Part shown: positions 1-64,000 of the stretch, in pieces | How positions within the stretch are numbered: position 1 is the stretch's first letter | How the letters are laid out: each line of letters opens with the position of its first letter | Assembly: GCA_017625695.1 (NCBI GenBank) | Contig: JAGAKI010000079.1 | Coordinates: forward strand, 72,299 to 136,298 | Origin: Clostridia bacterium | Lineage (GTDB): Bacteria > Bacillota > Clostridia > UMGS1840 | Length of the DNA stretch: 64,000 nt | Reading direction: 5' to 3' | Notes under the pieces: generated by a model | Told to the model about the DNA's origin: nothing | The model's database searches: none | The model's input: the letters and a program-made list of their open reading frames with translations, nothing else | Position numbers and translations under genes: made by a program

Positions 1-54
1 ATTCAGATGACCGGACCGGCAGTAAAATCCTTTGAAGGAACCATTTCTTTCTAA
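1..54 (+). CDS. 3' end of an unidentified CDS (partial, continues upstream of the window)
   Basis: Open frame from base 1 ending ...GPAVKSFEGTISF-TAA at 52-54. A hairpin terminator follows. Confidence 0.3.
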   Translation: MQMTGPAVKSFEGTISF

Positions 55-102
55 TACCCTAAAAAAGCGATTGAACCGTCTTACAAGTCCAAAATAAACG
101 AA

Positions 103-142
103 AAGGAAGAAATTCATCAAACGACGAATTTCTTCCTTTTTT
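103..142 (+). terminator. Rho-independent terminator
   Basis: 13-bp stem AAGGAAGAAATTC/GAATTTCTTCCTT followed by TTTT. Confidence 0.7.
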
Positions 143-296
143 GATGCCTTTTTTACAATTCTTTCCTCAGGAAGAAGGACTCTCTCTCATGCTGTAGTTT
201 CCGGACATAATTTAAGACCTCCTGTTGTATCTTTCTTTTACAACAAGAGGTCTTTTTTTCTATGGTCGGTCGTTACCGGACTGATTGAATTTCGTC

Positions 297-1286
297 TTAG
301 AGGTCAAAATCTTTGTCGGTAAATTCCAAAACGATTTCAGTATGAATGGATTCGCCGGGTTCTAAGAATTTTAATTCTCCGTTTTCACGCATGGTTTTTC
401 TGCCGATGGGCCAAGCGTTACCGGGTTCCAAGCCCAGCACGTATTCATATTCACCCATCATTTTCCATTCGGTTAAGAAGGGAAGAGAATCTTTGGTGAA
501 GGTCATGGTGAAGCCTACCTTGGCATCGGGGTTATACATACCGATTTTTGCTTTGCCGTTTTCTTCTTTCACGTCATAGAGATAACACTCTTCCGAGAAA
601 CCTGCCTGGGGTTTTTCCATGGTTTTTCTCATATCATATTTGGGTTGAAACCGTTCTAAGGTAGGTTTGCTGGAAATTTCGGGAATCATGACTTTTGCAG
701 TTTCAGAAAGCAGAGGATATCCTAAATTGATATGATATAATACCTGACTGGGTGCCGTTTTGTTGCCGATATTGGTAATCACATCTGCTAAGATAATTTT
801 GTTTTCGGTTTTGGAAATTTTGTAGGTACGTTTCATCTGGGTGTGGCAAGCAAATAAGGATGCTTCGGTAACGGTTGCTTCCACAATGATTTCCTCTTCG
901 GTTTCGTAGTAATTGTAGCTGTCACAGGGAGTATTGCTGATTAACCCGTGCATGGGGGTGCTTTCTCCGTCATCTTCCACGGAACCGCCCACAGCAGTCA
1001 AACCGCAAGTCGTCATAAACCCTGCAAAAAAGTTCTGCAGGAACCCTTTTCCCTTGGAATCGTCATACAGACCGGGTGCTACATAACCTGCCGGAGAAAA
1101 CCAGCCTAAGTTTACCCCTTTATAGGATAAACGGGACATATCCATACATCTGTCACACACTAAAGTCAGGTCGATGTCTTTGGTGTTTTTAATCTGCAAA
1201 AGGTTCATTCCTTTTCCTTTGCCTTTTGCTAAGGTTACTTCTTCGATCCCACCCAGCTGAGAGGGATGACCAATATACTTGTTCAT
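297..1286 (-). CDS. aldose 1-epimerase-like (DUF4432-type) protein
   Basis: 329-aa ORF. The YHINLGYP and GLEPGN motifs resemble the mutarotase-like family. A GGAG RBS lies upstream. Confidence 0.5.
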   Translation of the reverse strand: MNKYIGHPSQLGGIEEVTLAKGKGKGMNLLQIKNTKDIDLTLVCDRCMDMSRLSYKGVNLGWFSPAGYVAPGLYDDSKGKGFLQNFFAGFMTTCGLTAVGGSVEDDGESTPMHGLISNTPCDSYNYYETEEEIIVEATVTEASLFACHTQMKRTYKISKTENKIILADVITNIGNKTAPSQVLYHINLGYPLLSETAKVMIPEISSKPTLERFQPKYDMRKTMEKPQAGFSEECYLYDVKEENGKAKIGMYNPDAKVGFTMTFTKDSLPFLTEWKMMGEYEYVLGLEPGNAWPIGRKTMRENGELKFLEPGESIHTEIVLEFTDKDFDL

Positions 1287-1426
1287 AGTAAATTCTCCTT
1301 TTTTAAAATTTTCAATTTCATGGCTTCCCCTTGTGGGGAAGCTGTCACGAAGTGACTGATGAGGTGTCTGAATGTCTTAAAATATCCTGACAGACACCAT
1401 TCAATTTTTTTCTTTTCATTCCCGTG

Positions 1427-2434
1427 TTACCGTTCGATAAAGCCTATTTTTTTATAAACTTTTCTTAAAATCTTACGGGACGCAAGCTGTGCTTTTTCGG
1501 CACCGGCTTTATAAATCTGCTCTAAGTATGCTTTGTCACCCTGAAGTTTAAGATATTTTTCACGGACGGGGCGTAATTCCTCTACCACACATTCTGCCAC
1601 ATCGCCTTTGAAAATTCCATAGTTTTTGCCTTGATATTCCGCTTCAATTTCCTCGAAGGATTTGCCGGTGATGGCACCCATAATGCTCATTAAGTTTTCA
1701 ATGCCCTCTTTGCCTTCGCCGCGGCAGATTTTCATATCGCTGTCGGTTACAGCGGACTTGATTTTTTTCACAATGGCATCTGGTTCATCGGTCACGGTGA
1801 TATAAGCTTTGGGGTTTTCATCCGACTTGGACATTTTCTTGGTGGGTTCCTGTAAGCTCATAATTTTTGCACCGGTTTTAGACAGATACCCTTCGGGAAC
1901 GATGAAGGTATCCCCGTAGTGATTGTTAAAACGGATGGCAAGATCTCTTGCCAGTTCCAGATGTTGCATCTGGTCAATGCCCACCGGTACTAAATCGGTA
2001 CCGTAAAGCAGAATATCTGCTGCCATCAGCACCGGATAGGTGAACAAACCGGCACCGATGGATTCGTTCTGTTTGTTTTTGGTTTTATCTTTAAACTGGG
2101 TCATATGGGAAAGCTCGCCCATATAGGAATTACACATTAACACCCAGGCTAATTCTGCATGAGCAGGGTTATGGGACTGCATAAACATAATGTTTTTTTC
2201 CGGGTCTAATCCGCAGGCAATATACTGAGTTAAAAAGTCTAAGCACCGTTTTCTTAAATCTGCCGGATTCTGACGGACGGTAATGGCGTGCATATCTACC
2301 ACGCAGTAAGCACAGTCATATTCATCCTGGAGTTTCACCCAGTTTTTTAATGCACCGATGTAGTTACCGATGGTAATATGTCCGGAGGGCTGAATGCCCG
2401 AAAAAATTCGTTTTTTTCTTTCGATCGTTTCCAT
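1427..2434 (-). CDS. trpS: tryptophan--tRNA ligase
   Basis: 335 aa. Class I aaRS motifs: a GHITIGNY (HIGH-like) motif and KMSKS. Confidence 0.95.
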   Translation of the reverse strand: METIERKKRIFSGIQPSGHITIGNYIGALKNWVKLQDEYDCAYCVVDMHAITVRQNPADLRKRCLDFLTQYIACGLDPEKNIMFMQSHNPAHAELAWVLMCNSYMGELSHMTQFKDKTKNKQNESIGAGLFTYPVLMAADILLYGTDLVPVGIDQMQHLELARDLAIRFNNHYGDTFIVPEGYLSKTGAKIMSLQEPTKKMSKSDENPKAYITVTDEPDAIVKKIKSAVTDSDMKICRGEGKEGIENLMSIMGAITGKSFEEIEAEYQGKNYGIFKGDVAECVVEELRPVREKYLKLQGDKAYLEQIYKAGAEKAQLASRKILRKVYKKIGFIER

Positions 2435-2472
2435 TTTCTTTGCTCCTCGTCTCTGTTAGGATCATCCGAATG

Positions 2473-2545
2473 GTAGGGACAGATGCCCACATCTGTCCGC
2501 TTCCTTTGTCTCTTACCACGGGACGGTGTGGGCACCATCCCCTAC
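2473..2545. repeat. REP-like palindromic hairpin, inverted dimer
   Basis: GTAGGGACAGATGCCCACATCTGTCCGC, then 18 nt, then CGGGACGGTGTGGGCACCATCCCCTAC. Same family as nine other loci. Confidence 0.85.
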
Positions 2546-2567
2546 AGTTTTGGGGTTTTTGTTTCCC

Positions 2568-3752
2568 TTACAGATTTTCTTTTAATACTTCTGCTAAAAT
2601 GCCGATACCCTCGATAATTTTATCGTCAGTCATGGTGGAATAATTTAAGCGGAAGCAGTTACAGGGTTTACTCATATCGGTCATAAAATTGGAACCCGGC
2701 ACAAATGCCACATTCTTTTCCACGCCTTTTTTCACAATGCCTGCCGCATCAATCCCTTCCGGTAAGGTACACCAGATGAATAAGCCCCCTTCCGGACGAG
2801 TATATTTCACAAAATCGGGGAAGTGTTTATCCATTTCGGATAACATCAGTTCACACTGATGTCCGTAGAGTTCTCTTGCTTTTGCAATATGTGCATCAAT
2901 ATCACAGGTTTTTAGCCATTCGGATGCAATTACCTGAGTTAACAGGTTGGTATGCACGTCGTTGACTTGTTTTGCAACCACCATTTTTTCCATAATTTCG
3001 GGAATCCCGTGGGTGAATCCAAGTCTTAAGCCGGGTGCCAAAATTTTGGAGAAGGAACCGAAATACATCACCGCATTTTCTGTATCCATAGATTTTAAAG
3101 TGGGTACGTTTTCTCCTTTGAACCGAAGTTCGCCATAGGGATTATCTTCAAAAATCACCACATTGTACTGATATGCCAAAGAAAGCAGTTTTTTTCTCTT
3201 TTCTAAACTCATAGTAATGCCGGTGGGATTCTGGAAGGTGGGAATCACGTAAATAATACGGACTCTGTCATCTGATTTTAAAATCTCTTCCAGTTTATCC
3301 AGATTCATCCCGTCATCTTCCACGGGGACGCCTTTTAATACAGCCCCATAGGTACGAAATGAGTTCAACGCCCCGATAAAGCTGGGTTCTTCCACAATGA
3401 TGGTATCACCGGGGTTTAAAATACTTTTGACTGCCAAATCCAACCCCTGCTGACCGCCGGTGGTGATGATGGTATTCGAGCCTTCCCGGTAGATGCCTTG
3501 TTTTTTCAGTCTGGCTTCTACCTGTTCAATCAAAGGAGTATACCCCTCGGTAATGCCGTACTGCAAGCATAAAGAGGGCATTTCGGTTAATACCTTCTGT
3601 GCAATCTCTTTGATTTCTTCCACAGGGAAGGTTAACGGAGAGGGATTTCCTCCCGCAAAGGAGATGATGCCGGGTTTTGCCATGGTTTTAAACATTTCAC
3701 GGATGGCAGAGCCTTGCATCGTTTTCATTGTGTCGGAAATATGATATTTCAT
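2568..3752 (-). CDS. PLP-dependent aminotransferase (class I/II)
   Basis: SFSKILAPGLRLG pyridoxal-Lys region. Start moved to MKYHISD (3752), which has a GAAAGGAAG RBS. Confidence 0.85.
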   Translation of the reverse strand: MKYHISDTMKTMQGSAIREMFKTMAKPGIISFAGGNPSPLTFPVEEIKEIAQKVLTEMPSLCLQYGITEGYTPLIEQVEARLKKQGIYREGSNTIITTGGQQGLDLAVKSILNPGDTIIVEEPSFIGALNSFRTYGAVLKGVPVEDDGMNLDKLEEILKSDDRVRIIYVIPTFQNPTGITMSLEKRKKLLSLAYQYNVVIFEDNPYGELRFKGENVPTLKSMDTENAVMYFGSFSKILAPGLRLGFTHGIPEIMEKMVVAKQVNDVHTNLLTQVIASEWLKTCDIDAHIAKARELYGHQCELMLSEMDKHFPDFVKYTRPEGGLFIWCTLPEGIDAAGIVKKGVEKNVAFVPGSNFMTDMSKPCNCFRLNYSTMTDDKIIEGIGILAEVLKENL

Positions 3753-3784
3753 GTTTGGTCTTCCTTTCTTACGCAACGTGGTTT

Positions 3785-4459
3785 CTATAGTTCATTTGGA
3801 TAGTAGGTTTTGATTGCCTGCAGAGCTGCCTGCTTTTCCGCTTCTTTTTTGGTTTTGCCCTCGCCCTCACCAAGCACTTTTCCCATATGGGAAACCTGGC
3901 TGACAAAAAATTTGTCATGGTCGGGACCTTCAGACTTCACCAGTTCATAAACCAGATCCACCTTAGAATCCTTTTGCACCAATTCCTGAAGCTTGGACTT
4001 GGAATCCAGCACATTTCGGTTTTTTACGGTATCTGCCACCGCATCCCGCATTAAACGAAGCACCACTTCTTTGGCGGTAGCAAAATCGCTGTCTAAAAAC
4101 ACCGCACCGAAAATAGCTTCCAGCGTGTCTGACGTGGTAGAATCCAGTTTTTCAATTCCCAATAGCTTTTCTCCGTTTCCGATTAACAAAAACCGGGGAA
4201 TCTCTAAAGAATTTGCCACAATAGCCAAGGATTTTTCACAAACCACAGATGCTTTTAATTTGGTTAACTCCCCTTCTTTCACGTCGGGAAGCAGTTTGTA
4301 AAGCTCCTCGGCAATTGTTAAGCCTAACACCGAATCTCCCAAAAATTCCAACCGCTGATTATACTCCTTTAAGTTATGCTCCACTGCATAGGACCGGCGG
4401 GTCAACGCGGTGCGAAGCAGTTCTTTATTTTGAAATGTGTAACCGATTTTTGTCTCCAT
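3785..4459 (-). CDS. rnc: ribonuclease III
   Basis: RNase III signature ERLEFLGDSVLG with a C-terminal dsRBD. Start METKIGY has an AAAGGAGGG RBS. Confidence 0.93.
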   Translation of the reverse strand: METKIGYTFQNKELLRTALTRRSYAVEHNLKEYNQRLEFLGDSVLGLTIAEELYKLLPDVKEGELTKLKASVVCEKSLAIVANSLEIPRFLLIGNGEKLLGIEKLDSTTSDTLEAIFGAVFLDSDFATAKEVVLRLMRDAVADTVKNRNVLDSKSKLQELVQKDSKVDLVYELVKSEGPDHDKFFVSQVSHMGKVLGEGEGKTKKEAEKQAALQAIKTYYPNEL

Positions 4460-4490
4460 TTTTTTCCCTCCTTTCTGTGAAAATATCATT

Positions 4491-4563
4491 GTAGGGACAG
4501 ATGCCCACATCTGTCCGCTGTTTTGGAATGGTAACACGGGACGATGAGGGCATCGTCCCCTAC
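4491..4563. repeat. REP-like palindromic hairpin, inverted dimer
   Basis: GTAGGGACAGATGCCCACATCTGTCCGC, then 18 nt, then CGGGACGATGAGGGCATCGTCCCCTAC. Confidence 0.85.
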
Positions 4564-5162
4564 AGTTTTATTTTTAAAAAGTTTTTCAGTAGCTTTAACC
4601 CTGTTTTTCCGCTTTTTTCCGGATGAAACTGGGTTAAAAACACATGTTCTCTCTGATAGGCACAGTCAAAGGGAATCCCGTATTCAGAAGTGGCAATCAC
4701 TTCTTCCCGGTTTTTGGCTTCTAAATAATAGCTATGCACAAAATAGAAATAGTCATCGGGTAAATCGCAAAACAAGGGACTTTCCTTATGGGTAATCCGA
4801 TTCCATCCAATCTGGGGTACTTTTTTGCAGAGTTCCACGGGGAACTTCTTAATGTTACCGGGGAAAATGCCAAGTCCGGGCAATTCGCCCTCTTCAGATG
4901 TTTCAAAACACATCTGAAGTCCCACACAGATGCCTAAAAAGGGAGTCTTTTGATCGATGACTTCATAAACGGTTTCAATTAAACCGGACTGTCTGATACT
5001 TCCCATGGCATCATCAAAGCTACCCACACCGGGTAAAATCACGTGGTCGGCAGAACGAATTATTTCTTTATCTGAGGTAATTTGTACCTCATTGGTAAAC
5101 TGTTTTAAGGCATTGGAAACCCCAAACAGATTTCCTGCGCCATAGTCAATAATTGCAATCAT
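4560..5162 (-). CDS. hisH: imidazole glycerol phosphate synthase, glutaminase subunit
   Basis: GATase-1 motifs GICVGLQ, YFVHSY and QFHPEKS. Start MIAIIDYG has a GAAGAGG RBS. Confidence 0.9.
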   Translation of the reverse strand: MIAIIDYGAGNLFGVSNALKQFTNEVQITSDKEIIRSADHVILPGVGSFDDAMGSIRQSGLIETVYEVIDQKTPFLGICVGLQMCFETSEEGELPGLGIFPGNIKKFPVELCKKVPQIGWNRITHKESPLFCDLPDDYFYFVHSYYLEAKNREEVIATSEYGIPFDCAYQREHVFLTQFHPEKSGKTGLKLLKNFLKIKL

Positions 5163-5178
5163 AGGTGCCTCTTCTAAC

Positions 5179-5844
5179 TTATTCAATCACTGCCTTTAAG
5201 TTTTCAATCATCGGCAGGATTTGTTTTTTCATTTTCATGCTGACTTTATTGATAATCAGACGTGCAGACAGCTGACATACTTCTTCCAGCACGCCAAGTC
5301 CGTTTTCTTCTAATGTTTTGCCCGATTCCACAATATCCACAATCACGTCAGACAATCCTACAATGGGTGCCAGCTCGATGGATCCGTTTAATTTGATGAT
5401 ATCGGGAGACTGTTTTTTCACATCTTTAAAGTAGGCTCTGGCAATGTTGGGATACTTAGTGGCAACTTTTAAGGAAGATACCCGGCTTTGTAATTTTTCT
5501 CTTGCTGATTCGGGACCGCAGACACACATTCTGCATTTGCCGAAATTTAAGTTCAATACTTCATAAAGGCTTCTGCCCTCTTCTAAAATCGTATCTTTCC
5601 CTACAATGCCGATATCTGCAGCACCGTATTCCACATAACAGGGAACATCAGATGCTTTTACCAGAATATATTTGATTTTACCGACTTCATCGGTAAAAAT
5701 CAGTTTTCTGCCTTTGTCCTCCAGGCAGGAAATATCATAGCCTGCTTTCCCGAAAATTTCTGCGGCATAATCCCCCAGACGGCCTTTTGCCAATGCAACT
5801 GTAATATAATTCAATTTATTCTCCCTCTCTTTCACCATTAACAA
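5179..5844 (-). CDS. hisG: ATP phosphoribosyltransferase (short form)
   Basis: 221 aa, ITVALAKGRL N-terminus. Adjacent to hisZ as expected for short-form HisG. Exact start uncertain. Confidence 0.88.
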   Translation of the reverse strand: MLMVKERENKLNYITVALAKGRLGDYAAEIFGKAGYDISCLEDKGRKLIFTDEVGKIKYILVKASDVPCYVEYGAADIGIVGKDTILEEGRSLYEVLNLNFGKCRMCVCGPESAREKLQSRVSSLKVATKYPNIARAYFKDVKKQSPDIIKLNGSIELAPIVGLSDVIVDIVESGKTLEENGLGVLEEVCQLSARLIINKVSMKMKKQILPMIENLKAVIE

Positions 5845-6907
5845 TCACAGACAAACCGGCTTTTCTTAATTCTTTGGCTTTTTGAATCATTGCTTTTTTA
5901 TCTTCACCGGATAATATTTCGTCTGCTTTGGGAGCTTGATAAGAAATCACATGGCTCATCCCATCCATCAAACGGTTGATATAGATTGCAGAACCGGTTG
6001 CAGGGATTTCTTTGCCGAAACGGGAAATCAGCTTATCATACCGACCTCCGCCGGCCACGGGAAATCCTACTCCCTGATGGAAGATTTTAAAAATCATTCC
6101 GGTATAGTAATCCATATTTTTATTCATACCCAAATCAAAGGTAATATAGTTTTCATAGCCGTAATAAGAAAGATAAGTGTAAATTTCCAAAAGGTCAGTC
6201 AACGCTTTTTTGGACTGGTCGGGAAGTCTTTTCTCTAACATTTCATCTAAAACTTCTTTCCCGCCGAACAGAGTAGGTAATCGTAAAATAATATCTTTAA
6301 TAGATTCCTCCAAGGTAACACTCTTAAGAACCTCTTCCATGGAAAGGATATCTTTTTTTACCATCAGATCGTTGATTTCTTCCTGAAGTTCTTCCGATAA
6401 ATGACTTTCCGACAAAAGACCTCTGACAAAATTCACATTGCCCAATTCCACCATAAAATCGGCAGCACCGGCATCCAGCAGTGCATTTACCGTCACAGCA
6501 ATGACTTCCGCATCATAAAAGGTGCCTGTTTCTCCCAGAAGCTCGATGCCTGCCTGGGTAAATTCGTTCTGTCTGCCTCCTTTGGTGGGGTCAGAAAAAC
6601 GGTAGACATTCCCAAGATAAGATGCTCTGACCGGAAGCTGGTCAAATAACTTGGTTGCAGCTACTCTGGCAATGGGCATCGTCATATCGGGACGTAAGGA
6701 CACGACAGCGCCGTTTCTGTCTACCAAACGGTATAAGCCGTCTGCATCGGAAAACACACTGTCATACTCCATTAAGGGAGTTTCCAACGGAAAATATCCA
6801 TAGGACTCAAAACATCCCATAATACTTTCTTCCGTCTGATGTTTGAACCGGCACTCCGAAAATAAAATATCGTTGGTACCTTCTAAAGTTAATGCTGTTT
6901 TTTTCAT
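5816..6907 (-). CDS. hisZ: ATP phosphoribosyltransferase regulatory subunit
   Basis: HisRS-like class II core without an anticodon-binding domain. The start is ambiguous: ATG at 6907 or TTG at 6973. Confidence 0.8.
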   Translation of the reverse strand: MKKTALTLEGTNDILFSECRFKHQTEESIMGCFESYGYFPLETPLMEYDSVFSDADGLYRLVDRNGAVVSLRPDMTMPIARVAATKLFDQLPVRASYLGNVYRFSDPTKGGRQNEFTQAGIELLGETGTFYDAEVIAVTVNALLDAGAADFMVELGNVNFVRGLLSESHLSEELQEEINDLMVKKDILSMEEVLKSVTLEESIKDIILRLPTLFGGKEVLDEMLEKRLPDQSKKALTDLLEIYTYLSYYGYENYITFDLGMNKNMDYYTGMIFKIFHQGVGFPVAGGGRYDKLISRFGKEIPATGSAIYINRLMDGMSHVISYQAPKADEILSGEDKKAMIQKAKELRKAGLSVIVNGEREGE

Positions 6908-6973
6908 AGCGATATGACGACTCCTTTGTTTTTGACTGACACTTCTCTCTTTGAAAACGGTTGGATCAAACAA

Positions 6974-8077
6974 CTAATCTTTCAAACGAACGGGAAGCAC
7001 CATATAGATAAAATCGTTTCGGTCGGTTCCCCGTAAAATGCAAGGGCTTAAATGATTGGAAAAATCCATCATAATTTCCTCGGTTTCCGAAGCTTTTAAC
7101 GCATCCAGCACAAATTTATGGTTGAAACCGATTTCTAAATCAGCACCGTCTTTTTCAATGGAAATTTCATCCTGTGCCTGACCGATTCTGGAAACGGTAT
7201 TTAATTTCATCTGATTTGCTGTCATGGTCATACGGATGGGGGCTTTATTGTCTGCAGTAATCAGCAAAGAAGCACGTTCCAATGCGTCTACCAAATCACG
7301 GGTTACTACTTTTACTTTGATTTCCGCATTTTTGGGGATAATCTGCTGATAGTTAAAGAATTCTCCATCAATGAGTCTGGTATAGAATTCATAATTTTCA
7401 ATTTTCACCAATGCTTTTTTGTGACCGAATTCAATCACCGTTTCTTCCTGGGAATCGGTCAGAATTTTAAGAAGTTCATTTAAACTCTTTCCGGGAATGA
7501 TGAAGGAACGATTTTCTCCGGTCGGATCAATTTCTTCTTTTCTGACTGCCATACGGTATCCGTCTAAGGTAACAACGGTCAGTTCGTTATCTTTTACTTC
7601 AAACAAGGCACCGGTAAAGGTGATTTTGGTATCCTGGGTACCGATGGAGAACAGAGTTTTTTTAATCAGCTCTTTTAATTTATTCTCTTTGATTTTGACA
7701 GAAAACTCACAGTTCATATCTTCCACCACCGGGAAGGGTTCAGCTTCCATTGCCACAATTTCATATTTGGTGGAACCGCTTTTGATTACGGTATTTAAAT
7801 TTTCCATAATTTCCACGGTTACCAGACCTTCCGGCATGAGACGAACCATATCAAAGAAGGTTTTGGCGTTGAGTACTCCAACTCCTTCTTCCATGATATC
7901 TGCTTCCATTCTTGCTTTGATGGCAATTTCGGTATTGTTACCGATTAAGGTCAGCATTCCGGAGGAAGCATGCAGATAAACCCCCTCCAGCTGTGCAACT
8001 GCCGCTTTGGGAGATACTGCTTTTAATACAATAGATAAATTCTCTAACAGAACTTCTCGTAAACAGTTAAATTTCAT
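6974..8077 (-). CDS. dnaN: DNA polymerase III beta sliding clamp
   Basis: 367 aa, three-domain clamp length. Lies directly downstream of dnaA. Confidence 0.95.
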   Translation of the reverse strand: MKFNCLREVLLENLSIVLKAVSPKAAVAQLEGVYLHASSGMLTLIGNNTEIAIKARMEADIMEEGVGVLNAKTFFDMVRLMPEGLVTVEIMENLNTVIKSGSTKYEIVAMEAEPFPVVEDMNCEFSVKIKENKLKELIKKTLFSIGTQDTKITFTGALFEVKDNELTVVTLDGYRMAVRKEEIDPTGENRSFIIPGKSLNELLKILTDSQEETVIEFGHKKALVKIENYEFYTRLIDGEFFNYQQIIPKNAEIKVKVVTRDLVDALERASLLITADNKAPIRMTMTANQMKLNTVSRIGQAQDEISIEKDGADLEIGFNHKFVLDALKASETEEIMMDFSNHLSPCILRGTDRNDFIYMVLPVRLKD

Positions 8078-8207
8078 CGGTTAACTTCCTTTCTCGAATT
8101 TTTTTTGATTCTCTCTTTCTTTCAAGGGGCAAAGCAAAAAAGTTCGGATGCGATAGATAAATAAATAGTAAAGTATAAAAAAGGAAAACAGTGTTATTAA
8201 TAGGGCG

Positions 8208-8468
8208 TGTGGAAATGTTGAAAACCGTCGAATTCTTTTTGTTACCAACCTTTTTTGGTGTTGATAAAGATGAAAATAACTTGTGCATAAAATTGTTCTT
8301 TTCCACATAGCATAGTAGGGGGAATTTTTTTCCACACCCATTCGACAGAAATTCCCTGTGGATTTGTGTAATCTTTTGTGGGATTTTTAAAACACCGGAA
8401 TTTCCCACTGTTGATAACGTTCAACTTTTCCATAGGAATTCCAAACAATTCCACGAAAGTTATACACA
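8208..8468. promoter_or_regulatory. DnaA-box cluster in the dnaA-dnaN spacer (oriC part 2)
   Basis: TGTGGAAAT 8208-8216 (7/9). TTTTCCACA 8299-8307 and 8328-8336 (8/9). TGTGGATTT 8357-8365 (7/9). TTATACACA 8460-8468 (8/9). A very AT-rich tract follows at 8500-8677. The spacer is 600 bp and non-coding. Confidence 0.75.
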
Positions 8469-8677
8469 AAACTGTTTATAAAGCATTTTTGTGTCACGTG
8501 ATTTAAGGGTAATTCATAAATAATTTTTTTATAAATATCAGTATGAAAATGGTGATAATGGTTAACCAATAAAACACCCGTAATATTAAATTCAGATTTT
8601 CGTACCAAAATTTTTTTAAAAAATAAAATAATTTCATCTTACATCGTAACAGATAATAGAAAAAAACAATGGCTGTG

Positions 8678-10000
8678 TTAGTCTACCAGAAGACCGGTGA
8701 TTTCTTCGATAATGGTATCAATGTAGGCATCTGTCTGTCTGGTTTCTTTGATTTTTTCAATGGAATACATTACGGTAGAATGGTCTCTTCCGCCAAATTC
8801 TTCCCCGATTTTGGGTAAGCTCATTTCCAATACTTCTCTTGCTAAAAACATGGCAACCTGACGGGCTTTTACAATTTCTTTCTTTTTGGAAGAAGATTTT
8901 AACAGCTGGGGGTCGATGTTAAAGTAACCTGCAGTTTCCACCATAACGGTTTCAATTCCGGGTTTTACTTTTTTATTGTCCGCAATAATAACTTTAATCA
9001 CATCTTCCGCAATTTCACGGGTGATTTCCTGTTTGGATAATTTGGTCATTGCCACCAGACGGGTAAAAATACCTTCCAGTTCACGGACATTGGATTTGAT
9101 TTTTGATGCAATAAACTGGATAATTTCATCCTCAAGGGGGAAGTCCTCTTCCTCGGTTTTTTTCTTTAAAATGGCGATTCTGGTTTCTAAATCCGGAGCA
9201 TTGATATCACACATTAATCCTGCTTCAAAACGGGTTCTTAAGCGTTCTTCCAGGGTTCTGATATCTTTGGGAGGACGGTCAGAGGATAATACAATCTGTT
9301 TATCATTATGATATAAATGATTAAAGGTATGGAAGAATTCTTCCTGGGTTCCTTCTTTCCCTCCGATAAACTGAATATCGTCAACCATCAGCACATCAAT
9401 GTTACGCAGCTTGTCCCGAAAGGTGGTATTCTGTCCGGATTTAATGGAGTCGATAAACTCATTGGTAAAGGATTCTGAAGTTAAGTACAACACCTTCTTT
9501 GTGGGGTCGTTTTCTTTGATGCGGTTTCCGATTGCATGGAGCAGATGGGTTTTTCCCAGTCCAACACCCCCGTAGATGAATAAGGGGTTATAATTTTCTG
9601 CCGGACTTTCTGCAACTGCAACTGCTGCAGCATGTGCAAACCGGTTGGATTCCCCGATAACAAAGTTAGAAAAGGTATATTTTTTATTTAACGTGGAGGG
9701 TTCTTCCTCCATGGTATTGAACCGGTCTAACACCGAAGGAGTATTTTTTCTGTCATCTACAATAAAATCATATTCGGTCAGTTTTCCCTGAGAAGCGGTT
9801 ACGACAGCACTTTTTACCAGTTCTTTATATTTTTTTAAGATCATATCACGGGTATATTCAATGGGAACCCGTAAGTACAGGATATCATTTTCTATCTTTT
9901 CCGGTGTAACGGAATGGAACCAGGTGCTGTATGCCACCGGAGAAATTTCGTTTTTTATTATGTCAACTACCTTTTGGTAGAGTTCATCCGTGGAAAACAA
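8678..10000 (-). CDS. dnaA: chromosomal replication initiator DnaA
   Basis: 440 aa. AAA+ Walker A GGVGLGKTHL and a C-terminal DNA-binding region GGRDHSTV. Confidence 0.97.
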   Translation of the reverse strand: MFSTDELYQKVVDIIKNEISPVAYSTWFHSVTPEKIENDILYLRVPIEYTRDMILKKYKELVKSAVVTASQGKLTEYDFIVDDRKNTPSVLDRFNTMEEEPSTLNKKYTFSNFVIGESNRFAHAAAVAVAESPAENYNPLFIYGGVGLGKTHLLHAIGNRIKENDPTKKVLYLTSESFTNEFIDSIKSGQNTTFRDKLRNIDVLMVDDIQFIGGKEGTQEEFFHTFNHLYHNDKQIVLSSDRPPKDIRTLEERLRTRFEAGLMCDINAPDLETRIAILKKKTEEEDFPLEDEIIQFIASKIKSNVRELEGIFTRLVAMTKLSKQEITREIAEDVIKVIIADNKKVKPGIETVMVETAGYFNIDPQLLKSSSKKKEIVKARQVAMFLAREVLEMSLPKIGEEFGGRDHSTVMYSIEKIKETRQTDAYIDTIIEEITGLLVD

Positions 10001-10024
10001 GCGATTTCACCTCATTTTTTCTAT

Positions 10025-10069
10025 TATTCCACATTTTCTGTGGAAAAAATTTTCAATTACTGTGGAAAA
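10025..10069. promoter_or_regulatory. DnaA boxes upstream of dnaA (oriC part 1 / dnaA autoregulation)
   Basis: TATTCCACA 10025-10033 (7/9). TGTGGAAAA at 10039-10047 and 10061-10069 (8/9 to TGTGGATAA). An AT-rich tract lies at 10101-10146. Confidence 0.75.
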
Positions 10070-10164
10070 CCTATCTGCTCAAATATAGGGTTTTCCTCGT
10101 TTTTTGGTTTACATAATAATTAGAAAAATAATTTTTATTTTTTTTCAGTTTCCCTCTTGACATC

Positions 10165-10520
10165 TTTTAGTATTCGGGAAACTACGGATTGTTTCCTTTA
10201 CGTATTGGAACACGTGAGGATAGGACGGATCGTCTCTCTTACATATTGCAACACGCGAGGATAGGACGGATTGTTTTTTTAGAATTCGGGACACTATGGA
10301 ATATTTTTTTTAGAATTCGGGACACTATGGAATGTTTCTCTTACGTATTGGAACACATAAGAATAAAGGAATTTTTTTAGAATTCGGGAAACGACGGATT
10401 GTTTCCTTTACGTATGGGAACACGTAAGAATCAAGAATTCTTTCTCTTAGGTTACGCAACACGTGAGGATCACAAATTTCCTCCCTTAGGTTTGCAAAAC
10501 AGGTTTGTAGGGGCGTTGAT
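10165..10520. repeat. array of ~9 degenerate 31-41 bp tandem repeats
   Basis: Units such as TTACGTATTGGAACACGTGAGGATAGGACGGAT and TTAGAATTCGGGACACTATGGAAT alternate. No coding potential. Confidence 0.8.
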
Positions 10521-10563
10521 CAGCCACCTGTTGTATGGGGACTAAAACCTATGATAATCCCTC

Positions 10564-10590
10564 GTAGGGGACGATGCCCACATCGTCCCG
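10564..10590. repeat. REP-like palindromic hairpin
   Basis: GTAGGGGACGATGCCCACATCGTCCCG, a 9-bp stem with a 4-nt loop. Confidence 0.85.
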
Positions 10591-10634
10591 ATGGATGGAT
10601 ATCAAATGATTTTTTCTGTGATGTTACAAAAATC

Positions 10635-11903
10635 TTAACGAATGACATCAGTGCCCATATATTTTCTTAATACTTCAGGCACCGTAACAGAACCGTCTTC
10701 GTTCTGATAGTTTTCTAAAATTGCGGCAACCGTTCTTCCCACAGCCAGTCCGGAACCATTTAAGGTATGGCAAAGCTGGGGTTTTGCATTGATATCTTCT
10801 TTGAATTTGATGTTGGCTCTTCTTGCCTGATAATCCACAAAGTTGGAGCAGGAAGAAATTTCTACATATCTGCCGTAGCTGGGCATATAAACTTCCAAAT
10901 CATAGGTCATCGCAGAAGAGAAGCCTAAATCACCGGAGCATAACAGAACCACACGGTAGGGAAGTCCCAACAGCTGAAGCAAGCGCTCTGCATCATTGGT
11001 TAGGGATTCTAACTCCTCAAAAGAGGTTTCGGGGGTGGTGAATTTCACCAGCTCTACTTTATTGAACTGATGCTGACGGATTAAGCCTCTGGTATCTCTG
11101 CCTGCACTTCCCGCTTCTGCTCTGAAGCAAGCGGAATATGCACAATATTTGATGGGCAGATCTTCTTTTTTCATGATTTCATCCCGATGCAGATTGGTTA
11201 CGGGAACTTCTGCGGTAGGAATCATGAAGTAGTCGCAGTTTTTTAAGGAGAAAGCATCTTCCTCAAATTTGGGAAGCTGACCGGTACCGGTCATGGATGC
11301 ACGGTTTACCATATAGGGCGGTAAAATTTCGGTATAGCCGTTTTCGGTGTGGGTGTCTAAAAAGAAGCTAATCACTGCCCGTTCTAATTTTGCACCTAAC
11401 CCACGGTATACGGTGAATCGGGAACCTGTAATTTTTGCACCTCTTTCAAAATCCAGAATTCCTAAATTTTCCCCGATGTCCCAATGGGGTTTGAACGGAA
11501 AATCAAATTCTCTGGGAGTGCCCCATTTTCTGATTTCTTTGTTATCTTCATCAGAATTGCCGTCGGGAACGCAGTCGGCAGGAGTATTGGGAATTTTTAA
11601 TAAGGCAGTCTGCAATTCTTCCTGAATTTCTGCCAGTTCTTTATCCATTCCTTTAATCTGTTCCGACAGCTCTTTCATTTCCTGGAAAATAGGAGCGACA
11701 TCTTTTCCTTCTTTTTTCAGTTTGGGAATTTCTTTGGAAACGGTATTCTGCTTCATTTTCAAATTTTCTGCAGTATAGGTTAAGCTTCTTCTTTTTTCGT
11801 CTAATTCATAAACCTTTTCCAACAGCGAGAGGTCAGCTTTTTTAATGGTAAGCAGTCGTTTTACTTCTTCTTTTTCATCTCGAATTCGTTTTAAGTCCAG
11901 CAT
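10635..11903 (-). CDS. serS: serine--tRNA ligase
   Basis: 422 aa. N-terminal coiled-coil arm and class II core ([16 protein letters not shown]). Confidence 0.96.
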
Positions 11904-11967
11904 ATTTTTTTCTCCTTATTTCTCTTTCACAGAGCATCCTGTTTTTTTTACAGGATGTCAATTACAT

Positions 11968-11996
11968 ATTATAGTATATATTTCCACATTCGTCAA
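11968..11996 (-). promoter_or_regulatory. sigma-A type promoter for serS
   Basis: Minus strand TTGACG-17 nt-TATAAT. Confidence 0.55.
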
Positions 11997-12146
11997 GGCA
12001 AATAGGAATTTTTTACTTGGTTTTTTGATTCCTTTTTTTCTCTTTGTTTTTCTCAGCGAAAACAAACAAAACCGCAAAAGAATCCCTTTTTAAAAATTTT
12101 TCTTCTATATTTTAGGGTAATTTTCGGAACAAAAATCAATTCTTTC

Positions 12147-12995
12147 TTACACCAATTGGTCGATGATACGCTGTAAATCATCCTGGGAGTAATATTCAAT
12201 TTCAATTTTACTTTTGATTTTTCCGCTTTTAATCTGTACCTTGGTGCCGAATTTCTTGGCTAAACGGTTTTCCACTTCCATCACATTGGGGTCTTTTTTC
12301 AGATTTTTTTTGATGAGGGTGGTTCGTTTCTTCTGGGATAGTTTTTTTGCCAACTCTTCCGCTTCTCTTACCGAGATTTCATTTTTTACAATTTCATATA
12401 AGAGAAGTTTTTTGGTTTCGTCCGATTCCAGAGAAGACAAAGCTTTTGCATGTCCCACCGAAACCTTTCCTGCCTTGATTTCCTTTAAAACGAAATCCGG
12501 CAGATGTAAGATTCTTAAAATGTTGGCAACGGTGGAACGGCTCTTTGCCACCCGTTTGGCAATTTCTTCCTGGGTAAACCCAAACTGATCCTTTAACGTC
12601 TGATATCCCATGGCTTCTTCCAGAGGATTTAAGTCCTCACGCTGCAGATTTTCAATCAACGCAATTTCCATTACCTCACGGGTCTCGTAGTTCTTCACAA
12701 TGGCGGGAATTTTCTTTTTTCCTGCCAGTTTGGAAGCTCTCCACCGACGTTCTCCCGCAATGATTTCATAGAGTCCGTTTTCTTTTTGCCGTACCAGAAT
12801 CGGCGACAGCACCCCAACCTCCGAGATGGAATCCGCCAATGCCCGAAGTGCTTCCGGGTCAAAGTTTTTTCGGGGTTGTTTGGGATTGGGTTCAATATCC
12901 ATTATGGATAATTCATGGACTTTCCCGGTTCCGGTTTCTACGGTTTCTTCCAGCAGGGAAGAAAGACCCCGGCCAAGTCCTCCTTTTTTTGTCAT
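12147..12995 (-). CDS. parB: chromosome partitioning protein ParB/Spo0J
   Basis: ParB-box GERRWRA and an HTH region. Confidence 0.93.
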   Translation of the reverse strand: MTKKGGLGRGLSSLLEETVETGTGKVHELSIMDIEPNPKQPRKNFDPEALRALADSISEVGVLSPILVRQKENGLYEIIAGERRWRASKLAGKKKIPAIVKNYETREVMEIALIENLQREDLNPLEEAMGYQTLKDQFGFTQEEIAKRVAKSRSTVANILRILHLPDFVLKEIKAGKVSVGHAKALSSLESDETKKLLLYEIVKNEISVREAEELAKKLSQKKRTTLIKKNLKKDPNVMEVENRLAKKFGTKVQIKSGKIKSKIEIEYYSQDDLQRIIDQLV

Positions 12996-13043
12996 ATTAT
13001 CTAACTCCTTTACTTGTTACGCCTCAACTCAAGATTGCATCTG

Positions 13044-13808
13044 TTATTGGTTATGCTCTGCAATCTCCTGTGCAATTTTTAAGTAAGCGTCGGTACATTT
13101 GGAATGTTTGTCATAATAGAGAATTGGCTCTCCGTAACTGGGAGCTTCCCCCAAACGCACGCTGCGGGGGACGGGAGATTTGAATACCTTTTCTCCAAAA
13201 TATTTTTTGATTTCACCGGCAACCTGAAGGGTTAAGTTGGTCCGCCCGTCATACATGGTGAGGATCACTCCTTCCACCTCCAGGGTTTCATTGTAGCGGG
13301 ATTTGATTTTGCGTAAGGTGTTCATCAGCTGACTTAGTCCCTCCAATGCAAAATATTCACATTGGAGAGGAATCACAATGGAATCGGAGCCGGAGAGAAT
13401 ATTGATGGTGATCAGTCCCAGAGACGGCGGACAGTCCACAATCATAAAATCAAATTCCTCCCGGATAGGCTCCAGTGATTTTGAAAACTGAAATTCACGG
13501 TCGGAAACTCCAACCAGTTCTACTTCCGCACCTGCCAGATCAATGTTACAGGGGCAAACCCAAAGATTCTTAAAATCCGTTGCAACAAGCGACTTTTTGA
13601 TAGGTTCGTTTCCAATTAATACATCGTAAAAAGAGGATTCTACCTTTTCTTTATCCACACCAACACCGCTGGTGGCATTTCCCTGAGGGTCGGCATCAAT
13701 CAGCAAGACCTTTTTGCCGAAATGCCCTAAGCAGGCTGCTATATTGATGGCAGAGGTGGTTTTCCCAACGCCGCCTTTCTGATTTGCTACTGCAATAATT
13801 TTTCCCAT
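13044..13808 (-). CDS. parA: chromosome partitioning ATPase ParA/Soj
   Basis: Deviant Walker A KGGVGKTT. 254 aa. Confidence 0.94.
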   Translation of the reverse strand: MGKIIAVANQKGGVGKTTSAINIAACLGHFGKKVLLIDADPQGNATSGVGVDKEKVESSFYDVLIGNEPIKKSLVATDFKNLWVCPCNIDLAGAEVELVGVSDREFQFSKSLEPIREEFDFMIVDCPPSLGLITINILSGSDSIVIPLQCEYFALEGLSQLMNTLRKIKSRYNETLEVEGVILTMYDGRTNLTLQVAGEIKKYFGEKVFKSPVPRSVRLGEAPSYGEPILYYDKHSKCTDAYLKIAQEIAEHNQ

Positions 13809-13853
13809 AAATTCCCTGCCTTTCTGTCTTGAAATTCCGGGTAACCCTTCAAC

Positions 13854-13869
13854 TGTTCCCCGTGGAACA
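13854..13869. promoter_or_regulatory. parS site 1
   Basis: TGTTCCCCGTGGAACA, compared with the Firmicute parS TGTTNCACGTGAAACA. Confidence 0.75.
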
Positions 13870-13900
13870 TTTTGTTAATTCATAAAATATCCGGAAACAT

Positions 13901-13916
13901 TGTTCCCCGTGGAACA
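13901..13916. promoter_or_regulatory. parS site 2
   Basis: Identical 16-mer TGTTCCCCGTGGAACA. Confidence 0.75.
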
Positions 13917-14043
13917 AAAAAACGTAAAATTCATCTAAAAAGATAGATTGGTAACAACTATTGTAACATATTCATAAAAAAAAGTCCATAGTTTTTGTGA
14001 ATTTTTTTAATTTTTATACAGAGACCCATCTGTGACAGTAAAT

Positions 14044-14059
14044 TGTTCCCCGTGGAACA
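14044..14059. promoter_or_regulatory. parS site 3
   Basis: Identical 16-mer TGTTCCCCGTGGAACA. Confidence 0.75.
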
Positions 14060-14087
14060 ATTTGCCGCATTGTAAAAGGAGGGACCT

Positions 14088-14318
14088 ATGAAACCATTCA
14101 GACAAGCAGCAACACCAAAAAAAGCCTACCAGATTTTACTTCGCAGTTTTCTGCTTGCAGCAACCCTGGTTGCCTGCATAGGGATTATGACAGCAAAAAC
14201 GCCGGGGCTTTCGGAAGAGGCACAATATCTGACCATTCTGTCCGCCTCCTTAGCCTGTCAGGGAGTCTGGGGATTTGTTCTGTTTGACTGTATGCACCGA
14301 CGGTTAGGGAAAAACTGA
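14088..14318 (+). CDS. small hypothetical membrane protein (2 predicted TM)
   Basis: 76 aa. Strong RBS AAAGGAGGG 6 nt upstream. Two hydrophobic segments. A terminator lies downstream. Confidence 0.55.
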   Translation: MKPFRQAATPKKAYQILLRSFLLAATLVACIGIMTAKTPGLSEEAQYLTILSASLACQGVWGFVLFDCMHRRLGKN

Positions 14319-14325
14319 CGGTTCC

Positions 14326-14352
14326 GTAGGGGACGTTGCCCATATCGTCCCG
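14326..14352. repeat. REP-like palindromic hairpin
   Basis: GTAGGGGACGTTGCCCATATCGTCCCG. Confidence 0.8.
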
Positions 14353-14380
14353 CTGTGTGGGAAAGAAACGGATGAAAAAA

Positions 14381-14420
14381 GGACTGTAACAAAACTCAGT
14401 TTTGTTACAGTCCTTTTTTT
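14381..14420 (+). terminator. Rho-independent terminator
   Basis: 15-bp stem GGACTGTAACAAAAC/GTTTTGTTACAGTCC followed by T7. Confidence 0.85.
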
Positions 14421-14672
14421 GGGGGATGGAAAAAATGTTTCAGAGCAAACAAACTGAGCGTACAATGCCTGTATATAGGCATTGTACGGTTACCCGAAGG
14501 CGTACATTGGTACGTCGAGAGGCGAAGTTTGTTTGTAGCAAAAAGTCAGAAAAAACGTAGAAATTGGAATTTCACAACAAAACAAGATGTTTCTGCGTGT
14601 TCATACTATCTGTGTTTTATATTATGATCTCTTTTTTTGCGGTCTGGACTTTTTTTACATCTCCTTTTTTTC

Positions 14673-15977
14673 TTATTTTTCTAATTTGGCATATAGAAAC
14701 GTTCCGTCGGTTTTGTGTGGGATTACCTTACAAATTCGGTTGGAAATCTCCCGTTCTGTTTGAATCATGACAGGCAGATAGTTTTCTGACAGTCCGTAGA
14801 AGCCCTTTTCTTTTCGCTGTTCCGCTAACACCATCAGGGGTTTTCCAACCGCCTGTTCCAGGATTTTTGCCTCTGTCTTCTGAGACAGGGCAATGACCCT
14901 CTGACAGCGTTCATCCTTAATATTCGGGGCAATCTGATGGGGCATTTTGTCTGCAACCGTCCCGGATCGTCGGGAATAGGGAAAGGCGTGTACCTTCAAA
15001 AAATTCGCTTTTTCAATGACCGTGAGGGTTTCCTGGAATTCTTCCTCGGTTTCTCCGGGGAATCCGGTGATAACATCGGTGGTAATCATGGTTTGCGGAC
15101 GGATCAAACGCAGTGTTTCTACGATTTTCAGATAATATTCTGCAGTGTAGTGACGATTCATCCGGGCAATGACTGTGTCAGAGCCGCTTTGCAGAGAAAT
15201 GTGAAAATGAGGACACAGCTTGCGGGTCTGCTCATAATATCGGAAAAATTTATCGGTAAATGCCATCGGTTCAATGGAGCTTAAGCGAATCCGGCAAATT
15301 CCGTCAATTGTTTCCAGTTCCCGAAGAAGATCTACCAAATCCCGGATAGGAACATCGTCAGGAAAATCCACGCCATAGTGACAAACGTGAATCCCCGCCA
15401 ATACGATTTCCTGATATCCGTTTTGTGCCAAAAGCTTGGCTTCTTCCAGGATTTCCAATGGATTTCGGCTGCGGAGCCGTCCTCTGACATAAGGAATGAT
15501 GCAGTAGGAACAAAAGGAATTGCAGCCGTCCTGAATTTTTAAAATGGCCCTTGTTTTTTCCCGGTAGTCAGTAATGGGAACTGCAGTAAAAGAAGTTTCC
15601 GCTGTTAACGGATAAATGGAAATTTTTTCCATTGTTTTTTGATGGAGTAATTCTTCTATGATGGAAGGGAGTTTATGTTTATTGCCGTTCCCAATGACCA
15701 AATCCACGCCGGGAATGTTGGCAACCTCCTCCGGTTTTGCCTGAGCGTAGCAACCGGCTACCGCCACCACACCGCCGTCTTTCACACATTGACGAATCAG
15801 CTTCCGGGACTTTCTGTCACTCATATTGGTGACCGAACAGGTGTTAATAATAGAAACAGACGCAGCCTCTCCCTCCTTTGCGGCACGGTAGCCGCTTTGG
15901 AGAAAAAGCTGCGCCAAAGCTTCGGATTCATACTGATTGACCTTACATCCAAGGGTCAGAATACGAAAATTTTTCAT
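14673..15977 (-). CDS. mtaB: tRNA t6A37 methylthiotransferase (MiaB-like, MtaB)
   Basis: UPF0004 N-domain, radical-SAM CNSFCSYC, C-terminal TRAM-like region. Confidence 0.85.
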   Translation of the reverse strand: MKNFRILTLGCKVNQYESEALAQLFLQSGYRAAKEGEAASVSIINTCSVTNMSDRKSRKLIRQCVKDGGVVAVAGCYAQAKPEEVANIPGVDLVIGNGNKHKLPSIIEELLHQKTMEKISIYPLTAETSFTAVPITDYREKTRAILKIQDGCNSFCSYCIIPYVRGRLRSRNPLEILEEAKLLAQNGYQEIVLAGIHVCHYGVDFPDDVPIRDLVDLLRELETIDGICRIRLSSIEPMAFTDKFFRYYEQTRKLCPHFHISLQSGSDTVIARMNRHYTAEYYLKIVETLRLIRPQTMITTDVITGFPGETEEEFQETLTVIEKANFLKVHAFPYSRRSGTVADKMPHQIAPNIKDERCQRVIALSQKTEAKILEQAVGKPLMVLAEQRKEKGFYGLSENYLPVMIQTEREISNRICKVIPHKTDGTFLYAKLEK

Positions 15978-16088
15978 AAAAATCAAAATCCTGAAAATAT
16001 CCTGAAAAGCCTTGCAACAAGCGGTTTTTCAGCGGTTTTATCTTGCATTTTTTGTGCGGCTGGAGCCGATAGAAACCAATCCAACGAC

Positions 16089-17030
16089 CTACAGCATGTC
16101 TTTCTTAATTAAAATCCACGCAGCCACACAGATTGCCGCCACCGAAATCACCGCCGGGAACCACCAGAAATGGTCCATGGGAATTCCGCCTGTGATATTC
16201 ATTCCGTAGAAGGAAGTCACGATGTTGGGAATTGCCATTAAGATGGTGATGGAGGCAAGCACCTTCATTACAATATTTAAGTTATTGGAAATGACCGATG
16301 CAAACGCATCCATAGTGCCGGAGAGAATGTTGGAGTAAATGTTGGACATTTCGATTGCCTGATTGGTTTCAATCAGTACATCTTCCAGCAAATCTTCATC
16401 CTCTTCATACAGACGGATAAATTTACCCCGACGGATTTTCTGCATGGTAATTTCATTTGCTTTTAAGGACGTGGAAAAGAATACCAGAGATTTTTCCAAG
16501 TCCAACAGCTGAATCAGCTCTTTGTTCTTCATGGAACGGTGGAGCTGACGTTCCACATAGTTGGAAATTTTATCAATCTGTTTCAAATAAAACAGATATT
16601 TACTTGCCACACGGTATAAAATCTGCAGGATAAAGCGGGTTTTCATATGGGTATGCACCTGCTTCACCACTCCGTCGGCAAAGGCTTTTAAAATGGCAGT
16701 TTCATCACTGCAGATGGTGATGATATGTTCCTTGTTCACAATAATGGATAAGGGCAGAGTTTCAAACAAAATGGTATTTCCCACGTGTTCTTCCTTTTCG
16801 GGAGCGGGAATATCCACAATGATTAAGGTGGTGCCGTTATCGTCGGTTTCAACACGGGACATTTCTTCTTCGTCCAAAGAGGAACGGATAAAGTCCTGGT
16901 CAATCCCCAGTTGTTCGGTTAAGAAACGGGTATCTTTTTCATCCGGATCGATAAAATTAATCCAGCAGTCTTTTTCAATAGATTCAATCTGACGGATTTT
17001 TCCGTCAAAGGATTTATAAATATGATACAT
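16089..17030 (-). CDS. corA: CorA-family magnesium/cobalt transporter
   Basis: Two C-terminal TM segments with a YGMN motif. Start trimmed to MYHIYKS at 17030. Confidence 0.88.
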   Translation of the reverse strand: MYHIYKSFDGKIRQIESIEKDCWINFIDPDEKDTRFLTEQLGIDQDFIRSSLDEEEMSRVETDDNGTTLIIVDIPAPEKEEHVGNTILFETLPLSIIVNKEHIITICSDETAILKAFADGVVKQVHTHMKTRFILQILYRVASKYLFYLKQIDKISNYVERQLHRSMKNKELIQLLDLEKSLVFFSTSLKANEITMQKIRRGKFIRLYEEDEDLLEDVLIETNQAIEMSNIYSNILSGTMDAFASVISNNLNIVMKVLASITILMAIPNIVTSFYGMNITGGIPMDHFWWFPAVISVAAICVAAWILIKKDML

Positions 17031-17103
17031 AGGCAAATCACCCCGCAACGGCTGCTGCCGTTCTTTCTTGTGAGAGTAAAAAAGGAAAAACAGTAGGAAA
17101 AAC

Positions 17104-18102
17104 CTATCCCTGTTCTGCCTTTTTATCACGAATCATTAACGCCAGGGCAGATTCTTTGGGATTTTTCCCTTCATAGATAATCCGGTAGGCTTCCTCTATG
17201 ATCGGCATATTCACCTGATACTGCTGGGAAGCTTTTTTTACGGCTTTTAAGCATTTGATGCCTTCCACTACCATATTGACTTCCTGCATTGCCTCCTCGG
17301 GAGCCATACCGCGGCCGATTAACATCCCGCACCGTCGGTTTCTGGAGTGGGTACTGGTACAGGTTACAATCAAATCACCCATTCCGGACAGTCCGAAAAA
17401 GGTTTCCAACTCCCCGCCCATCGCAATACCGAGTTTGGCAATTTCGTGCATTCCACGGGTCATAAGCGCCGCTTTTGCATTGTCGCCAAAGCCGCAACCG
17501 TCGGAAATGCCGGCACATAGCGCAATAATGTTCTTAATGGTACCGCCCAATTCTACTCCAATTTCATCGGTACTGGTATAGATACGAAAATTTTCGTTCA
17601 TAAATGCAGTCTGCACACGGATTGCAACCTCTTCGTCAGGACAAGCCGCTACAATGGTGGTGGGTAAATCTCTGCCCACCTCTTCCGCATGGGTGGGGCC
17701 GGACAAGGCACAGACCTTACTGCCTTCGGGAAGCTCATCACGAATGACCTGAGTTAAAGTAAATAAGGTGTCTTCTTCCAGTCCTTTTGCCACACAGACC
17801 GCAATCTGACGGTCTTTACAGAATAGAGGAGCAACCGTTTTCGCCGTCTGGCGAATGGCAAAGGAAGGAACCGCAAATATCAGAAAATCGGCATCCGAAA
17901 CAGCCTCCTCTAATTGGGAGGTAAAAGAAATTCTGCCATCCAGCTTCACACCGGGCAGAAATTGTATGTTTTCTTTGTGTTCCGTAAGGCTTTGGGTTTC
18001 TTCCGGGAAAAAGGACCACAGCGTGACATCATTTGTTCCCGATAAGGTATGAGCAAGGGCACAACCCCAGCTGCCGGAACCTAAAATTGCGATTCGACTC
18101 AC
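17104..18102 (-). CDS. gpsA: NAD(P)H-dependent glycerol-3-phosphate dehydrogenase
   Basis: ILGSGSWG dinucleotide fold. GTG start at 18102 with an AAAGGTG RBS (alternative GTG at 18120). A TTGCCA-17-TATACT promoter lies upstream. Confidence 0.9.
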   Translation of the reverse strand: MSRIAILGSGSWGCALAHTLSGTNDVTLWSFFPEETQSLTEHKENIQFLPGVKLDGRISFTSQLEEAVSDADFLIFAVPSFAIRQTAKTVAPLFCKDRQIAVCVAKGLEEDTLFTLTQVIRDELPEGSKVCALSGPTHAEEVGRDLPTTIVAACPDEEVAIRVQTAFMNENFRIYTSTDEIGVELGGTIKNIIALCAGISDGCGFGDNAKAALMTRGMHEIAKLGIAMGGELETFFGLSGMGDLIVTCTSTHSRNRRCGMLIGRGMAPEEAMQEVNMVVEGIKCLKAVKKASQQYQVNMPIIEEAYRIIYEGKNPKESALALMIRDKKAEQG

Positions 18103-18314
18103 ACAATCAACACCTTTCACTCAGTAAGTATATCATAAAAAAATTCATTTGGCAACGCCTTTTTAGAATTTTTTAGAAAAATAACGGAGAAAAGCTTGTC
18201 CAATGGTTTTTGTTACGGTTTGGCATCGGATGAGAGAGTTGACAGGAGGGAAGCCATGAAAAGCTACGTTTCTTTTCTATTATATAATAAAGAAAGATAT
18301 CTATTATGAAAAAA

Positions 18315-18337
18315 GGGACGGTGCGGATGCCCGTCCC
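18315..18337. repeat. REP-related hairpin acting as the trmB terminator
   Basis: GGGACGGTGCGGATGCCCGTCCC with an A6 tract on the plus strand, which is a U-tract for the minus-strand transcript. Confidence 0.65.
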
Positions 18338-18357
18338 TGACATTCTTGCGATTCGTA

Positions 18358-19020
18358 TCAATCTGTGAATTTTGCCACCAGTTTCTGAATGGGATATCCC
18401 AGCCCTGAAAATCTTCGTTCGTATTCGGTCATAATGTTTCCTTCGGGATATTCCTTGTGCAAATCAAAGGTTAAAAGAAGCCACTGCATGCCGTATTCTT
18501 TGGTTTCCAGGAGAGAAAAGCGGAACAGACGCACATTGTCGGTTTTAAAATGGAGCTCTCCGCCTTTTACCAGTACGGTTTCATATTTTTGTAAGAACAG
18601 CTTATGGGTTAAGCGTTTTCTTCTGTGACGCCCCTTTGGCCAGGGGTCGGAAAAGTTTAAGTAAATCCGCTCAATACTTCCCGGTGCAAACATACTGTCT
18701 AATAAGTTGGCATCTAAATTTGCAAACCGCAGATTGGAGATTCCTTCCGATTTGGTTGCTGCAATGGCAATCACATCCGCACATTTTTCAAAGGCAATAT
18801 AGTTAATGTGGGGATTCTGCTTTGCTAAGGTAGTGATAAAATCCCCCTTCCCTGCTCCGATTTCAATATGGACGGGATTTTGGTTGCCAAAAATCTCTTC
18901 ACAATTCAGATAATCCTGTACCGATGCTTCGGGCGTGGTCTTAATATCGGAAAAATCCAGGAAAAAATCTTTATAAAACTCCAGTCTTTGGGGAGTGTTC
19001 TTTTTCTTTCGTAACCGCAT
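18358..19020 (-). CDS. trmB: tRNA (guanine46-N7)-methyltransferase
   Basis: SAM-MTase motif IEIGAGKG. 220 aa. Confidence 0.9.
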   Translation of the reverse strand: MRLRKKKNTPQRLEFYKDFFLDFSDIKTTPEASVQDYLNCEEIFGNQNPVHIEIGAGKGDFITTLAKQNPHINYIAFEKCADVIAIAATKSEGISNLRFANLDANLLDSMFAPGSIERIYLNFSDPWPKGRHRRKRLTHKLFLQKYETVLVKGGELHFKTDNVRLFRFSLLETKEYGMQWLLLTFDLHKEYPEGNIMTEYERRFSGLGYPIQKLVAKFTD

Positions 19021-19260
19021 AATCTAAAAATTCCTTTTCGTTTTGTATGACATCTTTTGTTATCATATCATAAAGCAAAAAAAATTACAAGTAATTTCCC
19101 CAAAAAAGTCGTCTTCTGTTTGGCAGAGGCTTCCTTTGAAAAAAAATGTCGAGAGGTTTTTAAAATTTTTTAAAATCCCCGACAGATTGCAACACCTTTT
19201 TCAAAAAAACTGTGCTATACTGATGCAAATTGGAAAAAATTGGAAAAGGAGTTTTGGAGT

Positions 19261-21561
19261 ATGCCGCAGACCTCACTGACCAAACCGGGTTCTTCTAAAA
19301 AACGACGGAGACACCTCCGGTGGCCTTTCCCGGTTGGGTCATCTCTTTTGACGGAGATTTTACTGTTTTTACTGTCTTTTTTTCTGTCCCGGACAAGTAT
19401 ATTTTTTGGAATCACGCCCCTGCCCCTTAGTGCATTTTTAGCATTGGGGGGTGGGATTTCCCCCTTGATGGGCGGAATGTTAGGAAGCTATAGCGTTGGG
19501 ATGACGCAAAGCATCTGCAGTCTTTTGGCGGCTTTTCTTCTGAAGAAAATGTTTCGGGAGGAAAAATGGGACCCGCTGATTTTATTTGTATGTCAGACGG
19601 CAACCGGCGGTATCTTTTTATGGTTGGCGAAGGCACTTCCCTATGATGTGATTTTGTTCTGCGTGTCTCTTCTGGTGGGGATGCTGGGGTATTTCGTCTT
19701 AAAAAAAGCTTACCGTGCCCAGTTTGTGAAACCAAAACAGCTTCGGTTTACCCGTCAGGAAACCTATTGTTCGTTGTTTTTGTTGTTTGCTCTGCTTTCG
19801 GGGATGCGGACCGAAACGGTGGTATTTTTAGCCGATGTTCATACGGTTTTAAAAATTTACTGCATTGCGATTGGTGCATATTATTTCGGCATTGGCGGCG
19901 GTGCTTCCTGCGGTGCCGTGTTGGGGATGCTTTCAGGATACCGGGTGGAATATTCCACCTTGCTGATGTCCGTTTATTCTCTCTACGGATTTTTTACGGG
20001 TATTTTCTGCAAATTTTCTAAATTCACGGGTTTTTTGGGGTTACTGTTTGCCTATGTGTTTTCTCTGGTGTATCTTACGGGGACAGGCAATATGATTTCC
20101 TTTCCCGAAGTGTTGGCAGGGGGTGTTCTGTACTTGGTAACACCAAACCGGCGAATTCGGACCTATCTGGAACGGTACCGGCCGTCGGAACCCATTGCAG
20201 ATGTGACAGCCACCTTAAATTCCATTACCGCAAACCGTCTGGACCGTCTTGCCAAGTCCTTTTCGGGACTTTCCAACCAGATTGAACACACAAAAAAAAA
20301 CATCCGTTCGGTGACGGGGGTCAATGAAAATACTTTGTTTGATTTTGTGGGAGAACGGGTCTGCCGTCATTGCAGTCTGTGTCACGTGTGCTGGCAGGAA
20401 AAGTATACCGACACTGCAGATGCCATGATGAAAGCCGTCAGCCATCTTTCCCATGGCGGAACGCTGGAAGAAAAACATCTGGCACCCCATTTTACAAAGC
20501 ATTGCATCAAATTGGAAAAAGTGACAGACAGCATCCGGAATTTTTATGAACTCTATCGGTTAAATGCGGTATGGAAGCATAAGCTGTCGGAAAATACCGG
20601 TGCCTTTCAGGCACAGTTTATTGAACTTTCCAAAATCATCTGTGAATTAAAACAAAATATAGAAGCCAACCGGTATTTTGATGCCCGTCTGTCCTCGGAG
20701 CTGTACAGTACCTTAGGCAACGAGGGCTACTGCGTCAGAGAAGCCTCCGTGATTAAAACTGCATCGGAAAGTTATGAGGTACGCCTGGAATTAAAATCCT
20801 GCAGGGGTGCACAAAGCTGTGTCCCTGCTCTTCGGAGTATCATCGGGGATGTGCTGGGAGTTCCGGTAACCCGTACCGATGGCGGATGTGGAAAAGGAGT
20901 CTGCCATCTGGTGTTTTCCGAGGGAGAATCCGGCAAAATCCAACAGCGGATTCAAAGCATATCCAAACGGGATTTTGCACCCACAGGCGACAGTCACTTA
21001 ATTTCCGAAATCAACCGCAATCAATATCTGATGGCACTTTCCGACGGGATGGGAAGCGGACAGGAAGCCTCCCGGGTTTCCACCTCCGTGGTGACCTTGC
21101 TGGACGAAATGATGAAAGCCGGATTTTCCCCCGAATCCGCATACAAAATGTTAAATTCCTTTCTCATTGCCTTTTGTTCCGGTTTTTCCACCTTGGATTA
21201 TGTACTGATAGACTTAAAACGGATGACTGCAAAAATGGTGAAAACCGGAGCCTGTCCCACCTTTATCAAGCGTGGCGGTGAAGTGATTGTGGTGGACAAT
21301 CCATCTCTGCCGGCAGGCATTCGTCCCAAAAAACCCTTTGTGAAAACCATTCATTTAAAAGAGGGAGATATGCTGTTTATGGTGTCCGACGGCGTGATGG
21401 AAGCCCTACCCGAAGAGGACTGGGTCTATTCTCTCATTCAGAAAAATATTACCACAGACATTTGCGAAGCGGTGGATCTGATTGCATCGGTGGCACAGCA
21501 GGATTTTGAAGTCCGTGCCGATGATATCACCGTGATGGGGATTCGGATTGTAAAGGAGTGA
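19261..21561 (+). CDS. spoIIE: stage II sporulation protein E (PP2C phosphatase)
   Basis: About 10 N-terminal TM segments plus a C-terminal PP2C domain (ALSDGMGSG, SDGV). Start at 19261 follows an AAGGAG RBS. Confidence 0.9.
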   Translation: MPQTSLTKPGSSKKRRRHLRWPFPVGSSLLTEILLFLLSFFLSRTSIFFGITPLPLSAFLALGGGISPLMGGMLGSYSVGMTQSICSLLAAFLLKKMFREEKWDPLILFVCQTATGGIFLWLAKALPYDVILFCVSLLVGMLGYFVLKKAYRAQFVKPKQLRFTRQETYCSLFLLFALLSGMRTETVVFLADVHTVLKIYCIAIGAYYFGIGGGASCGAVLGMLSGYRVEYSTLLMSVYSLYGFFTGIFCKFSKFTGFLGLLFAYVFSLVYLTGTGNMISFPEVLAGGVLYLVTPNRRIRTYLERYRPSEPIADVTATLNSITANRLDRLAKSFSGLSNQIEHTKKNIRSVTGVNENTLFDFVGERVCRHCSLCHVCWQEKYTDTADAMMKAVSHLSHGGTLEEKHLAPHFTKHCIKLEKVTDSIRNFYELYRLNAVWKHKLSENTGAFQAQFIELSKIICELKQNIEANRYFDARLSSELYSTLGNEGYCVREASVIKTASESYEVRLELKSCRGAQSCVPALRSIIGDVLGVPVTRTDGGCGKGVCHLVFSEGESGKIQQRIQSISKRDFAPTGDSHLISEINRNQYLMALSDGMGSGQEASRVSTSVVTLLDEMMKAGFSPESAYKMLNSFLIAFCSGFSTLDYVLIDLKRMTAKMVKTGACPTFIKRGGEVIVVDNPSLPAGIRPKKPFVKTIHLKEGDMLFMVSDGVMEALPEEDWVYSLIQKNITTDICEAVDLIASVAQQDFEVRADDITVMGIRIVKE

Positions 21562-21567
21562 CGGAGT

Positions 21568-22167
21568 TTGAAAAAAACCATTTTGTTTTCGTTGGTGTGT
21601 GCATCGGTTATGCTGTTTGCCATGATATTTGACTATCTGTATAATGAGCGGTTTCATCGGGTACAGTTTTATAAAGCCTCCCTGACCGACATTCAGAATC
21701 AGATGGAATTTTCCGCTCCCGTAGAGTATCGGGACGGGTTATATCTGATGACGGGTGCGGTCACGAAAATTGATAATGTCACCGAGGGAGCAGGTGCCGT
21801 GGTTACCTGGGGCGGAGAAACCCTGGAGGGGTATCTCTACCGGTTGGAGCCGGTGATGGATGAGGTATACCGTGCCACCGTATCGGTGATTGCCCAAAGA
21901 CCTCTGGAGGGAGATGCTACTGCAGTGATTTACGGCACCTTTCTTGCCGACCAGATGCTCATTCCCGAAGAATGTGTGGTAACCGATTCCAAAGGAAGGG
22001 ATGCGGTCTTTGTGGAAATGAACAACTATGCCGTTTTGCGGAATGTGGAGCTTGGAAAGCACTATCCCTCCAATCAGGTGCAGATTCTTTCGGGGGTGTT
22101 ACCGGACGAACAGGTGATTCTGACGCCCGAACATATTCGTGCAGGAGACCGAATTTCATCCCCCTGA
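21568..22167 (+). CDS. hypothetical membrane-anchored protein
   Basis: 199 aa. TTG start 8 nt after AAAGGAG. One N-terminal TM segment. The C-terminus weakly resembles a HlyD/efflux-adaptor beta-barrel. Confidence 0.5.
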   Translation: MKKTILFSLVCASVMLFAMIFDYLYNERFHRVQFYKASLTDIQNQMEFSAPVEYRDGLYLMTGAVTKIDNVTEGAGAVVTWGGETLEGYLYRLEPVMDEVYRATVSVIAQRPLEGDATAVIYGTFLADQMLIPEECVVTDSKGRDAVFVEMNNYAVLRNVELGKHYPSNQVQILSGVLPDEQVILTPEHIRAGDRISSP

Positions 22168-22201
22168 TGCTCAATTTTTTTGTGCAAAAAGAAGGAATGG
22201 T

Positions 22202-22329
22202 TTTTCCACATTTTTTGGGGAAAACTTTTCAATTCTCTGTGGAATACCCCCTTTTTGGGGTGGATTTACGGGGAAATTCTTCCAAAAGTCTTGCAAATTC
22301 AACATTTTTTTCACGGAGAGTTTTCCACA
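22202..22329. promoter_or_regulatory. secondary DnaA-box cluster
   Basis: TTTTCCACA at 22202-22210 and 22321-22329 (8/9). TGTGGAATA at 22238-22246 (7/9). About 45 bp is paralogous to 10028-10071. Confidence 0.6.
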
Positions 22330-22423
22330 GTTGTGTTGGTAAGTTTTAAGAAACATTTTTCCGGGCAACACCTCCCCTGAGTCAGGGGAGGTGGGGTTTA
22401 TTTCCACGCCTAAAGGCACCAAC

Positions 22424-22461
22424 AAAAAATATCCCCCGTACTTTACGGAGGGATATTTTTT
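22424..22461. terminator. bidirectional Rho-independent terminator
   Basis: A6-TATCCCCCGTA-CTT-TACGGAGGGATA-T6. Confidence 0.75.
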
Positions 22462-22466
22462 GTATG

Positions 22467-23615
22467 TTAAAACATATTTTTTCCAAATACCAAATTGCAA
22501 AACAGCTGTACCCCAATCATCAGGCAGTCCTCATCGGGAGAAAATCTGGGATTGTGCAGAGGATAAAAGGGTTCGCCCTCTCTCTGACAGCCGATTCTGA
22601 TATGTGCGGAGGGGACTTCTTCGCAAAAGAAAGAAAAATCTTCTGCCGCATAGGTGGCAGTTCCCTGACGGACAGATGCTTCCCCTACGGTGAACATTGC
22701 CGCCTGTTTTAGTTCATCCAAGGCATCGGGATGATTGGTCAGAGGGGGATATTCCTGTACCGGTAAAAATTCGGTGGCAATTCCCATTTCGTGGGTAATT
22801 TCTTCTGCAATCCGGGAAAGCTGCTCTAAAATGGCACTTCTGTCCCCTTTGTTTAAGGTGCGGATGGTACCCAGAAGCTTTGCTTCCTCGGCAAAGACAT
22901 TGTGAAATCCGTCACTTTGGCAGGCACAGACCGATACCACTGCATGGGGGAATTTTTTCCCTAAGGAAGTGATTTTCCAGATTCCCTCCGACAAAGCGGG
23001 CAAGGGAGACTGAACCGACTGGGGCATCGCACCGTGACCGCCTGTTCCCCGGAATTTCATTTCGTAGCGGTCGCATCCCGCAAAGGACGCACCTTCCACC
23101 CATTCCAGCGTTCCCACAGGAACTTCCGGCCACACGTGAGCACCGTAGACCCGGCTGACTTCGGGATTTTTGAGGACTCCCTCTTTTATCATGGGCAAGG
23201 CACCGCCGTCCCCTTCTTCTGCCGGCTGAAACATCAGCTTGACACAGCAGGGAAGCTGGTCCTCGTGTTCTTTTAAAATTTTTGCAGTCACCAAAAGAAT
23301 GGCGATGTGGGCATCGTGACCGCAGGCGTGCATCCTCTCCGGATGACAGGAGGCATAAGGAAGCTCGGTTTTCTCACTGACAGGCAAGCCGTCAATATCC
23401 ATCCGAAGTGCCACACATTCTTTGGCGGGGTCCCCCACTACAGCCGTCACACCGGTGTGAAACAGCCGTGTTGCGTTGGTGATGCCGTAGCTTTTTAAGG
23501 TATCTAAAATCAGCTGACAGGTTTTGGTTTCCTGTTGTGAGATTTCGGGAATCTGATGAAATGCCCGCCGCAGACGGATGACCTCATCCCGATACGCTTC
23601 CTGATGGATTTTCAT
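22467..23615 (-). CDS. M20D-family amidohydrolase (N-acyl-amino acid/hippurate hydrolase-like)
   Basis: 382 aa. HACGHDAH metal-ligand motif. Confidence 0.85.
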   Translation of the reverse strand: MKIHQEAYRDEVIRLRRAFHQIPEISQQETKTCQLILDTLKSYGITNATRLFHTGVTAVVGDPAKECVALRMDIDGLPVSEKTELPYASCHPERMHACGHDAHIAILLVTAKILKEHEDQLPCCVKLMFQPAEEGDGGALPMIKEGVLKNPEVSRVYGAHVWPEVPVGTLEWVEGASFAGCDRYEMKFRGTGGHGAMPQSVQSPLPALSEGIWKITSLGKKFPHAVVSVCACQSDGFHNVFAEEAKLLGTIRTLNKGDRSAILEQLSRIAEEITHEMGIATEFLPVQEYPPLTNHPDALDELKQAAMFTVGEASVRQGTATYAAEDFSFFCEEVPSAHIRIGCQREGEPFYPLHNPRFSPDEDCLMIGVQLFCNLVFGKNMF

Positions 23616-23843
23616 TGGGAGTCCCCCCTTTTTTTACTTGATTTTTTTCCATTATACACAAGGCAAAACCCGAATGCAATTCTTTTTCAGAAATTGTAAC
23701 GGGAATGTAAATATTTCCGCCGGTTTTTCATAGAATGAAATCTCCGGAAAAAATTTTTCTCTCAAAAATCAGATTCCTATTGAAAAAAAGGAAAAATCAG
23801 TGTATAATATTACCATGATCAGATAGAAGGGGACGGATGGGAT

Positions 23844-25211
23844 ATGATGTTAGGAAATTTAACCAGCAACAAAATATTTTTTTCGGGCATCGGCGGCGTC
23901 AGCATGAATGCCCTCGCTTTGATTTTACAGGCAAACGGATATCAGGTCACCGGGTCGGACCGGTCGGCTTCTCCCATTACTGACCGTTTGGTTGCTGCGG
24001 GGATTCCCGTGTTTATCGGGCAGACGGCGGAAAATATCACACCCGATCTGGGGCTTGTGGTACGAACTGCCGCAGTTCCTATGGATGCTCCCGAAATTGT
24101 CAGAGCGATGGAGCTTGGCATCCCCGTGATGGAGCGTTGTACCTTGCTTGGGATCGTGATGAAAAACTATCAGAACCGCATCAACGTTTCCGGTACCCAC
24201 GGAAAAACCACCACCACTTCGATGACAGCGTTGGCACTCATGAAAGCGGGGGTGGAACCTACCGTGACCGTTGGGGGAGACTTTCCGCAGATAGACGGTA
24301 ATCTGTTGCTTGGCAAGCGGGACTATTTTGTGTGCGAAGCCTGTGAATATGTGGAAAGTTTCTTAGAATTCTTTCCCTCTGCTACCATCCTCTTAAATAT
24401 TGAAGAAGACCATTTAGACTACTACCGTGACATTGTCCACATCCGCTCGGCATTCCAGAGATTTGTGGAAAAGACCGAACAGCTTATGGTGGCAAACGGA
24501 GATGACCCAAATGTTCGTTTATTAGATTTTACCAACACAAAAACCGTATTTTTCGGACTGGAATCGGGTGACTACCTGGCAAAAAACGTAGTGTTTTATC
24601 CCGACCGTACCGAATATGATGCAGTTTTTCACGGCGAACCTCTTGCCCACGTGGTTCTGACGGTGCCGGGTGCCCATAATGTATTGAATTCCTTAGCGGT
24701 CTTTGCCCTGTGCCGGGAGCTTGGCTTACCCAAAGAACCGGTGCTGGAAGCACTTTGTGAATTTGGCGGTGCCAAACGGAGAATGGAATATAAGGGGCAA
24801 TACCAATCGGTGCCTGTTTATGACGACTATGCCCATCATCCCACCGAAATCGAAACTACCATATCTTCTCTGCGTCAGAAAAATCCCAAACGGCTGGTGA
24901 TGCTGTTCCAGCCGCATACCTACACCCGCACCAAAACCTTGAAGGATGATTTCATCCGTGTATTAAAAGAGGTGGATGCGGTGTATCTGTTAGACATTTA
25001 TGCAGCACGGGAAAAAGACACGGGCGAAATCAGCTCCCGTGATCTGGCAGAACAGATTCCCGGCTGTTTCTATACGCCTACCATGGCAGAGGCGCTTCGG
25101 GAATTGGAAGCGGCACTTTCTCCGGGTGACGTGTTTGTAACGGTAGGTGCCGGAGACGTGTACCGTGTGGGCGAAGCCTTATTAGAAACCAAAAAAGGAG
25201 ACCTCTCGTAA
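23844..25211 (+). CDS. murC: UDP-N-acetylmuramate--L-alanine ligase
   Basis: GIGGVSMNALA Rossmann motif, GTHGKTTT P-loop, Mur ligase C-domain. Confidence 0.95.
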   Translation: MMLGNLTSNKIFFSGIGGVSMNALALILQANGYQVTGSDRSASPITDRLVAAGIPVFIGQTAENITPDLGLVVRTAAVPMDAPEIVRAMELGIPVMERCTLLGIVMKNYQNRINVSGTHGKTTTTSMTALALMKAGVEPTVTVGGDFPQIDGNLLLGKRDYFVCEACEYVESFLEFFPSATILLNIEEDHLDYYRDIVHIRSAFQRFVEKTEQLMVANGDDPNVRLLDFTNTKTVFFGLESGDYLAKNVVFYPDRTEYDAVFHGEPLAHVVLTVPGAHNVLNSLAVFALCRELGLPKEPVLEALCEFGGAKRRMEYKGQYQSVPVYDDYAHHPTEIETTISSLRQKNPKRLVMLFQPHTYTRTKTLKDDFIRVLKEVDAVYLLDIYAAREKDTGEISSRDLAEQIPGCFYTPTMAEALRELEAALSPGDVFVTVGAGDVYRVGEALLETKKGDLS

Positions 25212-26041
25212 TGAAAAATCCCGTTTACGGTTGGGAACAGCCATATCTGGAACAAATAAAAAAAGAAATACTGATTTATACCGACCAAACCTTTTTTGAC
25301 GGTTTTTCCAATCTGATTGCCGAAAAAAAGGGTGACAAAAAAATTCTTGTGGGCTTTTGTGCCTCCGAAAATGCCTTGCTTGTGAACGAAATTTTCCCCG
25401 ACGGAACCGTGGGTTACTGTCCTCTTTGGGAAACCGCCGACACCTTTTCTAATGAACGGGTGCTGTCCCCTGCCGGACGGCAAGGGTTAATCAACCATAA
25501 GGAAAAGAAGCTGGATTTTGGTACTTCGGACGTAAAGGCAACCGCCCGCATTGTGAAAAAAGGGGACGTTGTGTATGTAAAACCCTTGTGCGAAACTCTG
25601 GGGGACAGCTATATCACCAATGAAATTCCCTATTTTTTCAAACAGATTTTTGTGGATTTTATCAAGAAAACGAATACCAAAGTATCGGTGGCGTTTCTTC
25701 GGGAAACCAAAAAAGGCGCTCATGCACTGGGAATTCATTATCCCGCAGAGGAAGCCTATTTTGTGACCTGTATGGAAGAATTACCGGCGGAGGTTTGTTT
25801 CTTAAAAAAAGAGGGAGACTTTATTTCTTCCGCAGAACTTCCCACTCTTCCCACAGCGGTTTCCAAAGAGATGAAAACCCCTGCCAACACCTACTTTTTA
25901 TCCGGCGGTTGCACCCATACGGCAGGAATTGCCTTAAAAGCAACCAAACTGCCCAACGGGCATTACAAAATAAAAAAATCCGCAGTAGAGCAGTTGTTTG
26001 CGTTTTTAAAAACCCGGGCAACGGATGGTGCATCCTTATGA
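25211..26041 (+). CDS. hypothetical protein
   Basis: 276 aa. Translationally coupled at both ends: its ATG overlaps the murC stop (TAATG), and ATGA overlaps the next gene. No motif recognised. Confidence 0.6.
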   Translation: MKNPVYGWEQPYLEQIKKEILIYTDQTFFDGFSNLIAEKKGDKKILVGFCASENALLVNEIFPDGTVGYCPLWETADTFSNERVLSPAGRQGLINHKEKKLDFGTSDVKATARIVKKGDVVYVKPLCETLGDSYITNEIPYFFKQIFVDFIKKTNTKVSVAFLRETKKGAHALGIHYPAEEAYFVTCMEELPAEVCFLKKEGDFISSAELPTLPTAVSKEMKTPANTYFLSGGCTHTAGIALKATKLPNGHYKIKKSAVEQLFAFLKTRATDGASL

Positions 26042-27420
26042 AAAACCGGGTTGTTTTATTGGTAGGCTTAAATGCCAAATTTTCCCATACTGCACTTGGG
26101 GTCCGCTCCATCGGTGCTTATCTTACCCATCAGGGAGTTCCCAATACCGTGGCGGAATATTCCATCAACGACCCCTATGAAAGCATTTTTTATGATATCA
26201 TTGCAAAAAAACCCGATGTAATCGGGTTTTCTACATACCTTTGGAATATTTCTCTGGTCAACCGGCTGATGGCAGATATCAAACTGGCACTTCCTGGAGT
26301 GACCGTCTTTTTGGGCGGACCGGAAGCCGGCTATCACGAAACGCCGGAAACCGCCTTCCCCCTTGCGGACCATGTGATAGCGGGCGAGGGCGAGGGTGCT
26401 GTCTACCGGTATCTGACGGGAGAAGAACCCGACGGAGAATTTCCCCATCTTCCCTTCCCCTATACATTCCCCTTAACCAAAGGGAAAACGGTGTATTATG
26501 AGGCGTCCCGTGGCTGTCCCTACCGTTGCAGTTATTGTATTTCTTCCCTGGAAAAGCATCTCCGGTTTAAACCCTTACCTCAGGTGAAAGAGGAGCTTTC
26601 CCGTTTGATTGAGGCGGGAGCGGGTAAGGTGAAATTCATCGACCGTACCTTTAATGTGAATCCCGATGCCTACGAAATTTTTAAATTTGTGATAGAAAAC
26701 GGACAAAACACCGGGTTCCATTTTGAAATCAAACCCGAACTGTTTTCCGAACGGGATTTTGCCCTGCTGGAAACCGCACCCAAGGGACGAATCCAGTTTG
26801 AAGCGGGACTGCAGTCCTTAAATCCCGAAACCTTAACTGCCATTTGTCGCAAAAACGATTGCGAAACAGCGTTTTCCAATCTGAAACGGATTCTCTCTAT
26901 GGGAAACATTCATCTGCATCTGGACTTGATTGCAGGACTTCCCTTTGAAGACAAAGCCTCCTTTATTTGTGGGTTCAATGAAGTTTACAAGCTTCATCCC
27001 CATATGCTTCAGCTTGGCTTTTTGAAAATTTTAAACGGAACCCGGATGAAAGAAAAGGTTTCAGAATACGGCATTGTGTATTCCCCCCATCCTCCCTATC
27101 AGGTTATTTCTACCCGTTGGCTTTCGGTGGATGATATCCGGGAATTAAAACTTGCCGAAGCGGGTCTGGATACCTTTTCCAACAAAGGATTTTTCCCCGA
27201 TGCCCTTTCGTATCTGTGGGAAGTGAGCGACAAAACGCCTTACGAAATCTTTTTATCGTTAGGACAAGCGTTATCCGAAGAACCTCCTCTGTCCCATCCC
27301 CGTCTGTTTCGCCTGTTTTATGAGTGGTATGTAACACAGGGGATGAACCATCCCGAAATTTTCTTAGAAAAACTCCAAGAGGATTTTAAACGGAAAAACC
27401 CCAATAAACCTATGTTTTAA
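26038..27420 (+). CDS. B12-binding-domain radical SAM protein (DUF4080-type C-terminus)
   Basis: The N-terminus resembles a cobalamin-binding fold. Contains CPYRCSYC (CxxxCxxC). Start trimmed to MKNRVVLLVG at 26038. Confidence 0.8.
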   Translation: MKNRVVLLVGLNAKFSHTALGVRSIGAYLTHQGVPNTVAEYSINDPYESIFYDIIAKKPDVIGFSTYLWNISLVNRLMADIKLALPGVTVFLGGPEAGYHETPETAFPLADHVIAGEGEGAVYRYLTGEEPDGEFPHLPFPYTFPLTKGKTVYYEASRGCPYRCSYCISSLEKHLRFKPLPQVKEELSRLIEAGAGKVKFIDRTFNVNPDAYEIFKFVIENGQNTGFHFEIKPELFSERDFALLETAPKGRIQFEAGLQSLNPETLTAICRKNDCETAFSNLKRILSMGNIHLHLDLIAGLPFEDKASFICGFNEVYKLHPHMLQLGFLKILNGTRMKEKVSEYGIVYSPHPPYQVISTRWLSVDDIRELKLAEAGLDTFSNKGFFPDALSYLWEVSDKTPYEIFLSLGQALSEEPPLSHPRLFRLFYEWYVTQGMNHPEIFLEKLQEDFKRKNPNKPMF

Positions 27421-27458
27421 AAGAATCGGTAAACACCCAAAACAATGGATACCCCCTC

Positions 27459-27485
27459 GTAGGGGACGATGCCCACATCGTCCCG
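27459..27485. repeat. REP-like palindromic hairpin with conserved flanks
   Basis: GTAGGGGACGATGCCCACATCGTCCCG. The flanks at 27433-27512 match 32506-32590. Confidence 0.85.
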
Positions 27486-27571
27486 CTGTGTGGCACCCAA
27501 ATTGTTTGGAGATTCCTTTATTTTTCATCGTTTACCAATCATAAATCATCCCGAAGGGAGAATTCTTAACA

Positions 27572-28291
27572 ATGAACCGATTTTTTACCGACGAGGCTGT
27601 TCAAAACGGCACTGTCACCTTAACCGACGAAACCGTACATCATATCAAAAACGTGATAAAGCTACGGGAAGGCGAGCCTTTGATTCTTGTAAAAAATAAA
27701 AAAGAATTGCTTTGCCGTATTGACAAAATCGAAAAAAGCAGTATAATAGTAACTGTGCAAGAAGAATTGGAGACTTTGACGGAAAATCCCTTTTCCATCA
27801 CGCTCTTTCAGGGAATTCCCAAGGGAGATAAGATGGACTTCATCGTGGAAAAAGCGGTGGAAACGGGTGTCACCGGAATTGTCCCCTTAAAAATGAACCG
27901 CTCCATTGCCAAAATTGAGGGAAAAGACGTGGCGAAAAAGACAGAACGGTTTCAAAAAATCGCCAAGTCCGCAGCCCAGCAAAGCGGGCGTCTGATCATT
28001 CCCGCAGTATCGGAACCTAAAACCGTCAAGCAGGTGGACTGGAGCCGGTTTGACCTGAAGCTTCTCTGCTATGAAGACGAAGGTAAAACCACCCTAAAAC
28101 AAGTGTTACAGCAGGCTTCCTCTCACGAAAACATTGCGGTGGTGATTGGCCCCGAAGGCGGTATTTCTCCCGAAGAAGTTACTTATCTTTGCGATGCCGG
28201 TTTTTGTACGGTATCGTTAGGAAGCCGGATTCTTCGCACCGAAACGGCAGGCATCTATGCCCTTGCCAATTTGCAATACGAGTTTTTTTAA
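27572..28291 (+). CDS. rsmE: 16S rRNA (uracil1498-N3)-methyltransferase
   Basis: 239 aa, SPOUT fold, GPEGG motif. Confidence 0.9.
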   Translation: MNRFFTDEAVQNGTVTLTDETVHHIKNVIKLREGEPLILVKNKKELLCRIDKIEKSSIIVTVQEELETLTENPFSITLFQGIPKGDKMDFIVEKAVETGVTGIVPLKMNRSIAKIEGKDVAKKTERFQKIAKSAAQQSGRLIIPAVSEPKTVKQVDWSRFDLKLLCYEDEGKTTLKQVLQQASSHENIAVVIGPEGGISPEEVTYLCDAGFCTVSLGSRILRTETAGIYALANLQYEFF

Positions 28292-28345
28292 GGCTCGTTC
28301 CCACTGTTTTTTAAATTATATTTTATAAAGGAGTTTTTTTACATT

Positions 28346-28873
28346 ATGAAAAAACAAACCACCAAATTCACCAAACAGGAAAAAGAAAAAATCGAAAACA
28401 GACAGCTGTCTATTTTTGCTTCCGCTCTGGGTGCAGAAATGATTTGTCTGTATCTTTTTAACTGGTTCAGAGGGTCTTCCGGCTTTGTAACCACTGCAAG
28501 ATGGATGACTTACATTCTGTTAGTTGGCTTTATTGTGCTGACTGTACTCTTAAAAGTGAAAGCCAACAAATTTGCAAAACAGGAACAGACCGCACGTGCA
28601 GAAAAATATAACAACTGGTTCTTTGTAACCTTAGCAGCTGCCATTTCTGCATTTTTCATTTACCCCACCGAATTAATCAGCTTCATCCCCGGCATCGGCA
28701 TTTCCGTTGCAACTGCAATCAATCAGGTAAAACCCTTCTTTAACAACGCCATTTCCTTCAGAATTTCCATCGTAATGATTCTGGTTGCCATCTACACCAT
28801 CGTTGCAATGACCTACTACAGCGTAATTTCTGCACAGGCAAAAAAGGCTTCCTTAAACAAAGGCGGCAAATAA
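28346..28873 (+). CDS. hypothetical membrane protein (4-5 TM)
   Basis: 175 aa, AAAGGAG RBS, hydrophobic segments. Confidence 0.6.
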   Translation: MKKQTTKFTKQEKEKIENRQLSIFASALGAEMICLYLFNWFRGSSGFVTTARWMTYILLVGFIVLTVLLKVKANKFAKQEQTARAEKYNNWFFVTLAAAISAFFIYPTELISFIPGIGISVATAINQVKPFFNNAISFRISIVMILVAIYTIVAMTYYSVISAQAKKASLNKGGK

Positions 28874-29153
28874 TTTTTCCGTAAATGAACTCGGAACGCT
28901 ATCGCTTGAAATGAACTTTGCCGCTCGGCGTATCCAATATACGCCTTCGGGTGTTACCAAAGCAAATGCTTTGGCAAAGTTTCTTCCATCCGAAGTCCAT
29001 TATACGAAAAAATAAACACAAATGAACTCGGAACGCTACCGCTTGAAATGAACTTTGCCCCTCGGCGTATCCAATATTTCTGAAACAAAGGCGGCAAATA
29101 ATAGAGTTTGAAAGACATCTCATAAACTACATCCGGGAAAGGAACTATCAGCT

Positions 29154-30527
29154 ATGTTAAATACCGAAAAAACAATGGAAAAAATCGTTGCTCTTTGTAA
29201 GGGCAGAGGATTTGTATATTCCGGCTCCGAAATCTACGGCGGCCTCTCCAACACCTGGGACTACGGCCCCTTGGGTGTGGAATTTAAAAACAACGTAAAA
29301 AAAGCCTGGTGGAGAAAATTCGTCCAGGAAAATCCCTACAATGTGGGATTGGATGCTGCAATCTTGATGAATCCCAAGGTTTGGGTAGCCAGCGGTCATG
29401 TAGGCGGTTTTTCCGACCCGCTGATGGACTGTAAGGAATGTAAAACCCGTCACCGTGCAGACAAGCTGATTGAAGATACCGGTGTTCTGCCTGCCGGCTG
29501 GTCCAACGAACAGATGGCACAGTACATCAAAGATAACAACATCGTTTGTCCCGAGTGCGGAAAATCCAACTTTACCGATATCAGAAAATTCAACTTAATG
29601 TTTAAAACCTTCCAGGGCGTTACCGAGGATGCACAGAGCGAATTGTTCCTGCGTCCCGAAACTGCTCAGGGGATCTTTGTAAACTTTAAATCCGTACAGA
29701 GAACTTCCCGTAAAAAAGTTCCCTTCGGTGTTTGTCAGATCGGGAAATCCTTCCGTAACGAAATCACCCCCGGTAACTTCGTGTTCCGTACCCGTGAATT
29801 TGAACAGATGGAACTGGAATTCTTCTGTAAACCCGGTACCGATTTAGAATGGTTTGCCTATTGGAAAGACTACTGCAAAAACTTCCTGTTATCGTTAGGC
29901 ATCAAAGAAGAAAACTTAAAACTGCGTGATCACGAACAGGAAGAGCTGTCTCACTATTCCAATGCTACTACCGACTTTGAATTCCTCTTCCCCTTTGGCT
30001 GGGGCGAGCTGTGGGGCATTGCAGACAGAACTGACTTTGACTTAAAACAGCACAGCGAACATTCCGGCGAAAAAATGGAATACATTGACCCTGTGACCAA
30101 CGAACGTTACATCCCCTACGTAATCGAACCATCTTTGGGTGCTGACCGTGTGGCACTGGCGTTCTTGGTGGATGCATATGACGAAGAAGAAGTATCCGAA
30201 GGCGATACCCGTGTGGTACTCCGGTTACATCCCGCTCTGGCTCCCGTCAAAGCGGCGGTTCTGCCCTTGTCGAAAAAGCTGTCCGAACCTGCATTCCAGC
30301 TTTATGAACAGCTGATTAAAAAATTCCCCTGTGAATTTGACGATGCAGGCTCCATCGGAAAACGCTACAGACGTCAGGACGAAATCGGTACTCCCTTCTG
30401 TATCACCTTTGACTTTGAATCCCAGGAAGACAATTCTGTTACCTTACGTGACCGTGACAGTATGGAACAGATTCGTCTGCCCATGGATGAAGTCATCCCC
30501 TATATTGAATCCAAACTGGAATTCTAA
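29154..30527 (+). CDS. glyQS: glycine--tRNA ligase (dimeric GlyQS type)
   Basis: 457 aa. Class II motifs [21 protein letters not shown] and GADR. Confidence 0.95.
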
Positions 30528-30618
30528 TTTTACATGGTAATCGAAAGTGGCAAGTGCTTCCTTTGATGAGGCACTTGCCATTTGCACACTTTTTTCATCC
30601 TTTTTGGGAGGTAACTTT

Positions 30619-31131
30619 ATGGTAGAAAAACGACAGCATCCGCTTGTTGCGATGCTTTTAAATCAACTGCTGTATGCGGCGGTATCGTTTATCATCGTCA
30701 CATCCATGGCAGGAACACTGCAGTTTTATTTCGGCTTGTTTTTTTTATTGTTATATCTTTCCGGTATTTATCAGTATGCTCATAAAGCGGGGACAGGTCA
30801 CCAGAAGTCCTACAGCAAAATCACCCCTCATATCAAATACCCTCTTGCGTATGCCCTGTGTGCGGTGTTATATGTGGTAGTTCCGCTGGGCATCTGCTGG
30901 CTGTTTCATGACTGGTATGTGTATCTGGCAGTCAGCTTATGGGAGGCACCGTTCTATTTTATGTATCTGATTTACCGTGACGGTGTGGTAAACTGGGCAG
31001 CGGCAGGGTTGTTATCTGCCGGCATTACCCTGGTAACGGGGCTTGGCTATCTGGCAGGAGTCAAACAGTTTTATCTGATCCGACTGGTCCACAAGCTGTT
31101 GTACCGTCCCGTGGAACCAAATGACAAATAA
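30619..31131 (+). CDS. hypothetical membrane protein
   Basis: Start MVEKRQ lies after a GGGAGG RBS. The upstream in-frame GTG (30547) overlaps the glyQS terminator hairpin GGCAAGTGC/GCACTTGCC. Confidence 0.55.
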   Translation: MVEKRQHPLVAMLLNQLLYAAVSFIIVTSMAGTLQFYFGLFFLLLYLSGIYQYAHKAGTGHQKSYSKITPHIKYPLAYALCAVLYVVVPLGICWLFHDWYVYLAVSLWEAPFYFMYLIYRDGVVNWAAAGLLSAGITLVTGLGYLAGVKQFYLIRLVHKLLYRPVEPNDK

Positions 31132-31142
31132 GGAGCGAATTT

Positions 31143-32315
31143 ATGCGTAAATTATTATTGGGAAAATGCGGAGAACTGGCCTTAAAAGGGCTAAACCGCA
31201 GAAATTTTGAAGACCAGCTGTTGAAAAACATCAGGAATCAGTTAAAAGGACTGTTACAGTCTGTCACCATCCATCAGTCTGCCATCTATATGGAACCCGC
31301 TGAGGATGCCGATTTTTATGAAATGCTGGAAAAGGCAAAAAACGTATTCGGCTTAAAATCCGTTTCCGTGGTGTATCAGACCGAAAAGGATATGGAAATT
31401 ATGAAAAAAGATGCCCTGGAATTGCTCCGTGATAAATTAACGGGCAAATCCTTTAAAGTGGAAGCCAAACGTGCAGATAAAACCTTCCCCTTGAACTCTC
31501 CTGCCATCTGTCAGGAGCTGGGCGGATTTTTGCATGATCACATTGAAAACTTAACCGTTGATGTAAAAAATCCCGACATTCAGGTGATGGTAGAGGTCCG
31601 GGAAAAAGGTGCTTACATCTATTTTGAAAAAGAAGAATGTCACGGCGGTCTGCCTGTTGGTACCGGCGGACGGGGCGTGCTTTTGTTATCCGGCGGGATT
31701 GACAGTCCCGTAGCCGGCTTTATGATGGCAAAACGAGGATTAAAACTGGAAGCCGTTCATTTTTATTCCTATCCCTATACCTCCGAACGTGCCAAACAAA
31801 AGGTGATTACCTTAGCAAGAACCATTGCAAAATATACCGGCCCCTACCGCCTTCACGTGGTTCCCTTTACGGAAATTCAGTTAGCCATTGGGGAAAAGTG
31901 CCGGGAAGATATGATGACCCTGGTGATGCGTCGTTTTATGATGAAAATTTCCCAGCGTGTGGCGCTTGACAACAACTGCGGTGCCCTGGTCACCGGCGAA
32001 AGCTTAGGACAGGTGGCAAGTCAGACCATTGAGGGACTGCAGGTTACCAATTCAGCGGTGGACCTTCCGGTGTTTCGTCCCTTAATCGGGATGGACAAAA
32101 CCGAAATCACCGAAATTTCCCGTAAAATGGATGCTTTTGAAACCTCCATTTTACCCTATGAAGATTGCTGTACCGTCTTTACCCCCAAGCATCCCAAGCT
32201 TCATCCCAGAGTGAAAGATGTTATCTTGGAAGAACAGAAGCTGGATATGGATGCACTCATAGAAGAGGCAGTTGCCAATATTGAAAGAGTACACATTTGT
32301 GCCGAAGATTTGTAG
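31143..32315 (+). CDS. thiI: tRNA 4-thiouridine(8) synthase
   Basis: THUMP domain plus PP-loop SGGIDSPV. Confidence 0.93.
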   Translation: MRKLLLGKCGELALKGLNRRNFEDQLLKNIRNQLKGLLQSVTIHQSAIYMEPAEDADFYEMLEKAKNVFGLKSVSVVYQTEKDMEIMKKDALELLRDKLTGKSFKVEAKRADKTFPLNSPAICQELGGFLHDHIENLTVDVKNPDIQVMVEVREKGAYIYFEKEECHGGLPVGTGGRGVLLLSGGIDSPVAGFMMAKRGLKLEAVHFYSYPYTSERAKQKVITLARTIAKYTGPYRLHVVPFTEIQLAIGEKCREDMMTLVMRRFMMKISQRVALDNNCGALVTGESLGQVASQTIEGLQVTNSAVDLPVFRPLIGMDKTEITEISRKMDAFETSILPYEDCCTVFTPKHPKLHPRVKDVILEEQKLDMDALIEEAVANIERVHICAEDL

Positions 32316-32331
32316 TTCGATAATTTTTATC

Positions 32332-32474
32332 TGTTCTTTTTCTTTGATGTCAAAGAAAAGAACCAAAAAGAAACTGCCGCCTGGTATTTCCGCAATCCCG
32401 AATTTCCGTCGTTTGGAAACGGTAGAGAATTGCGAAAATAAGGGCGGATTCTTGGGTTTCGTCGCTGGATAACG
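32332..32474 (+). repeat. ~145-bp interspersed element, copy E1
   Basis: TTCTTTGATGTCAAAGAA palindrome, then CCGCCTGGTATTTCCGCAAT...ATTGCGAAAATAAGGGCGG long hairpin, then GATAACG. Confidence 0.8.
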
Positions 32475-32530
32475 TTTTTTTGTGGGCGGTACCATCGTTT
32501 GTGTACACCCAAAACAACGGATAACCCCTC

Positions 32531-32557
32531 GTAGGGGACGATGCCCACATCGTCCCG
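32531..32557. repeat. REP-like palindromic hairpin (between E1 and E2)
   Basis: GTAGGGGACGATGCCCACATCGTCCCG. Confidence 0.85.
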
Positions 32558-32602
32558 CTGTGTGGTTACCCGGAACGTTGTTTGGAATTGATATTTTTTG
32601 TA

Positions 32603-32745
32603 TGTTCTTTTTCTTTGATGTCAAAGAAAAGAACCAAAAAGAAACCACCGCCTGGTATTTTTGCAACCCCGAACCTCCGTCTTCCTGATACGGTATTCCA
32701 TTGCGAAAATAAGGGCGGAAAGTTTGCTTTCGTCGTTTGATCAGG
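32603..32745 (+). repeat. ~145-bp interspersed element, copy E2
   Basis: Tandem with E1 at a period of about 271 bp. Confidence 0.8.
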
Positions 32746-32819
32746 AGAAAATGAACGAGTTTCTCACACTACAACAAGACGAAGATAATCATTTTTCAAG
32801 TCTCAGAAGGAGTAATCAT

Positions 32820-34883
32820 ATGAAAATATTATCCCCCGCAGGTTCCTACGAAGCTATGGTCGCTGCCGTAAAAACGGGAGCCGACGCTGTTTACTTAGGA
32901 CTGGATTCTTTTAACGCCAGAGCAGGCGCTGAAAATTTTACCGAAGAAACTTTAAAAGATGCCGTATTCTACTGCCACAAACGAGGCGTAGAAGTGTTTG
33001 TGACCTTAAATACGTTGGTTTACGATAACGAAATTGCAACGGTTACCAAGCTGATTGACGTCATCTATCATTCTCTGGCAGACGGGGTTATCGTACAGGA
33101 CTGGGGTGTGGCAGAGCTGGTAAAGAAAATTGCACCCGACCTGCGTCTGGTGGCATCTACCCAGATGACCGTTAATAACCTGGCAGGGGTCAAGCTGTTA
33201 GAAAAAGAAGGGTTTGACACGGTGGTTCTTCCCCGTGAATTATCCCGTGCCGAAATTGAAAAAATCAGAAAAGCCACCGATTTGAACGTGGAAGTGTTTG
33301 CCCACGGCGCCTTATGCGTATGCTATTCCGGCCAGTGCTTAATGTCCAGCTTTATCGGGGAGAGAAGCGGAAACCGGGGCAAATGTGCACAGCCTTGCCG
33401 GATGTTCTATGAAACTCAGCAGAAAAAAGGCGCACTGCTGTCTCCCAAGGATTTGATGCTCTTAGACTATCTTCCCGAACTGGAAGAAATCGGTGTGGAT
33501 GTGATCAAATTAGAAGGCAGATTGAAAAGCAAATATTATACTGCCGCTGTTACTGACGTATACCGCAGAGCGTTGGATTCGGGCGAAGTATCTGAAGAAG
33601 ATTATGCCATCATTGACGCCTCCTTCAACCGTGGCGGTTATACCCCCGGTTACTATGACGGCATTACCGATAAAAATCTCTTTAATTTTTATAAAAACGA
33701 AAATCCCTATTCCCGTGAAACCAAAAAAATGGAGCGTTACTACGACCAGATTTTAAACAAAGACCGTGAGTTTTCACAGATTCCCGTATCAGTTTCCTTG
33801 TTTTTGGAATTGGATCAGCCTGTGAAAGCAGAACTGCTGTTAGGGGAGGAGGAATATCCTTTCACCATTGACATTTGTCCCCAAGCGGCACAAAATGCGC
33901 CCTTAACCCGGGAAAAGCTGATTGACCAGTTAACCAAAACCGGAAACGAAACCTTCTGTTTTGAAGAAATTGAAATTGTATTGGCAGACGAAACACCGCT
34001 GTTTTTAAGTGTGTCACAGATGAATGCCATCCGCCGTGAAATCGGAGCGTATTTAGACAGTCTGTTTCAATTTGAACGGCATACCGAACCCTATTCCTAC
34101 CAGATGAGAAAGCGGAAAACCGTGGAGGAAATCGAGTATTATTGCACCGTTTCCACCGCTTTTCAGTTAAAATGGGTGCGTGAATGTTGGGATAAGCTGA
34201 TTTTCGCCAAAGCCGACGTCATTGAAGAATATATCCAAAAATACGGCGAAATCGACAATATCGGTCTGTGGTGCGAACGAATTGCCACCGACAAACAGAT
34301 TTCCAAAACCCGTGCCTTTTTAACCCGTCATCCCGAAATCACCGACCTTTTGGTGGGCAACATCGGTTACTTAAATTCCTTCGACCAAAAATATAACATC
34401 TATTGCGACTATACCCTAAACGTGACCAACTCCCTTTCTGCCGGATATTTAGAGCAAAAAGGAGTCAAGAATATGACAGCATCGGTGGAAGCAAACTTAA
34501 AAAATGTGAAAAATATTATGACCGATTCTGCACACTTAACCCTGTTGGGCTACGGTCAGATTCCCCTGATGATTACAAAATCCTGCATTAAATCCAACAT
34601 CCGTGGCAAATGCAATCCCAAGGATTTGGTGATGAAAGACAGAAAGGGTGAAGAATTTATCATCGCCTGCGAAAACTGTACGCAAAACGCCATCTATAAT
34701 CCCTATCCCATTATGATGTCGGATAAATTAAACGACCTGCGTGCTGCAGGGGTAGACTCTGTACGGCTTCATTTCTTCCGGGAAAACAAAGCACAGGTGC
34801 AGGAAATTATCCATTCCTTTAAATTGGAGCAGAATCCCCTGACCCGCTATACCAGAGGTCACTATTACAGAGGAGCATATTAA
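32820..34883 (+). CDS. U32-family peptidase-like protein (with DUF3656-like C-terminal extension)
   Basis: N-terminus MKILSPAGSYEAMVAAVKTGADAVYLG is typical of U32. Start at 32820 follows a GAAGGAG RBS. The ORF-track start lies inside repeat E2. Confidence 0.85.
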   Translation: MKILSPAGSYEAMVAAVKTGADAVYLGLDSFNARAGAENFTEETLKDAVFYCHKRGVEVFVTLNTLVYDNEIATVTKLIDVIYHSLADGVIVQDWGVAELVKKIAPDLRLVASTQMTVNNLAGVKLLEKEGFDTVVLPRELSRAEIEKIRKATDLNVEVFAHGALCVCYSGQCLMSSFIGERSGNRGKCAQPCRMFYETQQKKGALLSPKDLMLLDYLPELEEIGVDVIKLEGRLKSKYYTAAVTDVYRRALDSGEVSEEDYAIIDASFNRGGYTPGYYDGITDKNLFNFYKNENPYSRETKKMERYYDQILNKDREFSQIPVSVSLFLELDQPVKAELLLGEEEYPFTIDICPQAAQNAPLTREKLIDQLTKTGNETFCFEEIEIVLADETPLFLSVSQMNAIRREIGAYLDSLFQFERHTEPYSYQMRKRKTVEEIEYYCTVSTAFQLKWVRECWDKLIFAKADVIEEYIQKYGEIDNIGLWCERIATDKQISKTRAFLTRHPEITDLLVGNIGYLNSFDQKYNIYCDYTLNVTNSLSAGYLEQKGVKNMTASVEANLKNVKNIMTDSAHLTLLGYGQIPLMITKSCIKSNIRGKCNPKDLVMKDRKGEEFIIACENCTQNAIYNPYPIMMSDKLNDLRAAGVDSVRLHFFRENKAQVQEIIHSFKLEQNPLTRYTRGHYYRGAY

Positions 34884-34887
34884 ACCG

Positions 34888-35313
34888 ATGAAAAACGAAT
34901 TTATGCTCCTTGCCATAGAAGAAGCGAAAAAAGACCCCAACGAGGTTCCCGTAGGTGCTGTTTTAGTAAAAAACAAAGAAGTCATTGCCGCCGCTCACAA
35001 TGAATGTGTGGCACAAAACGGCATCTGCCATGCGGAATTATTGGCGATTGAAAGAGGACTGGAAAAATTAGGGACTACCTATTTGGAGGATTGCGAGTTA
35101 TATGTGACCAAGGAGCCTTGCCTGATGTGCTTCGGTGCCACCGTCAACGCCCGTGTAAAGCGGGTGTATTTCGGTTGTTATGACATAAAATACGGTGCCA
35201 TGGAGCAGATTGAAAAGTTGGGCTATCTTCATAAAATTAACCATGTTCCCGAAACTTACGGGGGCATTATGGAAGCAGAATGTAAAACCTTACTGGAGGA
35301 ATTTTTCCGATGA
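34888..35313 (+). CDS. tadA: tRNA-specific adenosine deaminase
   Basis: CDA zinc motifs HAE and PCLMC. Confidence 0.92.
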   Translation: MKNEFMLLAIEEAKKDPNEVPVGAVLVKNKEVIAAAHNECVAQNGICHAELLAIERGLEKLGTTYLEDCELYVTKEPCLMCFGATVNARVKRVYFGCYDIKYGAMEQIEKLGYLHKINHVPETYGGIMEAECKTLLEEFFR

Positions 35314-36875
35314 ATTTTTTGATAAAGGACTTAAAGTTTCCTGTCAGCTATACCGACAGCGAAGCAATTTCTTTTATGAAAAATACCTATTTCCCCCGCG
35401 GAAAGGTGACTGTCTATAAAAAATCGGTAGATGCCCGCAAAAAAGAGGACATCTCATTTGTATATACTTTTTTGGTGGATGCCCAAAAAATTCCGCCAAA
35501 ACTCAAGAAAAAAACCGCTCCCTACCGGGAGAAAACACTGTCGTTTTCTTATGGTAACAAACAACTTCCCCATCGTCCCGTGGTGGTGGGAGCCGGGCCG
35601 GGCGGTCTTTTTTGTGCTTATTTCCTGGCGAAAAACGGGTATGCGCCCATTGTATTGGAGCGTGGCGAACCCATTGAAGAACGGGTGAAAACCGTGGACG
35701 GTTTTTTTCTGGGCAAGCCGTTGAACAAAGAATCCAATGTTCAGTTTGGTGAGGGCGGTGCCGGTGCTTTTTCCGACGGAAAGCTGACCACCCGTATCAA
35801 CGACCCCCTGTCGGCAGAGGTGGTACGCTTACTGGCAGAGCATAGCGGTTTACCCCACCTTGCCTATCAGGCAAAACCGCATATCGGGACCGATAAATTA
35901 CGCACCTGTGTGAAAAATCTGCGGGAAGAAATTATCCGTTACGGCGGTACTTTTTCTTTTCACAGCCGTCTTTCTGACATTGCACTAACCAATGGAAACA
36001 TTACTTCCGTTACCGTAAATGATACCCAAATAATCCCCGCATCCGTGGTGGTTTTAGCAACCGGACACAGTGCCAAAGATGTGTACAATTTACTTTACAA
36101 AAAAGAAATTCCCTTATCCAAAAAACCCTTTTCCGTGGGTGTCAGAGTAGAACATTTTCGTTCGGTCATCGATACCATCCAATACGGCTCCTTTGCCGGA
36201 CATCCCAACTTGGGGGCGGCAGACTATCAGGTGTTTCATCACGCGTCAAACGGACATACGGCATACAGCTTTTGTATGTGTCCCGGCGGTGTGGTGGTAC
36301 CCAGTCAGTCGGAAGAAGAATCCATTTTAGTTAACGGGATGAGCTATTTCGCCCGTGACGGAAAAAATTCCAATTCCGCCCTTTGTGTGTCGGTCTCTCC
36401 CGAAGATTTTGGTGATGGCTTGTTTGATGGACTTCATTTGATTGAAACCTTAGAAAAAACTGCCTATCAGCTGGCAGGTGCCAATCAGCATGCCCCCTTT
36501 ACTACTTCTTTTGATTTTACAGGGGTGAAGCCGACAGGAGCCTATCCCGAACCCACCTATTCGCTGGGTGTCACCGAAGTGAATTTCGAGAAACTGTTTC
36601 CCGCTTTTGTCACCGAAGCCTTGCGGGAAGGGCTGCAGACATTCGAGCAGAAAATGCCCGGATTTTTAAGTCAGGGATGCATTTTCACAGGGGTGGAAAC
36701 CCGTACCTCTTCCCCTCTTCGCATCAACCGGAACGAAGCACTTCAGTCGGACAAAGCTATCGGCTTGTATCCTTGCGGAGAAGGGGCAGGCTATGCCGGC
36801 GGTATCGTATCGGCTGCTGTGGACGGCATGAAAATTGCGGGTAAAATTATGGAGCAGTTTCAACCATTGGGGTAA
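35310..36875 (+). CDS. FAD-dependent oxidoreductase (COG2509-like)
   Basis: VVVGAGPGG dinucleotide-binding motif. 521 aa. Confidence 0.75.
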   Translation: MNFLIKDLKFPVSYTDSEAISFMKNTYFPRGKVTVYKKSVDARKKEDISFVYTFLVDAQKIPPKLKKKTAPYREKTLSFSYGNKQLPHRPVVVGAGPGGLFCAYFLAKNGYAPIVLERGEPIEERVKTVDGFFLGKPLNKESNVQFGEGGAGAFSDGKLTTRINDPLSAEVVRLLAEHSGLPHLAYQAKPHIGTDKLRTCVKNLREEIIRYGGTFSFHSRLSDIALTNGNITSVTVNDTQIIPASVVVLATGHSAKDVYNLLYKKEIPLSKKPFSVGVRVEHFRSVIDTIQYGSFAGHPNLGAADYQVFHHASNGHTAYSFCMCPGGVVVPSQSEEESILVNGMSYFARDGKNSNSALCVSVSPEDFGDGLFDGLHLIETLEKTAYQLAGANQHAPFTTSFDFTGVKPTGAYPEPTYSLGVTEVNFEKLFPAFVTEALREGLQTFEQKMPGFLSQGCIFTGVETRTSSPLRINRNEALQSDKAIGLYPCGEGAGYAGGIVSAAVDGMKIAGKIMEQFQPLG

Positions 36876-36911
36876 GATTTGATTTCCCTCCGAAAAATCC
36901 GTAAAAATTTG

Positions 36912-36940
36912 TTGACATCGGAAGAAAACTGTGGTATACT
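36912..36940 (+). promoter_or_regulatory. near-consensus sigma-A promoter of the potA leader
   Basis: TTGACA-17 nt-TATACT with an extended-10 TGG. Confidence 0.7.
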
Positions 36941-37267
36941 GAGCGTGTCATCAAAATTTGGAACGAAAGGTTCCCGAGGGTGAATATTACGACCGCTTGA
37001 ATTTGTAAAACCCTTTCAAGCTAAGGCCAGACGGACAGCCGGGTCGAACGCCGAAACGCCGGATAAAAACATCCGGTTGGCAGGGAAAACCTGCCTTATT
37101 GATTGAGTTAGAAGCTCAAATTTTATAAGTTGGTTCCTTTACAACCATGTGCCAAACAGCACACATCGACTTGTGAAACGGTCAATAAGAGTACGCGTAT
37201 CAAACTCTGAAACCTATCCAAATTGTCAAGGGGTGTTTTGTCCCCTTTGGGAAAACGATTCTTACAA

Positions 37268-37304
37268 GCGGTGTGTCTTAGGGCATACCGCTTTTTGTTT
37301 TTTT
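37268..37304 (+). terminator. leader (attenuator) terminator upstream of potA
   Basis: 8-bp stem GCGGTGTG/CATACCGC followed by TTTTTGTTTTTTT. It ends 30 nt before the potA GTG. Confidence 0.7.
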
Positions 37305-37333
37305 CTAAATTTTCGGGGAAGGGTGAAGCCTTA

Positions 37334-38455
37334 GTGGAACATAAAAAGATTATTGAATTACAAAATATTTCCAAGGAGTTTGAAGACGAACAGGTGTTAA
37401 GCTCCATCAATTTAGATATCTATGACAAGCAGTTTGTGACCTTGCTTGGTCCCTCCGGTTGCGGAAAAACCACCACCTTACGAATTGTGGGCGGTTTTGA
37501 AACTCCCGATCAGGGGGATGTGCTGTTTGAGGGAAAACGCATCAACGATGTGCCTGCCCACAAGAGAAGCATCAACACCGTGTTTCAGAAATATGCTTTG
37601 TTCCCTCATTTGAATGTGTTTGAAAATGTGGCATTTTCTCTGCGGTTACAGAAACTTCCCAATGCGGAAATTATCAAACGTGTGAAAGAAATGCTGGAAC
37701 TGGTTGCCCTAAAAGGCTTCGAGCGAAAAAACGTAACCAAATTATCCGGCGGTCAGCAACAGCGTGTTGCCATCGCCAGAGCCTTAATCAGCCATCCCCG
37801 TGTGTTGTTGCTGGACGAGCCTCTGGGTGCGTTGGACTTAAAGCTTCGGAAAGATATGCAGAACGAACTGAAAAAAATCCAGAAACAGACCGGCATCACC
37901 TTTATCTATGTTACCCACGACCAGGAGGAAGCACTCTCCATGTCTGACGTGGTAGTAGTTATGGCAGAGGGCAAAATTCAGCAAATCGGAACTCCAACCG
38001 ATATCTATAACGAACCCGTCAATGCATTTGTTGCTGACTTTATCGGTGAAAGTAACATTGTAGACGGCATTATGAACGAAGATTATAAGGTTACCTTCTC
38101 CGGACACACCTTCCAATGTGTGGATAAAGGCTTTGCCCCCGGGGAAGCGGTGGATGTTGTGGTACGTCCCGAAGATGTGGATGTGGTAAACGTAGCCGAC
38201 GGAATGTTACAGGGGACTGTAACTTCTGTTACCTTCAAAGGGGTTCACTATGAAATCATCGTGGATATCGGTGGTTTCAAATGGATGATTCAGTCCACTG
38301 ATTTTGTGGATGTGAATGCCAATATCGGCATCTTTATTGAACCCGATGCCATTCATATTATGAAGAAATCCGAATTCTCCGGTCAGTACGGTGACTATTC
38401 TACCTTCTCTGACGAAATTGAAGAACTGGGAAACTCCGAAACGGTAGGTGACTAA
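37334..38455 (+). CDS. potA: spermidine/putrescine ABC transporter ATP-binding protein
   Basis: [30 protein letters not shown], and a C-terminal TOBE-like domain. GTG start follows a GGGGAAGGGTGA RBS. Confidence 0.92.
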
Positions 38456-39272
38456 GATGGAAAAAACCAGGAAAAATCTTGGCAGACTGATTGCAGCACC
38501 TCATATCCTCTGGTCAGTTCTGTTTATTTTGGCACCTCTCATTTTTGTGGTGTATTATACCTTTACCGATGCCTATGGCACCTTCACCTGGGAAAATATT
38601 TTCGCCTTGAAGGAACATGCCAACACCTTTTTAATTTCGGTGAGTCTGTCGGTCATTGCTACCTTTATTTGCTTTTTGGTGGGATATCCTCTGGCGTATC
38701 TGATTGCCGGATATAAGGAAAAATCTCAGAAAATTATGATTACCCTGTTGATGCTTCCCATGTGGACCAATCTGTTAATCCGTACCTACTCCATGATGGC
38801 AATTATGGACGACGGCGGATTTTTAAACTCCATTTTAGGGGCATTGAATCTTGGCAAAGTGCATCTCATCGGTACCAAGGGTGCCGTCATTTTCGGGATG
38901 GTATACGATTTTCTGCCCTATATGGTGCTTCCCATCTATACCATCATTTCCAAGCTGGATAAAAACCTGCTGGAAGCCGCAAGAGACCTTGGCTGTAACC
39001 CCTTCCAGGTTCTTTGGAAAGTGGTGCTTCCCCTTTCCTCCGGCGGTATCATTTCCGGCATCACCATGGTGTTCGTTCCCTCCATTTCCACCTTCTACAT
39101 TTCTCAGAAGTTGGGCGGCGGTACCTTTGAACTCATCGGTGACACCATCGAACGCCAATTCCAAAACGTATCCACCTACAACGTAGGTGCCGCAATATCG
39201 TTAGTTATGATGATTTTAGTTTTGGTTTCGCTTGCAGTGATGAACCGCTTCACAAAGGAAGAGGCGTCGTAA
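38448..39272 (+). CDS. potB: spermidine/putrescine ABC transporter permease
   Basis: 6 TM, EAARDLG loop. Start is GTG at 38448 or ATG at 38457. Confidence 0.9.
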
Positions 39273-39428
39273 ACAAGCGCCTTTCCGTCTTTACGTTCCC
39301 TTGCGTACACTCAGTACGCGGCGTTCTCTGAAAGAGCGGAAATGCATCTTGTTTTCATCCGCCTCATTGATATGGAAGAGGCGTCATAACAGCCATCGGC
39401 TGTTTTTCATCCGCCTCATTGGTATCTT

Positions 39429-39455
39429 GTAGGGGACGATGCCCACATCGTCCCG
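39429..39455. repeat. REP-like palindromic hairpin inside the pot operon
   Basis: GTAGGGGACGATGCCCACATCGTCCCG. Confidence 0.85.
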
Positions 39456-39518
39456 TGTAACCGGTCACCAACAAACGGGAGGAGAACATTCCTCCCCTAC
39501 ACAGAAAGGTAAAAAAAT

Positions 39519-40325
39519 ATGAAAGCTTTGTCCCGAATCTATACCGCTTTGATTTTCATCATTTTATACATCCCCATTGTGGTGCTGATGCTGTTTTCCT
39601 TTAACTCTACAGCCAACACCGGTGATCTGACGGGGCTTTCTTTGTATTGGTACCGTGAGCTGTTTTCCTCTCCCGATACCTTCAACGCCTTAAAAAATAC
39701 CCTGGTGCTGGCAGTCAGTGCATCAGTAATTTCCACTGTCATCGGAACTGCGGCAGCGGTGGGACTTTGTAAATTCAAAAAAAACTTCTTTAAAAATTCG
39801 GTCCTTTCTGTCACCAATATTCCCATGATGAATCCCGATATCGTAACCGGGATTTCCATGATGCTTCTGTTTGTGTTTTTAGGAACCTTATTGGGCAGAG
39901 ATGAAAAGCTGGGATTCACAACCCTTCTGATTGCCCATGTTACCTTCTGTCTGCCCTATGTAATTTTATCAGTACGTCCCAAAATCTTAACCATGCCCCG
40001 TTCCTTACCCGAAGCGGCACAGGATTTGGGTTGTACCCCTCTGCAGTCCTTCTTTAAAGTGGAACTGCCTCAGATTTTACCCGGTGTGATTTCCGGATTT
40101 ATTCTGGCATTTACCTTGTCGTTGGATGATTTTGTCATTAGTTACTTCACCACGGGAAACGATTTTCAGACCTTACCGTTACTCATTTATTCCATGACCA
40201 AAAAAGAGGTGAAACCGGACATCTACGCCCTTTCCACCTTAATGATTTTAACAGTTACGGTGCTGTTGATACTCTCTAACGTATCGTCCAAAGAAAAAAG
40301 CACAGAAAGAAGGTTGACACTGTAA
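39519..40325 (+). CDS. potC: spermidine/putrescine ABC transporter permease
   Basis: 6 TM, EAAQDLG loop. Confidence 0.9.
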   Translation: MKALSRIYTALIFIILYIPIVVLMLFSFNSTANTGDLTGLSLYWYRELFSSPDTFNALKNTLVLAVSASVISTVIGTAAAVGLCKFKKNFFKNSVLSVTNIPMMNPDIVTGISMMLLFVFLGTLLGRDEKLGFTTLLIAHVTFCLPYVILSVRPKILTMPRSLPEAAQDLGCTPLQSFFKVELPQILPGVISGFILAFTLSLDDFVISYFTTGNDFQTLPLLIYSMTKKEVKPDIYALSTLMILTVTVLLILSNVSSKEKSTERRLTL

Positions 40326-41530
40326 TGAAAAAAGTTCTTTTGTTATGGGTGGTATCGGTTTTTCTGGCGGTTTCTCTTTCCGGATGCGGCGGGCAGTCTG
40401 AAAAACTCACCTTAAATGTATATAACTGGGGAGAATATATTTCCGATGGCAGTGAAGATTCTCTGGATGTGAATGAAGAATTTGAAAACTACTGCCGTGA
40501 TGAGCTGGGGATGGAGGTTTCGGTCAACTATACCACCTACGCCAGCAACGAGGATATGTATAACAAACTAAAAAGCGGTTCCGCTACCTACGATGTTGTG
40601 ATTCCCTCGGAATATATGATTGAAAAAATGATAGCAGAGGATATGCTCTCTCCCCTTGATTTTTCCAATATCCCCAACTATCAGTATATTGACGACAATT
40701 TTAAAAACCTGTTTTTCGACCCGGACAATACCTATTCGGTGCCCTACACCTACGGAATGGTGGGTATTATCTACAACAGCGAAATGGTTGCAGAAGAAGA
40801 CTTGGGAAGCTGGGATTTACTCTGGAACGAAACCTACAAAGGGCAGATTCTGCAGTTCAACAACCCCCGTGATGCCTTTGGAACTGCTATCTACTGGGCA
40901 AAAGACAGCGTAAACTCCACCGACCCTGCGGTATGGCAGTCTGCAGTGGAAAAGTTAAAAGCACAGAAGCCCCTCATCCAAAGCTATGTTATGGACGAAA
41001 TTTTCAATAAAATGAAAAATGGCTCTGCTGCCATTGCTCCTTACTATGCAGGCGATTATCTCACCATGTATGATTCCAACGATTTATTAGGCTTCTACTA
41101 TCCCGAAGAGGGGACAAACGTGTTTGTAGATGCGATGTGCGTCCCCGCCTGTGCCAAAAATCAGGAGTTGGCAGAACTCTATATCAACTTTATGCTGGAA
41201 AAAGAAATTGCTATCGCCAATGCAGAATACATCGGCTATGCATCTCCCCATACCTTAGTCCGTGAAGATGAGGACTACATCGCCTATATGCAAGACTGGC
41301 ACGATGATGCAATGGAAATTCTCTACGCCCAAGACTCGGCAGTCAAAACCGAATATTACGAAAGTTTAGATACCGATACACTGTCATTGCAAAACAGTCT
41401 GTGGGAAACCTTAAAAATTGAAAATGCGGTGGAACCCTGGATTTATATGACTGCGGGAACCATTGTAGGAGCATTGATTTTATTCTTCCTATATAGCTAT
41501 TTTGTAAAAAGATACCGCAATCATTATTAA
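40325..41530 (+). CDS. potD: spermidine/putrescine-binding lipoprotein
   Basis: Lipobox LSGCGG and a PotD/PotF-type SBP body. An extra C-terminal hydrophobic helix (TAGTIVGALILFFLYSYF) is present. Confidence 0.85.
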   Translation: MKKVLLLWVVSVFLAVSLSGCGGQSEKLTLNVYNWGEYISDGSEDSLDVNEEFENYCRDELGMEVSVNYTTYASNEDMYNKLKSGSATYDVVIPSEYMIEKMIAEDMLSPLDFSNIPNYQYIDDNFKNLFFDPDNTYSVPYTYGMVGIIYNSEMVAEEDLGSWDLLWNETYKGQILQFNNPRDAFGTAIYWAKDSVNSTDPAVWQSAVEKLKAQKPLIQSYVMDEIFNKMKNGSAAIAPYYAGDYLTMYDSNDLLGFYYPEEGTNVFVDAMCVPACAKNQELAELYINFMLEKEIAIANAEYIGYASPHTLVREDEDYIAYMQDWHDDAMEILYAQDSAVKTEYYESLDTDTLSLQNSLWETLKIENAVEPWIYMTAGTIVGALILFFLYSYFVKRYRNHY

Positions 41531-41555
41531 AACAGAGTCACTGTTGTGTGAAAGG

Positions 41556-41603
41556 AAAAAGACGAAATTCAAATTTTTTACTTTTGAATTTCGTCTTTTT
41601 TTT
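41556..41603. terminator. bidirectional terminator module (family copy 1)
   Basis: A5-GACGAAATTCAAA-10 nt-TTTGAATTTCGTC-T8. Serves potD (+) and Cys-rich gene A (-). Confidence 0.85.
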
Positions 41604-41853
41604 ATATTTCACTTGATTTTATTTGTTCTTGTATTTCTTCTATCTTTTCTAATTTTAAAGTGTAATTCTCATTGCGGGGACACTCAATATGCACACATTC
41701 GTTACAAGGTTTTTTCCGAAAATGCTCAATACAACAACCCAAATAGTTACATTCGTCACAACAACATTCGTTCCCGTTTTCTCCGTTTCCCGGGCAGTCT
41801 TTTCCGCCATTTCCCGGAATCAGTTCAATTCCTGTAGGTCCGTCAATAATCAT
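41602..41853 (-). CDS. small cysteine-rich protein, paralog A (83 aa, 10 Cys)
   Basis: MIIDGPTGIELIPGNGGKDCPGNGENGNECCCDECNYLGCCIEHFRKKPCNECVHIECPRNENY.... GGAGG RBS 7 nt upstream. Only synonymous differences from copy C. Confidence 0.85.
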   Translation of the reverse strand: MIIDGPTGIELIPGNGGKDCPGNGENGNECCCDECNYLGCCIEHFRKKPCNECVHIECPRNENYTLKLEKIEEIQEQIKSSEI

Positions 41854-41865
41854 AGTTTTTCCTCC

Positions 41866-41899
41866 AAAAATAAAAAAGTGCGCAGCCGAAGCTACGCAC
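41866..41899 (-). terminator. leader terminator immediately upstream of the RBS of paralog A
   Basis: Minus strand GTGCGTAGC-TTCG-GCTGCGCAC followed by TTTTTTATTTTT, then GGAGG. Confidence 0.7.
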
Positions 41900-42059
41900 G
41901 AAAAATGCATAACTCCTTTGCTTGCAACAAAAATTGTTTCACACGGTATAATAAACCAAAAGTATGCGAAAACAGAGCATGCATTTTTACCTTAGTAAAA
42001 TGCACACTTATGGCGTTATTATACCACCAGTATCAATATACAATTTTTGTTGCAAAGTT

Positions 42060-42088
42060 ATTGTACCATCTTTTTAGAAAAATGTCAA
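42060..42088 (-). promoter_or_regulatory. promoter of paralog A
   Basis: Minus strand TTGACA-17 nt-TACAAT with an extended-10 TGG. Confidence 0.7.
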
Positions 42089-42094
42089 TCTTTG

Positions 42095-42244
42095 TTCATT
42101 TTTTTCTTTGATAGCAAAGAAAAAACGAACCAAAAAAAGAAACTACCGCCTGGTATTTTCGCAATCCCGGACATTCGTCTTTTGAACTGTGTATTCGATT
42201 GCGAAAATAAGGGCGGATTTTTTTCGTTTCGTCTTTCGATAACG
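42095..42244 (+). repeat. ~145-bp interspersed element, copy E3
   Basis: Same conserved CCGCCTGGTATTTTCGCAAT...ATTGCGAAAATAAGGGCGG core. Confidence 0.8.
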
Positions 42245-42423
42245 AAAATGGGTTATCTGCAACCTGACAGAGAAAACTACTATGTAATTGTTTGCAAGCG
42301 AATGATAGAACAGCCGTGCGGCGACTGAGCACTCGTGTAAAAGGGGTAAGGGGTTCGTTAAGGGGGATAGGGGGAATATCGAAAATTCCCCCTGCTCCCT
42401 TGACATAAAAAAACGAAAAAGTA

Positions 42424-42452
42424 TTGCAAAATTAGAATATTTATGATAAGAT
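42424..42452 (+). promoter_or_regulatory. promoter of paralog B
   Basis: TTGCAA-17 nt-TAAGAT with an extended-10 TGA. Confidence 0.6.
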
Positions 42453-42643
42453 AAAAGTGCTAAACAAACAGAATACTGTTCTATGGGAAAATCAGCCACA
42501 CTTACAGTTGGATATGATTCCTTATTTTTGTACACTCTAATCGTATGAATTTTGCTAAAAAACGCAGATTCCAAGCGGTTAGAGTGCTGGGTTGTTCCCT
42601 CTCTATTCTGTTTGTTTAGCGACTACGGGAGTTTGCGTTTTTT

Positions 42644-42675
42644 GTGCGTCAACGACCGTTGGCGCATTTTTTATT
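42644..42675 (+). terminator. leader terminator immediately upstream of the RBS of paralog B
   Basis: GTGCGTCAAC-GACC-GTTGGCGCAT followed by TTTTTATTT, then GAAGGAG. Confidence 0.65.
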
Positions 42676-42691
42676 TGAAGGAGAGAAATCT

Positions 42692-42943
42692 ATGATTATT
42701 GACGGACCTACAGGAATTGAACTGATTCCGGGAAATGGCGGAAAAGACTGTCCGGGCAACGGAGAAAACGGCAACGAATGTTGTTGCGACGAATGTAACT
42801 ATTTGGGTTGTTGTATTGAGCATTTCCGGAAAAAACCTTGTAACGAATGTGTGCATATTGAGTGTCCCCGCAATGAAAATTACGGATTACGACTGGAACG
42901 AATCCGTGCATTGGAAGAACAAATCAAAAACGATACGATATAA
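42692..42943 (+). CDS. small cysteine-rich protein, paralog B (83 aa)
   Basis: The first 65 aa are identical to A and C with at least 7 synonymous changes. The C-terminal 18 aa diverge (GLRLERIRALEEQIKNDTI). Confidence 0.85.
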   Translation: MIIDGPTGIELIPGNGGKDCPGNGENGNECCCDECNYLGCCIEHFRKKPCNECVHIECPRNENYGLRLERIRALEEQIKNDTI

Positions 42944-42978
42944 AAAAGAGGAAATTCATCTGAATTTCCTCTTTTTTT
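42944..42978 (+). terminator. Rho-independent terminator of paralog B
   Basis: AGAGGAAATTCA/TGAATTTCCTCT followed by T6. Confidence 0.8.
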
Positions 42979-43083
42979 CTGAAAAAACTGCAGAATACGC
43001 CGTTTATGGGAATCCATACACGGGTCAATGTGGGCATTCTCCCCTGTATTTTCCGAAAATTTCAAATTTTTTTGTAAAAACAC

Positions 43084-43112
43084 TTGACAAATGGGGTAAA
43101 ATCTGTTATCTT
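43084..43112 (+). promoter_or_regulatory. hrcA operon promoter
   Basis: TTGACA-17 nt-TATCTT with an upstream TG. Confidence 0.6.
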
Positions 43113-43119
43113 ATAGTTG

Positions 43120-43146
43120 TTAGCACTCAGACGAATAGAGTGCTAA
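43120..43146. promoter_or_regulatory. CIRCE operator (HrcA binding site)
   Basis: TTAGCACTC-N9-GAGTGCTAA, a perfect consensus. Confidence 0.95.
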
Positions 43147-43213
43147 CAACACAAAAACCCTTACAAACAAAGGATTTTCCAGATAGAATGTTATGGAAAG
43201 GAGCGGTTACCGA

Positions 43214-44254
43214 ATGGATTTGGACGGCAGAAAAATTGCCATATTAAAGGCTTTGATTGAAGACTATATTGAAACGGCAGAACCGGTTGGTTCCCGTACC
43301 ATTGCCAAAAAATGTGATATCGGATTATCTTCGGCAACCATCCGGAACGAAATGTCCGACTTAGAAGAAATGGGGTATCTGGCACAGCCTCACACCTCAG
43401 CAGGCAGAATTCCCTCCAATCTGGCATACCGGCTGTATGTGGATAATCTGATTGAAAATATCAGAGCTACCAATCTGGAAATGGAATTCATCAAACAGAA
43501 AATGGAGTCCCATCTGTCGGAATTGAACCGGTTTTTAGACTTTTCGGCAAAAGCTATTTCCGACTCCACGGGTCTGACCGCAGTCACGGGAGCACCCCGG
43601 GTAACCTCGGGTGCCATCAGCCATTTTGAAATTGTGAAGGCGTCGGAACATTATTTAATGTTTATTTTAGTAACAAATACGGGTATGATTAAGAAGCGGC
43701 AGGTCAGAATCTTAACGCCCATTGATGATAATTCCATTTTGTATCTGAAACAGATTTTAAACGAAGAGCTTGCCGGTTGTACCCTGGAAATGATTACTGC
43801 CGACAAGGTGGAACGTTTAAAACGCCGGTTCAATGATAATTTTGAACTGTTGGGCATCATTTTGGAATTTGTCACTCAGACGATGGAAGCCTCCGGCGGA
43901 ACGGAATACCACTTCAGCGGAAAATCGGAAACCTTAAAAGCTCCCGAATTTTCCAGTATGGATAAGGTGCTTGGCTTTTTGGATCTGGTGGATGACCAGG
44001 AGCAGATTACTTCACTGATGAATACGGCTTCTTCCAACAAAAACGGCATTACCGTTGTGATTGGTGACGAAAGTCCCATTTTAAAGAACAAGGACCTGAG
44101 CATGGTGGTTTCCACCTATCGAGCATACGGCGGAAAAAACGGTGCCATTGCGGTCATCGGTCCCAAACGAATGAATTACGGTAAAGTCATCACCACGTTG
44201 GAAGCCATGTCCAAACTGATGAGCGATATCTTAGAACACACAGAAGGAGAATAA
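43214..44254 (+). CDS. hrcA: heat-inducible transcription repressor HrcA
   Basis: N-terminal winged helix (RKIAILKALIEDYIETAEPVGSRT). Operon context. Confidence 0.93.
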   Translation: MDLDGRKIAILKALIEDYIETAEPVGSRTIAKKCDIGLSSATIRNEMSDLEEMGYLAQPHTSAGRIPSNLAYRLYVDNLIENIRATNLEMEFIKQKMESHLSELNRFLDFSAKAISDSTGLTAVTGAPRVTSGAISHFEIVKASEHYLMFILVTNTGMIKKRQVRILTPIDDNSILYLKQILNEELAGCTLEMITADKVERLKRRFNDNFELLGIILEFVTQTMEASGGTEYHFSGKSETLKAPEFSSMDKVLGFLDLVDDQEQITSLMNTASSNKNGITVVIGDESPILKNKDLSMVVSTYRAYGGKNGAIAVIGPKRMNYGKVITTLEAMSKLMSDILEHTEGE

Positions 44255-44255
44255 A

Positions 44256-44783
44256 ATGAAAAAAGAAAAGCAGCAACCCGAAGCGGTAGAAGAAACCGTG
44301 GAAGAAACTTTGGATGAAACAACAGAAGAAGTAACCGAAGAAGATCCTGTCAAACAACTGGAAGAGCAAATCAACAGCTTAAAGGACCAGAATCTTCGCC
44401 TGATGGCAGAATTTGAAAACTATAAAAAGCGTACCCAGAAGGAAAAAGAACAAAGCTACGAATTTGCAACTGCAGATACTGTGGGAAAACTGCTTCCCAT
44501 TTTGGATACTTTGGAATTGTCCTTAACTCAGGATGCCACCGATGGGAACGCCTTTAAAGCAGGCATTGAGCTGACCGTAAAACAGTTCCGTACCATTTTG
44601 GAAAAAGCGGGCGTTACCGAAATTCCGGCACTCCACGAACCCTTTAATCCGGAGCTTCACAATGCAGTACTCCGTCAGGAAGACGGCGACGGCGAACCCG
44701 ACACGGTAGTGGAAGTGCTTCAGAAGGGTTACACCTTACATGACAGAGTCATTCGTCACTCCATGGTAAAAGTAAAAGCATAG
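44256..44783 (+). CDS. grpE: nucleotide exchange factor GrpE
   Basis: Acidic N-terminus, coiled coil, AEFENYKKR motif. Confidence 0.94.
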   Translation: MKKEKQQPEAVEETVEETLDETTEEVTEEDPVKQLEEQINSLKDQNLRLMAEFENYKKRTQKEKEQSYEFATADTVGKLLPILDTLELSLTQDATDGNAFKAGIELTVKQFRTILEKAGVTEIPALHEPFNPELHNAVLRQEDGDGEPDTVVEVLQKGYTLHDRVIRHSMVKVKA

Positions 44784-44850
44784 CTTTATATATATATATT
44801 ATTCATTTTTTTAGTTCACAACTTGTGAGAATAGAAAGGAAGATCTTATT

Positions 44851-46689
44851 ATGGCAAAAATCATTGGTATTGACTTAGGTACTACAAACTCCTGCGTAGC
44901 AGTAATGGAAGGCGGCGAGCCGGTTGTTATTGCAAATGCAGAAGGCGCAAGAACTACCCCCTCTGTGGTAGCATTCACCAAAACCGGGGAAAGACTGGTA
45001 GGTCAGGTTGCAAAAAGACAGGCAATCACCAACCCGGAAAAAACCATCAGCTCTATCAAAAGAGATATGGGTACTAATAAAAAAGTAAACATTGACGACA
45101 AAGCATACACTCCCCAGGAAATTTCCGCTATGATTCTGCAGAAACTAAAAGCAGATGCAGAAAACTATCTGGGGGAACCCGTTTCTCAGGCAGTTATCAC
45201 CGTTCCCGCATACTTCTCTGATGCACAGCGTCAGGCAACCAAGGATGCCGGCAGAATCGCAGGTCTGGAAGTGCTTAGAATCATCAACGAGCCTACTGCA
45301 GCATCGTTAGCATATGGTCTGGATAAAGATACCGACCACAAAATTATGATTTATGACTTGGGCGGCGGTACCTTCGACGTTTCTATCTTGGAAATCGGCG
45401 ATGGCGTATTTGAAGTACTGGCGACCAACGGTAACAACCGTCTGGGCGGTGACGACTTTGACGACAGAGTAATGAACTATCTGGCAGACGAATTCCAAAA
45501 AGAAAACGGAATTGATTTACGTCAGGACAAAATGGCTCTGCAGAGATTAAAAGAAGCGGCAGAAAAAGCAAAAATCGAACTGTCCGGTATGACCACCGCA
45601 TCCATCAATCTGCCCTTTATTACCGCAGATGCAACCGGTCCCAAACATTTAGATTTGACATTAACCCGTGCAAAATTTGACCAGTTGACGGAAGATTTGG
45701 TAAAAGCCACCATGGAACCCACCAAAAAGGCAATGGCAGATGCAGGGCTTTCTCCCTCCGACATTGCAAAAGTTCTGTTGGTTGGCGGTTCTTCCAGAAT
45801 TCCTGCCGTTCAGGAAGCTGTGAAAAACTTCATCGGCAAAGAACCCTTCAAAGGCATCAACCCCGACGAATGTGTTGCAATCGGTGCAGCCATTCAGGCA
45901 GGTGTATTGGCAGGTGACGTGAAAGACTTACTGTTATTGGACGTAACTCCGCTGTCTTTGGGTATTGAAACCTTGGGCGGTGTTTGCACCAAACTGATTG
46001 AAAGAAATACCACCATCCCCACCAAGAAGAGCCAGGTATTCTCTACCGCAGCAGACGGTCAGACCGCTGTTGATATCCACATTCTGCAGGGTGAAAGAGA
46101 AATGGCAGCAGATAACAAAACTCTGGGTAACTTCCAGCTGACCGGTATTCCTGCAGCTCCCAGAGGTGTTCCTCAGATTGAAGTTACCTTTGACATTGAC
46201 GCCAACGGTATTGTTCACGTTAGTGCAAAAGACTTAGGTACCGGTGCGGAACAGAAAATCACCATTACTGCTTCCACCAACTTATCCGAAGCAGACATCG
46301 ACAAAGCGGTAAAAGAAGCAGAACAGTTTGCTCAGGAAGATAAAAAGAAAAAAGAAGCAATCGATGTGAAAAATCAGGCTGACTCTATGGTTTATCAGAC
46401 GGAAAAAACTCTTGCAGATGCAGGGGATAAACTGAGTGCAGAAGACAAATCCGGCATTCAGGCTGAAATTGATAAATTAAAAGAACTCTTAAAGGGTGAC
46501 GATACCGAAGCCATCAAAGCAGGCACAGAAGCCCTTACTCAGAAAATGTATGCAGTAGCTTCCAAGCTGTATCCTCAGGGCGACCCCAACATGGGCGGTG
46601 CTGACATGGGTACAGGAGCAGCCGGCGGTGCACAGACCGATGACGGTGCTTATGAAGCAGATTATACTGTGGTAGATGACGATAAATAA
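44851..46689 (+). CDS. dnaK: molecular chaperone DnaK
   Basis: GIDLGTTNS and DLGGGTFD. 612 aa. Confidence 0.98.
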
Positions 46690-46751
46690 GAGGTATGATT
46701 TCCGGCAGGTTCTCCCTGCCGGAAATATCCATGTTAACGGAGAGATAGCGT

Positions 46752-47897
46752 ATGGCACAAAAAAGAGATTATTATGAAGTGCTTGGGGTGTCCAAGAGTG
46801 CGACAGAGGCGGAACTGAAAAAAGCCTACCGTCAGGTAGCAAAAAAGTATCATCCCGACTTAAACCCCGACAATAAAGAAGCAGAAGCCAAGTTCAAAGA
46901 AGCAAACGAGGCTTACGAAATCCTGTCCGACCCTCAAAAACGTCAGCAGTATGACCAGTTTGGTCATGCAGCGTTTGAAAACGGCGGGGCAGGTGCCGGC
47001 TACGGTGCCTACGGAGATTTCGGAGGCTTTTCCGATATTTTTGACAGCTTTTTCGGTGGCGGTTTCAGCGGCTTTGGCGGCGGTGGCGGCAGAAACAGAA
47101 GAAACGGTCCCCAAAAGGGTCGGGACTTACAGAAAAGTGTCACCATCACCTTTATGGAAGCCTGCTTTGGCGTAAAGAAAGAAATTTCCATTTTAAAATA
47201 CGAAGCGTGTAGCGAATGTGGCGGATCGGGTGCCAAAAAGGGGACTTCTCCGGAAACCTGTCCCACCTGTCACGGAAGCGGTACGGTGAATCAGACCCAG
47301 CGGACTCCGTTCGGAGCGTTCCAGACCTCTGCCCCCTGTTCTCATTGCGGCGGTACCGGTCAGATTATTAAGGAATCCTGTAAAGCCTGCGGCGGTAGCG
47401 GTCAGGTCAGAAAAACCAAAACCTTGGAAATTAACATTCCCAAAGGAATTGATGACGGTCAGACCTTAACCATCCGCGGGGAAGGAGAACCTGGCAAACG
47501 CGGCGGTCCCAACGGCGATTTATACTTAGAAATCCGAGTGCAAAAAGATAAGATTTTCCAGCGTGACGGCTACGATGTATATGTGGAATTGCCCATCACC
47601 TTTACCGAGGCGGCATTGGGTGCCAAAGTTGTGGTTCCCACCATTGACGGAAAAATCGAAATGAACATCCCTGAAGGAACTCAACCGGATTCCCGTTTTG
47701 TATTAAAAGGAAAAGGGATTCCCTATCTGCGTGGAAACGGCAACGGCAATCAGTATGTGATTGTAAAATTAGAAGTTCCCAAAAAGCTCAGTCAGAAACA
47801 GAAGGATTTGCTGAAAGAATTTGAAGGCACCTACGAAGGCTCCAACCATTCCAAGAAGAAATCCTTTATGGAAACCCTAAAAGATATGTTTTCCTAA
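46752..47897 (+). CDS. dnaJ: molecular chaperone DnaJ
   Basis: J-domain HPD, G/F region, four CxxCxGxG repeats. Confidence 0.97.
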
Positions 47898-47901
47898 AGA
47901 G

Positions 47902-47942
47902 AAAAAAGCTTTCATTCTGAACACAGAATGAAAGCTTTTTTT
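47902..47942 (+). terminator. Rho-independent terminator of the dnaK operon
   Basis: AGCTTTCATTCTG/CAGAATGAAAGCT followed by T7. Confidence 0.85.
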
Positions 47943-48027
47943 GCATCCAAGACTTTTTCTTGACATTTTCCGACTTTTTTGCTACAATTTTCTTTGGAAA
48001 TTTATCCTCATAAAAAGGAATTGTATT

Positions 48028-48888
48028 ATGAAATCATCTGTTTTGATTCTGCTTGGTGCCATCCTTTGGGGCATCATCGGGATTTTTGTAAGAACTCTGA
48101 CGCCTCTCGGTTTTTCTGCTGTTGAACTGGTTACTCTGCGGTCTTATATCACGGCAATCGGCTTAGTTTTGATTCTTCTGATAACCAATCCCCAAAAGCT
48201 CATCATCAAGCTGTCTCACCTCTGGTATTTTGTGGGAACGGGACTTCTAAGCTTTGTATTCTTTAATACTTGTTATTTTAAGGCAATGGAATATGCTTCC
48301 CTTTCGGTCGCAGCAATTCTGTTGTATACGGCACCCTTTTTTGTAATGGGAATGTCGGCAGTCTTTTTGAAAGAAAAAATCACACGGCAAAAAATTGTTG
48401 CATTACTGGTTGCCTTTTTGGGTTGTATTCTGGTGTCTGGTGTGGCAGATGGCGGAGCTTCCCTGTCTGCCCGCGGATTTTTGTGGGGTCTTGGCGCCGG
48501 ATTCGGATATGCACTCTATTCTATCTTTGCAACCTTTGCCTTAAAAAAATATGATACCTTAACGGTAATTACCTATACCTTTTTGGTAGCAGCGGTGAGT
48601 GCAACTTTTCTTTGTAATCCCATCCACATGGCACAAACTCTCTCCCAATCGCCTCAAAGTCTTTGGATTCTGATTCTCTACGGTATTTTAACAGGGGCAG
48701 CGGCATACTATTTCTATACCAAAGGGTTAGAAAAAACACCTCCGGCAAAAGCCTCGGTCATCGCCACGGCAGAACCGGTAGTTGCTACCATATGCGGAGC
48801 CATGTGTTTTGGAGAAATCCCTTCGGTATTTGGAATAGCAGGAATTTTTTTAGTGATATTTGCAGTATTGTATTTACAAAAACAGTAG
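48028..48888 (+). CDS. EamA/DMT-family transporter
   Basis: 10 TM, two EamA-like halves. Start MKSSVLILLG at 48028. Confidence 0.8.
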   Translation: MKSSVLILLGAILWGIIGIFVRTLTPLGFSAVELVTLRSYITAIGLVLILLITNPQKLIIKLSHLWYFVGTGLLSFVFFNTCYFKAMEYASLSVAAILLYTAPFFVMGMSAVFLKEKITRQKIVALLVAFLGCILVSGVADGGASLSARGFLWGLGAGFGYALYSIFATFALKKYDTLTVITYTFLVAAVSATFLCNPIHMAQTLSQSPQSLWILILYGILTGAAAYYFYTKGLEKTPPAKASVIATAEPVVATICGAMCFGEIPSVFGIAGIFLVIFAVLYLQKQ

Positions 48889-48983
48889 CATGAAACCTGT
48901 CGTATCATTGGTTTTCCCCTGAAATCCTAATGGAGTTTTTTTCCCTCATTTTAGGGAAAGAGAGGCATTTTCTCTATCCAACG

Positions 48984-49029
48984 AAAAAGACGAAATTCAA
49001 ATTTTTTACTTTTGAATTTCGTCTTTTTT
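48984..49029. terminator. terminator module (family copy 2)
   Basis: GACGAAATTCAAA-9 nt-TTTGAATTTCGTC with flanking A and T tracts. Near-identical to 41556-41603. Confidence 0.8.
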
Positions 49030-49030
49030 G

Positions 49031-49282
49031 CTATATTTCACTTGATTTTATTTGCTCTTGTATTTCTTCTATCTTTTCTAATTTTAAAGTGTAATTCTCA
49101 TTGCGGGGACACTCAATATGCACACATTCGTTACAAGGTTTTTTTCGGAAATGCTCAATACAACACCCCAAATAGTTACATTCATCACAACAACATTCGT
49201 TCCCGTTTTCTCCGTTTCCCGGGCAGTCTTTTCCGCCATTCCCCGGAATCAGTTCAATTCCTGTAGGTCCGTCAATAATCAT
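49031..49282 (-). CDS. small cysteine-rich protein, paralog C (83 aa)
   Basis: The protein is identical to paralog A. Six synonymous nucleotide differences, and a TAG stop where A has TAA. Confidence 0.85.
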   Translation of the reverse strand: MIIDGPTGIELIPGNGGKDCPGNGENGNECCCDECNYLGCCIEHFRKKPCNECVHIECPRNENYTLKLEKIEEIQEQIKSSEI

Positions 49283-49295
49283 AGATATTTCCTCC

Positions 49296-49328
49296 AAAAA
49301 TAAAAAATGCGCAGCCGAAGCTACGCAC
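49296..49328 (-). terminator. leader terminator immediately upstream of the RBS of paralog C
   Basis: Minus strand GTGCGTAGC-TTCG-GCTGCGCAT followed by TTTTTTATTTTT, then GGAGG. Confidence 0.7.
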
Positions 49329-49490
49329 GAAAAATGCATAACTCCTTTGCTTGCGACAAAAATTTACATCTTAGGGCATGAAACTCCAAAAGTATGCAAA
49401 AACAGAGTATGCATTTTTACCAATAGTAAAAATACACACTTTCAGAGTAATTCATGCAGAGAATCAATATGAAATTTTTGTCGCAAAATT

Positions 49491-49519
49491 ATTGTACCAT
49501 AAATATTCTGATTTTGCAA
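49491..49519 (-). promoter_or_regulatory. promoter of paralog C
   Basis: Minus strand TTGCAA-17 nt-TACAAT with an extended-10 TGG. Confidence 0.65.
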
Positions 49520-49699
49520 TACTTTTTCGTTTTTTTATGTCAAGGGAGCAGGGGGAATTTTCGATATTCCCCCTATCCCCCTTAACGAACCCCTTACCCC
49601 TTTTACACGAGTGCTCAGTCAACCCACGGCTGTCCTATCCGACAATTTGGAAAACGAAAGAAAGATGTTCCACATTAGGCTTTTGGTAACCTATAATAT

Positions 49700-49851
49700 C
49701 GTTATCGAAAGACGAAACGAAAAAAATCCGCCCTTATTTTCGCAATTCTCTACCGTTATCAAACGACGGAGGTTCGGGATTGCGGAAATACCAGGCGGCA
49801 GTTTCTTTTTTTGGTTCGTTTTTTCTTTGCTGTCAAAGAAAAAAATGAACA
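49700..49851 (-). repeat. ~145-bp interspersed element, copy E4 (reverse orientation)
   Basis: The reverse complement matches E1 and E3. Confidence 0.8.
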
Positions 49852-49898
49852 TATAAAAAAATTTTAATTCCAAACAACGTTTGGTCACAACCACACAG

Positions 49899-49925
49899 CG
49901 GGACGATGTGGGCATCGTCCCCTAC
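49899..49925. repeat. REP-like palindromic hairpin (reverse orientation)
   Basis: CGGGACGATGTGGGCATCGTCCCCTAC. Confidence 0.85.
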
Positions 49926-50017
49926 GAGGGTTAATTCAACGTTTTGGGAGTACACAAACGTATGGTACCACCCATACAAAAACGTTATCAAAAGACGAAC
50001 AATATGATATCATACAA

Positions 50018-50044
50018 CGGGACGGTGTGGGCACCGTTCCCTAC
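50018..50044. repeat. REP-like palindromic hairpin (reverse orientation, variant)
   Basis: CGGGACGGTGTGGGCACCGTTCCCTAC. Confidence 0.8.
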
Positions 50045-50065
50045 AGGATTTGGTTTCCGTTGTCA

Positions 50066-50099
50066 CAAAAAAACAGCACCGATTTTGGTGCTGTTTTTT
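50066..50099. terminator. bidirectional terminator
   Basis: A8-CAGCACC-GATTTT-GGTGCTG-T6. Confidence 0.75.
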
Positions 50100-50120
50100 C
50101 ATCGATAAGTTTTTTTAAAA

Positions 50121-50528
50121 TTAGAATTCTTTTTTCAGTTCAACACCGTTTGCATCGGTAGAAATGGAACCGGTTAACAGTCTGATAAAGTCAATTAATG
50201 CCCAGATAGAACCGCCAACACCGGTACATACGGTCAATACGATTTTAATGATACCCCATTTGGTGTAGCCTAAGTAGAAATCGTGAATACCGATTCCGCC
50301 CAAGAAGAAAGCTAACAGAACAGCAGTCAGCTTGGATTTCTGTTCGCCGTTAGCTGCTACAGCAGCTTTTACAGCAGCACCGCAGCTGGTACAGATAGCA
50401 GCACCGGGATTAATGGGCTGTCCGCAATTTGCACAGAATTTTTCTCCGTTTCCTTTCGCAAAGCCGCAGCTCATACAAGCTACCGCATTTTCGTTCATTT
50501 CTGCGCCACAGTTTTTACAATACATCAT
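50121..50528 (-). CDS. double zinc-ribbon / TM2-domain membrane protein
   Basis: Two CxxC...CxxC ribbons (CKNCG..CMSCG, CANCG..CTSCG) plus a TM2-like region LLAFFLGGIGIHDFYLG. Confidence 0.75.
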   Translation of the reverse strand: MMYCKNCGAEMNENAVACMSCGFAKGNGEKFCANCGQPINPGAAICTSCGAAVKAAVAANGEQKSKLTAVLLAFFLGGIGIHDFYLGYTKWGIIKIVLTVCTGVGGSIWALIDFIRLLTGSISTDANGVELKKEF

Positions 50529-50552
50529 AAAGTCCCCCTCGTAAAAATAAAT

Positions 50553-50900
50553 TTAGAATAGTATAATTTTTATCATCCAGTTTATCATTGCCACGGCTGC
50601 AATTCCCAATAAGAGATAGCGGTGTATGCGATGTCGCAACTCAAATAACAGATACACAACTACATACGGCAGAAAAAAGATGGTCACATTATAAGCTGCC
50701 GCACCTGAGAAATCTCCTTTCAGTAAACAAAGAAAGGCACGTGTCATCCCGCAGCCGGGACAGGGAATTTTAAAAAATTCCAAAAACACACAGGAAATTC
50801 CAAAATAATTCATCACCGTGTATGCCACGGCAAAATAGAAAATGACCGCCAAAAAAACCAACAGTTTTTTGGGGATATCTTTGTTTGTTTTCAGCATCAC
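50553..50900 (-). CDS. DUF2752-like membrane protein
   Basis: CPGCGMTRAF motif. 4 TM. Confidence 0.7.
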   Translation of the reverse strand: MMLKTNKDIPKKLLVFLAVIFYFAVAYTVMNYFGISCVFLEFFKIPCPGCGMTRAFLCLLKGDFSGAAAYNVTIFFLPYVVVYLLFELRHRIHRYLLLGIAAVAMINWMIKIILF

Positions 50901-50916
50901 AGAACGACGGTTTTGA

Positions 50917-51408
50917 TTAACCTTTCACGTTGTAATCTGCGCACATCAGATTGGTGGCTTTGAATAATTTATGGGTATAAACAAAGGGACCGATCAGAAT
51001 GATGCTTCCCAATACGTTCCACAGCCAGAAATCTGCACAGGAGAACTTGTAATCGATATTTCTTCTTTTTAATTCGTTACCGATACGATTGGAAATTTTG
51101 TGGAGCCACACAATAGCAGCAATTCCAAGGGTAATGGGAGCAATAATGAAGTATAACAGGCAGTAATGCATGGTTCTTTTTCCGTCATAGCGGCTGGCAA
51201 CAATGTTGATATCGTTGCTGACGGAAGACATTACAACCAGACCGTAAATCCCGAAGGTAATCAGATTCAACAGGATATACTTCAAAAGACCTTTGTTGGT
51301 TTTTAACTGACCAACGGGTGCTTGGTACGATTGCACCGCAGCACCGCAGCCTACGCAGACAGCGGCACCTTCATTGATTTGTGCACCGCAGTTACTACAG
51401 AATTTCAT
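50917..51408 (-). CDS. zinc-ribbon / DUF4234-like membrane protein
   Basis: MKFCSNCGAQI..CVGCGA ribbon and a LLNLITFGIYGL region. Start follows a GAAGGAGGAAG RBS. Confidence 0.7.
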   Translation of the reverse strand: MKFCSNCGAQINEGAAVCVGCGAAVQSYQAPVGQLKTNKGLLKYILLNLITFGIYGLVVMSSVSNDINIVASRYDGKRTMHYCLLYFIIAPITLGIAAIVWLHKISNRIGNELKRRNIDYKFSCADFWLWNVLGSIILIGPFVYTHKLFKATNLMCADYNVKG

Positions 51409-51648
51409 AGTTTCTTCCTCCTTCTGATATGACACTTCCTAATATGTCATATTTTTACAAATTATAACATAATATTTGGTTCTTGACAAGTGGTATTTCA
51501 CAAAAAAACCTCATTTTTTCTTTACAATTTTGAGACAAAAGAGTATTTCATTCAGGAAAGAACCCAAAAACCTTGTAATTTACGGAAAAAATTTCATCCA
51601 CACCTTGCAAAAAAAGGAAAAGCATATTATAATATAGAATAGTGGAAT

Positions 51649-53022
51649 ATGGACAAAATGAAACGAGGAAAGGCGGACATTTTCATAATGTTTAAAGATT
51701 TTTCTGATTTTAAAAATAAATTGATGGGGAAACGGGTTGGCATATTGGGACTTGGTGTCAGCAATCTGCCTCTGTTAAAGCTTCTTTTGGCAAACGGCAT
51801 CACCGATATTACCATCCGTGACAAAAATCCGGATCCCGCATTGAAAGAAGAAGCACCCGACGCACACTGGATTACGGGAGAGGACTATTTAAAGGACATC
51901 ACAGAGGATTATATTTTCCGTTCTCCCGGTATCATGCCTACGCTGCCCGAATTGCAACAGGCGGTAGCAAACGGAGTACAGATGACTTCGGAAATGGAAG
52001 CCTTCTTTGACCTTTGCCCGGCAAAAATCATTGGAATTACGGGAAGTGACGGCAAAACCACCACCACTACCTTAATTTACGAGATTTTAAAAAAGGCAGG
52101 CTATACCTGCCATTTGGGCGGAAACATCGGGCATCCGTTGCTTTCCGATTTGGAAAACATCAAAGACGACCATATTGTAATTGTGGAATTGTCTTCTTTC
52201 CAGCTGATGACCATGAAAAAAAGTGCAGATATTGCAGTTATTACCAATCTGGCACCCAATCATCTGGATAAGCATACCGATATGGCGGAATATTGTAACG
52301 CCAAGAAAAATATTTTTCAGTTTGGTGCTACCCAAACGGTGTTCAATCTGGAAAACGATATCACAAAAGAATTCATCCGGGAAGATTCGCTCTCTTTCAG
52401 CCTGAAACAACCGGTTGACAAAGGTGCTTACTTACAGGATGACATTCTTTATTTTAACGGGACCGAAGTGATGAAACGCTCCGATATTGTGCTGCCGGGA
52501 ATTCACAATGTGGATAACTACTTAGCGGCAATCTGTGCGGTCAGCACGCTTTGCGATTTATCTTATGTGAAAGAAGTTGCCACCACCTTTGGCGGTGTGG
52601 AACACAGAATCGAATTTGTCAGAGAATTAGACGGTGTCCGTTATTATAACGATTCTATTGCTTCCAGTCCCTCCCGTGCCATTGCGGGACTGCGTTCCTT
52701 CCGGCAAAAAATCATTGTCATTGCCGGAGGCTCCGATAAAAACATTCCCTTTGATACCTACGCCAAAGAAGTTTGTCAGCGTGTGAAATATCTGATTGTG
52801 ATGGGACACACCAAAGAAAAAATCAAATCAGCCGTTCTGCAAGAACAGCCCGATTTTCCCATTTTTGAAGCGTGTGACCTTGCGGATGCAGTCCGTCTTG
52901 CCCGTGAACAAGCAACTGCCGGCGATGTGGTAATGCTGTCTCCCGCCTGTGCAAGCTTTGATTATTTTAAGAATTTTATGGAACGGGGAAATCTGTTTAA
53001 AGAATACGTAAACCGGTTGTAA
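51649..53022 (+). CDS. murD: UDP-N-acetylmuramoylalanine--D-glutamate ligase
   Basis: GLGVSN and GITGSDGKTTT. Start uncertain (51649, 51658 or 51688). A TTGCAA-17-TATAAT promoter lies at 51605-51633. Confidence 0.93.
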   Translation: MDKMKRGKADIFIMFKDFSDFKNKLMGKRVGILGLGVSNLPLLKLLLANGITDITIRDKNPDPALKEEAPDAHWITGEDYLKDITEDYIFRSPGIMPTLPELQQAVANGVQMTSEMEAFFDLCPAKIIGITGSDGKTTTTTLIYEILKKAGYTCHLGGNIGHPLLSDLENIKDDHIVIVELSSFQLMTMKKSADIAVITNLAPNHLDKHTDMAEYCNAKKNIFQFGATQTVFNLENDITKEFIREDSLSFSLKQPVDKGAYLQDDILYFNGTEVMKRSDIVLPGIHNVDNYLAAICAVSTLCDLSYVKEVATTFGGVEHRIEFVRELDGVRYYNDSIASSPSRAIAGLRSFRQKIIVIAGGSDKNIPFDTYAKEVCQRVKYLIVMGHTKEKIKSAVLQEQPDFPIFEACDLADAVRLAREQATAGDVVMLSPACASFDYFKNFMERGNLFKEYVNRL

Positions 53023-53146
53023 AAGGCGTGAAAAACCTTGGGTTACGGCTCCCTCACTACGGGGGATTCCTGTTCGTACATTGTATGGTACCATACAATG
53101 TTAGATTTTCCGCAAAAATTATTGATTCCGAAAGGAACTGATTCCT

Positions 53147-54133
53147 ATGAAGCAATTAGAAAAATTAGTCAAAACACCAGCCGTGTCCGGCTTTGAAACC
53201 ATGGGTCGGGACCGGTTGTTTGAAATATTTGAAAAATTTGATTTAACGCCAAAAACCGACGAATACGGAAACATCTATGGAGAAAAAAAGTCGGCGTTTT
53301 CCCAATTTCATATTTTAATTGATGCCCACATTGACGAAATCGGTCTCATTGTGACCGAGGTGTTGGACGGTGGTTTTTTGCGGTTTGAACGGGTCGGCGG
53401 AATCGACCCGACCAATCTCTTATGCCAGGAGGTAATTGTCCTTGCCAAAGAACCCATCTATGGGGTTATTGGTGCCATTCCCCCGCATCTTGCCAAAAAA
53501 GAAGAGGACAAAAAAGAGGAACTCCTTTTGATTGATACCGGATTGCAAAATGCCAAAGAGCTGATTGCCCCCGGGACTCCCGTGAAGCTGAAATCTTCCT
53601 ACCTGAAATTAAAAAACAATCAGATTTCCTCCGGTGCCATGGATGACCGTGCGGGACTGCTGACGGCTTTGATGGCAGTCAAAAAATGGAAGCAGGACGT
53701 AAACGTTACTGTGCTCGGCAGTACCCGTGAAGAACTGGGATTGCAGGGACTGGAACTGTTTTTAAAGAAACGTTCCTTTGATCTTGCCATTGTGATTGAT
53801 GTGACTCACGGATACTTCCGTGGGCTGAATCCCGGCCGTTCCTATCCCGTTGGGGAAGGATTTACCCTTTGCTATGGCGGAATCTTAGATAACCGGCTGA
53901 CCCGCTGGTTAGAACAGGAATTAATTCGCAAAGAAATTCCCTATCATACCGAACTGGAACCCTCCCATCCCGGCACCAATGCTTACTGTGCGGTGATGCA
54001 CCGGATTCCGGCGGTTATGATGTCCATTCCCTTAAAATATATGCATACTACGGTGGAAACCCTGTCGGAAACCGATCTAAAAAGCTTAGCAACGTTCCTT
54101 TCGGAAACCGATTGGAACAAAGCGTTGTGTTAG
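53147..54133 (+). CDS. M42-family metallopeptidase (FrvX/endoglucanase-like aminopeptidase)
   Basis: AHIDEIGLIVTEV and MDDRAGL motifs. Confidence 0.85.
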   Translation: MKQLEKLVKTPAVSGFETMGRDRLFEIFEKFDLTPKTDEYGNIYGEKKSAFSQFHILIDAHIDEIGLIVTEVLDGGFLRFERVGGIDPTNLLCQEVIVLAKEPIYGVIGAIPPHLAKKEEDKKEELLLIDTGLQNAKELIAPGTPVKLKSSYLKLKNNQISSGAMDDRAGLLTALMAVKKWKQDVNVTVLGSTREELGLQGLELFLKKRSFDLAIVIDVTHGYFRGLNPGRSYPVGEGFTLCYGGILDNRLTRWLEQELIRKEIPYHTELEPSHPGTNAYCAVMHRIPAVMMSIPLKYMHTTVETLSETDLKSLATFLSETDWNKALC

Positions 54134-54141
54134 GGGGGCAA

Positions 54142-55152
54142 ATGATGAAGTTTGAAAATGTACTGGAATTATTGGAGCAACTCACCGCTTTGAACGGGAC
54201 CTCCGGCTATGAGGACGAGGTCATTGGGTTTATTATCGGCAAATTACAAGAACATGGGATTTCCTATCATAAAGACCGACTGGGAAACATCATCGTACAA
54301 ACGGGAGAAAACCCCAACCGTATTGCTCTCTTTGCCCATATGGACGAGGTCGGCTTCGGGGTACGGGAAATCCGTGAGGACGGGATGATTCAGTTCGCTG
54401 CAATCGGCGGCGTGACAGATCAGATTCTCTTTTCCACTCCGGTGGTTATCGGAAAAAACAGAGTTCCCGGCATCATCGGAAACATTCCCAAGCATTTGCA
54501 GGAAAAATCTTCAGATAAGCAAATCAAAATTCCCGATATGATGATTGACATCGGTGCTACCTCCAAAAAGGATGCCCAAAGCTCAGTCAAAATCGGTGAC
54601 CCCATCTACTGGCACAGCGAGTTTGTGTCGTTCGGGGACGGACTCATCAAAGCAAAAGCATTAGACGACCGTGTTGGTGTTGCAGTCATATTAGCTCTTC
54701 TTCTGGAACAGGCATACTCTTTTACAGCGGTATTTACAACCAGAGAAGAAATCGGCATTATGGGAGCAAAAATGACTACGCCGTTAATTTCACCCCAAAA
54801 AGCAGTGGTGCTGGAAGTAACCACCTGTGCAGATATGCCGGGCATTTCGGAACCCACTACCAGACTGGGTCAGGGGGTTGCCCTGTCGGTGCTGGACGGA
54901 GCCAGCGTAGCAGACAAAAGCTGGAACGAAACCATCATTGCCTTAGCCAATGAAGAAAAAATCCCTTATCAAAAGAAATTAACCACCAAAGGGGGTAACG
55001 ATGCCGGTGCGGTTTCGTATATCTCCGGCGGAATCCCCACCACGGCACTGTCGTTACCGGGACGTTATATTCATTCCCCCGTCAGCGTCATTTCCAAAGC
55101 AGATTTGGAATCTATGTATCGCCTTTGCGAACTTTTATTGAAAAAGGTATAA
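54142..55152 (+). CDS. M42-family metallopeptidase, second paralog
   Basis: AHMDEVGFGVREI and LDDRVGVAV. Start MMKFENV follows a GGGGGG RBS. Confidence 0.85.
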   Translation: MMKFENVLELLEQLTALNGTSGYEDEVIGFIIGKLQEHGISYHKDRLGNIIVQTGENPNRIALFAHMDEVGFGVREIREDGMIQFAAIGGVTDQILFSTPVVIGKNRVPGIIGNIPKHLQEKSSDKQIKIPDMMIDIGATSKKDAQSSVKIGDPIYWHSEFVSFGDGLIKAKALDDRVGVAVILALLLEQAYSFTAVFTTREEIGIMGAKMTTPLISPQKAVVLEVTTCADMPGISEPTTRLGQGVALSVLDGASVADKSWNETIIALANEEKIPYQKKLTTKGGNDAGAVSYISGGIPTTALSLPGRYIHSPVSVISKADLESMYRLCELLLKKV

Positions 55153-55283
55153 AAAAATATCATTGTTATTTTTTTAACGCTTGCATTTTGTGCTTTTTTG
55201 TTGTATAATATAAACAGGAGATTTTGTTTTTTGAATCAATCCCCTGTTAACATGGTAAGAAAAACAGAAAGTGAGGGTTCTAA

Positions 55284-56216
55284 ATGCCAATCAAAATTCC
55301 CAATGCACTACCTGCCAGAAAAATTCTGGAAGGGGAAAACATTTTTGTCATGTCGGAAAAGCGGGCATGCAGTCAGCATATCCGTCCTCTTAAGATTGCC
55401 ATTCTGAATCTGATGCCCACCAAAATTGTCACTGAAACTCAGCTGTTACGACTGCTGGGGAACTCTCCTTTGCAGGTGGAAATCACCTTAGTGATGACCG
55501 ATTCCCACGAATCCAAAAATACTTCCGGAGAGCATCTTTCTGCGTTTTACAAACGGTTTTCGGAAATTAAAAACGAGCATTTTGACGGTATGATTATCAC
55601 CGGTGCTCCGGTGGAAAAGCTGGAATTTGAAGAAGTGGACTATTGGGAAGAACTCAAAGGAATTATGGACTGGTCTACCAAGCACGTTTGGTCTACCTTA
55701 CATATTTGTTGGGGTGCCCAGGCGGGACTTTATCACCATTTCGGAATCCCGAAATATGATTTGCCCGAAAAAATGTTCGGCATTTTTGAACACCGGTTAC
55801 TGCAAAACCATAAAAAATTGTTTTTCGGCTATGAGGATACCTTTTATGCTCCTCATTCCCGTCATACCGAAGTGCGGGAAGAGGATATCAGAAAAGTCCC
55901 CGAGCTGACTCTGGTTGCCACCTCCAAAGAAGCAGGAGTGTATGCGGTCACCACCAAAAAATACCGTCAGATTTTTATTATGGGACACTCGGAATATGAT
56001 AATGAAACGTTAGATCTGGAATATCGCCGAGATGTAGACCGCGGACTGCCTATTCGCATTCCCGTAAATTACTATCCCGACGATAATCCCAATAAAAAGC
56101 CTGTTAATAAATGGAGAAGCCACGCAACCTTACTCTTCTCCAACTGGCTTAACTATTGTGTTTATCAGATTACACCTTACGATATTGATAAGGTAACTCC
56201 CTACACCCATTCTTAA
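55284..56216 (+). CDS. metA: homoserine O-acyltransferase (MetA family)
   Basis: [12 protein letters not shown]-terminus, and the LNLMP and HICWG motifs of MetA. Confidence 0.92.
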
Positions 56217-56291
56217 CAGTGAATCTCTGATTAATTTTATTAAAATTACTAAATTACTAAATTACTAAAAAAGGAAAGGAAGCGAATCAAA

Positions 56292-57464
56292 ATGGATTAC
56301 GCACAGGAAGCCTTAAAATTACACAAGGCCTTACAGGGGAAAATTGAGGTAACTCCTCTTTGCCCTTTGGAAACCAAAGATGATTTATCTATCGCATATA
56401 CTCCCGGGGTTGCCCAGCCTTGCCTGGAAATCAATAAGGATGTAAACAACGCATACGAATATACCAGAAAGGGAAACCTGGTTGCGGTAGTGACCGACGG
56501 TACTGCTGTCTTGGGATTGGGCGACATCGGTCCCGAAGCAGGGATGCCCGTTATGGAAGGAAAAGCCGTATTGTTCAAACATTTCGGCGGTGTTGATGCT
56601 GTGCCGATTTGTCTGGCGACCAAAGACGTGGACAAAATTGTGGAAACCGTTAAAATGATTGCTCCCACCTTCGGCGGCATCAACTTGGAAGACATTTCCG
56701 GTCCCCGTTGCTTTGAAATTGAACGCAGATTGAAAAAAGAACTGGACATTCCCGTATTCCACGATGACCAGCACGGTACTGCAGTGGTTTGTCTGGCAGC
56801 GGTGTTGAACGCTGTGAAATTAGTGAACAAAAAAATCGAAGATCTGGTAGTTGTCATCAATGGCGCAGGTGCTGCCGGGGTTGCCATCGGCAAACTGCTG
56901 TTATCCTCCGGCGTGAAAGATGTTATTATGTGTAACTCCAAAGGAGTTATCTATGAAGGGAAAGAAGGCTTAAACTCCGAAATTGTAGAAGTTGCCAAAA
57001 TCACCAATAAAGAAAAGAAACAGGGAACCTTAGCAGATGTTGCCAAAGGTGCCGACGTATTGGTTGGTGTTTCGGTTGCCGGTGCCTTCACCGAAGAAAT
57101 GATCCAATCCATGAACCGTGATCCCATCATTTTGGCAATGGCAAATCCCACTCCTGAAATCTTCCCCGAAGATGCCTTAAAAGCAGGTGCCGCAGTCATG
57201 GGTACCGGAAGATCTGACTTCGCAAATCAGATTAATAACGTACTGGCATTCCCCGGAATCTTCCGCGGCGCTTTGGACGTAAGAGCATCCGACATTAACG
57301 ACGAAATGAAGATTGCCGCTTCCAAAGCCATCGCAAGCTTGGTTTCCGACGAGGAATTAACCTCCGACTATATCATCCCTGCTCCCTTTGACCCCCGTGT
57401 GGCAGAAACCGTAGCCAAAGCAGTGGCACAAGCCGCACGAGATACCGGCGTAGCAAGAATATAG
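56292..57464 (+). CDS. NAD(P)-dependent malic enzyme (short form)
   Basis: YTPGVA, DGTAVLGLGDIG and GAGAAG motifs. Confidence 0.92.
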   Translation: MDYAQEALKLHKALQGKIEVTPLCPLETKDDLSIAYTPGVAQPCLEINKDVNNAYEYTRKGNLVAVVTDGTAVLGLGDIGPEAGMPVMEGKAVLFKHFGGVDAVPICLATKDVDKIVETVKMIAPTFGGINLEDISGPRCFEIERRLKKELDIPVFHDDQHGTAVVCLAAVLNAVKLVNKKIEDLVVVINGAGAAGVAIGKLLLSSGVKDVIMCNSKGVIYEGKEGLNSEIVEVAKITNKEKKQGTLADVAKGADVLVGVSVAGAFTEEMIQSMNRDPIILAMANPTPEIFPEDALKAGAAVMGTGRSDFANQINNVLAFPGIFRGALDVRASDINDEMKIAASKAIASLVSDEELTSDYIIPAPFDPRVAETVAKAVAQAARDTGVARI

Positions 57465-57610
57465 ACGGCTTGAAAAATGGCGTATAATCCGTAAACCTCA
57501 TCGCTCGGCGTACAGCGCTTATGCCGTGCACAGTACTACGCGTTCGGAAAGAGGAAACCGTTGGTTTTCTTTCGATGTTCCGATTCTGGATTTCTTGCAA
57601 CACTTGATCT

Positions 57611-57656
57611 AAAAAAAGACGAAATTCAAATTTTTACATTTGAATTTCGTCTTTTT
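57611..57656. terminator. bidirectional terminator module (family copy 3)
   Basis: A7-GACGAAATTCAAA-8 nt-TTTGAATTTCGTC-T5, between the convergent malic enzyme gene and cysK. Confidence 0.85.
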
Positions 57657-57666
57657 CATTGTACCA

Positions 57667-58596
57667 TTATTCTTCAAACAGCGGTGTGGAGAAATACCGT
57701 TCTGCCGTATCGGGAAGCACAGTCACCACCGTTTTTCCTTTGCCCAGTTTTTTTGCCAGCTTGATTGCCGCCGCTACATTGGTACCGGAGGAAATTCCGC
57801 ACATAATGCCTTCTTTGGAGGCAAGGTCTTTGGAGGTCTGGATTGCTTCTTCGTCTTTTACGATACAGATATCATCATAAATATTCTGATTTAAAATAGC
57901 GGGAATCAGACCGTCGCCAATGCCCATCTGCAAATGGGTGCCGATGGAACCGCCCGACAGAATTGCCGCATCTTCCGGCTCCACTGCCCAGATGGTCATT
58001 TGTGGATTTTTTTCTTTTAACGTTTCTCCGATGCCGGTGATGGTACCGCCGGTACCAATGCCCGAACAGAATCCGTGAATGGGACCGTCCACCTGTTCTA
58101 AAATTTCCATGCCGGTACGTTTTCTCTGGATTTCCACGTTAGCGGGATTTTCAAACTGCTGGGGAACAAATACGTTGGGATCCTCATTTTGCATCCGGAG
58201 TGCAGTTTTTAAACATTCGTCAATACAGTCGCCGATGTTGCCTGCATCGTGAATCAGGATGACTTCCGCACCGTAGTGTTTTACCAGCTTTCTGCGTTCT
58301 TCGCTGACGGAGTCCGGCATAATAATTTTGGTTTTGTAGCCTCTGACTGCCCCTACCAGAGCAAGACCGATACCCTGATTTCCACTGGTAGGCTCTACAA
58401 TTACAGTGTTTTCGTTGATGAGACCTTTTTGCTCAGCATCTAAAATCATATTGTATGCAGTCCGGGTTTTGATGGAGCCGCCGACATTGAGGCCCTCAAA
58501 TTTTACCAGGATTTCCGCAGAATCCTCATCTACCATGCGGGACAGACGGATGAGCGGTGTATTCCCGATGGCTTCTAATACATTGTTATATATCAT
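57667..58596 (-). CDS. cysK: cysteine synthase A (O-acetylserine sulfhydrylase)
   Basis: GNTPLIRL, PLP-Lys region GGSIKTR, GTGGT loop. Start MIYNNVLEAIG at 58596. Confidence 0.93.
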   Translation of the reverse strand: MIYNNVLEAIGNTPLIRLSRMVDEDSAEILVKFEGLNVGGSIKTRTAYNMILDAEQKGLINENTVIVEPTSGNQGIGLALVGAVRGYKTKIIMPDSVSEERRKLVKHYGAEVILIHDAGNIGDCIDECLKTALRMQNEDPNVFVPQQFENPANVEIQRKRTGMEILEQVDGPIHGFCSGIGTGGTITGIGETLKEKNPQMTIWAVEPEDAAILSGGSIGTHLQMGIGDGLIPAILNQNIYDDICIVKDEEAIQTSKDLASKEGIMCGISSGTNVAAAIKLAKKLGKGKTVVTVLPDTAERYFSTPLFEE

Positions 58597-58817
58597 GGAA
58601 GATTGTTCCTTTCCAAAAATTTCTAAAACAAGAACCATTGTACCATACTTTTTCCTGTTTTTCAATCTTTTTTGAAATATTTTATGAAAAAACTATCCAT
58701 TTTGTGAAAAAAAGTGTCCGATTCAAATTGACTCCCACCAAACTTTATGCTATACTGAGAAAGCACATCCTGGGAACTTCTGACATCAGAGAAACAAGAA
58801 AAAGGAGAGTCTTTACG

Positions 58818-59462
58818 ATGACTGACTTTATCCATATCATGGAAATTATCGGCACCGTTGCCTTTGCCGTTTCCGGAGCCTTGGTTGCCATTGGTTCCAA
58901 TTTAGATATCTTCGGCGTGGTTTTTGTGTCTTGTATTACAGCAGTCGGCGGCGGAATCCTGCGGGATATGCTGTTGGGGGTTCATCCGCCCTATATTTTT
59001 GTAAATTACCATTTGTGTATTGTCGCCATGACGGTAGCAATCGTAGTATTTATCATTGCTTATTTTAAACGCAGGGAATTCCGGCAGTTTCGTCTGTTTA
59101 TTGAAAGCGTCAATAATATTTTTGACGCTTTCGGACTGGCGGCATTCACCGTGACGGGTGCGGAGGTAGCCTACACCGTTGGATATGGAGAGAACGCCTT
59201 CATCGTCATTGCCATCGGTATGATTACGGGGGTAGGCGGCGGTATTTTCCGTGATGTTTTTATCAATAAAACTCCCTATGTCTTAAAAAAGCACGTCTAT
59301 GCGATGGCAAGTGTTTTAGGCGGCGTGTTGTTTTACTTCTGCAAAAAAGGAAATCTTGCGGAAGGCTGGAGCATTGCCTTGCCCGTTGCACTGGTGGTAG
59401 CCATTCGTATTGTGGCAACCGAACGTCAATGGAGCTTGCCGAAAATTCAGATTGAAGAGTAA
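58818..59462 (+). CDS. UPF0126/TRIC-type membrane channel protein
   Basis: Duplicated GGGILRD/GGGIFRD motifs. Start MTDFIHIM follows an AAAGGAG RBS. A TTGACT-17-TATACT promoter lies upstream. Confidence 0.8.
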   Translation: MTDFIHIMEIIGTVAFAVSGALVAIGSNLDIFGVVFVSCITAVGGGILRDMLLGVHPPYIFVNYHLCIVAMTVAIVVFIIAYFKRREFRQFRLFIESVNNIFDAFGLAAFTVTGAEVAYTVGYGENAFIVIAIGMITGVGGGIFRDVFINKTPYVLKKHVYAMASVLGGVLFYFCKKGNLAEGWSIALPVALVVAIRIVATERQWSLPKIQIEE

Positions 59463-59499
59463 CCAACTATCAAAAAAATCCATTACAGAAGGAAATCCA

Positions 59500-60936
59500 A
59501 TGAAAAAATTAATTGCAGTATTCGTTCTCACAGTATATGTAACTTTGGCGTTTGGTATGCCGGTATCAGCAGCAGTCAACTTTTCCATTACGATGGCAAT
59601 CAACGAGGAAGTTGTGCTGACAGACGGAATCCCTTCCCAAATTACCCCACCCATTCTGGTGGCAGATAAAACTTATGTAGATTTATATGCCGTGGCACCG
59701 CTCATCGGGATGGATGTGTGCTGGATGGCGGAAGATAATGGCTATTTTCAGGTCCGGGGAAACGGTTTGATTGTAGACTTCACACGGATTTCCCAATGGG
59801 ACGAGCTGATTCGGATTCCCTATAAATTTTTTGTCAAAGATAGTAAAATTTTTGTATCCTTGGCAGAACTTGCGGAATTGGCGGGATATCCTGTCAGTTA
59901 TACCAACGGACTGATTGTTCTTGGTGCTCCCAACCATTACTATCATGAAGCTTACGTGGAGGTTGATACCTCACCCTGTAACGATTATGTGTATGCCAAC
60001 TATCCCGTCTGGGCGGAATATGTAGTCAATCCCTATCAGGAATACAGCTACGAAACCATGCAAAATGATATCGCACGGTTGCAAACCATGTATCCCGACT
60101 TAATCAAAACCTCTTCTATCGGACAGTCGGTGGAAGGCAGAGAGTTAACCCTGATTGAATTCGGTCGGGGACCCCATCGGATTTTTGTTTGCGGAACTCA
60201 TCATGCCAGGGAATACATTTCCACGACCTATCTGCTGTATGCCATTGACCGGTATGCCTATGCCTACCGTACCAACAGTATGTGGGGAAAATATTCTCCC
60301 AAAGAAATTTTAGATTACGTTACTTTCTGTGTGGTTCCTATGGTGAATCCCGACGGGGTGAATCTGGTACAAAACGGCATCGGTGCAACCCAATTCCCCG
60401 ATGAACTTGCCAATATGAAACTCTATGAGGGTGCAAAATACGGCTATTCCGCCTGGAAAGCCAATATCCGCGGGGTGGATTTAAACTGGAATTATGATAA
60501 AGACTGGCTCCTTTCCAGAAACCGAAATCCCAGAGGCTCCGTAGGCTTTAACGGAGACCACCCCTACAGTGAACCGGAAACCATTGCCGTTACTGATTAT
60601 GTGGACAGCCACCCCTTCGATGCCTATTTGTCGTTCCATACCCAGGGAAAGCTTTTCTATTGGGGAGAAGACCACGAAAACCCCACTTACATCAATCAAC
60701 TATTGAAAAAGGATACCGGTTTTAGCGAAATTACCGACCCCGGAGCAGGTCCCGGCGGCTCTTTTTTTGACTATGTCTACCGGAACTATCACAAGCCGAC
60801 CATTACAGTAGAGTTATGTCCCTATGTAGGGAATTTTCCCTACCCCAACAGTGATTTTGACACCGTATGGAAGCCTGCAAAAAATATTCTGCTTTTGGTT
60901 GCCAACGAAATATTGTATCAGAAATTCACACACTAA
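59500..60936 (+). CDS. secreted M14-family zinc carboxypeptidase (gamma-D-glutamyl-diamino acid peptidase-like)
   Basis: Signal peptide, an N-terminal stalk-like domain resembling copper amine oxidase, then HHAREYIS ... HTQG zinc ligands. Confidence 0.8.
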   Translation: MKKLIAVFVLTVYVTLAFGMPVSAAVNFSITMAINEEVVLTDGIPSQITPPILVADKTYVDLYAVAPLIGMDVCWMAEDNGYFQVRGNGLIVDFTRISQWDELIRIPYKFFVKDSKIFVSLAELAELAGYPVSYTNGLIVLGAPNHYYHEAYVEVDTSPCNDYVYANYPVWAEYVVNPYQEYSYETMQNDIARLQTMYPDLIKTSSIGQSVEGRELTLIEFGRGPHRIFVCGTHHAREYISTTYLLYAIDRYAYAYRTNSMWGKYSPKEILDYVTFCVVPMVNPDGVNLVQNGIGATQFPDELANMKLYEGAKYGYSAWKANIRGVDLNWNYDKDWLLSRNRNPRGSVGFNGDHPYSEPETIAVTDYVDSHPFDAYLSFHTQGKLFYWGEDHENPTYINQLLKKDTGFSEITDPGAGPGGSFFDYVYRNYHKPTITVELCPYVGNFPYPNSDFDTVWKPAKNILLLVANEILYQKFTH

Positions 60937-60996
60937 CAAAAAAGGGCGTGTCTCAATCAGTGATTTTTCACTAAATTGAGGCAACGCCCTCTTTTA

Positions 60997-61878
60997 TTAG
61001 TGATGGTGATGATGACAACAAGGTGCCGAAGCATCGGTGGTACAGATTCTTTCGTGACAATGCTCCCCGGGCGTTTCCAATTCCAGCGTTACGTGGGCAA
61101 TCCCGTGATGATGAAGGGTTTCTCTGACTGCGTTTTTCATCACTTCGGGAGCTTCGTTTGTTACCAGATGCAAGGTGGCGTAATGGGTGATGCCATCCAT
61201 ACTCCAAAGGTGGATATGATGTACGTCAATCACTCCGTCATTTTCCAATATCAACGACTCCAACTGTTTTACAGATTGTTGACGGGGTGTTTTTTCCAAT
61301 AAAATATCCAAAGCGTTTTTCAGATTTTTTAGGGCATTCACCAACACAAACGCTGCCACCAGAATGGATAGTATCGGGTCAACCACCCAAAATCGGGTAA
61401 CTTTTATCACAATCGCACCCAAAAGAACTGCAATCCATCCCAACACATCCTCCAGCATATGCAGATTGACTGCCTTTTGATTGACCGAATGTCCGCCATG
61501 GGTCACATAAGCGGCACAAAAGTTTACCACAACGCCTACCACAGCAAACAGTATCATAGAATCATAGTGAACTTCTTTTGGAGTAAGAATTCTGCCTACC
61601 GCATGGGAAATCACCGTAACCGAACCCGCCAACAGCACCAATGTGGTAAACAGTCCTGCCAATACGGAATACCGGCGGTAGCCGTAAGTATATACGTCAT
61701 CCGGCTGACGGTTGCTCTTTTTCTCCAATAACCAGGAAATGCCAATGGTGATGGCATCTCCAAGGTCGTGAATGGCATCCGAGGCAATGGAAATACTGCC
61801 GGTAATAAAACTGCCTGCCAGTTCAAAGACCGAAAAGAATCCATTTAATAAAAACGCCAGAAACATCTTGTTTGCCAT
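60997..61878 (-). CDS. cation diffusion facilitator (CDF) metal efflux transporter
   Basis: 6 TM with HDLGD and HMLED motifs and a C-terminal CCHHHHH tail. Start MANKMF follows a GGAGGA RBS. Confidence 0.88.
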   Translation of the reverse strand: MANKMFLAFLLNGFFSVFELAGSFITGSISIASDAIHDLGDAITIGISWLLEKKSNRQPDDVYTYGYRRYSVLAGLFTTLVLLAGSVTVISHAVGRILTPKEVHYDSMILFAVVGVVVNFCAAYVTHGGHSVNQKAVNLHMLEDVLGWIAVLLGAIVIKVTRFWVVDPILSILVAAFVLVNALKNLKNALDILLEKTPRQQSVKQLESLILENDGVIDVHHIHLWSMDGITHYATLHLVTNEAPEVMKNAVRETLHHHGIAHVTLELETPGEHCHERICTTDASAPCCHHHHH

Positions 61879-62044
61879 TATCATTTCCTCCATTGACTTT
61901 TCAAACAAACTATGGTACAATTCATTCCATACAAAACAATTTGTTCTATAAATAGAATATGCCCGTTGTTTCAAAAAATCAACAGGCAAGATGATTTTTC
62001 TATCCGATACCGAACAAATCAGAAAAAATGTATGGAGAACTTTT

Positions 62045-62596
62045 ATGGATAGACGACAAAGAAAAACCAGAGCTGCAATTTTTCAGGCATTTACCGAACT
62101 TCTGTCGGAAAAAAGCTTTGACAAAATGACCGTAGAAGAAATTATCAAACGTGCCGATGTGGGACGTGCCACCTTTTATGCCCATTTTGAAACCAGGGAA
62201 TACTTGTTAAAAGAACTCTGCCACGAACTGTTCTGTCATATTTTTGATGCAGTTTCTCCCACCCCTTCCGACCATCGGCATATTTTTGCTTGCGAGGAAC
62301 ACGACTCGGTATTTTTGCATCTGATCAAACATCTGGAAAAGAACGATAACCATGTCTTAAAATTATTTGCCGGGAAAAACAATGAGCTGTTTTTAGGATA
62401 CTTTAAACGGGGACTTCGGGAACTTGTGAAAGCCAATCTTTCCATGTTTGCCCGGCGAAAAAGCGACTTTCTGCCCGAAGATTTATGGATTACTCATATC
62501 ACATCTACCTTTGTGGAAACCATCCGCTGGTGGATTGACAACGGCAAACAGGAGTCTGCTGAATCGGTGGCGGAGTATTTTTTCGGATTGGTATAA
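62045..62596 (+). CDS. TetR-family transcriptional regulator
   Basis: N-terminal HTH (TVEEIIKRADVGRATFYAHF). Divergent from the CDF gene. Confidence 0.85.
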   Translation: MDRRQRKTRAAIFQAFTELLSEKSFDKMTVEEIIKRADVGRATFYAHFETREYLLKELCHELFCHIFDAVSPTPSDHRHIFACEEHDSVFLHLIKHLEKNDNHVLKLFAGKNNELFLGYFKRGLRELVKANLSMFARRKSDFLPEDLWITHITSTFVETIRWWIDNGKQESAESVAEYFFGLV

Positions 62597-62727
62597 CATC
62601 CGGTGTTTTGTTTACGAAAGCGATGATATACGCTCTTTTTTTGGAAAACTATTGTACTTTTCAAAAAAGTGTGCTACAATATTTTTACTTATCAGAAATT
62701 GATGGAAAAACTGCAAGAGGTGCCGTT

Positions 62728-63423
62728 ATGGATATTGTAAAACAGCTGTTTTCGATGCAGGACCCTGCCTATCGGGCGTTTCACAGTCGGTTGATGCCCA
62801 CTGTGCCCCGGGAGAATGTAATTGGAGTACGCACCCCAATCCTCCGGGCATTTTCCAAAGAGTTGTTCGGTACTGCGGAGGGAGAAGCGTTTTTAACCCG
62901 GCTTCCGCATCGCTACTATGAAGAAAACAATCTCCACGCCTGCCTCATCGAGAGAATCCGTGACTATGATACCTGTATGGAACAGGTGAAACGGTTTTTG
63001 CCTTATATCGACAACTGGGCAACTTGCGATATGCTGTCCCCCAAGTGTTTCCGGCAGAATTTATCCCGCCTTTTGGAGGAATGTTTTTCCTTTTTAGAAT
63101 CGGGGCATACTTATACGGTAAGATTTGGCATCAAACTGCTGATGACTTACTTTTTAGAGGAAGAATTCTCAGATCGTTACCCCCGTCGGATTTCAAACAT
63201 CCAATCAGAACAATATTATATCAATATGATGATTGCCTGGTATTTTGCCACGGCACTTGCCAAGCAATACGACCGGATTCTGCCTTATCTCACGGAGCGT
63301 AAACTATCTGCGTGGATTCACAATAAAACCATTCAGAAAGCGATAGAAAGCAGTCGGATTTCACCGGTTCAGAAAGCATATTTAAAAACGCTTCGTATTG
63401 CGATGCCAAGGAACAAATTATAG
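62728..63423 (+). CDS. DNA alkylation repair (AlkD-like HEAT-repeat) protein
   Basis: 231 aa. Helical repeat protein with a WATCD motif typical of the family. Confidence 0.7.
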   Translation: MDIVKQLFSMQDPAYRAFHSRLMPTVPRENVIGVRTPILRAFSKELFGTAEGEAFLTRLPHRYYEENNLHACLIERIRDYDTCMEQVKRFLPYIDNWATCDMLSPKCFRQNLSRLLEECFSFLESGHTYTVRFGIKLLMTYFLEEEFSDRYPRRISNIQSEQYYINMMIAWYFATALAKQYDRILPYLTERKLSAWIHNKTIQKAIESSRISPVQKAYLKTLRIAMPRNKL

Positions 63424-63436
63424 TGGAGAAAAGTTT

Positions 63437-64000
63437 ATGAAAATCATTATTGTAGGGTTGGGCAAAGTAGGACAGAAGTTGACCGAACGCTTAAGCCAAG
63501 AAGGAGAACACGATATTACCGTCATTGATACCCGCCGTGCCATTTTGCACGACGTGGTGAATTCCTATGACGTAATGGGCGTCGTGGGAAGCGGTGCAAG
63601 TATTGAAACTCTGCAGGAAGCAGGGGTTGACCATACCGATATTTTAATCGCAGTTACCGGTTCTGACGAGTTGAATCTGCTAACTTGTCTGATTGCCCGG
63701 AAGCTGAACGTTTGTAATACCATTGCCCGGGTAAGAAATCCTGAATATAAAAAAGAAGTACAGCTCTTTCAGGAAGATTTGGGTCTTGCTATGATTATCA
63801 ATCCCGAATTTACCGCAGCCAGAGAAATTGCCCGACTACTCCGGTTTCCCTCTGCAGTGCAGATAGACACCTTTGCCAAGGGAAGGGTGGAAATTTTAAA
63901 ATTCAGAATTCCCTCAGGTTCTCCCTTATGCGATTTAAAGGTAGTTGACATTGCGCAGAAATTAGGGTGCGACATCCTGGTTTGCGGAGTAGAACGCGGG
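63437..64000 (+). CDS. trkA: Trk potassium uptake protein TrkA (partial, runs off the window)
   Basis: MKIIIVGLGKVG Rossmann motif. No stop before 64000. Confidence 0.85.
   Translation, partial: MKIIIVGLGKVGQKLTERLSQEGEHDITVIDTRRAILHDVVNSYDVMGVVGSGASIETLQEAGVDHTDILIAVTGSDELNLLTCLIARKLNVCNTIARVRNPEYKKEVQLFQEDLGLAMIINPEFTAAREIARLLRFPSAVQIDTFAKGRVEILKFRIPSGSPLCDLKVVDIAQKLGCDILVCGVERG

Follow-up and report, generated by a model that had tools for sequence, protein, structure and literature searches.

The three Cys-rich genes A, B and C of the analyzed window, a 64,000-nt stretch of Clostridia bacterium contig JAGAKI010000079.1, are preceded by 5' leaders that probably belong to an undescribed RNA family, in which transcription is terminated prematurely so as to control the gene downstream. 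The proposed kind of device, a nested transcription attenuator, is already known, while the leader family itself is undescribed. Each unit comprises, in this order, an extended –10 sigma-A-type promoter, a rod-like domain, a linker CGGAG...UUUUU, an intrinsic terminator and a ribosome-binding site (RBS), and at least about 50 distinct homologous leaders with the same layout are present in genomes, metagenomes and prophage contigs. The rod consists of P1 (12–19 bp), an AAUAU internal loop, P2, a 3'-side bulge of 13–19 nt containing CUCUG, and P3 with an A-run, and begins no more than approximately 2 nt away from the predicted transcription start.

Leaders of the three Cys-rich genes

Gene A encodes an 83-aa Cys-rich protein, gene C, an identical one, and gene B, a protein with 88% identity to A (the same as P0001). 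A Pfam search assigned the Cys-rich proteins to no family, and their AlphaFold2 model (31 sequences) has pLDDT 60, which is insufficient for a fold search. The features of the three units are the following.

41602–41853, minus strand: gene A
41861–41865, minus strand: leader A Shine-Dalgarno sequence (SD) GGAGG; gene A starts at 41853
41866–41899, minus strand: leader A terminator and U-tract; stem 41878–41899, UUCG loop
41901–41917, minus strand: leader A segment 3 (linker), AGGAGUUAUGCAUUUUU; complementary to segment 2 or to the terminator 5' half
41922–41937, minus strand: leader A P1 3' arm, exact inverted repeat
41973–41988, minus strand: leader A segment 2, AAAAAUGCAUGCUCUG; A-run, P3 3' strand and CUCUG bulge
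41995–42005, minus strand: leader A segment 1, P3 5' strand of the apical hairpin, GUGCAUUUUAC
42016–42025 with 41945–41954, minus strand: leader A P2; P2a/P3 enclosed within 41945–42025
42040–42055, minus strand: leader A P1 5' arm, TTGCAACAAAAATTGT, exact inverted repeat
42060–42088, minus strand: promoter A, TTGACA-17-TACAAT with extended –10 TG; consensus scan 11/12
42424–42452, plus strand: promoter B, TTGCAA-17-TAAGAT with TG, read in the sequence; weak consensus, 8/12
42459–42475, plus strand: leader B P1 5' arm, exact inverted repeat
42547–42572, plus strand: leader B apical hairpin; segment 1 at 42547–42555, segment 2, AAAAAACGCAGAUUCC, at 42557–42572
42604–42620, plus strand: leader B P1 3' arm, exact inverted repeat
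42627–42643, plus strand: leader B segment 3 (linker), GGGAGUUUGCGUUUUUU; segment 2 matched by an uninterrupted run of 16 pairs
42644–42685, plus strand: leader B terminator stem (42644–42667), U-tract (42668–42676) and SD (42678–42685)
42692–42943, plus strand: gene B
49031–49282, minus strand: gene C
49291–49346, minus strand: leader C SD (49291–49295), U-tract (49296–49306) and terminator stem (49307–49328), with the linker
49330–49346, minus strand: leader C segment 3 (linker), complementary to segment 2 and to the terminator 5' half
49351–49486, minus strand: leader C structured domain, P1 arms at 49472–49486 and 49351–49365
49376–49382 with 49451–49457, minus strand: leader C P2, from the minimum free energy (MFE) fold
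49403–49418 and 49426–49440, minus strand: leader C segments 2 and 1, respectively
49491–49519, minus strand: promoter C, TTGCAA-17-TACAAT with TG; consensus scan 9/12

The layout noted in the initial annotation (a promoter, a long-range helix of 15–17 nt, nested helices, an intrinsic terminator and an RBS) is common to all three genes. The P1 arms are 100% complementary, being 16 nt long in A, 15 nt in C and 17 nt in B, with 102, 106 and 128 nt between them, respectively. The terminators of A, B and C are found by a scan and their U-tracts extend up to the SD, and the promoters assigned to A and C are likewise recovered together with their TG; the promoter assigned to B is present in the sequence with its TG, but falls under the scan threshold. 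The distance from the end of the promoter A –10 box to P1 is 4 nt. Folds are more stable than those of shuffled sequences, with z of –6.4 for A, –6.9 for C and –5.3 for B, and none of 200 shuffles equals the observed value for any of the leaders.

The MFE folds reproduce the nested helices P1, P2 and P3, as well as the paired differences between A and C, which had been taken for compensatory changes. These differences are real, but as the proteins are identical, they are differences between two recent paralogues, and true covariation comes from the wider family. Copy B had been thought to share only the arrangement with A and C; the arrangement is indeed the same, but the leader is not unrelated, as all three have an A-rich loop at the apex, a GGAG...U-run linker complementary to this loop, a terminator and an RBS. 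The stretches AAGUG(UG) and CUCUG, which had been considered conserved and unpaired, turn out to have partners: GCAUACUU for AAGUG(UG) and, in an alternative helix, GGAG of the linker for CUCUG. Three points were absent from the initial annotation, namely the helix between the inside and the linker, the relatedness of copy B to the other two, and the occurrence of the leader beyond Cys-rich genes.

Some further candidate features of the window were considered and rejected. In-frame ATG codons upstream of A and C open 102-aa ORFs, but a leader peptide is rejected, since the start codon is not kept in homologues (variants GAUACAU and GAGACAC) and GGAG is located just 2 nt from the ATG. An antisense promoter within leader A (TTGCAA-19-TATAAT, plus strand) is absent in C and in homologues, and sequences at the P1/P2 internal loop fail the GA/AG consensus of a K-turn. 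The region upstream of the zinc-ribbon gene at 50917–51435 in the window does not contain the leader.

Distribution of homologous leaders

The covariance model R1 matches leaders A (E-value 1e-10) and C (1e-8) in the window, and leader B weakly (0.07); elsewhere, it matches approximately 20 genome loci, three viral contigs and at least 27 metagenome sequences. At least 120 stretches had been collected by a pattern scan of metagenomes, and about three quarters of these were chance matches, thrown out by the covariance model. RNAalifold applied to a plain MAFFT alignment revealed the inside-to-linker helix and did not recover P1 and P2 because of indels, and hence a covariance-model alignment was adopted.

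Two subtypes are distinguished by length, copy B belonging to the longer one together with L005, L006, L013–L021 and L029. Several copies may be found in one genome: three in the window and two each in L010, L018, L052 and L168. The host records are Oscillospiraceae, Monoglobus, Lachnospiraceae and unclassified Clostridia bacteria, from the gut and largely uncultured. No match to the leaders was found in Rfam 15 at gathering cut-offs over the whole window; no credible one was seen at E≤10 in the region 41500–43200, and none at E≤0.1 for five other leader loci. The plasmid collection contains no match to the leader, and we found no description of the family in the literature.

The spacing upstream of the rod is fixed, with TGnTAnnnT followed by 4 nt and the first base of P1 in 23 of 27 leaders. 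Downstream, nearly all copies with enough sequence are followed by a co-oriented ORF at a distance of up to approximately 110 nt. The products of these genes are Cys-rich peptides, VanZ, M23 peptidase, Zn-ribbon/Ltp, LRR_5, Cu_amine_oxidN1 and DnaJ-domain proteins and lipoproteins, and in a prophage the downstream gene is a moron encoding a membrane protein. Thus, the downstream genes are functionally heterogeneous and form no coherent set pointing to a ligand. As the leader is not specific to Cys-rich genes, the ligands suggested earlier (metals, thiols, Fe-S related metabolites) are undercut. No conserved gene, such as one for a cognate RNA-binding protein, is observed among the leader neighbors.

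The strong promoters and terminators, both ends protected by hairpins, several copies per genome and a predicted default terminated state could also characterize independent sRNA genes, each producing a stable trans-acting RNA of about 190 nt, e.g., one whose CUCU/UUCC motifs bind ribosome-binding sites, with the downstream gene expressed by leakage only. The co-oriented ORF following nearly every copy with enough downstream sequence is at odds with this interpretation, as is the SD abutting the U-tract in the Cys-rich genes. Moreover, the leader promoter is the sole promoter-like site immediately upstream of the Cys-rich genes, so that their expression seems to depend on read-through; candidate seed sequences vary among copies of one genome, and the covarying mutually exclusive helices described below point to a cis switch. 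We consider independent sRNA genes unlikely, although a role as an sRNA and a role as a cis leader are not mutually exclusive.

Covariation and competing helices

The initial annotation had proposed a search for covariation in homologous upstream regions, and in the covariance-model alignment of the collected homologues both P1 and the helix between segments 2 and 3 (2:3) covary. In P1, each of the 13 modeled pairs shows two-sided changes, with pairing in 98.8% of cells; the non-Watson-Crick cells comprise 34 G·U and only 2 A·C. This prevalence of G·U over A·C is strand-specific and hence indicates RNA.

The second covarying helix links the apex of the rod with the linker. The A-run, the P3 3' strand and the CUCUG bulge are complementary over 14–18 bp to the GGAG...UUUUU linker preceding the terminator. 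Two-sided changes are seen in nine of the 15 pairs of the 2:3 helix, pairing extends to 93% of cells, and the non-Watson-Crick cells are 83 G·U vs 8 A·C. The helix is present in 33 of 33 short-type and 11 of 11 long-type leaders tested (B included), with energies from –13 to –21 kcal/mol; the duplex has –15.1 kcal/mol in leader A, where segment 2 may alternatively pair with segment 1 or segment 3, and –21.0 kcal/mol in leader B. Since the apex pairs with a linker outside the rod, the 2:3 helix would create a pseudoknot with respect to P1 and P2.

When the 2:3 helix and the terminator are counted jointly, none of 500 shuffles reaches the observed value by any of five measures, and slid controls yield 30–67% of paired cells. 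In the partner-swap test, based on duplex energies with 5000 permutations among related leaders, z is –9.0 for 2:3, –8.0 for P3, –12.7 for the terminator and –4.7 for the antiterminator, and approximately –1 for two negative-control pairings; as the leader sequences are related, both the shuffle and the permutation tests overstate independence.

The linker is also complementary to the 5' half of the terminator, with energies from –7 to –19.5 kcal/mol and mean z of –3.6 vs shuffled linkers (–16.4 kcal/mol and z of –5.6 in leader A). The linker of leader A could act as an anti-antiterminator when paired with segment 2, and as an antiterminator when paired with the terminator 5' half. For the antiterminator, 86% of cells are paired, and as 87 of 500 shuffles reach this percentage, its covariation is not above that in shuffles and we treat it as a predicted element. 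It is weak (–7 to –9 kcal/mol) in one subgroup, comprising L001, L004, L009 and L018, and not obvious in the long subtype, copy B included. The terminator, the predicted antiterminator and the anti-antiterminator are in nested competition, the arrangement that defines a PyrR-type attenuator. An undescribed cis-regulatory attenuator, the first of the three readings offered initially, is thus supported by the covariation, the mutually exclusive helices and the absence of a match in Rfam.

In the second of these readings, the arms of 15–17 bp would be recombinase sites, and a flip of the 102–128 bp between them would alter terminator formation. Such an invertible DNA switch would agree with perfect inverted repeats between the promoter and the gene, with many contig breaks near these genes, and with a downstream gene set in which secreted or surface proteins, typically subject to phase variation, are frequent. 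Moreover, a flip would take away the CUCUG part of the linker's target, and hence an effect of orientation on termination is conceivable. However, the contig breaks are accounted for by the paralogy of A and C, and none of 14 independent assembled contigs of this species, originating from approximately 10 samples, is inverted. The contigs reaching a leader are all in the reference orientation with 99–100% identity over the whole overlap, and leader copies inverted in silico yield no contiguous match in the 14 contigs. About 44–50 family members also have a single orientation relative to the linker. The G·U bias of the arm mismatches differs from what is expected of DNA repeats, that is, G·U and A·C in equal numbers; the arms vary widely even in one genome (L010 has CAGUAAAAUUUCA and UUGCGACAUAAAU), and the segment inside the arms covaries with the linker outside them. 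No recombinase is found among the called neighbors (HrcA, GrpE, DnaJ, EamA, SBP, BPD_transp, DUF2752, TM2), although a recombinase can act in trans. Invertible switches are known upstream of cwpV and flgB in Clostridioides difficile, and the present leaders resemble them in the inverted repeats between promoter and ORF, terminator control in the leader and surface-protein cargo; in contrast to them, they show no inversion among assembled contigs and family members, their repeats act as an RNA helix, as seen from the G·U bias and covariation, and their inside covaries with their outside. We regard inversion as very improbable.

Terminal inverted repeats, small size and many copies before unrelated genes, including those of prophages, are also features of Correia-like miniature mobile elements, and one could imagine such an element bounded by the arms, with a promoter and a hairpin arising by chance. 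However, the conserved unit extends past both arms, with the promoter at the fixed 4 nt on one side and the linker, terminator and RBS on the other, and the linker beyond the arms covaries with the inside. Copies from the same genome are highly diverged yet still paired, indicating selection on RNA structure rather than recent transposition, and the flanks read show no sign of a target-site duplication. A mobile element origin seems, accordingly, hardly credible.

The third initial reading, a 5' stabilizer stem combined with an attenuator, is compatible with the data and probably partly true, given the 4-nt distance from the –10 box to P1 in 23 of 27 leaders. A purely static version, with P1 only a 5' stabilizer and the terminator a constitutive partial brake keeping expression low, would agree with the position of P1, which in nearly all copies starts no more than approximately 2 nt from the predicted transcription start, with the few invariant unpaired bases and with the absence of a named effector. 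It leaves unexplained why complementarity of segment 2 to both segments 1 and 3 is kept by compensatory changes, and why the linker is complementary to the terminator 5' half, and we find it improbable. The ermC, aprE and ompA leaders carry 5'-terminal stabilizer stem-loops; here, too, the helix is predicted to lie a few nucleotides from the 5' end, judging by its distance to the –10 box, but it closes a large conserved domain coupled to the terminator, and a stabilizer of that type alone needs no inner switch.

Possible switching mechanism and related systems

For attenuation we propose the following scheme. Segments 1 and 2 form P3, but segment 2 has an alternative partner in segment 3 (the linker), with which it can form 14–18 bp. 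Segment 3, in turn, could pair with segment 4 (the terminator 5' half and loop), while the terminator itself consists of segments 4 and 5. The combination 2:3 and 4:5 would then result in termination and premature 3' ends, and the combination 1:2 and 3:4, in read-through. The terminating set is more stable by approximately 14 kcal/mol on average (nearest-neighbor energies, before any pseudoknot penalty), which suggests that the default state is OFF. The single-stranded CUCUG bulge may serve as a toehold seized by the linker GGAG, with the P3 5' strand displaced during transcription. A putative effector, be it a ligand, a protein or a physical cue, could hold P3 and the bulge, blocking strand displacement and switching the gene ON. 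P1 probably also shields the 5' end of the transcript.

The closest analogy is with the pyr operon leaders of Bacillus subtilis, controlled by PyrR via a terminator, an antiterminator and an anti-antiterminator. In both cases the helices are in nested competition upstream of an intrinsic terminator, the leader is located between a sigma-A promoter and the RBS, and an upstream helix (here, presumably 2:3) sequesters the antiterminator strand, allowing formation of the terminator. Unlike the pyr leaders, the present ones lack a PyrR-type binding loop and an Rfam match, the genes downstream do not constitute a metabolic operon, and the anti-antiterminator is not a local hairpin, but a long-range helix between the apex of a rod of 35–45 bp and the outside linker.

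The adenine (pbuE) and ZTP riboswitches are transcriptional ON switches operating by co-transcriptional strand displacement. They share with the leaders described here a structured 5' domain and, according to the proposed scheme, an expression platform after it, a switching strand that enters a helix of the domain if nothing stabilizes the latter, and termination by default. On the contrary, instead of a compact multi-helix junction, the domain here is an irregular long hairpin in which few unpaired bases are invariant; the stability of P1, with its 12–19 bp, is far too high for a switching helix, and the switch is placed at the apex. The gene associations of the leader are heterogeneous.

A more specific variant, possible but somewhat doubtful, is a riboswitch of a new class, with the leader serving as both its aptamer and its expression platform. 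The signal sensed would be a global one, e.g., an ion, a second messenger or a small molecule related to the envelope or to redox, and the base of P3 with the conserved bulge of 13–19 nt could be the sensing site. A rod-like family with few invariant unpaired bases is atypical for metabolite aptamers, as are the heterogeneous downstream genes. The c-di-GMP riboswitches of Clostridia provide a precedent for one leader before many unrelated surface, secreted and membrane genes, and the present leaders resemble them in such reuse and in the occurrence in prophages. This likeness concerns the kind of regulon only, as neither GEMM-I/II nor any other Rfam family matches the leaders searched in sequence or structure. 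If the leader is a new riboswitch, it would switch on an accessory set of dispersed surface, membrane and Cys-rich/zinc-ribbon genes of gut Clostridia and their prophages, and its architecture would be unusual in that a long rod, anchored at +1, carries the switching strand at its apex.

These leaders add an uncatalogued, well-supported structured family from largely uncultured gut Clostridia. For inverton screens, it provides an example of perfect inverted repeats between promoter and gene that represent an RNA helix, and counts of G·U vs A·C mismatches discriminate the two cheaply. The proposed capture of an apical hairpin with its toehold bulge by a linker outside the rod makes the family a clean natural case for co-transcriptional strand displacement. 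Dozens of previously unconnected "hypothetical" surface, membrane and Cys-rich genes and a prophage moron become tied to a common putative regulatory switch, and identification of its effector would define both the regulon and the signal in organisms with almost no genetics.

Leader architecture of the three Cys-rich genes

The window carries three genes for 83-aa Cys-rich proteins, of which those of A and C are identical and that of B has 88% identity to both; no Pfam family matches the protein.

Gene A: 41602-41853, minus strand, 83-aa Cys-rich protein
Gene B: 42692-42943, plus strand, 83-aa Cys-rich protein
Gene C: 49031-49282, minus strand, 83-aa Cys-rich protein

The common leader layout proposed for A, B and C in the initial annotation is confirmed. 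The inverted-repeat arms are exact and at the coordinates initially given, with lengths of 16 nt (A), 15 nt (C) and 17 nt (B) and separations of 102, 106 and 128 nt, respectively. A consensus scan recovered the promoters of A (TTGACA-17-TACAAT, 11/12, with TG) and C (TTGCAA-17-TACAAT, with TG); promoter B (TTGCAA-17-TAAGAT, with TG) is present in the sequence at 8/12, under the scan threshold. Terminators of all three leaders were also recovered by scan, and minimum-energy folds reproduce the long-range helix of the arms (P1) and the helices nested inside it, P2 and the apical hairpin P3, the leader folds beating shuffles at z = -6.4 (A), -6.9 (C) and -5.3 (B). Given the exact arms, promoters, terminators and fold scores, the architecture is real and not a product of chance.

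The domain is a rod of 35-45 bp, interrupted by two asymmetric internal loops, and few of its unpaired bases are invariant; such a shape is more usual in protein-binding or purely structural leaders than in metabolite aptamers. A U-rich stretch after the apical hairpin is kept across the leader family and might cause pausing while the RNA folds; the 16-bp apical hairpin of copy C, together with the CUGUUUUU after it (49406-49440, minus strand), was itself scored as terminator-like.

A block of approximately 390 nt upstream of promoters B and C is duplicated with 87-92% identity (42079-42468, plus strand; inverted copy 49475-49865) and has no Rfam match. It contains an AT-rich hairpin (42091-42134), a long hairpin, CCGCC..AUUUUCGCAAUC...GAUUGCGAAAAU..GGCGG, at about 42150-42215, and a G-rich stretch with the end GGGGGAATATCGAAAATTCCCCC followed by TGCTCCCTT (42386-42401), the latter motif being also found just upstream of the leader -35 box in other species (loci L010, L012). 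A REP-like palindrome, CGGGACGATGTGGGCATCGTCCCCT, is present in three window copies (43021-43045, 49899-49923, 50018-50042), and similar palindromes are seen upstream of leaders in loci L003, L008 and L009. The only Rfam match of the window above the gathering score, ldcC / SpF59 RNA (RF02440, 63 bits; 36990-37054, plus strand), lies upstream of spermidine/putrescine-type ABC transporter genes, which end beside gene A.

RNA helix versus invertible DNA

Three readings had been offered for the leaders: an attenuator, an invertible DNA switch of the kind known upstream of Clostridioides difficile cwpV and flgB, and a 5' stabiliser stem combined with an attenuator. Among 14 independent contigs of the same species from approximately ten samples, each contig reaching a leader has the reference orientation of A, B or C, with 99-100% identity over the whole overlap; leaders inverted in silico had no contiguous match among these contigs, and the ends of the short contigs coincide with points of divergence between the A and C paralogues rather than with inversion junctions. 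The mismatches are strand-specific. Equal numbers of G·U and A·C mismatches are expected of a DNA repeat, while sense-strand G·U marks an RNA helix; P1 has 34 G·U versus 2 A·C among its non-Watson-Crick cells (33 distinct leaders), and a second helix, pairing the inside of the rod with the linker, has 83 G·U versus 8 A·C. Covariation in homologous leaders, suggested initially as a check, is observed: all 13 modelled P1 pairs change on both sides and 98.8% of cells are paired, in an alignment fitted to the model where slid controls pair 33-52% of cells. Of the defining features of an inverton, inverted-orientation copies and strand-neutral mismatches were looked for and not found among the contigs and leaders examined. 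Thus, the lack of inverted copies among the contigs of this species, the G·U bias and the P1 covariation leave the invertible switch unsupported, although rare inversion is conceivable. A MITE reading fails, since the conserved unit reaches past the arms.

Competing helices and the predicted switch

The leader can be divided into segment 1 (P3 5' strand), segment 2 (A-run, P3 3' strand and CUCUG bulge), segment 3 (linker), segment 4 (terminator 5' half and loop) and segment 5 (terminator 3' half). Pairing of segments 2 and 3, absent from the initial annotation, was first picked out by RNAalifold on a plain alignment.

Leader A segment 2: 41973-41988, minus strand, AAAAAUGCAUGCUCUG, apical-loop A-run, P3 3' strand and the bulge after it
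Leader A segment 3: 41901-41917, minus strand, AGGAGUUAUGCAUUUUU, linker directly before the terminator, complementary to segment 2

The 2:3 helix has 14-18 bp (-13 to -21 kcal/mol) in all 33 short-type and all 11 long-type leaders tested; in copy B, positions 42557-42572 pair with 42627-42643 in 16 contiguous pairs (-21.0 kcal/mol). It covaries (e.g., AAAAAGUGUUUUCUCU/GGAGAGACACUUUUU, AAAAGGUAUUUCCUCU/GAGGAUAAUACUUUUU, AAAAAUGCAAAUUCC/GGGAGUUUGCAUUUU): when the core segments from 38 distinct leaders are aligned with MAFFT, unfitted to any structure, nine of its 15 pairs are changed on both sides and 93% of cells are paired, and when it is counted jointly with the terminator, 0/500 shuffles reach the observed value on any measure. 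In a partner-swap test of duplex energies (5000 permutations), z is -9.0 for the 2:3 helix, -8.0 for P3 and -12.7 for the terminator, compared to about -1 for two negative-control pairings. These scores, together with the 2:3 covariation, indicate that segment 2 keeps two mutually exclusive partners.

The linker is also complementary to segment 4, with 12/12 pairs in A and C (GGAGUUAUGCAU with GUGCGUAGCUUC, -16.4 kcal/mol), a mean z of -3.6 against shuffled linkers (33 leaders), a partner-swap z of -4.7 (5000 permutations) and 86% of alignment cells paired, compared to 31-68% in slid controls. As its covariation on the alignment is not above shuffles, and one subgroup has a weak version of the pairing, which is also not evident in the long subtype, including copy B, we treat it as a putative antiterminator.

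Read-through would combine P3 (1:2) with the antiterminator (3:4), and termination, the 2:3 helix with the terminator (4:5). Freeing segment 2 costs 1-11 kcal/mol, and 2:3 formation gains 14-20 kcal/mol; the terminator is stabler than the antiterminator in most copies, and the terminating set is on average 14 kcal/mol more stable, before any pseudoknot penalty, so the default state is predicted to be OFF. Within the rod, the CUCUG bulge is unpaired; it is complementary to the first-made part of the linker, CGGAG. During transcription, CGGAG may take CUCUG as a toehold, the linker then displacing the P3 5' strand from the base of P3; a putative effector holding P3 and the bulge would block this displacement and switch the gene ON. 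We consider a cis-acting terminator-based leader RNA with these competing helices probable. Among tentative candidates for the effector, a protein comes slightly ahead of a small ligand or ion, with the absence of an effector, or a physical or kinetic cue, less likely; none of these is more likely than not.

In 23 of 27 leaders, exactly 4 nt separate the extended -10 box from the first base of P1, hence the predicted transcription start is near the G of UUGCGAC, which places the 5' end of the transcript within P1 and suggests an added role of P1 as a 5' stabiliser. The initial interpretation is partly supported: attenuation is favoured by the covarying exclusive helices, and the stabiliser is plausible.

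In its logic, the leader would resemble pyr leaders, three-tier attenuators with a terminator, antiterminator and anti-antiterminator, as well as ON riboswitches acting by strand displacement. Its geometry is unusual: the switching strand is carried at the tip of a long rod anchored at +1, and the linker that captures it lies beyond that rod. With both the Rfam and the inverton comparisons negative, the leader belongs to no described family and represents a new family of a known regulator type.

Relatives of the leader and their downstream genes

The Cys-rich protein family is common in uncultured Clostridia (135 protein clusters, at least 485 genome loci). The same upstream layout is found at loci of the closest homologues (L001, L003-L013, L015-L021) and of more distant ones (L029, L033, L040, L052); the arm sequences vary, yet pair in every case. 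The covariance model R1, built from five homologous leaders, matches A (E 1e-10), C (1e-8) and, weakly, B (0.07), as well as approximately 20 genome leaders, at least 27 in metagenome contigs fetched by DNA pattern, and three in viral contigs. Two GenBank gut 'Bacteriophage sp.' contigs (MT835845, MT837627) bear the leader; the plasmid collection gave no match. Nothing in Rfam 15 matches the leaders of the window or of five further loci, and a literature search yielded no description of the leader.

At locus L002 (approximately 2700-3000), a close Cys-rich homologue lacks the leader save the terminator 3' half, U-tract and RBS, with unrelated sequence fused on its upstream side, as left by a natural deletion or rearrangement. 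Locus L052 (1884-3430) has two leader copies, 930 nt apart; the first precedes not a Cys-rich gene, but a short ORF similar to the C-terminus of a HicB/Arc-like antitoxin (..YSGKFVVRVPKSLHRSLAAAAEREGVSLNQYALYKLSK), this sequence reappears behind the Cys-rich gene in the second unit, and the locus looks like a rearranged tandem duplication.

More distant Cys-rich homologues without the leader (L022, L024, L026, L031, L034-L036, L039, L041, L060; L043, L058, L075; L080) adjoin a divergent HTH gene of the Cro/C1 type (Pfam HTH_26 / HTH_3), and the region separating the two genes holds a long-armed palindrome (e.g., TAGACTAATACATTATATAATGTATTAGTCTA), an arrangement suggestive of a repressor and its operator. 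As the HTH gene and palindrome are present instead of the leader, the Cys-rich gene family appears to be regulated differently across lineages.

The leader, in turn, is not specific to Cys-rich genes.

Other genes downstream of the leader
Cu_amine_oxidN1 protein: L010, L011, L012, L018; second leader directly 3' of the Cys-rich gene
VanZ: L124
DnaJ-domain protein: L162
Zinc ribbon with Ltp domains: L164
Zinc-ribbon proteins: L149, L198
Zinc ribbon with BspA-type LRR: L168
LRR-like lipoprotein or secreted protein (judged by eye): L204, L205
M23 peptidase: L118
Another small Cys-rich family (MKCEN..C): L158, L169
Lipoproteins: L196, L203
99-aa membrane protein: L224 (IMG/VR contig), 752-1244; adjoins the endolysin gene of a prophage fragment

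The L224 prophage fragment has tail genes and a diversity-generating retroelement (RT and Avd), the membrane-protein gene runs against the direction of the late genes, and it occupies with its leader a moron-like position. Leader copies are also present in L222 and L237. Metals, thiols and Fe-S metabolites had been put forward as candidate ligands, and the mixed, mostly envelope-related downstream genes remove the basis for privileging them; this cargo, partly of genes of unknown function, speaks for a global cue and against a pathway metabolite.

Follow-up and report, generated by a model that had tools for sequence, protein, structure and literature searches.

Leader-bearing expression cassettes for a small Cys-rich protein form a block mosaic in an uncultured clostridial lineage

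Introduction

Dispersed paralogs are known to evolve in concert through gene conversion, as in tufA/tufB and the rRNA operons. Small units reused between genes are known as the gene cassettes of integrons and as promoter- or terminator-bearing MITEs, for example the Correia elements of Neisseria. For REP sequences, a GTAG head is reportedly a feature in the work of Nunvar from 2010 and of Ton-Hoang from 2012. Three-helix attenuators have been described in the Bacillota, among them the pyr leaders of Bacillus subtilis (PyrR) and the infC leader under L20 (PMC1865079).

In this study we analysed a stretch of 64,000 nucleotides from a Clostridia bacterium, referred to here as the window. The 1.2-kb island at positions 48889-50120 contains a self-contained expression cassette for an 83-aa Cys-rich protein, which has two paralogs in the window; the three cassettes are called A, B and C. 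The setting is that of uncultured ruminant-gut lineages, in which gene regulation is almost uncharted.

The leaders of these cassettes resemble the three-helix attenuators in that ~200 nt lie between a sigma-A-type promoter and the Shine-Dalgarno sequence (SD), in the combination of an intrinsic terminator with an energetically matched, mutually exclusive antiterminator, and in a third, upstream segment able to sequester the antiterminator strand. They differ from them in that no sequence or covariance-model match was found in Rfam, in that the long rod, the putative sensor, is replaced wholesale between paralogs while its apex and the antiterminator strand co-vary, and in that the same leader serves unrelated genes. 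As for tufA/tufB and the rRNA operons, copies within one genome are more alike than copies at orthologous positions in sister species, and tracts of identity have sharp boundaries. Here, however, homogenisation extends to some blocks only and the regulatory ones stay different or are swapped, so that one protein has several leaders, and the copy number and position of the cassettes vary. With integron cassettes and Correia-type MITEs they share the intergenic reuse of small modular units, hairpin-forming boundaries and an influence on neighbouring transcription. Unlike those, every cassette has its own promoter and leader, neither attC nor a nearby integrase was found, terminal inverted repeats and target-site duplications were not found either, and the boundary hairpin is a predicted functional bidirectional terminator. 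The REP hairpins found beside the cassettes correspond to REP/REPIN sequences in their ~26-nt unit, GTAG head, imperfect palindrome, strictly extragenic location and many copies, some of them in inverted doublets. They depart from the REP/REPIN-RAYT systems in that no gene for a REP-associated tyrosine transposase (RAYT) was seen in the window, the host belongs to an uncultured clostridial lineage, and the REPs are bystanders and not cassette ends.

Results and Discussion

Layout of the cassettes

A cassette consists of an upstream module M (lacking in A), a sigma-70 promoter, a leader of 200-235 nt, SD, CDS and a palindromic bidirectional terminator; the 83-aa gene is the only real ORF inside it. 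An earlier sequence-only reading had described the island as built from reusable modules. All of its blocks were found at, or a few bases from, the places it had given them (Table 1), and A, B and C share them in the combinations it had listed. The repeats lie far above chance, with nhmmer E-values of 1e-35 to 1e-50. Its observation that the order upstream of gene B is that of gene C (E element, spacer, M, promoter) held, and so did the homology between A and C, in which 41552-42069 aligns with 48980-49500 and the terminator module of C forms the outer limit. Some of its measures had to be corrected. The spacer between E and M, given as 65-85 bp, is ~52 nt, and E4, given as ~145 bp, is a copy of an element of ~163 nt. 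The block at 49491-49632 that it called M does exist but comprises two parts, a G-rich upstream module and the promoter.

Table 1. Positions of cassette components and repeats in the window.
Feature	Position	Strand	Remarks
Terminator module, palindromic, bidirectional	48984-49028	.	serves EamA (+) and gene C (-); stem AAAAAGACGAAATTC-loop-GAATTTCGTCTTTTT
Gene C	49031-49282	-	83 aa, 11 Cys
Type-1 leader of C	49283-49485	-	
P1 of C leader	49472-49486		pairs with 49351-49365
Apical hairpin P3 of C leader	49406-49440		
Antiterminator 5' strand of C leader	49334-49345		
Intrinsic terminator of C leader	49307-49328		followed by U-tract and SD
Sigma-70 promoter of C	49491-49519	-	TTGCAA, 17 nt, TG-extended TACAAT
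Module M of C	49534-49646	-	G-rich, upstream
Spacer between M and E4	49647-49699		
E4	49700-49862	-	copy of dispersed extragenic repeat
Two REP hairpins	49891-50056	-	cores 49900-49925 and 50019-50044
TM2 terminator	50067-50099		
Terminator module	41556-41600	.	serves PotD (+) and gene A (-)
Gene A	41602-41853	-	
Type-1 leader of A	41854-42054	-	terminator 41878-41899
Promoter of A	42060-42088	-	TTGACA, 17 nt, TG-TACAAT
E3	42082-42244	+	between the divergent promoters of A and B
Module M of B	42297-42409	+	
Promoter of B	42424-42452	+	TTGCAA, 17 nt, TAAGAT; read from the sequence
Type-2 leader of B	42457-42691	+	terminator 42644-42667
Gene B	42692-42943	+	
Terminator module, variant	42942-42977	.	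compensated stem change GAGGAAATTC / GAATTTCCTC
Solo terminator module	57611-57661	.	between malic-enzyme and PALP genes
Other E copies	32320-32474, 32591-32745		in addition to E3

The promoters of A and C have the -10 box in common. The -35 box of A lies in sequence adjoining E3, a design also present in the related locus L097. The promoters of B and C are 86% identical. M carries the perfect inverted repeat GGGGGAAT-N7-ATTCCCCC, centred ~80 nt upstream of the transcription start, and was found only upstream of cassette promoters, both here and in L023-L025, L027 and L030. A G-quadruplex in M was considered, and its four G-runs are not kept in L023. The terminator modules of the window form one sequence family, to which the variant behind gene B and the solo module belong.

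The 83-aa Cys-rich protein

Nine of the protein's 11 Cys are invariant in an alignment of 23 sequences (A1). Genes A and C differ by seven substitutions, all of them synonymous, and encode identical proteins; the B protein equals them over residues 1-64, and its C-terminal 19 residues have diverged. The protein had no match in Pfam or NCBIfam at E <= 10 or in PHROG or PADLOC at E <= 1, and a profile search against the PDB gave a top match of E = 0.07 only. No known domain was found fused to it in an exhaustive profile search, all members being stand-alone proteins of 50-120 aa. A tblastn search of plasmids and phages gave no match, a scan of 2.9 million viral contigs gave one partial match, and a text search of the literature with the protein motifs gave nothing relevant. 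An AlphaFold2 model built from a 96-sequence alignment was of low confidence (pLDDT 64; the confident part is the C-terminal helix only), and the indication of function therefore comes from the Cys pattern, by which the protein probably binds metal. Among species genomes the family numbers at least 491 loci, and clustering at 50% identity gives 626 clusters. These figures point to an unannotated family of small Cys-rich proteins with a wide distribution in gut Clostridia.

Leader RNA

The leader is a predicted transcription attenuator of the terminator/antiterminator kind, with a switch logic that we infer from its pairings. Leaders of type 1 (A and C) and type 2 (B) had been recognised in the sequence-only reading and do exist; it missed that they are putative switches, and it overlooked that the type-1 leader is used by unrelated genes elsewhere.

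A long hairpin occupies the 5' end, from the transcription start, and balanced antiterminator and terminator hairpins occupy the 3' end. The long hairpin varies by cassette, whereas the 3' platform is kept. P1 is an inverted repeat of 14-20 bp enclosing 110-130 bp, and the fold z-scores of the leaders were -7.1 and -5.7. An intrinsic terminator with a U-tract was found between promoter and start codon in all three leaders and was kept in 29 of 29 leaders examined. An alternative helix, in which GGAGUUAUGCAU pairs with GUGCGUAGCUUC, uses the 5' strand of the terminator. The two structures are balanced, at -14.8 kcal/mol for the antiterminator and -14.7 to -16.8 kcal/mol for the terminator.

The antiterminator would be formed by a GGAG-containing strand of the platform that takes up the terminator's loop together with its 5' strand. 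At the apex of the long hairpin, a segment of 9-11 nt is complementary to the antiterminator strand in 29/29 leaders and in at least five sequence variants, and for this reason it can act as an anti-antiterminator by pairing with that strand; single apex matches each reached only p ~0.01-0.1 against shuffles. In type 2 it is the apical loop AAAAAACGCA that is complementary to the pre-terminator segment UGCGUUUUUU. The apex segment would be locked in an apical helix in type 1 and placed in a loop in type 2, so that copies encoding the same protein may have different inputs or default states.

Pairing and covariation were observed directly in an alignment of 11 sequences, with 93-95% of cells paired overall. 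In the antiterminator helix 93.9% of cells were paired and two pairs of 12 had changed on both sides; such double changes were seen at 6 of 11 pairs in P1 and 3 of 9 in the terminator. None of 500 shuffles attained the observed covariation score, the percentage of paired cells or the number of cells with changes on both sides; in the antiterminator and anti-antiterminator structures, 1-11 of the 500 attained the counts of covarying pairs and extra pair types. The anti-antiterminator helix showed no double compensatory change within type 1, its support coming from the comparison between leader types. Between A and C, compensatory changes were found in P1 and P2 of the leader hairpins.

Scans against Rfam 15, which includes riboswitches and T-boxes, covered the window, both islands and eight related loci at gathering as well as E-value thresholds and gave no family for the leaders; the top leader scores were 13-22 bits against thresholds of 45-141, and the eight related loci gave nothing at E <= 0.01 but an unrelated glycine riboswitch. 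A leader peptide was considered, as an in-frame ATG follows GGAG in A and C, and was rejected because neither frame nor spacing is kept in type 2 or in other species. The same leader precedes genes for an M23 peptidase, LRR surface proteins, HicB and a Cu_amine_oxidN1 protein. Altogether this points to an RNA family absent from the databases, whose three-helix switch is clear and testable and whose sensor domain can be swapped.

Block mosaic among A, B and C

The block structure of the cassettes and the incongruent similarities of the blocks were observed directly. Element E (89% identity between B and C) and M (96%) group B with C, while A goes with C in the leader hairpin, in the platform, in the CDS tail and in the terminator. 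In the leader hairpin A and C are 83% identical and B is unrelated; in the platform A and C are 97% identical, and B is at 81-83%. Nucleotides 1-190 of the CDS are 95-97% identical in every pair, as opposed to the last 62 nt, where A and C are 97% but A and B only 62% identical. The loci are thus mosaics of exchangeable blocks, as had been proposed. The ~93% identity reported earlier for A and C is right as an average and conceals two regimes, namely 97-98% in platform, CDS and terminator and 83% in the hairpin (Fisher p = 1e-7). Since the identity falls sharply between the functionally constrained platform and the variable hairpin, differential constraint could account for part of this drop. 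At third codon positions, B and C differ at 9 of 63 in the core (14%) and at 10 of 20 in the tail (50%; p = 0.002). Across nine genomes, leader type and CDS group were also incongruent.

We consider recombination and gene conversion between paralogous cassettes, together with their gain and loss at terminator modules and without a transposase, to be the most probable history, at roughly 65%. Exchange between cassettes had been suggested before and is the best explanation of the block incongruence, the single A/B/C clade in the tree and the mismatch of leader and CDS groups. Homologous recombination would be anchored on the promoter and transcription start, on the platform and CDS core, and on the terminator; it may have made the cores alike and exchanged the variable parts, namely the upstream region, the sensor hairpin and the C-terminal tail. 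The terminator modules, being of one sequence family, would be the sites where whole cassettes are gained, lost or flipped, and gene A may be a recent copy of a C-type unit, from -10 box to terminator, placed between potD and E3. No event was directly observed, and recombination is deduced from comparison. Two contigs (L011 and L013) were A/C chimeric; being short and ending in repeats, they could be assembly chimeras. For the A/B/C clade, recent duplication with loss of older paralogs, and not conversion at orthologous sites, could be an alternative. The cassettes offer a natural example of block exchange between paralogs that would rewire regulation, with the core kept and the leaders different, and the repeated terminator hairpins suggest themselves as landing pads for small cassettes.

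A wider proposal, that the leader is a new portable class of attenuator and that the palindromic terminator modules double as portable recombination sites, is tentative, and we regard the two together as rather doubtful. If it holds, sensor rods that can replace one another would be combined with the platform, to which their apex is fitted, and each rod type could answer a different trans-acting RNA, protein or physical signal. One block swap could then rewire the same protein, or unrelated secreted or surface proteins. Because they are self-complementary, the terminator modules act as direct as well as inverted repeats, and cassettes could excise, integrate and flip without a transposase by Campbell-type homologous exchange.

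Cassettes in strains and related species

Positional polymorphism of the cassettes was observed directly. A close strain (L009) has a fourth cassette, joined to a flank of the malic-enzyme gene (97% identity), at a place where the window has only the solo terminator module. In three related species (L014, L016 and L022) cassettes also lie at the malic-enzyme site. Further cassettes were found at different places in related species, as were one truncated copy and two that a mobile element has disrupted. In L021 a cassette lies between direct repeats of ~90 nt, made up of terminator (39/39 nt) and REP (33/34 nt). Divergent paralogs in relatives adjoin the same neighbours as here, potD (L017, L027), EamA (L021) and hrcA (L028); as synteny with the relatives is rearranged, this positional orthology is only approximate.

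We find it improbable that a transposase encoded elsewhere moves the cassette, with or without E and REP, as a non-autonomous mobile element. A candidate mover would be a RAYT with the GTAG-headed hairpins or the palindromic terminators as its substrate: GTAG-headed REPs are abundant and Group 1 RAYTs have been reported in Clostridia (PMC5581495). The varied sites, the occurrence in both orientations, the presence/absence polymorphism and the direct repeats that bracket the L021 cassette would also agree with mobility. However, no transposase or integrase gene was detected within ~10 kb of any cassette, and no Y1 transposase among the genes annotated around the cassettes in L001, L005 and L006. 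The target-site duplications for which the sequence-only reading had proposed a search were found neither for E nor for the cassettes, and terminal inverted repeats were likewise lacking at their boundaries; with no defined ends, the whole cassette does not have the form of a transposon or IS. The ~90-nt flanking repeats far exceed the duplications made by transposases. Breakpoints among A, B and C lie at conserved functional junctions that differ by pair, and not at fixed ends. E and REP are found where there is no cassette, and there are cassettes without E and REP (L017 and L021 as compared to the window), which speaks against the single mobilisable unit suggested earlier.

Old static duplications, with a mosaic look due to unequal constraint and independent insertion of repeats but without exchange, we judge unlikely. 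In line with them, each of four assemblies of the species has the three loci, which are fixed at 99.6-100% identity, and platform and CDS are clearly constrained. The sequence-only reading had reserved this explanation for loci fixed in related genomes, with no variation and no further copies; what was found instead is the fourth copy in the close strain and the other sites in relatives. Static copies would not readily account for third positions of one gene that diverged so differently in core and tail, or for noncoding terminator and platform at 97-98% between A and C beside a hairpin at 83%. Nor would they readily account for E and M linking B with C while everything downstream links A with C, or for A, B and C forming one clade when six relatives share three cross-species paralog groups.

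A reading of the leader inverted repeats as DNA elements, either an invertible phase-variation switch or a MITE in the 5' UTR, is very unlikely. It would fit the P1 repeat and the interior, which is wholly different between leader types. The promoter, however, lies outside the repeat, no recombinase gene was found nearby, and inversion would change little because the interior itself is a near-palindromic rod. The single orientation in the four assemblies and the RNA-type covariation, that is the P1 and P2 changes and an apex that covaries with the downstream antiterminator strand, led us to reject P1 as an inverton or MITE. That metagenome assembly or binning produced the triplication as an artefact is hardly credible, for although short contigs break or turn chimeric at these repeats, the same 20-kb arrangement recurs in four independent metagenome assemblies, from four samples and with two naming styles (scaffold_N and k141_N), the copies are distinguished by specific substitutions, and relatives have three or more copies on long contigs.

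E and REP repeats

E and REP are genome-wide extragenic repeats and not part of the cassette. E is ~160 nt long and consists of a short hairpin, an A-rich linker and a long hairpin, with T-runs at both sides. It occurs in both orientations relative to the cassettes, and E4 is equally close to the copy at 32.3 kb (90%) and to E3 (89%). E is multi-copy and dispersed, as MITEs are; the four window copies and those of L030 and L025 showed neither terminal inverted repeats nor duplicated flanks. Each REP consists of GTAG and the palindrome GGGACGATG..CATCGTCCC, a pattern with nine copies at <= 3 mismatches in the 64 kb as compared to 0 expected, and with more diverged copies in addition. The segment 49722-49999, reaching from E4 over a linker to the first REP, is a duplicate of 32365-32567, and the inverted doublets of REPs mentioned above lie at 2470-2551 and 4488-4569.

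Arrangement and block mosaicism of the cassettes

The elements that the sequence-only reading had placed between the EamA and TM2 genes were all found there, and pairwise alignment recovered both the homology between the cassettes A and C (41552-42069 versus 48980-49500) and that between B and C upstream of the genes (42093-42478 versus 49851-49465). In the 41.5-43.1 kb island A and B are divergently transcribed, with the dispersed repeat E3, a spacer and the G-rich module M in between. The 20-kb arrangement was recovered in four independent metagenome assemblies with 99.6-100% identity, thus we concluded that the triplicate layout is not an artefact.

Features of the two islands and related repeats (window positions unless a locus in another assembly is named)
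Feature	Position	Strand	Remark
EamA gene	ends 48888		one border of C island
Terminator module, palindromic	48984-49028		C island
Gene C	49031-49282	minus	C island
C leader	49283-49485		
C promoter	49491-49519		TTGCAA-17-TGnTACAAT
M of C	49534-49646		G-rich
Spacer, M to E4			about 52 nt, C island
E4	49700-49862		
REP hairpins	49900-49925, 50019-50044		C island
TM2 terminator	50067-50099		
TM2 gene	50121-50528	minus	other border of C island
Gene A	41602-41853	minus	41.5-43.1 kb island
E3	42082-42244		between A and B
M of B	42297-42409		between A and B, separated from E3 by spacer
Gene B	42692-42943	plus	41.5-43.1 kb island
Further E copies	32320-32474, 32591-32745		between thiI and U32 peptidase gene
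Second extragenic repeat	57470-57530, 28883-29077; L014 3430-3520; L017 2150-2240; L021 3540-3640		

Pairwise nucleotide identity of the cassette blocks
Block	A-C	B-C	A-B
E (absent from A)		89%	
M (absent from A)		96%	
Promoter	90%	86%	75%
Leader hairpin	83%	unrelated	unrelated
Platform (antiterminator/terminator end of leader)	97%	81%	83%
CDS nt 1-190	97%	95%	97%
CDS tail	97%	not reliably alignable (38 gaps)	62%
Terminator module	98%	89%	92%

The upstream blocks group B with C, the downstream blocks A with C, and the CDS core all three. In the B-C comparison, 14% of third codon positions differed in the core versus 50% in the tail (p = 0.002). A tree built with 22 copies of eight related genomes placed A, B and C in one clade of their own and did the same for the three copies of one other genome; three cross-species paralog groups were common to six genomes. 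Copies in the relatives adjoin the same neighbours, potD (L017, L027), EamA (L021) and hrcA (L028). CDS group did not predict leader type, group II genes carrying three leader types.

Repeated homologous exchange between paralogs, which would be anchored on the conserved junctions, is the simplest account of the mosaic. Gene A is probably a recent copy of the C-type unit, extending from the -10 box to the terminator and situated between potD and E3. Sequence abutting E3 contains the -35 box of gene A, and L097 has an equivalent design. Two short contigs from the species of the window are reciprocal A/C chimeras that switch between CDS nt 41 and 98, L011 having an A-type leader with C flank and L013 a C-type leader end with A flank. 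These contigs may be genuine recombinants or may have been created during assembly. From the modular structure it had been proposed that the cassettes either recombine with each other or constitute a mobilisable unit. The incongruent blocks support the recombination; the idea of a single mobilisable unit found no support. No transposase or integrase was found within about 10 kb of the cassettes, nor terminal inverted repeats or short target duplications at cassette or E boundaries.

Gain, loss and decay of cassettes

Terminator modules of one family (AAAGACGAAATTC...GAATTTCGTCTTT) form the 3' end of every cassette, and one occurs solo at 57611-57661. The 1-kb contig L009 from a close strain contains E and M, a type-1 leader with its gene, and a malic-enzyme flank of 97% identity. 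Its leader and gene are only 94% identical to C and therefore represent a distinct copy, and the join is exactly at the module that is solo in the window. At the malic-enzyme site of three related species a cassette is present in the other orientation. Direct repeats of terminator plus REP sequence (39/39 and 33/34 nt) flank the L021 cassette on both sides, an arrangement to be expected of a homologous (Campbell-type) insertion or of the substrate of a precise deletion. We suggest, as a new idea, that terminator modules may serve as landing sites for cassettes.

One copy (L027 3955-4204) is a deletion pseudogene, in which M is fused to codon 16 of the Cys gene and promoter, leader and start codon are deleted. 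In two species and two paralog groups (L015 3501-3990, L028 3481-3990) foreign DNA with a TnpV gene (PF14198, E = 1e-38 to 1e-44) adjoins the Cys-gene leader, the junction being exactly within the terminator loop, and stands in place of promoter and hairpin, which suggests a mobile element that targets this hairpin.

Module M and the dispersed repeats

At 42376-42398 and 49545-49567 M has a perfect inverted repeat of 8 bp, GGGGGAAT-N7-ATTCCCCC, whose centre lies about 80 nt 5' of the transcription start. It could be a transcription-factor binding site. Beside it are four G-runs that could form a G-quadruplex but lack conservation in L023.

E is a dispersed extragenic repeat. E4 is 90% identical to the copy at 32320-32474 and 89% to E3, and the E4-linker-REP composite at 49722-49999 duplicates 32365-32567. 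In relatives E is found in either orientation upstream of cassettes and also between M and promoter; L025 (3250-3769) has a tandem 318-bp duplication of E, spacer and M, and in L030 (3241-3698) there are two E copies at a distance of 317 bp, of which the second is an insertion between M and promoter. The E hairpins are flanked by A-runs and T-runs, and E may act as an insulating bidirectional terminator.

The REP unit consists of a GTAG head and a palindrome, as is typical of REP elements, and its pattern had 9 matches in the window versus 0 expected. Group 1 RAYTs have been reported from Clostridia (PMC5581495); no RAYT gene was seen in the window. A second extragenic repeat family (…TAATCCGTAAACCTCATCGCTCGGCGTAC…), separate from the GTAG REP, often lies just upstream of terminator modules.

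The leader as a predicted attenuator

For each gene the promoter position puts the transcription start at the 5' strand of P1, the long closing helix of the leader. Whole-leader folds gave z-scores of -7.1 (type 1, A and C) and -5.7 (type 2, B) with a very stable hairpin domain, and in each of the three leaders an intrinsic terminator closely precedes the SD. Folding of nascent prefixes gave an alternative hairpin, in which the terminator's 5' strand and loop are base-paired to a conserved GGAG-containing strand. Antiterminator and terminator are energetically balanced: in A and C the antiterminator has -14.8 and the terminator -14.7 to -16.8 kcal/mol, and in B the values are -12.8 and -14.4 kcal/mol.

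Covariation was assessed on 11 type-1 leaders from six sources, using 500 shuffles and slid controls. Of the cells, 93-95% were paired, dropping to 31-58% in the slid controls, and both sides had changed in 6/11 pairs of P1, 3/9 of the terminator and 2/12 of the antiterminator. None of the 500 shuffles matched the observed percent paired, both-sides-changed cells or covariation score; in the case of the antiterminator structure and of the anti-antiterminator structure (apex pairing, see below), the counts of covarying pairs and extra pair types were matched by 1-11 of 500.

In 29/29 leaders the hairpin apex bears, as its 3' arm or loop, a segment (AAAAAUGCAU for type 1, AAAAAACGCA for type 2) with 9-11 nt of complementarity to the inner portion of the antiterminator strand, at constant distance and in at least five sequence variants. 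Within type 1 this helix is conserved without covariation, therefore its support comes from the comparison between types. Type-1 leaders keep the segment locked within helix P3 (-12 to -16 kcal/mol); type-2 leaders present it in a loop, from which it pairs with the platform (-14.6 kcal/mol), thus the default states of the two types may differ.

The leaders are predicted to be transcription attenuators, for which the closest known mechanism is the three-helix attenuator of pyr/PyrR and infC/L20 (PMC1865079). An Rfam scan returned no family matching the leader; its architecture and the Cys-protein family are new. The type-1 leader is a portable module, also found before genes for a secreted Cu_amine_oxidN1 protein (L023-L025, L032), a HicB-like protein (L065), an M23 peptidase and two BspA-type LRR proteins, and before a 55-aa ORF.

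The Cys-rich protein family

The three ORFs each encode 83 aa with 11 cysteines. The A and C proteins are the same, all 7 nucleotide differences being synonymous, and B shares their residues 1-64 exactly, its 19 C-terminal residues being diverged. The family is genuine and widely distributed, with 135 matches in a 90%-clustered protein database (138 word-sharing candidates scored), 626 clusters at 50% identity, all stand-alone and 50-120 aa long, and, in species-representative genomes, at least 491 confirmed loci, of which almost all come from Clostridia or Oscillospirales MAGs of animal guts. Among 23 aligned sequences there was no variation in the N-terminal stretch LIPGN..G..CPGN.E or in nine Cys, those of a CDEC motif included; the remaining Cys and the second CxxC were at least 90% conserved among 96. 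No match was found to Pfam, NCBIfam, PHROG or PADLOC models, the PDB profile search gave nothing convincing (best E = 0.07), and the family was not found on the known plasmids and phages searched. The AlphaFold model (pLDDT 64 overall) is confident for the C-terminal helix only. Judged from the Cys pattern alone, the protein may bind metal.

Distant members have no leader (L036, L048, L049, L057, L071, L081, L088, L090, L092 and L093, about 300 nt upstream of the gene). They adjoin a divergently transcribed Cro/C1-type or HTH_3 regulator gene and have a perfect palindrome, e.g. ATAGACTAATACATTATATAATGTATTAGTCTAT, over the promoter, thus the same protein family is found with a different regulatory solution.

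Other features

A glycine riboswitch (48 bits) at L030 7735-7844 has no relation to the cassettes. At 10160-10500 of the window, within an intergenic gap of 630 bp, diverged units of 41 and 67 nt (GGAAACNACGGATTGTTTCCTTTACGTATTGGAACACGTGA...) are arrayed in tandem 3' of a TTGACA promoter-like site, with a REP at the end of the array. At 36990-37054, upstream of the operon for the spermidine/putrescine (pot) ABC transporter, the Rfam model ldcC RNA / SpF59 scored 63 bits against a gathering score of 37.2. Directly downstream of the gene B terminator, behind the hrcA promoter, is a CIRCE-type inverted repeat, TTAGCACTC-N9-GAGTGCTAA (43122-43148).
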